Origin: Candidatus Aenigmatarchaeota archaeon
GTDB lineage: Archaea; Aenigmatarchaeota; Aenigmatarchaeia; QMZP01; QMZT01
Direction of reading: 5' to 3'
Assembly: GCA_043808015.1 (NCBI GenBank)
Contig: JAZDFI010000015.1
Coordinates: 1-16,437, forward strand
DNA: 16,437 nt
Of the stretch, positions 1-16,437 are shown in pieces. The notes beneath the pieces were generated by a model. It did not search any database. It was given only the letters and a program-made list of their open reading frames with translations, and was not told where the DNA came from. How positions within the stretch are numbered: position 1 is the stretch's first letter; each line of letters begins with the position of its first letter. Position numbers and translations under genes: made by a program.

Positions 1-1155
1 TATCTCCTCTTTCGCGATGGTCATGTCAGGCGTGACGTGGGTGAAAATAGTCGGCGCGATGAAGAAACCCTTCGCGTGCTCGGCGTCGCCCAGCCTGTGG
101 CCGCCGTAAAGCAGCTTCGCTCCCTCTTTGCGCCCCTTGTCTATGTAGCCCATAATCTTGGTCATCTGGGCCGCGTTTATTATCGGGCCCATGACTACAC
201 CCTTCTTCAGCCCGTTGCCGACGCGCAGCTTTTTCACGCGCTTCAGCAGGCGCTCGGTGAACTCCCTGACGACGGGCTTCTCGACTATTATTCTCGAAGT
301 CGCGGTGCAGCGCTGGCCTGACGTCCCGAAAGCGCCCCAGAGAGCGCCGTCGACTGCCAGCTCGAGATCAGCGTCAGCCAGAACGATCTGCGGGTTTTTG
401 CCGCCCATTTCCAGCTCGACTGAATCGAGCTTCTTCGCTCCCTCGGTGTAAATGTGAGTTCCTGTTTCAGTCGAGCCCGTGAATGAGAGGTGGTCGACAC
501 CCTTGTGCTTGGTGATGGCGTCGCCGACGGATGCGCCCGACCCCGTGACCATGTTGAGTACGCCCGGTGGCACGCCTGCTTCTTCGAGAATCTTAACCAG
601 CTCTATGCCACACGCCGGCGCGTCGCTGGACGGCTTGAAGACGATGGTATTGCCGCATATAAGCGCGGCGGGAATCTTCCATGCGGGTATCGCAATCGGG
701 AAGTTCCACGGCGTTATTATGCCACAGACGCCTTTCGGCTCGCGTATGAACATGGCGAACTTGTGAGGCAGCTCGGACGTCGTCGTCTCGCCCAGAAGCC
801 TTCGCCCCTCGGCTGCGACGTATTTTGTTATGTCTATCGCTTCCTGCACTTCGCCTCTCGCTTCCTCGATGTTCTTGCCGTTCTCTTTAGTCAGCAGCGT
901 TGCTAGCGTCTCTTTGCGTTCCTCAAGGATTCGCGCGGCCTTGTATAATATCTCGCCCTTGTGCGGCGGCGGCAGGAACTTCCAGTCGGCGAAAGCGTCT
1001 TGCGCCGCGCGTATCGCAGCCTCGACGTCTCGTTCGCTGCCTGCCTGGCATTCGAAAATCGCTTCTCCGTTCGCCGGGTTTATTTTTTTGAACGTCTTGC
1101 CCGACGACGACTTGACCCATTTGCCGTTTATGTAATTAAGATAAGTCCTGAACAT
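1..1155 (-). CDS. NAD(P)-dependent aldehyde dehydrogenase, 3' end runs off the window
   Basis: Not in the ORF track; translated by hand from ATG 1155: [31 protein letters not shown]...[15 protein letters not shown]...FKPSS...SFTGSTETG...[10 protein letters not shown] (catalytic Glu)...GQRCTATSR (catalytic Cys)...AKEEI. The frame is open to position 1. GGGGTG SD-like sequence upstream. Confidence 0.95.
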
Positions 1156-1212
1156 ACACCCACACCCCACGCATCTCGATAGGAATAGTTGGGTTTGGTA
1201 AAATAAAAAGTT

Positions 1213-1251
1213 AGAAAAAGAGATAAAAGGAAAATGCCGGAGAAATCCGGC
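1213..1251 (-). terminator. Putative terminator after ftsZ
   Basis: Perfect hairpin at 1236-1251 (minus strand GCCGGA-TTTC-TCCGGC) followed by U-rich tracts, just past the ftsZ stop. Confidence 0.55.
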
Positions 1252-1262
1252 CTGGATGCGGC

Positions 1263-2297
1263 TCAGTACATCTGGATGCCGAGATCCTTACTGAACAGCT
1301 TGTCGACTTTCTTCGTCTCCTCGGTCTTGCTGCCCAGGATGTATGGCGAGCTGACGCCTGTTATTATCGTTATGACCTGAAGCTTGCCCTTGAATTCCGG
1401 CAGGACACGCGCGCCCCACATGACCGTCGCGTCTGGATTCATCTTCTTCGACACGGTTTCGCCGATAAGGCTTACCTCTTCGAGCGTGAGATCGTCGCCG
1501 CCGATTATCTGTATCAGCGCGCCTGTCGCACCGTCGTAGTCGACGTCGAGCAGCGGGTGGTTCAGGGCGTTGTCTATCGCTTCCTTCGCCCTGTGCTTCG
1601 TGTCCGAGATTCCGACTCCGATCGTCGCCACGCCTCCGGAATGCATTATCGCCTTGACGTCCGCATAGTCGAGGTTCACCAGCGACGGCTGCGAAATCGT
1701 TTCCGTCACGCCTTTGATCATCGTGGCTATGAGGTTGTCCGCGACCGCGAACGCCTCGCTAAGCGGCTTCTGGCCGGCGAGCTCGAGAAGCTTCTGGTTC
1801 TCTATAACAATGACAGTGTCGCACGCGTCGCGCAGCTTCATGAGGCCGTCCTCCGCCTTTCGTATGCGCGCGCCTTCCATTTTGAAAGGCAGCGTGACGG
1901 GAGCGATTACGATGGAACCGAGCTCCTTCGCCATCTTTGCTATGGCAGGTGCGCTTCCTGTTCCGGTTCCGCCACCGAGGCCGCAGGACACGAAAAGCAG
2001 GTCGCAACCCTTGAGGACGTCTTTTATGGCGTCCTTCGATTCCTCAGCAGCCTTTCTGCCAACATCCGGGAATCCGCCGGCGCCCATGCCCCTGGTAAGC
2101 TCCTTGCCGATAAGAATCTTCTTGTGAGCCTTCGTGACCGCGAGATGCTTCGCGTCCGTGTTGACCGCGACCGTGGTCGCGCCCTTTATGTCCATCTCGG
2201 TAAGCCTTGTTATGGTGTTGCTTCCCCCGCCGCCGCAACCGAAAACCATTATCTTTGCCTGATAGGCATCAAAAACTTCACTTGCATCCGGACACAT
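1263..2297 (-). CDS. ftsZ: Cell division GTPase FtsZ, archaeal FtsZ2-like
   Basis: GCGGGGSN, AVNTD, tubulin signature GGGTGTG, T7 loop PSLVNLDYADV. The PSL..LDYAD pattern is typical of FtsZ2 rather than FtsZ1 (PGL..LDFAD). ATG 2297 is preferred over GTG 2303 from the GGGGGTG SD spacing. Confidence 0.97.
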   Translation of the reverse strand: MCPDASEVFDAYQAKIMVFGCGGGGSNTITRLTEMDIKGATTVAVNTDAKHLAVTKAHKKILIGKELTRGMGAGGFPDVGRKAAEESKDAIKDVLKGCDLLFVSCGLGGGTGTGSAPAIAKMAKELGSIVIAPVTLPFKMEGARIRKAEDGLMKLRDACDTVIVIENQKLLELAGQKPLSEAFAVADNLIATMIKGVTETISQPSLVNLDYADVKAIMHSGGVATIGVGISDTKHRAKEAIDNALNHPLLDVDYDGATGALIQIIGGDDLTLEEVSLIGETVSKKMNPDATVMWGARVLPEFKGKLQVITIITGVSSPYILGSKTEETKKVDKLFSKDLGIQMY

Positions 2298-2412
2298 ACA
2301 CACACCCCCGACAAACGCAAAACACGCTCATTGAGCGCATTTTGATGAACCTGATATATTATATTTAACTATTTGTATATCTACATATTTAAAAATTTAA
2401 GCGGACCAGGCA

Positions 2413-2426
2413 GAAAACTTTAAAAA
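2413..2426 (+). promoter_or_regulatory. BRE/TATA promoter for the RHH gene, leaderless spacing
   Basis: GAAAAC followed by TTTAAAAA; the TATA box starts 29 nt before ATG 2448. Confidence 0.5.
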
Positions 2427-2447
2427 GCATGAAAGTATTTATTTACC

Positions 2448-2666
2448 ATGTCTTCAGAGGAACTAAGACAGGAAAAAGTGGAAAAAGCAGAGACCATAAC
2501 GACTACCATAGAGGTTGACAAAGACCTGTTTCTGAAATTCAAGGCGTTCTGCGTTCTCAACGAGACCACTATATCCGGCGAGATAGAGAAACTGCTCAGG
2601 AAGCGAGTCGAACAGATGGCCAACAGGAGCGAGTCGACCATCGTCACGAAGGAATCCAAAGAGTAA
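2448..2666 (+). CDS. Small ribbon-helix-helix (CopG/Arc/ParG-like) DNA-binding protein
   Basis: Beta-ribbon TTTIEVD, helix KDLFLKFKAFCVLN, turn, helix TISGEIEKLLRKRV; 72 aa; has its own TATA box. Confidence 0.75.
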   Translation: MSSEELRQEKVEKAETITTTIEVDKDLFLKFKAFCVLNETTISGEIEKLLRKRVEQMANRSESTIVTKESKE

Positions 2667-3444
2667 TCTGATTCAGCAAGCATTTACTTTTCTTTTATTT
2701 GCAGGTATCCAAATATGAAATAGAGAGAATGAGACTTAATTGTTACCAATTAAAAAGCATTGAAAACTTGACCAAAGATGGCAAATCCTTGCAACATATA
2801 TCAAATATCACAGGCATAAAAAAGACGACTATTTACTACCACACACGAAAACTCAAAGGAAAAAGCATACAGATGCCTCTCATAAGATTCAATTCAGATG
2901 AAAAATTGGGAGAAGCCGTCGGTATATTCACAGGCGACGGCAGTTTATATTTTGAGCCAGGAAGATATCACTATCAGGTTAGAGTGCATTTTGGTATAAA
3001 AAACGTGAACTATTTGAATCATGTTAAAGCTTTATTCGATGCGTCATTTGGTAAAAAATTTCTTATAAAAATGGACGGCCCTAGAAAATTTGTTTTACAG
3101 ATATATTCAAAAGAAATATTTGCTTTTTTCCATGACTTTCTCGATTTCAAAAACCAAGATAAATCAAAAAGTGTGAGTCTGAAAGAGAAATTTTTGAAAA
3201 ACGAGGTCTTTGCCAAAGGTTTTCTAAGAGGTTTGATCGACACGGATGGTACAATATCGAAAACCGAGAACGGCATAAGAATAGCTTTTTACACATCATC
3301 TTACAAACTAGCTCAACAGATATCGTTTTTATTGAACATGTTTGAAATAAAACATGGTATAACATCATCAAGAGAAGGTCAATATAATGTTTATATATTG
3401 AAAAAGGATAACAATAGAATCGTCAAACTACTAAAACCATTTAA
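2667..3444 (+). mobile_element. AT-rich insertion carrying the homing endonuclease-like gene
   Basis: Two sampled 60-nt lines give 28% and 33% GC, against 63% in a sampled ftsZ line. The AT-rich tract ends at the tRNA 5' end. No terminal repeats were seen. Confidence 0.55.
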
Positions 3445-3454
3445 GGGCCGGTAG
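2729..3454 (+). CDS. Free-standing double-motif LAGLIDADG endonuclease-like protein with N-terminal HTH
   Basis: Motifs LGEAVGIFTGDGSL and FLRGLIDTDGTI, both keeping the acidic catalytic residue. HTH-like GKSLQHISNITGIKKTTIYYH. ATG 2729 chosen; the ORF track starts at TTG 2699. The stop TAG at 3452-3454 lies inside the tRNA. Confidence 0.85.
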   Translation: MRLNCYQLKSIENLTKDGKSLQHISNITGIKKTTIYYHTRKLKGKSIQMPLIRFNSDEKLGEAVGIFTGDGSLYFEPGRYHYQVRVHFGIKNVNYLNHVKALFDASFGKKFLIKMDGPRKFVLQIYSKEIFAFFHDFLDFKNQDKSKSVSLKEKFLKNEVFAKGFLRGLIDTDGTISKTENGIRIAFYTSSYKLAQQISFLLNMFEIKHGITSSREGQYNVYILKKDNNRIVKLLKPFKGR

Positions 3455-3554
3455 ATCAGCGGTAGATCGCCACCTTGGCATGGTGGAGAAACCTTGTTTC
3501 TGCAGAAAAGAAACATGGTTCCATAAGCCTCGGGTTCAAATCCCGACCGGTCCA
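3445..3554 (+). tRNA. tRNA-Ala(GGC) with a 38-nt intron
   Basis: Acceptor stem GGGCCGG/CCGGTCC with the Ala identity pair G3:U70 and A73; D-arm GATC-AGCGGTA-GATC; anticodon arm CCACC-TTGGCAT-GGTGG; T-arm TCGGG-TTCAAAT-CCCGA. CCA is not encoded. Confidence 0.95.
3489..3526 (+). other. Archaeal tRNA intron at non-canonical position 45/46 (BHB motif)
   Basis: Central helix GTGG(3483-86)/CCAT(3521-24), 3-nt bulges AGA and AAG, intron helix AACC/GGTT plus TGTTTCT/AGAAACA. Cutting after the second bulge nucleotide on each side restores the normal variable loop AGGCC. Confidence 0.88.
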
Positions 3555-3565
3555 TTGCTTCTTCT

Positions 3566-4495
3566 CTATCCGCCATTGAATAATTTTGTGCTCAGGTATT
3601 TCTCCCCCCTGTCCGGAAATATCACCACTATCGTGCCTCCGCTTATTTTCTTCGCGACTTCGACCGTCGCGTACATCGCGGCCCCGCTGCTCATGCCCAC
3701 GAATATGCCTTCTTCTTTCACGATTCGCCGGGCCCATTCGAAGGCGACTTCGCTGTCGACCGTTATGTTCTCGTCGATTTCGAACGGCCTGTATATCGAC
3801 GGCACCATCGCTTCCTCCATGTTTTTCAGTCCCTGTATGTAATGTCCTTTGTGCGGATAGGCGCAGATTATTTTTATTTTTTTATTCTTCTCTTTCAGGC
3901 CCATGCCTACGCCCATTATCGTTCCCGACGTGCCGATGGCCGAAACCATGTAATCAATTTTGCCGCCGGTGTCGCGCCATATCTCCTCGGCAGTCGTCTT
4001 GTAATGAGCGATCTTGTTATACTCGTTCGAGAACTGGTCGGGCATGAAATATTTTTCAGGGTTCGCGCTCACGAGCTCCCTCGCTTTCCGTATGGCGCCG
4101 TCCGTGCCTTGGCTGGCCTCCGTCAAAGTTATTTTTGCGCCGAACGCCTGTATCATTTTCTGGCGTTCTATCGAGACCGCTGCGCTCATCACTATCTCGA
4201 CTTCGTATCCCTTGACCGCGCCTATCATCGCCAGGCCGATGCCCGTATTGCCTGACGTGGGCTCTATTATCGTTTTTCCGGGAACCAGCACGCCTTCGCT
4301 CTCCGCCTGCTCTATCATTTTCAAGGCGATGCGGTCCTTTATGCTGCCCGTGGGGTTGGTGCCCTCGAATTTCGCGTAAATGGTCACGTTCCTGTTCGGA
4401 TTCAGCCTGTTTATTTTCACAAGCGGCGTGTTGCCTATCGTATCCAGTATATTGTCGTAAGTCCTTTTCGCTCCGTCTTCAGCAGAGTCGTTCAC
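3566..4495 (-). CDS. cysK: PLP-dependent cysteine synthase (O-acetylserine sulfhydrylase, CysK/CysM family)
   Basis: IGNTPLV, NPTGSIKDR (PLP lysine), EPTSGNTGIG, DQFSN, GTSGT, IQGL, GMSSGAA, FPDRGEKYLST. The start is uncertain: GTG 4495 lacks a well-spaced SD. CysK versus CysM cannot be resolved here. Confidence 0.92.
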   Translation of the reverse strand: MNDSAEDGAKRTYDNILDTIGNTPLVKINRLNPNRNVTIYAKFEGTNPTGSIKDRIALKMIEQAESEGVLVPGKTIIEPTSGNTGIGLAMIGAVKGYEVEIVMSAAVSIERQKMIQAFGAKITLTEASQGTDGAIRKARELVSANPEKYFMPDQFSNEYNKIAHYKTTAEEIWRDTGGKIDYMVSAIGTSGTIMGVGMGLKEKNKKIKIICAYPHKGHYIQGLKNMEEAMVPSIYRPFEIDENITVDSEVAFEWARRIVKEEGIFVGMSSGAAMYATVEVAKKISGGTIVVIFPDRGEKYLSTKLFNGG

Positions 4496-4505
4496 CCTTT
4501 TTCAT
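4479..4505 (-). CDS. Out-of-frame micro-ORF MKKGERLC overlapping the cysK start
   Basis: AGGAGGT (4518-4512) sits 6 nt before ATG 4505. The ORF reads ATG AAA AAG GGT GAA CGA CTC TGC TGA, and cysK is in the +1 frame relative to it. Confidence 0.45.
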   Translation of the reverse strand: MKKGERLC

Positions 4506-4583
4506 GTTATGACCTCCTAAAATTTTTTAAATTTCCAAAAAAACCGGTGTAAAAAATCGGTGTAAAAGCCAGTGTTCAATTTA

Positions 4584-4655
4584 CTAACGACAACAGCAAG
4601 AACTAAAATTTCTGGCCAGCGTTCTCTTCTCGGTAATGCCATTCGCCGTCGTCAT
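4584..4655 (-). CDS. Putative Cys-rich leader peptide MTTANGITEKRTLARNFSSCCCR (proximal)
   Basis: Three consecutive Cys codons TGC TGT TGT, then CGT and a double stop TAG TAA. TTTTAAAG lies at -27..-20. There is an alternative in-frame ATG at 4661. It sits directly upstream of cysteine synthase. Confidence 0.7.
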   Translation of the reverse strand: MTTANGITEKRTLARNFSSCCCR

Positions 4656-4703
4656 GAGCATACTTGGAAACAAGCTTTAAAAGTGAAACTGCCTCTAGAA
4701 ACT

Positions 4704-4736
4704 AAAAAAACTAAGAATAAAACCTGTGTCCAGGTT
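4704..4736 (-). terminator. Hairpin plus U-tract after the distal leader ORF
   Basis: Minus strand AACCTG-GACA-CAGGTT followed by TTATTCTTAG and T7. Confidence 0.5.
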
Positions 4737-4747
4737 GCGCTAGGAAC

Positions 4748-4801
4748 TTAACAGCATGAGCAACCGGATTCTTTCTTCTTTGCGCTTTTCTTTTTGACCA
4801 T
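4748..4801 (-). CDS. Putative Cys-rich leader peptide MVKKKSAKKKESGCSCC (distal)
   Basis: Ends TGC TCA TGC TGT TAA. TATTTAA lies at -29..-23 from the ATG, matching the leaderless spacing seen for other genes in this window. Confidence 0.65.
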   Translation of the reverse strand: MVKKKSAKKKESGCSCC

Positions 4802-4837
4802 GAAAATTTATTCAGTTTCCGCCTTAAATACCACGCG

Positions 4838-4852
4838 GTTCGGAAAGGGAAC
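4838..4852. repeat. Palindromic motif GTTCGGAAAGGGAAC, copy 1
   Basis: 14/15 identical to 7806-7820; 7 nt upstream of the distal leader TATA box. Confidence 0.5.
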
Positions 4853-4853
4853 T

Positions 4854-6974
4854 TCACTGCACGGCCTTGTTAAAAAGTGAAAATAGAGGCGCTATCATTT
4901 CATTTAGCATCGCCAGGAACTGCTCGAAGAAGTTCTTCTCGCGGAACTCGATGGTCGCCGGCGTGACGTATCGGTTGCCCGCGACGTCGTAGCATACGAG
5001 TTCCATTGGATATGTGCCAGGCGCGAGCGCGAATTCGACCTGCGCCTTTCCAAACGCCTCTGCCAGCGTCTGCGTCTGCCCGGCTATCGCTATTGAAATG
5101 TTTTTGGCTTTCGAGTTGCGCACGTCGAGCTTCATAATCGCCTTGCCTTCGGCGTAGTCGGTATCATAGACGATGACCGGCTCATCGTAAACCTCGATGA
5201 CATGCGCCTCCGATATGTTCATACCAGCGACCGAAGCTTCGAATGTGACGGTCTTGGCTCCCTTTACAGTGAAGAACACCGGCAGCGATACGAAATATTT
5301 CGTCTTCAGCTGGAAGTTCGCGAAATTGTCGGCGCCATTGACGTTTATGTTCATGTGCACACTTTCCTCGCTTGAGCCGTGGTTAACAACGAATGCGGAA
5401 ACGTTTTTCTTCTCGCCGACTTTAAGGTACGCTGGCACGGCCACGTCGTCGAGCGTGACCTGCATCTGGCTTGTGACAGTGTATTTGAGCGACACGAGCT
5501 CGCCTTCCGAAAGGTAAACCACCACCTCGTTCTCGCCCAGTTCTTTCGGCTTGAACGTGAAGAAAGTCTGGAAATCGCCGTCGATGCTCCATTCCTCTTT
5601 CGCGTCGCCAGCTATAACGCCGACTTTCGCGGCTTTCGCCAGGTCCTTGACCGTGATGTAGACTCTCTGCTCGCCGCCCAGCTCGACCATGCTGGAAGCG
5701 ACATGCGCAGAAAGGCTGCGCGTCCCGCGCGGCGAGTATTGAGTGTTCACGAAAGCGTCCGTTGTGCGCAGCGCTAGCGAACGCGAGTTGAGAGTCAGCG
5801 GACATGTGAACAGCAAATTTCTGGGCAGGTCTTCGCTGATTTTAATTTTCCAGTAGACCTGCTCCCTGACGCCGGGCCTGAGGATGACGTTCTGCTGCTT
5901 GTCTATGACGTCGACGACGCCGTATTCGCCAGCGCACGGCTCCAGCACGATGCTGCCGACTATGAATTCCGTAGGCACGAGCGCGAGCGAAACGACGCCC
6001 TCGTCGCCGCGCCTGAAGTTCTGGCCGGATATTGTGAGGTTGTATTCATCCTCTTTTACGACGGGAGAATAAGTTATGGTGGATAAGACCACGTCGTCAG
6101 CGGCCCAGTTTATGCTGTTGACGCCGTAACCAGTGACTTCGACGTTGTTCTTGACCACGCTGTCGAGATGGCTGCCGAACTTTATGTGCGTCGCGTCCAT
6201 GTATCCGATTTCCAGCCACAGCGCATCGACGGGCACCCATTTGCCGAGATACACTTCCGAATACGCGTGGCGCTCCCATCCGCGGTCACCGTATGAATAG
6301 CCTGAAACGAATTTCGCGGGTATGCCCATTGAGCGGGCAAGGGCGATGAACAGCGTCGTGTACTCAGAGCATACGCCGCGTCGGCCGGCGAGAACGGAAA
6401 GCGCGTCGAGATTCCTGCCAGAATATGATAAATCGTAGTCGAGATGGTCGTGCACCCACATGGCCAGCTTCGCGACGCGCTCGAAATCGTCCTTCGAATC
6501 CTTAGTGATTTCAAGGGCGAGACTCTTTATGCTCGCGTCGCCTGACTGGATGTTTTGCGTGGGCTGCATATAGGCCTTGACGTCGTTCGGTATCGAATAC
6601 GACGAAGGCAGCGAAGTGAGATGGTTCGCCCTCGACTTGACGACGCCTTCGATGCTGTAAGAGAATCTGTTACCCGGACTTGCCTGCTCTATAATCCCGA
6701 TGTCAGTTCCTAGTTCGTTCCTGACGCGATTGACGTCCATGACGACGTCCTGTCTCTCGTCGTCCTGCGGGATGTTCATGCTGATGGTTACCTTGGTCGG
6801 CTGGCCGTCGGTTATGATGGTGCCGGACTGTGTGATATTGACTATCAATTCGTTGACGCTGGCCGGGTTCTTGAGGACGTTGTCCTCTATGCCGGCCGCC
6901 ATGGCGCTCTGGAAAAGCGAAACTGAAAGAATCGCAACCAGCGCAAAAAAAGCAAGGGGCTTGAGGCCTTTCAT
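4854..6974 (-). CDS. Secreted transglutaminase-like (Cys-His-Asp) protein with beta-rich C-terminal domains
   Basis: Signal peptide ending AMA; GVCSEYT (Cys), HAYSEVY (His) and WVPVD (Asp) in the transglutaminase-core pattern; 706 aa. Confidence 0.85.
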   Translation of the reverse strand: MKGLKPLAFFALVAILSVSLFQSAMAAGIEDNVLKNPASVNELIVNITQSGTIITDGQPTKVTISMNIPQDDERQDVVMDVNRVRNELGTDIGIIEQASPGNRFSYSIEGVVKSRANHLTSLPSSYSIPNDVKAYMQPTQNIQSGDASIKSLALEITKDSKDDFERVAKLAMWVHDHLDYDLSYSGRNLDALSVLAGRRGVCSEYTTLFIALARSMGIPAKFVSGYSYGDRGWERHAYSEVYLGKWVPVDALWLEIGYMDATHIKFGSHLDSVVKNNVEVTGYGVNSINWAADDVVLSTITYSPVVKEDEYNLTISGQNFRRGDEGVVSLALVPTEFIVGSIVLEPCAGEYGVVDVIDKQQNVILRPGVREQVYWKIKISEDLPRNLLFTCPLTLNSRSLALRTTDAFVNTQYSPRGTRSLSAHVASSMVELGGEQRVYITVKDLAKAAKVGVIAGDAKEEWSIDGDFQTFFTFKPKELGENEVVVYLSEGELVSLKYTVTSQMQVTLDDVAVPAYLKVGEKKNVSAFVVNHGSSEESVHMNINVNGADNFANFQLKTKYFVSLPVFFTVKGAKTVTFEASVAGMNISEAHVIEVYDEPVIVYDTDYAEGKAIMKLDVRNSKAKNISIAIAGQTQTLAEAFGKAQVEFALAPGTYPMELVCYDVAGNRYVTPATIEFREKNFFEQFLAMLNEMIAPLFSLFNKAVQ

Positions 6975-6977
6975 CGC

Positions 6978-7694
6978 CTACTCCTTCTTAGCAAGCTTGT
7001 CGTTCCTCTTGCTTACCCATATTTCATCGAACATCTCTTCCTGGCGGGCGGCGACTTTCTTCTGCTGCTCGAGATGGACGAGCGGCACGAAGCTGTTGAC
7101 GACGTTCTCACGGTCCCATTCGCCGACGATTTTCGAGAACTCGACTTCCTCGTTTTTGACGCGCGAAAGCAGCGAATTGAGCTTCGAATAAAGCATCTTA
7201 ATCCTCTCGTTTATGTTCTTCTCCTCGGTGACCTGGACGTCGCGTCTTAACTTCTCTTCTCTGTAGACGCGTCTATCATGAGCGTTGAGGACTTTTTTCA
7301 GCGCGTTAACCAGTTCGGTGACGACAATCCCTCGCACCGGCTCCCTGCGCGGCGGCATGCTGAGCGGGTCGAACACGAACGCGTCGGTAGCGATCGCATC
7401 CGTCGCTAGCGCGGCCTGCATCTGCTGCTCCGCTTCGCCTGTTACCTGCTCCTTGAACTGGCGGAGGTAGTCGGATTTCATTTTAAGAAGAATCGCGGCG
7501 ACCATGATGTATTTAGCGGGGAAGCGGAAGTCCATTTCCTTCATTTTTCTAAGGTAAGTCATGAAACCGCTGGAAAGCTTGCATACGTCGAGGTCCCACG
7601 GGTCCAGTCCTTCCCAAGCGACGACCTCGTATATTATCTGTTCCCAAGTGTAATCCGACTTGATAAAATCGAGAATCTTGTTTTCGTCGAGCAT
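6978..7694 (-). CDS. scpA: Segregation and condensation protein A (kleisin)
   Basis: LDPWDLDV, AAILLKMKS, ELVNALKK and the C-terminal winged-helix pattern FVPLVHLEQQKKV..RQEEMFDEIWV. Confidence 0.88.
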   Translation of the reverse strand: MLDENKILDFIKSDYTWEQIIYEVVAWEGLDPWDLDVCKLSSGFMTYLRKMKEMDFRFPAKYIMVAAILLKMKSDYLRQFKEQVTGEAEQQMQAALATDAIATDAFVFDPLSMPPRREPVRGIVVTELVNALKKVLNAHDRRVYREEKLRRDVQVTEEKNINERIKMLYSKLNSLLSRVKNEEVEFSKIVGEWDRENVVNSFVPLVHLEQQKKVAARQEEMFDEIWVSKRNDKLAKKE

Positions 7695-7805
7695 TGGTCA
7701 TCAACATTAGGAGCGCCCTTAGCGCGCGCTCTTCATGTTTATTATTAATATAGAAGCAAGTTTATTAAGATTGGAATCGCGTCCGCGGATGCATACCAGC
7801 CGCAT

Positions 7806-7820
7806 GTTCGGAAAGCGAAC
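7806..7820. repeat. Palindromic motif GTTCGGAAAGCGAAC, copy 2
   Basis: GTTCG-N5-CGAAC; 14/15 identical to 4838-4852; 11 nt upstream of TATAAAA (7832-7838). Confidence 0.5.
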
Positions 7821-7883
7821 CCTTCCGCAAATATAAAAGGTCGCGGCACAAAGATTTAAGATAACAAGTTTTGGGGTGTTGTC

Positions 7884-8240
7884 ATGAAGAAAGTTGTGAA
7901 AAAGGTTTCTAAGGGTCCTGAGTCGAAGAAAGACGTCGCTGGTATCACGAAGGAAGGCGTGCTGAAAGTCCTGAAGAACGTCATAGACCCGGAAATAGGG
8001 ATGGACATAGTCGACCTGGGCTTCATTTACGGCGTTGATGTCAAGGGGAAGGACGTTCATGTCCGCATGACGCTCACAAACCCCGGTTGTCCGATGCATT
8101 CCATGTTCACTCACGAAGTCGAATCCGCGCTAAAGATGGCTTTCGGAGACGTAAAAGTCAACGTCGAATTAGTGTTCGATCCGCCGTGGACGCCGGAAAG
8201 GATGACGCAAGATGCGAGAAAAAAGCTTGGCATTAAGTAA
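7884..8240 (+). CDS. DUF59 / MIP18 / SufT-like Fe-S cluster assembly protein
   Basis: IDPEIGMDIVDLGFIY, MTLTNPGCP and FDPPWTPERM; GGGGTG SD upstream. Confidence 0.92.
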   Translation: MKKVVKKVSKGPESKKDVAGITKEGVLKVLKNVIDPEIGMDIVDLGFIYGVDVKGKDVHVRMTLTNPGCPMHSMFTHEVESALKMAFGDVKVNVELVFDPPWTPERMTQDARKKLGIK

Positions 8241-8961
8241 AGAAGCCGAAAGGATAATACTCGACACGACAAAGGACAGGCTTGTAGACATCGTTCTCAG
8301 GGCTGACAACGCAGACGACTACGCCAGAGTCGCCAGCGAGAAGCTCGGCCATTTCTACGAAAACCTCGTATTCTCATCGCTCGACCTCGGGGTCAGGAGC
8401 GGGAAAGCGCTCGACTTGGGCACGCAGTTCGGCCTGTGTGCGCTTTCGCTGGCGAAACAGGACTTCGACTTCGAAATAACATGCTTCCAGGACACGCGCA
8501 GGTTCATGAACACGGGCAAGAAGTTTGCCGAGAAAGACATGGTCGAAGAAAAAATAAGATGGGCTCTGGGGAAACAGGAATCGCTGCCCTTCGCGGACCA
8601 CACGTTCGACCTTGTCGTGAGCGGCTTCGACATGCACCACTGGGAGAACCCGGTGCAGGTGCTTAATGAAATAGAGCGCGTGACGAAAGCGAACGGCGTC
8701 ATTCTCATAGGCGACCTGAGGCGCGACGCGTTCGGAGCGATGATTCCCTTTGTAAAGACGATAACACACATGCTGAAAAAGGACATGGTTTACAGCGAAC
8801 TGAAGCATTCATTCATGGCTTCGTACAAGAAGAGCGAAGCAGAAGCGCTGGTCAAATGCGCCGGCCTGCAGAACTGCGGCGTGACCAGCGACTTGCAGTT
8901 CATTTACATAAAGAGGGCCAGGCCGGAAAAGAAACACATAAAAGTCGAAATATCACAATAA
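8212..8961 (+). CDS. Class I SAM-dependent methyltransferase (UbiE-like fold)
   Basis: ALDLGTQFG (motif I variant), ESLPFADHTFDLVVS, MHHW, LNEIERVTKANG. The start may be TTG near 8227. Confidence 0.8.
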   Translation: MREKSLALSKEAERIILDTTKDRLVDIVLRADNADDYARVASEKLGHFYENLVFSSLDLGVRSGKALDLGTQFGLCALSLAKQDFDFEITCFQDTRRFMNTGKKFAEKDMVEEKIRWALGKQESLPFADHTFDLVVSGFDMHHWENPVQVLNEIERVTKANGVILIGDLRRDAFGAMIPFVKTITHMLKKDMVYSELKHSFMASYKKSEAEALVKCAGLQNCGVTSDLQFIYIKRARPEKKHIKVEISQ

Positions 8962-9063
8962 AGACTATCCGGCGAAGATGACGGGTATGCGTCATGGCGC
9001 AAAGCTTAAAAAACTTCATACGATATATTACATCATCATACCTTGTAGGAACGGTGCTTTTGC

Positions 9064-10272
9064 ATGGAAATCCCATCGATAAGGGACCTGGACGTTGAAG
9101 GTAAGACTGTAATCATGAGGGTCGATTACAACCTGCCTCTAGACGAGAACGGGAGGGTGACTGACCACACGCGCATAAGCACGACGCTCAAGACGATATA
9201 TTATATTCTCAACAATGGCGGTAAGATTGTTCTCATCTCGCATCTCGGAAGGCCCAAGAGCAGAGAGGCGCATCTTCAAATGGACGTCGTGGCCGAAAGG
9301 CTTTCCGACATAATCGGCGTCCCTGTCAAAAAGCTGGACTACTGCTCGGGCGACGACGCGGAAACGTGCGTCAGGAAGATGAAGCCCGGTGACATCGTGC
9401 TGCTGGAAAACATAAGGTTCTACGGCGAGGAAACCGAGAAGGACGAAGCGACACGCGACGAGTTTGCCAAAAGACTCGCGAGGCTCGGCGACATATACGT
9501 CAACGAGGCCTTCGCCGCGTCGCATCGCAGCCATGCATCCATAACCGGCATCCCGAAATACATGCCCAGCTGCTGCGGCCTGAGCTTTCTGAGGGAAGTC
9601 AACATGATAAACAGCATCGTCAAGAATCCCGACAGGCCTTACGTCGCCATAATAGGCGGCGCCAAGGAGGACAAGATGCTCTGCATCGAAAGCCTGCTGC
9701 CGAAGGTCGACCGCATACTCATGGGCGGCATCATAGGCAACACATTTCTGAAAGCGGCGGGTTACGAGATAGGCGATTCCAAATGCGACGAGGCGCTCGT
9801 GGCGAGGGCGGCTGGTATACTCAAGAACTGCGGCGACAAGATAATGCTCCCGCAGGACGTGATGGTCGAGATACGCGGCGAACCCGAGAACCTGCCGATA
9901 TCCGAGGTGCGAAAGGGAATGAAAATCCTCGACATCGGACCGGAGACCATCGTGCATTACAAGAACGTGCTCAGACCAGCGAAAACGGTGGTCTGGACCG
10001 GGCCGCTCGGCTTCTTCGAGAAGAAACCATACGAGAAAGGCACGCTTTACATCGCGAGCTTCATGGCAGGCCTCGACGCCAAGACGCTCGTCGGCGGAGG
10101 AGACAGCATATCGGCCATGAAGCGGCTGAACATGGTGGAGAAGATGACGCACCTTTCAACTGGCGGAGGCGCTTTCGCTGACTTCATAACTAAAGACTCG
10201 TTCCCCGGTATCGAGGCGCTGAAGCACTCGTACGGGATACACAGTCATGCTATTAAAAAGAAGGATGAGTGA
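9064..10272 (+). CDS. pgk: Phosphoglycerate kinase
   Basis: RVDYNLP, SHLGRP, LLENIRF, SHRSHAS, IIGGAK, DIGPET, GGGDS, STGGGA. Confidence 0.96.
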   Translation: MEIPSIRDLDVEGKTVIMRVDYNLPLDENGRVTDHTRISTTLKTIYYILNNGGKIVLISHLGRPKSREAHLQMDVVAERLSDIIGVPVKKLDYCSGDDAETCVRKMKPGDIVLLENIRFYGEETEKDEATRDEFAKRLARLGDIYVNEAFAASHRSHASITGIPKYMPSCCGLSFLREVNMINSIVKNPDRPYVAIIGGAKEDKMLCIESLLPKVDRILMGGIIGNTFLKAAGYEIGDSKCDEALVARAAGILKNCGDKIMLPQDVMVEIRGEPENLPISEVRKGMKILDIGPETIVHYKNVLRPAKTVVWTGPLGFFEKKPYEKGTLYIASFMAGLDAKTLVGGGDSISAMKRLNMVEKMTHLSTGGGAFADFITKDSFPGIEALKHSYGIHSHAIKKKDE

Positions 10273-10282
10273 GGGGTGGGTT

Positions 10283-11335
10283 ATGGCAATCAAAATCGCG
10301 GTTAACGGTCCGGGCAGGATTGGCAGGAATTTCATATGGTCCTGGGCCGACAGGAAGAAGCACGGCAAGACTGACATTGAAATAGTCGCCATAAACGGCG
10401 TGCGAGGCGTCGAGGATGACGAGAGCGTCGAATTCTTCACTGAACTTTTGAAATTCGACTCGACGCACGGCCATCATTTCGAAAGCGTGCCTTTCGGGAG
10501 AGAAACCGACGGCACCGCATGGGTCGACGTCCTGGGGCAGAAGATTCATCTTTACAACAACCGCGGCGACCTTTCAACGCTTCCATGGAAGAAGCACGCA
10601 GTCGACGTGGTCATCGAATCCACCGGCGCGTTCAGGAAGCGGAAAGAAGTGGAAGGTCACATAAAGGCCGGCGCGCGCAAGGTCATAATTTCCGCGCCGG
10701 GCAAGGAAGACGTGACTACGTCGATAGTTATGGGCGTCAGGCAGGACATTCCAGAGAGCGAGACGATAATCGACTGCGCTTCGTGCACGACGAACGCCAT
10801 CGCGTCCGTGACCAAAATCGTGAACGACAACTGGGGCATAGAGAGAGGGTATGTCATCACGGTCCACGCCCCGACAGAGGACCAGAGCATTCTCGACGGC
10901 AGCCACAAGGACATACGCAGGGCGCGCTCTCTTATCAATAACATAATACCTACATCCACAGGAGCGGCCAAGGCCGTTGCCAAGATCATTCCCGAACTGA
11001 AGGGCAAGATTGATGCCGTCTCGATGCGCGTCCCCGGGGCGATGACCGGCTCGATAGTCGGGCTCATCGCAGACGTGAGGAAGACGACGACGAAAGACGA
11101 GGTGAACAGGACCATCGACAAAGAATGCAACTCGAATCTGAAAGGCGTCCTGGCATGCACGGACAAGGAAATCGTCTCGTCATACATAATCGGACGCAGC
11201 GAGTCGGGCATCATCGACAAGCCGCTGACGAACGTCATCGACGGGAAGCAGATAGTCGTGTGGTCGTGGTACGACAACGAGCGCGGCTATTCTAATCGAC
11301 TACTGGACGTCGCCGAGATGTTCGGGAAGAAATAA
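10283..11335 (+). CDS. gap: Glyceraldehyde-3-phosphate dehydrogenase, type I (bacterial/eukaryote class)
   Basis: NGPGRIGR, VIESTG, VIISAP, ASCTTN (catalytic Cys), IIPTSTGAAKAV, RVP, WYDNE. ATG 10283 follows a GAGGGGTG SD. Confidence 0.96.
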   Translation: MAIKIAVNGPGRIGRNFIWSWADRKKHGKTDIEIVAINGVRGVEDDESVEFFTELLKFDSTHGHHFESVPFGRETDGTAWVDVLGQKIHLYNNRGDLSTLPWKKHAVDVVIESTGAFRKRKEVEGHIKAGARKVIISAPGKEDVTTSIVMGVRQDIPESETIIDCASCTTNAIASVTKIVNDNWGIERGYVITVHAPTEDQSILDGSHKDIRRARSLINNIIPTSTGAAKAVAKIIPELKGKIDAVSMRVPGAMTGSIVGLIADVRKTTTKDEVNRTIDKECNSNLKGVLACTDKEIVSSYIIGRSESGIIDKPLTNVIDGKQIVVWSWYDNERGYSNRLLDVAEMFGKK

Positions 11336-11352
11336 GCGAGGAAGTGATAAGC

Positions 11353-11442
11353 ATGAGTAAAAAAACAAACAAGAAACTTGATGCGAAGCGTCTGTCAAGG
11401 CGGACGAAATACCCGATGCAGCACAAGGGCGGGAAACAATGA
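11353..11442 (+). CDS. Putative 29-aa basic small protein MSKKTNKKLDAKRLSRRTKYPMQHKGGKQ
   Basis: SD-like GAGGAAGTGA upstream; begins 17 nt after the gap stop; 11 of 29 residues are Lys/Arg. Confidence 0.4.
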   Translation: MSKKTNKKLDAKRLSRRTKYPMQHKGGKQ

Positions 11443-11541
11443 CGTTAAAAGATTTCACAGAGGAAGTCAGGAAGTAGTCTCGCGCCAAGATACTTTGCAT
11501 TTTTCTATCATTTTTATTAATATGAAAAGCAAGAGATAGGC

Positions 11542-12642
11542 ATGATTACAGTTGACGCCTCGATTCTGAAGGAAGTTTTCAGGGAACGCGCCAAATGGAG
11601 CCATAAGGGCGATTTCGGCAAGCTGCTGGTCATCGGCGGCTCGAAAATATACACCGGCTCGCCCGCGCTGGCGGCATACGGGGCGATGGCCGCGCTGAGG
11701 ACCGGAGTCGATCTCGTGACAGTCGCAGCTCCCGAAAGAGCGGCGGACATGGCTGCCAAATATTCCCCGAACCTTATAACGGTGCCTTTCGATGGCGATT
11801 TTTTCAGGCACGAACATCTGAAAAAAGCGCTTGAATTGGCGAAGGGCTTCGATGCGGTGGTCATAGGCACGGGCATGGGCCTCGAAAAGGAGACTCAGAA
11901 ATTCATAGCCGGTTTCGTCGACAGGGTGAAGAAGCCCTGCGTAATCGATGCAGACGGCATAAAGGCGATAAAGGGTAGTTTCAGCGACAAGTTCCTGCTT
12001 ACGCCGCATGCTTACGAGTTCTTTCACATGACAGGCGACAAGCCCAAGTACGATGTGATGGGCCGCGCGGAACTGGTCAGGAAGCACGCCAGGAAGATAG
12101 GCGCCACCATTCTTCTGAAGGGAGCGGTAGACATAATCTCCGACGGCCGCGAGACGGCGATGAACAAGACCGGCAACACGTTCATGACGGTCGGCGGAAC
12201 CGGCGACGTCTTGACGGGCATATGCGGCGCGCTCATGGCGCAGAAAATCCCGCCTTTCAAGGCCGGCTGCGCGGGCGCGTACCTCAGCGGATACGCGGGA
12301 GACCTCGCTGCAAAGGAGAAGCGCCCGTTGCTGGCGACGGACATAATAGAGAAGATACCGCAGGTCCTCATGGAAGTCCTGCCCGAGCCGGAAAGCAAGG
12401 ACGTCAAGGCAGAACCAGCGGAAGCGACGGTGGTAAAAGGGGAAACAAAAGACATCAAGGAAGCGGCTGCGGAAAAGGAGAAAACGGAAGATAAAAAAGA
12501 AGACAAGGAAGCACCTGCAGTGAAAAAAGAAGCCGCTAAAAAGAAACGCAACCAAGCATCCGAATTTGCCAGGAGCGTCGCCAAGATTTCTGTCAAAAGC
12601 ATCAGGAAATACACGGCTTCCCGCCCGAAGGCAAAAAAATAA
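11542..12642 (+). CDS. nnrD: ADP-dependent NAD(P)H-hydrate dehydratase (YjeF C-terminal family) with a charged C-terminal tail
   Basis: SHKGDFGKLLVIGGS..YTGSP, IGTGMG, VIDADGI, LTPHAYEF, LLKG, GGTGDVLTG. Confidence 0.92.
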   Translation: MITVDASILKEVFRERAKWSHKGDFGKLLVIGGSKIYTGSPALAAYGAMAALRTGVDLVTVAAPERAADMAAKYSPNLITVPFDGDFFRHEHLKKALELAKGFDAVVIGTGMGLEKETQKFIAGFVDRVKKPCVIDADGIKAIKGSFSDKFLLTPHAYEFFHMTGDKPKYDVMGRAELVRKHARKIGATILLKGAVDIISDGRETAMNKTGNTFMTVGGTGDVLTGICGALMAQKIPPFKAGCAGAYLSGYAGDLAAKEKRPLLATDIIEKIPQVLMEVLPEPESKDVKAEPAEATVVKGETKDIKEAAAEKEKTEDKKEDKEAPAVKKEAAKKKRNQASEFARSVAKISVKSIRKYTASRPKAKK

Positions 12643-12669
12643 TTTTAATACACGTTCCAAATGATTTCT

Positions 12670-13236
12670 ATGAAAGTTCTGGGCCTTGTCGGTTCGCCGC
12701 GCGAAAGAAACACCAAGCTGCTCGTTTCGATAGCACTGCAGGAATGCAAAAAGCTCGGCCTTGAGACGGAGCTGGTTCACTTGGGCAAGATGGACATCGC
12801 GCCATGCGTCGATTGCGAGCGCTGCAGGAAAGAGAGTCGCTGTGCGATAGACGACGACTTCCAGGCCGTCGCGGACAAGCTCGAAGCCGCCGACGCCGTC
12901 ATAATCGGCTCGCCTGTGTATTTCGGCTGCGTTTCCGCGCAGCTCAAGGCATTCATGGACAGGACGCGTTATCTAAGACGTAACGAGCGACTGAAAGACA
13001 AGGTCGGCGGAGCGCTAGCGACGGGCGGCTCGCGCAACGGCGGCCAGGAACTGGTCATCCGCCAGATTCATAATTTCTTCCTGATACAGGGCATGCTCGT
13101 CGCAGGCGACGAGAAGACGATGCACTTCGGAGGCGCCAGTTACGGCGACGCAACCAGCGACCACGAAGGCCAGGAGACGTCGAGGAACGTTGGTCGCCAC
13201 GTAGGCCAGATAGTTCTGAAACTGAACAATAAATAA
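12670..13236 (+). CDS. Iron-sulfur flavoprotein (Isf / flavodoxin-like NADPH-dependent FMN reductase family)
   Basis: GSPR, compact Cys motif CVDCERCRKESRC, GSPVYFG, KAFMDR, RNGGQE. TTTTAATA at -27 favours ATG 12670 over 12661. Confidence 0.9.
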   Translation: MKVLGLVGSPRERNTKLLVSIALQECKKLGLETELVHLGKMDIAPCVDCERCRKESRCAIDDDFQAVADKLEAADAVIIGSPVYFGCVSAQLKAFMDRTRYLRRNERLKDKVGGALATGGSRNGGQELVIRQIHNFFLIQGMLVAGDEKTMHFGGASYGDATSDHEGQETSRNVGRHVGQIVLKLNNK

Positions 13237-13261
13237 ATCAATAATTAAAATCGTTTTCTGC

Positions 13262-13286
13262 TAAAGCTCTTTTTCAAAGAGCTTTA
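13262..13286. terminator. Perfect 11-bp inverted repeat between convergent genes (possible bidirectional terminator)
   Basis: TAAAGCTCTTT-TTC-AAAGAGCTTTA; overlaps the stop of the zinc-ribbon ORF. Confidence 0.6.
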
Positions 13287-13436
13287 TATCCACATCGAAA
13301 GTCTGAAGCTGCTCATCCCCTGCTCTATCTTCCACAGTTGCTTGCACTTGGGACAGTGTAACGCTTTTTCGCGTCCGCTACTGAAATCGTATTCAAAAGT
13401 GTGGCCGCAGGAAACGCATCGGAAATCTTCTCTCAT
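13284..13436 (-). CDS. 50-aa zinc-ribbon protein
   Basis: Below the ORF-track cut-off. MREDFRCVSCGHTFEYDFSSGREKALHCPKCKQLWKIEQGMSSFRLSMWI has two CxxC motifs, with a clear AGGTGA SD upstream. Confidence 0.8.
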   Translation of the reverse strand: MREDFRCVSCGHTFEYDFSSGREKALHCPKCKQLWKIEQGMSSFRLSMWI

Positions 13437-13515
13437 AATTCACCTTGACTAACAATTATGCGGACTTTCTTAAATTGATTCTGCGTGATGTGCGCGCAGT
13501 TTTTTGATTTTGGCG

Positions 13516-13737
13516 TCACTGCGCATCCACGTGATATTTGCCCTCTGACAAAACGCCTCTCGTCACGAAGTAACCCGCCACGATGAACGCCAGCAATATG
13601 ATAAAGCCGATAACCGGGCTGGTGGCGCTTTCCACGTCGCTTATTATGTTGCCCGTCATGTTGGCCGTTATCGCTACCGCAAGGACCGCGAACATGACCA
13701 GGGCGGCGACAATGACACCCGTTTTCTCCATTTCCAT
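13516..13737 (-). CDS. Small membrane protein with two predicted TM helices
   Basis: Hydrophobic stretches VIVAALVMFAVLAVAI and VIGFIILLAFIVAGYFV separated by an MTGNII loop. Confidence 0.7.
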   Translation of the reverse strand: MEMEKTGVIVAALVMFAVLAVAITANMTGNIISDVESATSPVIGFIILLAFIVAGYFVTRGVLSEGKYHVDAQ

Positions 13738-13822
13738 GATTTGTTCATGGTAGTTAGATTTATTAGCGTTGTTTTCTCAAATTAATTAATACTACTTATA
13801 CAACTTTTCAACAGGCGAAAAA

Positions 13823-16437
13823 ATGGAAAGATACGACCCACGCAAAATACAGGAAGAAGTGATGCAGTTCTGGCTAGAGAACAGAATACCGGACCAGATA
13901 GTCAACTTCGACATGAAGACGCTCGACGTGAAACGAACGAAGTACTACCTGCTGGACGGCCCGCCATATGTGAATGGAGTGCCGCACGTGGGCCACGTCA
14001 AGACGACGACGACGAAAGACATATGGTCCAAGTTCAAGACCATGCAGGGCCACCTGAGCTGGTGGCAGCCCGGTTTCGATTGTGGCGGCCTGCCCATCGA
14101 GCATGCGGTCGAGAAGAAGCTGGGCGTGAAGTCGAAGAAGGACATCACCGAGCGCATAGGCATAGACAGGTTCATAGCCGAGTGCAAGGCCATGGCCGAA
14201 GGCAATAAAAGCGTTTGGCTGGACACATACAAGCAGCTGGGCGCGTGGCGCGGATGGCTCGAGCCTTACATGACATACAGGAATTATTATCTCGAAAGCG
14301 GATGGTGGACCGTCAAGAAGATGTGGGAGAAGGGAATGCTGGTCGAGGGAGAAAAACCGGTATTCTGGTGCCCGAGATGCGAGACGACGCTTTCAGGCTA
14401 CGAGGTGACGGATTCCTACACTGACATAACGGACTTCTCGATTTACGTAAAGTTCCCGCTGGTCGACCAGGATTTCACTTCGATAATCATATGGACCACG
14501 ACGCCATGGACGTTACCAGCGAATGTGGCGATAGCCGTCCATCCCGACGAAACGTATGTCAAAGTCAAGGTGAGAAGCGAGTATCTCATTCTCGCAGAAA
14601 AGCGCCTCAAGGACGTGATGAAGGACGCTGGAATAGAGAAATACGAGATTGTCGAGAAGATGAAAGGTTCGTCGCTTGCAGGCATGAAATACGAACCGGC
14701 AATACAGATTCCGCTGCAGGACGAGCTGAAGAAGAACGAGAACGCGCACCAGATTATTCTTTCAATTCATTTGTTCAAGAAAGGCATTTCAGGCAAACTG
14801 CTCGCAAAGGCGGCCATGAAGGCCGAGGAAGAAAAGGAAAATATGGAAGAGTTCGTGACCATGGACACGGGCAGCGGATGCGTGCACACTGCTCCGGGAC
14901 ACGGAGAAACCGACTTCCGAGTCGGCGAGCACTACAAGCTGCCTAAGCCGTCGCCAGTCGATGATGAGGGTAAGCTGACCAGCGACACGGGCGAGTTCGC
15001 TGGTTTGTTCGTCAAGGACGCTGACAAGCTCATAATAGAATATCTGGAAGAGCGCGGCCGGCTGCTGAAAACGCTGAAGGTCACGCACTCGTACCCGTTA
15101 TGCTGGAGATGCAAGACGCCGCTCATTTACAGGCTCAGCAAGCAGTGGTTCCTGACGGTCGACGTGATAAAGGAGCGCATGCTCAAGGAAAACAAGAGCG
15201 TGAAATGGCTTCCCGAGTTCGCCGGAGAACGCTTCGAAAAATGGCTCGAGAACGCGAACGACTGGGCAGTATCGGTCCAGCGATTCTGGGGCATACCATT
15301 GCCCATCTGGATATGCGATTCTTGTGGCCATAAAGACGTGATCGGCTCGCGCAAGGAGCTGCGAGAAAAAGCGGTCGAAAAGGTAGATGAAGAAGTCGAC
15401 CTGCACAAGAATTCGGTGGACAAGATTCATCTCAAATGCTCGCAGTGCGGCAAACACATGACGCGCGTGCCGGACACCATGAATGTCTGGTTCGACTCGG
15501 GCATTTCGCCGTGGGCTTCGCTGGGCTACCCGCTGAAGAACAAGTCGACATTCGATGCGCTCTGGCCGGTTGACATGATTTGCGAGTCGCAGGACCAGAT
15601 AAGGGGATGGTTCTATTCCCTGATGTTCTGCGGCGTAGGCGCTTTCGACAAAAAGCCATACAACGCGGTCAGCATGACCGGATGGACTCTCGACGAGAAA
15701 GGGGAGAAGATGTCGAAATCGCTGGGGAACGTCGTTTACGCCGAGGATGCGCTGAAGGCCGTCGAAGCAGACGTGCTGCGCCTTTACTACTGCTGGTCCG
15801 TCGCCCCGTGGGAGACGCAGTTATTCTCGCTTAAAATCGCGAAAGAGCTGCGCCGAGTGCTCGACGTGCTCTGGAACACGAGCGTGTTCGCCGAGAGCTA
15901 CGCGGACACGAAGATAACCGGGGAGAAAATACATTTCAAGAATCTCGCCCTCGAGGATAAATGGATAATCTCGCGCCTCAACTCACTCATAAAGTCCACC
16001 ACGGACGACCTGGAAAACTTCAGGCTCCACTACGTGGGCAAGAACTTCGAGGACTTCGTGCTCAACGACTTCTCGCGCTGGTACATCAAGCTGATTCGAG
16101 ACAGGCTTTCGCCGTGGTACGAAGGTGAAGACAAGCGCACTGCGCAGTTCACCGTGCTTTACGTGCTGGAGAATCTCGTCAGGCTGATGGCGCCTGTCAC
16201 ACCGTTCGTGACTGAGATGATTTACAGGAAGCTGTTCTATTTGAAAGGCAGGCCGCTCTCGGTCCACCTGTGCGCGTGGCCTAAAGCCGACGACGGCCTC
16301 GTGGAGAAAGACATAGAGGATTTCATGGTTCTCGCGAAGACGGCGATAGAGGCCGCTAACTCGCTCCGCCAGAAGACCGAGATAAAGCTGAAGTGGCCCG
16401 TGTCAGAGCTGGTAATCGCGGCGAATGGCGAGGCGGC
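13823..16437 (+). CDS. ileS: Isoleucyl-tRNA synthetase, 3' end runs off the window
   Basis: Not in the ORF track. ATG 13823 MERYDPRKIQEE...LLDGPPYVNGVPHVGH (HIGH motif), WTTTPWTLPAN, HTAPGHG, VQRFWGIPLP, DQIRGWFYSL; KMSKS (Met codon at 15710) is in the same frame. Confidence 0.96.
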   Translation, partial: MERYDPRKIQEEVMQFWLENRIPDQIVNFDMKTLDVKRTKYYLLDGPPYVNGVPHVGHVKTTTTKDIWSKFKTMQGHLSWWQPGFDCGGLPIEHAVEKKLGVKSKKDITERIGIDRFIAECKAMAEGNKSVWLDTYKQLGAWRGWLEPYMTYRNYYLESGWWTVKKMWEKGMLVEGEKPVFWCPRCETTLSGYEVTDSYTDITDFSIYVKFPLVDQDFTSIIIWTTTPWTLPANVAIAVHPDETYVKVKVRSEYLILAEKRLKDVMKDAGIEKYEIVEKMKGSSLAGMKYEPAIQIPLQDELKKNENAHQIILSIHLFKKGISGKLLAKAAMKAEEEKENMEEFVTMDTGSGCVHTAPGHGETDFRVGEHYKLPKPSPVDDEGKLTSDTGEFAGLFVKDADKLIIEYLEERGRLLKTLKVTHSYPLCWRCKTPLIYRLSKQWFLTVDVIKERMLKENKSVKWLPEFAGERFEKWLENANDWAVSVQRFWGIPLPIWICDSCGHKDVIGSRKELREKAVEKVDEEVDLHKNSVDKIHLKCSQCGKHMTRVPDTMNVWFDSGISPWASLGYPLKNKSTFDALWPVDMICESQDQIRGWFYSLMFCGVGAFDKKPYNAVSMTGWTLDEKGEKMSKSLGNVVYAEDALKAVEADVLRLYYCWSVAPWETQLFSLKIAKELRRVLDVLWNTSVFAESYADTKITGEKIHFKNLALEDKWIISRLNSLIKSTTDDLENFRLHYVGKNFEDFVLNDFSRWYIKLIRDRLSPWYEGEDKRTAQFTVLYVLENLVRLMAPVTPFVTEMIYRKLFYLKGRPLSVHLCAWPKADDGLVEKDIEDFMVLAKTAIEAANSLRQKTEIKLKWPVSELVIAANGEA

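Follow-up and report, generated by a model that had tools for sequence, protein, structure and literature searches.

A free-standing LAGLIDADG gene stands directly upstream of, and flush against, the tRNA-Ala(GGC) gene studied here; it probably encodes a homing endonuclease, as a member of a large DPANN family that is found at the edges of tRNA genes and of a subfamily that singles out the 5' border of tRNA-Ala genes. Within this explanation, we infer from sequence that the enzyme cleaves DNA, where it cuts and how the tRNA is expressed. The whole stretch of DNA that was analysed, which is 16,437 nucleotides long, is referred to below as the window, and the features of the locus are collected in the table. 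A previous sequence-only reading had described an AT-rich open reading frame with a helix-turn-helix (HTH) domain and two LAGLIDADG motifs that lies outside any intron or intein, ends within the first 10 nt of tRNA-Ala and is followed about 35 nt downstream by an intron in that tRNA. This description held in all three parts, as is shown by the Pfam matches, the structural model, the base composition and the lack of a flanking stub or stem, by the stop codon formed from tRNA bases and by a 38-nt insertion in the tRNA gene.

Table. Features of the tRNA-Ala(GGC) locus, given in positions of the window.
Feature	Position	Strand	Remarks
Small upstream gene, 72 aa	2448..2666	+	Bounds the variable block on the left
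AT-rich 5' region of the cassette	2667..2728	+	Stands in place of the ancestral 62-nt spacer and of the tRNA promoter
Free-standing LAGLIDADG homing endonuclease gene (activity predicted)	2729..3454	+	241 aa; N-terminal HTH and single-chain double-motif core
HTH domain, three helices, residues 15-52	2741..2854	+	Secondary structure of the AlphaFold model
LAGLIDADG motif 1 end, G-D-G	2933..2941	+	Catalytic Asp (D80) at 2936-2938
LAGLIDADG motif 2 end, D-T-D-G	3239..3250	+	Catalytic Asp (D183) at 3245-3247
TATA-box-like octamer within the last codons of the nuclease	3390..3397	+	About 50 nt before the tRNA; encodes part of a conserved V-Y-I stretch
tRNA-Ala(GGC) gene	3445..3554	+	Rfam RF00005, 55.5 bits, model positions 1-71
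Nuclease stop codon TAG	3452..3454	+	tRNA-Ala bases U8-A9-G10
BHB intron, 38 nt, in the variable loop between positions 45 and 46	3489..3526	+	Fold and intron-free orthologues

The open frame of the nuclease covers 2672-3454, and its in-frame ATG at 2729 matches the first methionine of 13 homologues in the alignment. The protein was recognised by the Pfam family LAGLIDADG_3 (E 6.8e-15), and LAGLIDADG_2 covered residues 74-236 with 23.5 bits, slightly below its 25-bit cut-off. In the N-terminal part, there was a weak match to Pfam HTH_40, while the homologues carry HTH_38 and HTH_7, and PDB 2lvs matched positions 2-43 of the family profile, which is the HTH part. The AlphaFold model (pLDDT 89.4, pTM 0.78) had I-DmoI as its best Foldseek match (E 2.3e-9, TM 0.77 on the target), with WhiA structures also among the matches, and the profile comparison with the PDB yielded PI-PfuI and I-DmoI. 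AlphaFold, Foldseek and Pfam together describe two half-domains of the alpha-beta-beta-alpha-beta-beta-alpha type that form one DNA-binding saddle. Both LAGLIDADG motifs have their catalytic Asp. G79, D80 and G81 are invariant in the 15 aligned sequences of the subfamily, and D181, D183 and G184 are conserved in at least 90% of the same alignment. When 27 homologues linked to tRNA-Ala were considered, motif 1 was kept in all of them and motif 2, and with it the pair, in 26; the exception, L150, has motif 2 deleted.

The frame encodes a protein of 241 aa and is not a portion of a larger protein, as an intein-borne or intron-borne enzyme might be. No intron or intein around it and no flanking tRNA stub were found in the window, where the tRNA was the sole Rfam match and no group I intron was detected. 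Among the inverted repeats, there was also no processing stem or bulge-helix-bulge (BHB) motif that would excise the whole frame as a leader. Its GC content is 0.33 (range 0.27-0.38) compared with 0.52-0.60 in the adjacent genes and 0.52 in the contig. We think it rather likely that the gene encodes a free-standing homing endonuclease whose predicted activity persists or was lost only recently.

The tRNA-Ala gene has its anticodon GGC at 3477-3479 and the G3:U70 pair, and its 5' 25-mer has a single match in the assembly. Because the nuclease stop codon consists of tRNA bases 8-10, the two genes overlap by 10 nt, and the C-terminal tails of the homologues (GR*, GW*, GQ* and GLVDQR*) are the 5' sequence of tRNA-Ala read in frame. 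A stop inside the tRNA is not peculiar to the nuclease; ordinary HD-domain genes in relatives end at tRNA-Ala bases 8-10. The intron, which begins 35 nt past this stop and has no nuclease of its own, was positioned with the help of two genomes of the genus, G086 and G087, in which the V loop has no intron. Its fold (-20.9 kcal/mol, z -3.15) has a 3-nt bulge on the 5' side near 3488/3489, a central helix of 4-5 bp (3483-3487 with 3520-3524), an unpaired A3525-A3526 before 3527 on the 3' side and an inner hairpin of 11 bp. The 4-bp central helix and the two bulges at the splice sites that characterise BHB introns are therefore present, in a relaxed form because the outer helix, which faces a 3-nt loop, has only 3 bp. 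Metagenome contigs skip exactly 3489-3526, with short sides at the joint (19-25 letters) and 85% likeness; they probably stem from the tRNA-Ala genes of other organisms and are only consistent with the intron borders.

The machinery needed for processing such a transcript appears to be encoded in the genome. A 395-aa EndA is similar along its entire length to PDB 4fz2 (E 2e-105), a structure that we take to be the epsilon2-type splicing endonuclease of ARMAN-2. Enzymes of the epsilon2 type cut non-canonical introns, as stated in PMC5829648. With intron-free orthologues, i.e., the V loops of G086 and G087, and an EndA for non-canonical sites, splicing of the intron is predicted. An RNase P RNA candidate was also found in the genome (56 bits, E 2e-15), which is below the Rfam gathering score. 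It is possible, to judge by its sequence, that the TATA-like octamer in the last nuclease codons serves as an internal promoter of the tRNA.

The locus was compared in four genomes of the genus, G000 (the genome of the window), G086, G087 and G088, in all of which the tRNA-Ala exons are identical. The nuclease was present in G000 and G088, while G086 and G087 had an empty site in which the upstream gene is followed by a spacer of 62 or 112 nt and then by tRNA-Ala. The upstream gene is 97% identical to that of G086 (dS 0.09); its earlier designation as an RHH gene could not be confirmed, since it matched no Pfam family at E<=0.01. The homology between G000 and G086 stops directly after the stop codon of this gene. 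The 5' region of the cassette that follows also stands in G088 and has no significant similarity to the spacers of G086 (p 0.43) or G087 (p 0.35), which are homologous to each other (p 0.0015) but not alike in the part that adjoins the tRNA. At the locus of the window, the ancestral spacer is missing in its entirety rather than displaced, and a comparison of the last 60 nt of the nuclease frame with the promoter region of G086 gave 15/19 matches, which was not significant (p 0.07). Transcription of the nuclease gene into an mRNA with hardly any leader may be driven by a T-rich, TATA-like sequence at 2690-2697. Both kinds of alleles also occur in metagenomes; contigs in two runs join 2665 to 3445 with 71 different letters in between, as expected of an empty site, and the nuclease gene is covered in part by other contigs, from runs X2-X4.

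The nuclease genes of G000 and G088 are about three-fold less diverged than their neighbours, with a dS of 0.29 compared with 0.68 and 0.88 in the flanking genes, although the low value might partly stem from AT-biased codon usage. At 30 tRNA-Ala loci from other genomes of the order, the nuclease was not found once. Thus, the presence/absence polymorphism and the signs of horizontal spread that are expected of a homing gene were both observed. The 778-bp block contains the LAGLIDADG frame alone, with no integrase gene, and no direct repeats of the tRNA end were found in 2600-3600. An integrase-type element in a tRNA gene, of the SSV or pNOB8 type, was considered and rejected, as there was neither an integrase nor att direct repeats.

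The position at a tRNA edge, which the sequence-only reading had seen in a single gene, turned out to be a trait of the family. Five of the nine LAGLIDADG frames of this 0.93-Mb Aenigmarchaeota-like genome end in the 5' end of a tRNA. Across 91 genomes of the order, 25 homologues are free-standing, and 13 of these end in the same way. In metagenomes, 51/75 homologues adjoin a tRNA, of which 29 are in sense orientation at its 5' end and 22 in antisense orientation at its 3' end, as judged by a strict heuristic or Rfam; these homologues were obtained in an alignment-based scan, while a scan with the nuclease protein alone gave no matches. A flush arrangement that is found so often is not due to chance. 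In the 15-member subfamily of the nuclease, the C-terminal tails spell the 5' sequence of tRNA-Ala, and on this sequence evidence the subfamily is tied to tRNA-Ala at its 5' border. A large family of free-standing LAGLIDADG nucleases at tRNA edges in cellular archaea was not found in the literature searched. In the same genome, at the initiator-tRNA locus (C30), the old promoter and tRNA bases 1-12 are retained upstream of the nuclease gene and the full tRNA follows it, which results in a 12-nt direct repeat of the tRNA start. The family also includes degenerate copies, namely L150 without motif 2, a frameshifted copy at C8:22066-22815 and L011 with an internal stop.

Such variation within the family bears on two explanations in which the nuclease would no longer be mobile. 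The HTH and LAGLIDADG architecture and the WhiA structures among the fold matches would suit a domesticated protein, WhiA-like or maturase-like, that regulates the tRNA gene or assists splicing by binding to the gene or its transcript, and the strong purifying selection (omega 0.098 for the 241 codons compared in G000 and G088) would suit it as well. A tRNA-Ser paralogue (C22) may have been domesticated, as it is kept in all four congeners, has a GC content of 0.48 in a contig of 0.50 and has lost the motif-2 Asp. In the copy studied here, neither the loss of catalytic acids nor the stable vertical inheritance that mark a WhiA-like protein was observed; both catalytic Asp residues are kept, only two of the four genomes of the genus that were compared at this locus and none of the 30 other loci of the order carry the gene, and it is AT-rich compared with the genome and less diverged than its flanks. 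The sequence-only reading had named a domesticated DNA-binding protein as its alternative, and the patchy distribution and the retained Asp residues make this very improbable for the present copy. A decaying relic, i.e., a nuclease that was fixed but is inactive and being lost, with its link to the intron a matter of mere physical neighbourhood, would agree with the degenerate copies of the family. We give this explanation hardly any credence, as the frame is intact, the catalytic residues are conserved and an omega of this size is not expected of a pseudogene.

The relationship between the nuclease and the intron was more complex. The alleles that bear a nuclease differ from the empty alleles in their intron set at all three polymorphic loci that were compared with G086, which are those of tRNA-Ala, tRNA-Gln and tRNA-Arg. 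At tRNA-Ala, G000 and G086 have flanks that are 97% identical, yet they differ throughout a stretch that begins at the upstream stop codon and extends through the 45/46 intron or further. The nuclease haplotype thus has its own intron set, and therefore the nuclease and the nearby intron move as one block. Within the genus, the nuclease occurs only together with the 45/46 intron, and both empty alleles lack this intron but have others, at 37/38 in G086 and at about 32/33 in G087.

These observations are in line with the collaborative homing that the sequence-only reading had proposed, in which the nuclease would cut intron-free tRNA-Ala at 45/46, the BHB intron would split the site and protect the carrier, and the nuclease and the intron would be co-converted, thereby spreading a non-canonical intron. 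The nuclease does adjoin a gene that holds a nuclease-less intron, and, with exons that are identical in the four genomes, only the intron or the insertion junction can confer immunity. The intron lies 35-44 nt from the nuclease gene, which is within the reach given for the pathway in PMC2790892. Introns in the V loop were present in 9/24 carrier alleles of tRNA-Ala and in 4/32 non-carrier alleles, and a D-loop intron at one position was present in 4/4 tRNA-Gln carriers, which belong to three families, compared with about 10/30 non-carriers, and was absent from the empty tRNA-Gln allele of G086; the carriers and non-carriers were sampled in different ways and are related to one another, with their intron states scored by eye. 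The nucleases were compared with the intron position by identity ranks and the same by-eye states. This enrichment may indicate that the introns matter more than as hitch-hikers.

On the other hand, collaborative homing predicts alleles with the intron only and not carriers that are free of introns, and the latter were found. Apart from the nine carriers with a V-loop intron, the 24 scorable alleles comprised eight with introns elsewhere only and seven with none, and these seven keep both the GDG and the DTDG motifs. In such carriers, immunity must come from the insertion junction, and their existence means that the intron is not a general immunity device. Conversely, the 45/46 intron occurred without the nuclease in the four non-carriers (G035, G040, G041 and G057) among the 32 nuclease-free alleles, as well as in a metagenome contig with an empty site beside a 97%-identical upstream gene. 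Moreover, introns differ between species at nearly every tRNA compared in the clade, because of which their co-occurrence with the nuclease in two related genomes is weak evidence. The proposal was therefore upheld only in part. The movement of the nuclease and the intron as one block stood, as did their joint occurrence in G000 and G088, but the splitting intron did not accompany every carrier, and the two are partly distributed independently of each other since each was found without the other. As a general account of the locus, we regard collaborative homing as unlikely.

In the explanation that we prefer, a free-standing nuclease specific for the tRNA-Ala 5' border, the enzyme would recognise the conserved DNA of tRNA-Ala together with the adjoining upstream sequence and would cut at or near tRNA base 1 in alleles without the nuclease gene. 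Repair from a carrier allele would copy the gene into the cut allele, with the upstream gene as the left homology arm and the 3' part of the tRNA as the right one. The insertion would replace the upstream half of the target site, by which, we propose, the carrier allele becomes immune. The conversion tract would extend into the tRNA so that the 5' exon and the introns of the carrier, here the one at 45/46, would be copied and those of the recipient erased. The tRNA would remain intact after the insertion; its transcription would depend either on the nuclease promoter, by read-through and with the 5' end made by RNase P, or on the TATA-like box in the last codons, and its intron would be removed by the broad-specificity splicing endonuclease. 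What counts against this scheme is that the upstream sequence of tRNA genes is poorly conserved, and hence a target that requires upstream sequence would limit the spread of the enzyme.

Introns, inteins and phage genomes are the known settings of homing endonucleases. I-DmoI, I-Tsp061I and PI-PfuI, which are also archaeal and linked to stable RNA genes, resemble the nuclease in their fold, their two-motif single chain and their catalytic acids. I-DmoI and I-Tsp061I reside inside BHB introns of rRNA genes and PI-PfuI is an intein, whereas the nuclease of the window is free-standing; it also differs from the I-DmoI type in its extra N-terminal HTH, its place outside the tRNA and its stop codon in bases 8-10. 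The original cases of collaborative or trans homing are reportedly those of cyanophage psbA and of T4 mobE with the nrdB intron. In such phage systems, as PMC2790892 describes them, a free-standing endonuclease lies beside an endonuclease-less group I intron. The likeness is that of a free nuclease beside a gene with a small nuclease-less intron, inherited as a block; the differences from the phage systems as described there are that the intron here is a protein-spliced BHB intron of a tRNA, the host is a cellular archaeon and intron-free carriers exist. SegB of T4 is said to be a GIY-YIG enzyme that is free-standing in a phage tRNA gene cluster and promotes the inheritance of the tRNA region. 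SegB shares with our locus the placement of a free-standing homing endonuclease gene among tRNA genes, but it has another nuclease fold, belongs to a phage genome, involves no introns and does not overlap flush with one tRNA. It is mentioned in PMC13096335. Fungal mitochondrial mobile frames of the Allomyces atp6 type combine an endonuclease with a replacement gene end and are fused in frame to protein genes. They resemble the present arrangement in that an endonuclease gene sits at the end of an essential gene whose function is kept, which agrees with the C30 locus, where 12 nt of the tRNA start are duplicated; they differ in concerning protein genes and in-frame fusion, and the locus of the window has no duplication.

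The nearest report to a tRNA-docked nuclease family is that by Sugahara et al. (2012, PMC3293823) on the tRNA-Thr(GGU) of Caldiarchaeum subterraneum, whose alleles in the population differ by a 1,868-bp insertion. According to that report, the insertion contains an 813-bp ORF directly beside the tRNA on the same strand, a 5' fragment of tRNA-Thr lies upstream and the tRNA has a new intron at 24/25, which the authors propose was brought by a mobile element. In their interpretation, the ORF encodes a putative recombinase that belongs to an integrative element of the pNOB8 type, and the word LAGLIDADG has no occurrence in PMC3293823. Both loci have an insertion ORF flush with the tRNA on the same strand and a gained intron, but the upstream tRNA fragment described there has no counterpart at the locus of the window. 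This insertion with its tRNA fragment, adjoining ORF and new intron, together with the old promoter and the 12-nt repeat at C30, would favour a nested replacement cassette, that is, an insertion inside the tRNA gene that brings its own tRNA 5' part, and with it the intron, and whose upstream stub and old promoter were later lost here. The mobile frames of fungal mitochondria are the model for such a stub. We consider such a history quite improbable for the present locus, as the upstream region contains no stub (p 0.74 when compared with the tRNA 5' part), the region 2600-3600 lacks a repeat of the tRNA end, and the ancestral spacer is missing and not displaced.

If we return to the tRNA-border nuclease as the preferred explanation, it may be asked, tentatively and with more doubt than conviction, whether tRNA-docking LAGLIDADG genes are a main engine of intron turnover in the tRNA genes of DPANN archaea. 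Were this true, each homing event would overwrite the 5' part of the target tRNA with the version of the donor and would thereby install, move or erase BHB introns, and a later loss of the nuclease would leave the intron as a scar that perhaps blocks re-invasion. It would explain why the non-canonical introns of orthologous tRNAs lie at different positions in sister species, and it would offer a mechanism, open to experiment, by which non-canonical introns arose and spread in archaeal tRNAs, and perhaps also tRNA fragments and split genes. The gain of introns in archaeal tRNAs becomes accessible to testing through sister genomes whose flanks are 97% identical and which differ in the block of nuclease and introns. 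The tRNA-docked enzymes would also be compact meganucleases with conserved natural targets, i.e., tRNA genes.

These loci also have a bearing on annotation. With its default settings, ARAGORN missed the tRNA-Ala of the window, and with the -i option it miscalled the gene as Leu(taa), for which reason Rfam was used instead. As such loci defeat the standard tRNA finders, too few tRNAs are called in DPANN genomes. The opposite error was seen on C9, where a 'tRNA-Glu with a 720-nt intron' called by ARAGORN, a candidate for an intron-borne nuclease, was a false call that spans ordinary protein genes.

In the genome of the source, a DPANN archaeon (G000; 0.93 Mb, 39 contigs, 90.7% complete), the window, contig C15, carries a nuclease gene that is flush with the 5' end of a tRNA-Ala gene, and all of the coordinates and distances that the sequence-only reading gave for this locus held in an ORF search and an Rfam tRNA search. 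The block between the upstream 72-aa gene and the gene for a PLP-dependent enzyme has a GC content of 0.27-0.38 compared with 0.52-0.60 in the adjoining genes, and the nuclease ORF is the only ORF in it. Because an in-frame ATG at 2729 coincides in the alignment with the position at which 13 homologues have their first Met, the protein was taken to have 241 aa. The final ten bases of the ORF are tRNA bases 1-10, with U8-A9-G10 as the stop codon, and the tRNA has the anticodon GGC (3477-3479) and a G3:U70 pair. The protein matched Pfam LAGLIDADG_3 (6.8e-15), and its AlphaFold model (pLDDT 89.4; 15 homologues as input), in which residues 15-52 form a three-helix HTH, was closest to the archaeal rRNA-intron enzyme I-DmoI (E 2.3e-9, TM 0.77 on target), with I-Tsp061I, intein endonucleases and I-SceI among the further best matches; a PDB profile search agreed with this. 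The catalytic Asp is kept in both LAGLIDADG motifs, as D80 is invariant and D183 at least 90% conserved in the homologue alignment. A 15-nt stretch of the ORF (3344-3358) shares 87% identity with a section of the tRNA intron hairpin (3505-3519), which may be chance in AT-rich DNA.

Table. Coordinates of the features at the tRNA-Ala locus (C15) and of related features elsewhere in G000
Feature	Contig	Position	Strand	Remarks
Upstream gene	C15	2448-2666		72 aa; left neighbour of AT-rich block
Nuclease ORF	C15	2672 to 3454	+	open frame to TAG 3452-3454; docked on tRNA 5' end
tRNA-Ala	C15	3445-3554		Rfam, full-length, 55.5 bits
tRNA-Ala intron	C15	3489-3526		38-nt insertion, variable loop (45/46)
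PLP-dependent enzyme gene	C15	3566-4495	opposite to nuclease ORF	Pfam PALP
tRNA-5'-docked ORF	C8	33808-34710
tRNA-5'-docked ORF	C22	5448-6185
tRNA-5'-docked ORF	C14	40628-41422
tRNA-5'-docked ORF	C30	39969-40535
tRNA leader copy	C7	~37448-37500	-
tRNA leader copy	C22	~1885-1935	-
tRNA leader copy	C9	~57505-57552	+
tRNA leader copy	C6	~1202-1245	-
tRNA leader copy	C18	~23409-23460	-
tRNA leader copy	C29	~79935-79976	+
tRNA leader copy	C8	~67900-67927	+

The comparison with the four congeners (G086-G089) indicates that the nuclease gene is mobile. Within the genus, an orthologue was found only in G088 (93% aa identity). In G086 and G087 the site is empty, i.e., only a spacer that contains a TATA-like box lies between the upstream gene and the same tRNA exons. 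These spacers (62 or 112 nt) are mutually homologous (p 0.0015), and the 5' region of the inserted AT-rich cassette resembled neither of them (p 0.43 and 0.35). The homology between G000 and G086 stops directly after the stop codon of the upstream gene and restarts inside the tRNA. The empty site was also found in metagenome contigs from two runs, in which 2665 is joined to 3445 via 71 other letters, and further contigs from runs X2-X4 partially cover the nuclease gene. Three other nuclease loci of G000 (C8, C14 and C30) are likewise empty in G086. Between G000 and G088, dS was 0.29 for the nuclease gene (omega 0.098), whereas the upstream gene reached 0.68 and FtsZ 0.88. Between G000 and G086, it was 0.09 for the upstream gene compared with 0.72 for FtsZ, which makes the neighbourhood a recombination mosaic; downstream of the tRNA, their DNA identity is 93-97%, varying by stretch. 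The mosaic divergence over 1263-2666 suggests that a tract around the tRNA locus has recombined recently. The G088 locus lacks the PLP-enzyme gene.

Docking on tRNA genes proved to be a recurrent arrangement. Five of the nine LAGLIDADG ORFs in G000 run into the 5' end of a tRNA on their own strand and stop there; the tRNAs on C14 and C30, which have several introns and were missed by Rfam and ARAGORN, were identified by eye and via orthologues. A sixth ORF (C13) lies 18 nt after a tRNA-Asn. Homologues (E<=1e-5) were present in 40 of the 91 genomes of the order. Four of the 29 non-self loci that were fetched from these genomes are inteins (frames >1000 aa), and at 13 of the other 25 a tRNA-like gene, accepted under a strict test (T arm and 7/7 acceptor pairs), has its start between -53 and +4 nt relative to the stop codon. 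From metagenomes, 80 loci were fetched at 29-52% identity, 75 of which include the stop codon. A strict heuristic found a tRNA with its 5' end in sense at 25 of these (two doubtful) and an antisense tRNA with its 3' end at the nuclease stop at eight. Rfam was applied to 38 of the remaining 42 (four had <75 nt downstream) and added six sense and 14 antisense cases as well as a tRNA just upstream of the ORF in three and a non-flush tRNA in three; no Rfam tRNA was found at 12 of the 38. In total, 51 of the 75 loci abut a tRNA with tool support. These counts are lower bounds because many tRNAs here carry several introns.

The nuclease's own subfamily has 15 members (33-93% identity, 180-269 aa), whose C-termini read KPFK and then GR, GW, GQ or GLVDQR, which is the tRNA-Ala 5' sequence in frame. 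Related nucleases from different families are found at one and the same tRNA: tRNA-Gln at C8 and the fetched loci L014, L018 and L027, tRNA-Asp at L013 and L024, and tRNA-Ser(GCU) at seven loci. In relatives, ordinary HD-domain genes likewise end at tRNA-Ala bases 8-10, so the gene-tRNA overlap is a general trait of compact genomes and is not specific to the nuclease. In genomes of family f6, such a gene (YfbR-like) stops at bases 8-10 at loci L102, L107 and L112 and 1-4 nt before base 1 at L099 and L106. Full-text literature searches turned up no account of free-standing LAGLIDADG genes in archaea that dock on tRNA genes. The nearest report, by Sugahara et al. 2012 (PMC3293823), describes an insertion whose 813-bp ORF directly adjoins tRNA-Thr, together with a tRNA fragment upstream and the recent gain of an intron; its authors interpret the insertion as an element of the integrase type, and the term LAGLIDADG does not occur in the paper. 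New here are the predicted target class and the arrangement of a free-standing homing endonuclease gene, for which a role in intron turnover is likely.

The 45/46 intron region adopts a relaxed bulge-helix-bulge fold (-20.9 kcal/mol, z -3.15) in which the 5' splice site has a 3-nt bulge, the central helix is 4-5 bp long, the inner hairpin 11 bp long and the outer helix weak; the V loop is uninterrupted at 45/46 in G086 and G087. G000 encodes a splicing endonuclease of 395 aa that aligns with PDB 4fz2, the epsilon2 enzyme of ARMAN-2, along its entire length (E 2e-105). The epsilon2 type has been reported to cut non-canonical introns (PMC5829648). Most G000 tRNA genes bear introns: ARAGORN -i placed introns in 24 of its 31 calls on the whole genome, several of which are wrong, and at least two multi-intron tRNAs escaped ARAGORN as well as Rfam. 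A C9 call by ARAGORN, with a 720-nt intron, was rejected as false.

Four alleles of the window locus in the genus have identical exons and three different introns: the 45/46 intron in the carriers G000 and G088, a ~78-nt intron at 37/38 in G086 and a ~28-nt intron near 32/33 in G087. Similarly, the tRNA-Gln carrier has an additional 43-nt D-loop intron that is absent from G086, with an anticodon-side intron in both, while the two introns of the tRNA-Arg(UCG) carrier are unlike those of all four congeners. These differences imply a conversion block in which the 5' exon and the nearest intron(s) belong to the nuclease haplotype. The sequence-only reading had proposed collaborative homing, in which the nuclease cuts intron-less tRNA-Ala alleles and co-converts itself and the small intron. 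The distinct carrier intron sets bear out part of the expected co-occurrence, and the D-loop intron position is shared by all four tRNA-Gln carriers (three families) compared with ~10 of 30 non-carriers. V-loop introns occur in 9 of the 24 scorable tRNA-Ala carriers compared with 4 of 32 non-carriers; these are raw counts with no test statistic, scored by eye in differently drawn, phylogenetically dependent samples (duplicates or truncated copies L148, L155 and L166 and unscorable L143, L144 and L149 excluded). However, the 45/46 intron is also present without the nuclease gene in G035, G040, G041 and G057 of the same order and in a metagenome empty-site contig that aligns across it and whose upstream gene differs at 7/266 positions. 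Moreover, seven of the 24 carriers have no intron and eight have introns only at other places, even though both catalytic motifs are kept in 26 of the 27 tRNA-Ala-linked nuclease proteins. The introns of this clade vary between species at nearly all of the tRNAs examined. Collaborative homing in the strict sense is therefore improbable. Most likely, judging from these sequence comparisons, the 5' border of tRNA-Ala genes would be where the enzyme homes, the target site would be destroyed by the insertion as such and repair tracts reaching into the tRNA would co-convert donor introns. Such site destruction would explain both the intron-free carriers and the base-exact flush position at either tRNA end.

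Three introns, in the D loop, the anticodon loop and the T loop, interrupt the initiator tRNA-Met gene (G000:C30:39735-40535 (-); G086:C7:138164-139800). In G000, a 188-aa LAGLIDADG gene lies between the old promoter with tRNA bases 1-12 and the full tRNA-Met, creating a 12-nt direct repeat, and this retention speaks for co-transcription at this locus and for its origin as a nested cassette. G086 has an empty 5' site, and a different LAGLIDADG gene converges on the tRNA 3' end, with last codons that are complementary to the acceptor and T arm. No tRNA stub was found upstream of the nuclease gene at the window tRNA-Ala locus. A TATA-like octamer (3390-3397) inside conserved V-Y-I codons is a candidate promoter for this tRNA; an alternative candidate route is read-through followed by RNase P cleavage. 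The candidate at G000:C8:65400-65736 (+), which covers the whole archaeal RNase P RNA model, is regarded as a divergent RNase P RNA, its score of 56 bits being under the 84-bit gathering score.

The C22 paralogue before tRNA-Ser(GCU) (G000:C22:5329-6185 (-)) is present in all four congeners, has a GC content of 0.48 compared with 0.50 for the contig and carries Ser where motif 2 would have its catalytic Asp; the tRNA-Ser at this locus is intron-free in G086. This copy may be domesticated or a nickase. The LAGLIDADG gene at G000:C8:22066-22815 (+), which has its first motif upstream in another frame and no adjoining tRNA, is probably a frameshifted, decaying copy. At least seven G000 tRNA genes have a conserved leader, a GC-rich hairpin and then TTTCG(C/A)T...(C)AC ending at tRNA base 1, that is absent at the nuclease-bearing tRNA-Ala. 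The C7 and C22 copies have ~45 near-identical bases in common, and in G086-G089 the motif likewise stands before the orthologous tRNAs; it may serve as a signal for leader processing or represent a repeat element.

Follow-up and report, generated by a model that had tools for sequence, protein, structure and literature searches.

The cysteine synthase gene (cysK) of a Candidatus Aenigmatarchaeota archaeon is preceded by two tandem mini-ORFs, here called A and B, which are probably cis-acting, cysteine-sensing leader mini-genes that gauge the supply of Cys-tRNA by ribosome stalling. They lie within a contig stretch of 16,437 nucleotides (‘the window’). Many small archaea that are only distantly related to one another share this arrangement; on this comparison of sequences, we consider it very probable that it senses cysteine, in a manner so far undescribed in this domain. 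Leader-peptide attenuation is a textbook mechanism of bacteria, and our literature search, conducted mostly at the level of titles and without supplements, found no description of it in Archaea. The anatomy of the leaders is simple and conserved—TATA box, leaderless mini-ORF, terminal Cys run, stop codon and a box at a fixed distance beyond it—and provides a rule by which annotators can find others. The leaders are enriched upstream of cysK, conserved across phyla and linked exclusively to genes for cysteine synthase or tRNA-Cys. If our reading is correct, an amino-acid sensor that works at the level of codons is found in one DPANN lineage after another, and in a single record of Thermoplasmatota; the genome-reduced DPANN archaea would regulate their cysteine supply in cis, and the leaders would offer a directly testable model of how, in archaea, translation is linked to transcription or RNA processing.

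Direct reading and ORF translation place both mini-ORFs on the minus strand, the same strand as cysK (4495-3566). The latter is a member of the CysK/CysM subfamily, matching Pfam PALP and NCBIfam TIGR01136 (cysKM; 377.8 bits, cut-off 344.15). ORF A (4801-4748) comprises 17 codons, MVKKKSAKKKESGCSCC, from ATG 4801 to TAA 4750-4748, and three of its final four codons specify Cys (4762-4760, 4756-4754 and 4753-4751). ORF B (4655-4584) comprises 23 codons, MTTANGITEKRTLARNFSSCCCR, from ATG 4655 to TAG 4586-4584; its C-terminus reads SSCCCR, the three Cys codons lying at 4598-4590, and its stop is backed by another in the same frame (TAA 4583-4581). Alternative upstream starts at ATG 4661 or TTG 4673 would give ORF B a longer form. 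A TATA-like box, TATTTAAGG, lies at 4830-4822, 21-29 nt 5' of the ORF A start, and is identical in G003, a second genome from the genus; another, TTTTAAAG, lies at 4682-4675, 20-27 nt 5' of the ORF B start, and is also kept in G003. Behind ORF A, a terminator scan picks out a hairpin-and-tail element (4736-4701) composed of a terminator-like hairpin (4736-4721) and a U-rich tail that includes a T7 run (4710-4704). The interval that separates ORF B from the ribosome-binding site of cysK contains two T-runs (4556-4537), T6 at 4556-4551 and T7 at 4543-4537, which are candidate termination sites and whose counterparts in G003 are T5 and T6. An earlier note on this DNA had called the downstream gene a cysteine synthase and had described before it two mini-ORFs with three C-terminal Cys codons each, a TATA box at leaderless spacing ahead of each, and U-tracts behind both. 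The domain matches and the minus-strand reading bear out this description in each respect, and the spacing of the TATA boxes is conserved in other leaders.

Most of the differences between the window and G003 within ORFs A and B leave the peptide unchanged or lengthen it by one Cys. ORF A differs by one synonymous change (TCA to TCG), and ORF B by two synonymous changes and one of Ala to Val; the stop codon of ORF B is replaced in G003 by an additional Cys codon, with a new stop next to it. The hairpin behind ORF A carries a compensatory change in its stem (AACCTG/CAGGTT to AACCGG/CCGGTT), and the scan found one such hairpin where 0.9 were expected, no more than chance. To our knowledge, termination in archaea needs no hairpin. 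ORF A is restricted to this genus and has no box behind its stop codon. ORF B has counterparts in other genera and is followed, 9 nt 3' of its stop, by CACTGGC (4574-4568), one mismatch from the sequence CATTG(G/T) found behind other leaders. The tandem pair, possibly two sensors in series, occurs in this genus only (the window and G003). Closer to cysK, an A/T-rich, TATA-like stretch (4534-4519) could possibly be a promoter of the gene's own; it is indistinguishable from chance A/T richness, and the leader-cysK interval of another genome, G017, has no comparable stretch.

Short ORFs that end in Cys are rare. Among 9409 ATG-initiated ORFs of 6-70 amino acids in the whole genome to which the window belongs (G000, 934 kb), 16 have at least three Cys in their final six residues; 13 of these are inside long open frames, and ORFs A and B are two of the three outside. 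At other genes of G000, the one such intergenic ORF is an unrelated one of 54 amino acids. To count leaders in other genomes, we defined them as sense-strand ORFs of 8-60 amino acids that begin with Met, have at least three Cys in the last six codons, and occur no more than 300 nt upstream of cysK; searches at the class and the phylum level yielded an identical set of 371 genomes. Within the Aenigmatarchaeota, leader-type ORFs are present at 10 of 76 cysK loci and absent from 66. The upstream regions (26,965 nt) contain 11 Cys-ending ORFs where the genome-wide rate would give 0.22, and none on the antisense strand. Cys ranks first among the residues, and across 360 kb of fetched loci all 13 Cys-ending ORFs are upstream of this gene. 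In a separate test on 254 loci, runs of at least three consecutive Cys codons numbered 45 on the sense strand versus two on the antisense. An in-frame stop follows 34 of the 45 after 0-2 codons, and all but one of these 34 have an in-frame Met upstream. Strong enrichment of short ORFs with C-terminal Cys runs upstream of cysK homologues, the check proposed in the earlier note, was found in related and in unrelated archaea.

Beyond the Aenigmatarchaeota, leaders are most frequent in an order labelled Woesearchaeota/Nanoarchaeota (around genome G371), where they occur at 19 of 26 analysable cysK loci. They occur also at six of 72 metagenome loci. Among 80 titled genome records, leaders with at least three Cys were found in four of 15 archaeal records, and one with two Cys in a fifth; one Thermoplasmatota record carries a leader, and none of the 65 bacterial records does. 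The leaders vary in length from 8 to 35 codons and their peptides diverge, many being M-x4-CCCC; the terminal Cys run alone is kept. A TATA-like box is present ~24-33 nt 5' of the leader ATG across loci, and by eye at 17 of the 19 leaders of the Woesearchaeota/Nanoarchaeota-labelled order. The sequence CATTG is the commonest post-stop 5-mer, present in 15 of 34 non-redundant leaders and always 6-9 nt past the stop, with no occurrence in two control windows. Inspected by eye, this box has no consistent complementarity to tRNA-Cys or to the Cys run, and no consistent second small ORF begins at its TTG. T-runs 3' of the box are absent at several loci, including ones where a tRNA is immediately downstream. 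At six Woesearchaeota-type loci a tRNA-Cys(GCA) gene is interposed between leader and cysK, beginning at three of them 23-30 nt 3' of the leader stop; at two loci (L269 and L280) cysK starts 9-13 nt behind the tRNA-Cys, with no Shine-Dalgarno (SD) sequence. Leader, tRNA-Cys and cysK thereby form, in some genomes, a compact unit headed by the leader, and every leader occurrence found is upstream of cysK or tRNA-Cys.

We propose the following mechanism. The TATA box ahead of each of ORFs A and B would give rise to an mRNA with no leader or almost none, translated from its 5'-terminal AUG. A shortage of Cys-tRNA(Cys) would keep the ribosome waiting at the terminal Cys codons, and whether it is parked there or released at the stop would decide the fate of the transcript at the box 6-9 nt beyond. 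This, in turn, would set the amount of RNA that reaches cysK or, in relatives, tRNA-Cys and cysK. The presumed sign is that low cysteine leads to more expression, and the output we prefer is transcript-level attenuation, the RNA being terminated or processed in the vicinity of the box and the U-rich tract. That tRNA-Cys is the first gene after the leader at some loci points to control of this kind, and it is only in this indirect way that transcript-level read-through is favoured; masking of the cysK ribosome-binding site is not the output we favour. A pause at Cys codons appears in archaeal ribosome profiling, according to part of PMC7261190. Simple coupling models, in which the ribosome pushes RNA polymerase or polarity acts, predict the opposite regulatory sign. 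The organism is uncultured, and a search for sequencing runs that contain its sequence listed only DNA runs, with a small share each, and none of RNA.

The trp and his leader-peptide attenuators of bacteria cluster cognate codons in a short leader ORF, and rely on a four-region terminator/antiterminator. Such classical systems are summarized in a section of 10.1101/834739. The archaeal leaders resemble them in the clustering of cognate codons, which exceeds chance, in the short ORF that lies, on the same strand, in the leader of an operon for amino-acid supply, in a post-stop region placed where the position of the ribosome would matter, and in the U-rich tracts downstream. They differ in that the transcripts appear leaderless and that no four-region architecture emerged from folding and pairing tests. 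Closer in form are the polycysteine leaderless sORFs of mycobacteria, typified by Ms5788A, which the same source describes as translational attenuators upstream of cysteine-biosynthesis genes; such Cys leaders had been predicted earlier in Actinobacteria, as parts of PMC1262725 relate. Like the leaders in the window, these sORFs are leaderless, end in a Cys run and directly precede cysteine-biosynthesis genes, and they are described as sensing charged tRNA-Cys in cis by ribosome stalling, as we propose for archaea. The best reading of the archaeal leaders, by analogy, is as their counterpart. Unlike the mycobacterial sORFs, the archaeal leaders have TATA-box promoters, a CATTG box, no Cys-tract/SD complementarity that we could find and, at several loci, tRNA-Cys as the first regulated gene. 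The uORFC-8-2 motif upstream of cysS in Rhodobacterales, a proposed ribosome-mediated attenuator (reported in part of PMC8632094), likewise has tandem Cys codons in a uORF, ahead of a gene that contributes to the supply of Cys-tRNA. It differs in being bacterial, and in placing its Cys codons within a conserved stem that has an intrinsic terminator and U run behind it; the archaeal leaders have their Cys run in the last codons of the ORF, and tests for a conserved stem established none.

The mycobacterial mechanism, if transferred whole, would be one of translational attenuation, with the Cys tract or the sequence just 3' of it pairing with the cysK ribosome-binding site until a stalled ribosome frees it. 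It is demonstrated for Ms5788A, according to the sections of 10.1101/834739 that treat it, and certain pairings in the archaeal leaders are in keeping with it: the post-stop region pairs with the spacer more strongly (-9.12) than do shuffled sequences (-7.36; p=0.009) or reversed ones (-7.73; p=0.02), and the best such duplex touches the SD or start region at eight of 13 loci. Against it, the Cys run gives no signal of pairing with the SD region (permutation p=0.66; reversed controls p=0.42; shuffles p=0.9), the post-stop region does not pair significantly with the SD window (p=0.13-0.19), and the predicted accessibility of the cysK SD and start, at 11 loci, is the same whether the RNA is free or has a ribosome at the first Cys codon, the last Cys codon or the stop. 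Pyrimidine-rich tracts, moreover, pair trivially with purine-rich SDs. And where tRNA-Cys comes first, with cysK 9-13 nt behind and lacking an SD, there is nothing to mask. We judge this output unlikely. Folding and pairing tests established no conserved alternative RNA structure among the leaders. We do not claim a hairpin that would pair the post-stop region with the 5' part of the ORF. Its signal was weak when first compared with shuffles (mean z -0.45) and marginal in later tests (n=34), with p=0.02 for shuffled sequences, 0.12-0.25 for reversed ones and, on permutation across loci, 0.035, a value possibly inflated by GC differences between loci.

Two further explanations do without a sensor at the codon level. 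The mini-ORFs might encode functional Cys-rich micropeptides, metal- or redox-active perhaps, that are merely co-expressed with cysK. They are genuine ORFs with promoters, and some have Lys-rich N-termini (ORF A of the window and MPKKKAKRTAKRKKASSCCCCE of G017), yet the peptides are unconserved apart from the Cys run, which argues against stable microproteins and for a sensor that works through codons; with the latitude in length, the position-locked RNA box outside the ORF, the invariable linkage to cysK or tRNA-Cys and the near-absence of such intergenic ORFs elsewhere in G000, this makes the micropeptide explanation very improbable. Alternatively, the UGY repeats might act as RNA, in a riboswitch-like or T-box-like element to which the ORF is incidental. 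The conserved primary-sequence box behind the Cys run and the adjoining tRNA-Cys genes would suit such an element; the near-universal in-frame Met, the prompt stop codons and the ATG at a leaderless distance from the TATA box would not. Nor did Rfam 15 return a family match in the leader region (4300-4900 searched, E up to 1), and leader RNAs fold no more stably than shuffled sequences (z +0.49 and +0.43), so that we give this possibility slightly less credence still. As for chance, A/T-rich intergenic DNA abounds in short ORFs and T-runs and the terminator-scan counts match chance, but an enrichment of ~50-fold that is specific for strand, frame and locus in several phyla leaves it next to no probability, the comparative counts having already contradicted it.

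Ribosome stalling at Cys codons may also bear on how cysK translation begins. The cysK frame holds a single start codon, GTG 4495, 16 nt from the SD GGAGGT (4517-4512), and that SD is 6 nt 5' of a different start, ATG 4505. Across the genome, SD-type 5-mers (GGTGA, GGAGG and related) are enriched 5' of gene starts. ATG 4505 opens a third mini-ORF, C (4505-4479, minus strand), absent from the earlier note, which reads MKKGERLC, ends at TGA 4481-4479 and overlaps the start of cysK. It is out of frame with cysK, which occupies its +1 frame, and its Cys codon (4484-4482) is the last before the stop. ORF C is identical in G003, and cassettes like it occur at 16 Aenigmatarchaeota loci, the window included, all in the frame that requires a +1 shift to reach cysK: an SD-led ATG opens the zero frame, which closes soon after the candidate shift codon. 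The codon that would be in the P-site is NUU-U at 11 of these loci, CUC in the window and G003, CGG at two and UGG at one. GTG is retained in the cysK frame at 12 of the 16, the window among them; locus L058 has a TAG just 5' of the shift site and no start 3' of it, and L081 has no start codon in the cysK frame. At L068 and L072, entire polyCys ORFs overlap the 5' end of cysK in the same frame as the ORF C cassettes.

ORF C may be a Cys-hungry +1 frameshift site. Its nearest parallel is autoregulatory +1 frameshifting, as with bacterial RF2 (prfB) and antizyme, a mode treated in part of PMC8211752. ORF C resembles these cases in having a short zero-frame ORF that is closed after a slow A-site codon, a product gene in the +1 frame, mostly a NUU-type P-site codon, an SD-like GGTGA upstream, and a slow step that would report the end product. 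It differs in that the slow codon would be a sense codon for Cys and not a stop, that the SD-like element is 4 nt from the P-site codon, a spacing typical of initiation, that the P-site codon in the window is CUC, and that a GTG start is present in the cysK frame at most loci. Taken with the leaders, this suggests two ribosome-based layers of cysteine sensing on one archaeal gene. In the first, polyCys leaders would be a widespread archaeal attenuator class with a dedicated CATTG box, controlling tRNA-Cys and cysK transcripts; in the second, a ribosome from ATG 4505 would meet the hungry Cys codon and slip +1 into the cysK frame, and CysK, at the 16 loci, would be made only through that slip. 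We put the two-layer proposal forward tentatively, and would sooner doubt it than believe it. What speaks for the second layer is the frame common to all cassettes, the polyCys ORFs of L068 and L072 in that frame, and the want of a usable cysK-frame start at L058 and L081. The shared G-E-x-[LFV]-C motif may be a mere shadow of a GTG-started CysK N-terminus, M-N-x-F-A, which would speak against frameshifting; at locus L048, M-K-F-A is read from an SD-led TTG. Three accounts of ORF C without frameshifting were set aside: that ribosomes start at both ATG and GTG, that they terminate and reinitiate, or that the start site is occluded. Each predicts less CysK when Cys is scarce, which for a cysteine sensor is the wrong sign. 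If ORF C does work by frameshifting, recoding would serve metabolic feedback in a new way: amino-acid starvation would trigger a programmed frameshift, and no +1 event in a cellular gene of an archaeon would precede it.

Two minor observations concern cysK and its neighbourhood. The CysK of locus L041 carries an N-terminal extension, and Pfam detects nothing besides PALP in the protein; a motif would hint at a serine-kinase (ParB-like) domain in the extension, an identity that we do not claim. The sole Rfam 15 match is a tRNA at 3445-3554; it bears an intron, as does the tRNA of locus L257, and both are overlooked by ARAGORN.

The window is contig 15 of 39 of a 934-kb genome that is 90.7% complete. 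Its cysteine synthase gene, cysK (PALP; TIGR01136 cysKM; 4495–3566, minus strand), follows a transglutaminase-like gene that ends at 4854, also on the minus strand, and the 358-nt spacer between them contains two mini-ORFs with terminal Cys runs: ORF A, MVKKKSAKKKESGCSCC (4801–4748, minus), and ORF B, MTTANGITEKRTLARNFSSCCCR (4655–4584, minus). Each has a TATA-like box 20–29 nt upstream (4830–4822 for ORF A and 4682–4675 for ORF B, both minus) and T-runs downstream. A small hairpin (4736–4721, minus) and then a U-rich tail lie 3′ of ORF A; the hairpin has one compensatory change in G003, a genome of the same genus whose CysK is 96% identical to that of the window. A third mini-ORF, ORF C (MKKGERLC; 4505–4479, minus), starts 6 nt past GGAGGT and overlaps the start of cysK out of frame. 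GTG at 4495 is the sole start codon in the cysK frame.

The earlier note interpreted ORF A and ORF B as a cysteine-sensing leader and proposed, as a check, that Cys-ended short ORFs be sought before cysK homologues; the enrichment is indeed present. In the whole genome of the window, 16 of 9409 small ATG-ORFs have at least three Cys among their last six residues. Thirteen of these lie within long open frames, and the other three include ORF A and ORF B. The third (contig C5:15035–15199, minus) encodes 54 residues and ends in HGCCDCRP. A search of 371 genomes of the phylum gave 79 with a CysK match at E ≤ 1e-30; upstream DNA was retrieved, a CysK match was present in 81 loci, and 76 loci have at least 150 nt upstream. 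Sense-strand Met-ORFs of 8–60 residues, with at least three Cys in the last six codons and no more than 300 nt upstream of cysK, occur in 10 of these 76 loci (11 ORFs in 26,965 nt, against 0.22 expected from the genome-wide rate). The other 66 loci have none, nor does the antisense strand of the same 76 regions. Cys is the commonest residue in these loci by the terminal-residue measure, and in 360 kb of retrieved DNA, both strands considered, all 13 such ORFs lie upstream of cysK. The phylum counts include related genomes, which are not independent, and so suggest more independent events than there are. The ten leader-bearing loci represent about seven lineages. These include the window with G003; G017 (leader MPKKKAKRTAKRKKASSCCCCE); G011 (...CSCSCCCCC) with G020 (...CSCSCACCC); G065 with G064 (MIHCNCICCACCCLC); G032 (...ARAVSCCC); and G211 with G185, whose polyCys ORF extends over the start of cysK. 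The leader of G313 (...SCDCSCCCRCC) lies 83 nt upstream of an N-terminally extended CysK. This locus (L041) and four others (L005, L006, L017 and L057) have a module of ~145 residues with a DGHHR motif, fused to or preceding cysK. Pfam finds only PALP in the extended CysK of L041; the module may correspond to the ParB-like serine kinase that takes part in cysteine synthesis in archaea.

Leaders of this kind also occur beyond the phylum. Eighty titled genome records encode a close CysK (70–96% identity), 15 of them archaeal and 65 bacterial by title. Leaders are present in the Aenigmatarchaeota record, one Woesearchaeota record (MKPNQCCCC), one Nanoarchaeota record and one Thermoplasmatota record (...MKMKLCCCC), and in none of the 65 bacterial records; a second Nanoarchaeota record has a leader with two Cys. 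Metagenome loci carry no taxon label; of those with at least 100 nt upstream, 6 of 72 have a leader near cysK (L176, L187, L224, L234, L250 and L251). L250 and L251 may be bacterial (43% GC, hairpin plus U8 terminator). Downstream of their leader, MIHLLEKNIKMCCEACI, a GC-rich hairpin of 8 bp and then U8 resemble a bacterial intrinsic terminator; the loop of this hairpin includes 10 bp complementary to the 5′ part of the ORF. In the taxonomic order around the Woesearchaeota genome (the Woesearchaeota-type order), 301 genomes were searched, 53 of which have a CysK at E ≤ 1e-60. Of the best 30 loci, three from unpublished genomes and one that was too short were omitted, and 19 of the remaining 26 have a strict polyCys leader, many of the form M-x4-5-CCCC. 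When 254 loci, a few of them duplicated, were scanned without bias, runs of at least three consecutive Cys codons appeared 45 times in the sense strand versus twice in the antisense. An in-frame stop follows 0–2 codons after the run in 34 of the 45, and a Met lies upstream in the same frame in 33 of these 34, so we read the run as the end of an ORF rather than as a mere repeat. CysK of this type is 70–82% identical to proteins from Bacteroidales, Dehalococcoidales, Patescibacteria, Firmicutes and several archaeal phyla, which may mean that a single kind of CysK has spread widely by horizontal transfer.

The terminal Cys run, often with Ser before it, is the sole feature common to the leader peptides. 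A TATA-like box of the TTTAAATA or TTTATAAA type usually lies ~24–33 nt upstream of the leader ATG, a spacing kept, by eye, in 17 of the 19 leaders of the Woesearchaeota-type order, and the transcripts are therefore likely to be leaderless or nearly so. A few leaders have the box ~10 nt farther from the ATG, and a short Shine–Dalgarno (SD) sequence instead. Downstream, no 5-mer is more frequent in the first 20 nt past the leader stop than CATTG. Fifteen of 34 non-redundant leaders have it, in every case 6–9 nt past the stop, and it is seen not once in two control windows (background expectation ~0.03 per window). Woesearchaeota-type loci have a longer box, (A)ATTCTTTCATTGTTTTAG. In the window, the box is CACTGGC (4574–4568, minus), 9 nt after the stop of ORF B; ORF A has no box after its stop.

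Some of these genes are also linked to tRNA-Cys. Six loci of the Woesearchaeota-type order have a tRNA-Cys(GCA) gene between the leader and cysK, starting 23–30 nt after the leader stop in three of them. TATA box, polyCys leader, tRNA-Cys and cysK form compact units in L259, L262, L269, L270, L277 and L280. In L269 and L280, cysK starts 9–13 nt past the tRNA without an SD, which suggests that the 5′ end of the cysK mRNA is produced by tRNA processing. L259 and L262 share a perfect 8-bp A/U hairpin (ATAATCAT ... ATGATTAT) between the CATTG box and the tRNA, with changes only in or beside the loop. Within the phylum of the window, six loci (L040, L042, L044, L069, L070 and L079) have a same-strand tRNA-Cys(GCA) immediately upstream of cysK and no leader, so that the region 5′ of cysK has three Cys-linked arrangements in this phylum.

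Comparable leaders are known in bacteria. For Actinobacteria, leader peptides with polyCys runs ahead of cys operons were predicted in 2005 (PMC1262725). In mycobacteria such leaders were shown to act as leaderless translational attenuators (10.1101/834739), and in Rhodobacterales cysS is preceded by a uORF with tandem Cys codons and a terminator (PMC8632094). The open-access literature searched yielded no archaeal case of leader-peptide attenuation or of polyCys upstream ORFs. The archaeal leaders would share the sensing principle of the bacterial ones and differ in having a box and operon layout of their own; they show no signal of the SD pairing that defines the mycobacterial class.

The leaders are probably cis-acting, Cys-sensing ORFs, judging from their sequences. 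A sensor of charged tRNA-Cys fits the linkage of the leaders to cysK and tRNA-Cys, the conservation at codon level and the leaderless layout. When Cys-tRNA is short, the ribosome would wait on the terminal Cys codons; pauses at Cys codons appear in archaeal ribosome profiling (PMC7261190). The fixed distance from stop to box would place the box at the 3′ edge of a ribosome on the stop or last Cys codons, and the position of the ribosome could therefore decide whether the box is exposed. Since the first downstream gene in some loci is a tRNA, the regulated step there would be at the level of the transcript: termination, pausing or processing, and not only initiation at the cysK SD. Our preferred model, put forward tentatively, is that a ribosome parked on the Cys run keeps the box and U-rich tract out of a state prone to termination or processing, and that one that finishes and leaves allows that state.

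RNA folding contributes little to the choice of mechanism. The leader RNAs have no excess fold stability, predicted SD accessibility is the same at all ribosome positions compared, and the Cys run is not complementary to the SD (permutation p=0.66, reversed p=0.42, shuffled p=0.9). Pairing of the 5′ part of the ORF with the post-stop region is marginal (native −6.71 versus −5.73 kcal/mol for shuffles, p=0.02, n=34; reversed controls p=0.12–0.25; cross-locus permutation p=0.035, perhaps inflated by GC differences among loci). The post-stop region also gives a pairing signal with the spacer downstream (p=0.009–0.02), which may be no more than pyrimidine tracts meeting purine-rich SDs.

ORF C raises a different possibility, a +1 frameshift into cysK at a hungry Cys codon, that is, one short of its charged tRNA. 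In 16 loci of the phylum (L001, L002, L013, L037, L043, L046, L058, L059, L068, L071, L072, L074, L075, L081, L083 and L093) an ATG or GTG outside the cysK frame opens a short ORF. Most have a strong SD ahead of this start; in L074 the SD is weak or unclear. The ORF contains the motif G-[EGDN]-x-x-C, cysK is in the +1 frame in all 16, and the Cys codon follows NUU in 11 of them and CUC in the window. By a rule-based count over 76 cysK loci (a number derived from the phylum locus listing), the +1-requiring frame holds 18 short Cys ORFs, 11 with Gly at −4, and the −1-requiring frame 8, one with Gly. The corresponding figures for 727 control genes of the window's genome are 64 with 5, and 142 with 12. 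In L068 and L072, whole polyCys ORFs occupy the mini-ORF frame and overlap the N-terminal extension of cysK. In L058 a TAG stands directly before the site in the cysK frame and no start codon follows; in L081 the cysK frame has no start codon. The feedback from a +1 shift would have the correct sign. Dual initiation, occlusion and termination–reinitiation each predict less CysK under Cys scarcity. Against the frameshift, the motif may only mirror, in another frame, an M-N-x-F-A N-terminus of CysK that starts at GTG (in L048 an SD-led TTG begins M-K-F-A); GTG in the cysK frame is kept in 12 of the 16 loci; and the two closed frames, from metagenome-assembled genomes, could be errors. According to a 2021 review, only one −1 frameshift has been demonstrated in a cellular gene of archaea (PMC8211752). 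On balance, we consider the frameshift less likely than not.

The window also contains an intron-bearing tRNA gene (3445–3554, plus strand; Rfam RF00005, 55.5 bits) that is missed by ARAGORN. By eye, its anticodon is GGC (Ala), with an extra segment after the anticodon stem, and a LAGLIDADG-type ORF (2699–3454, plus) ends right at its start.
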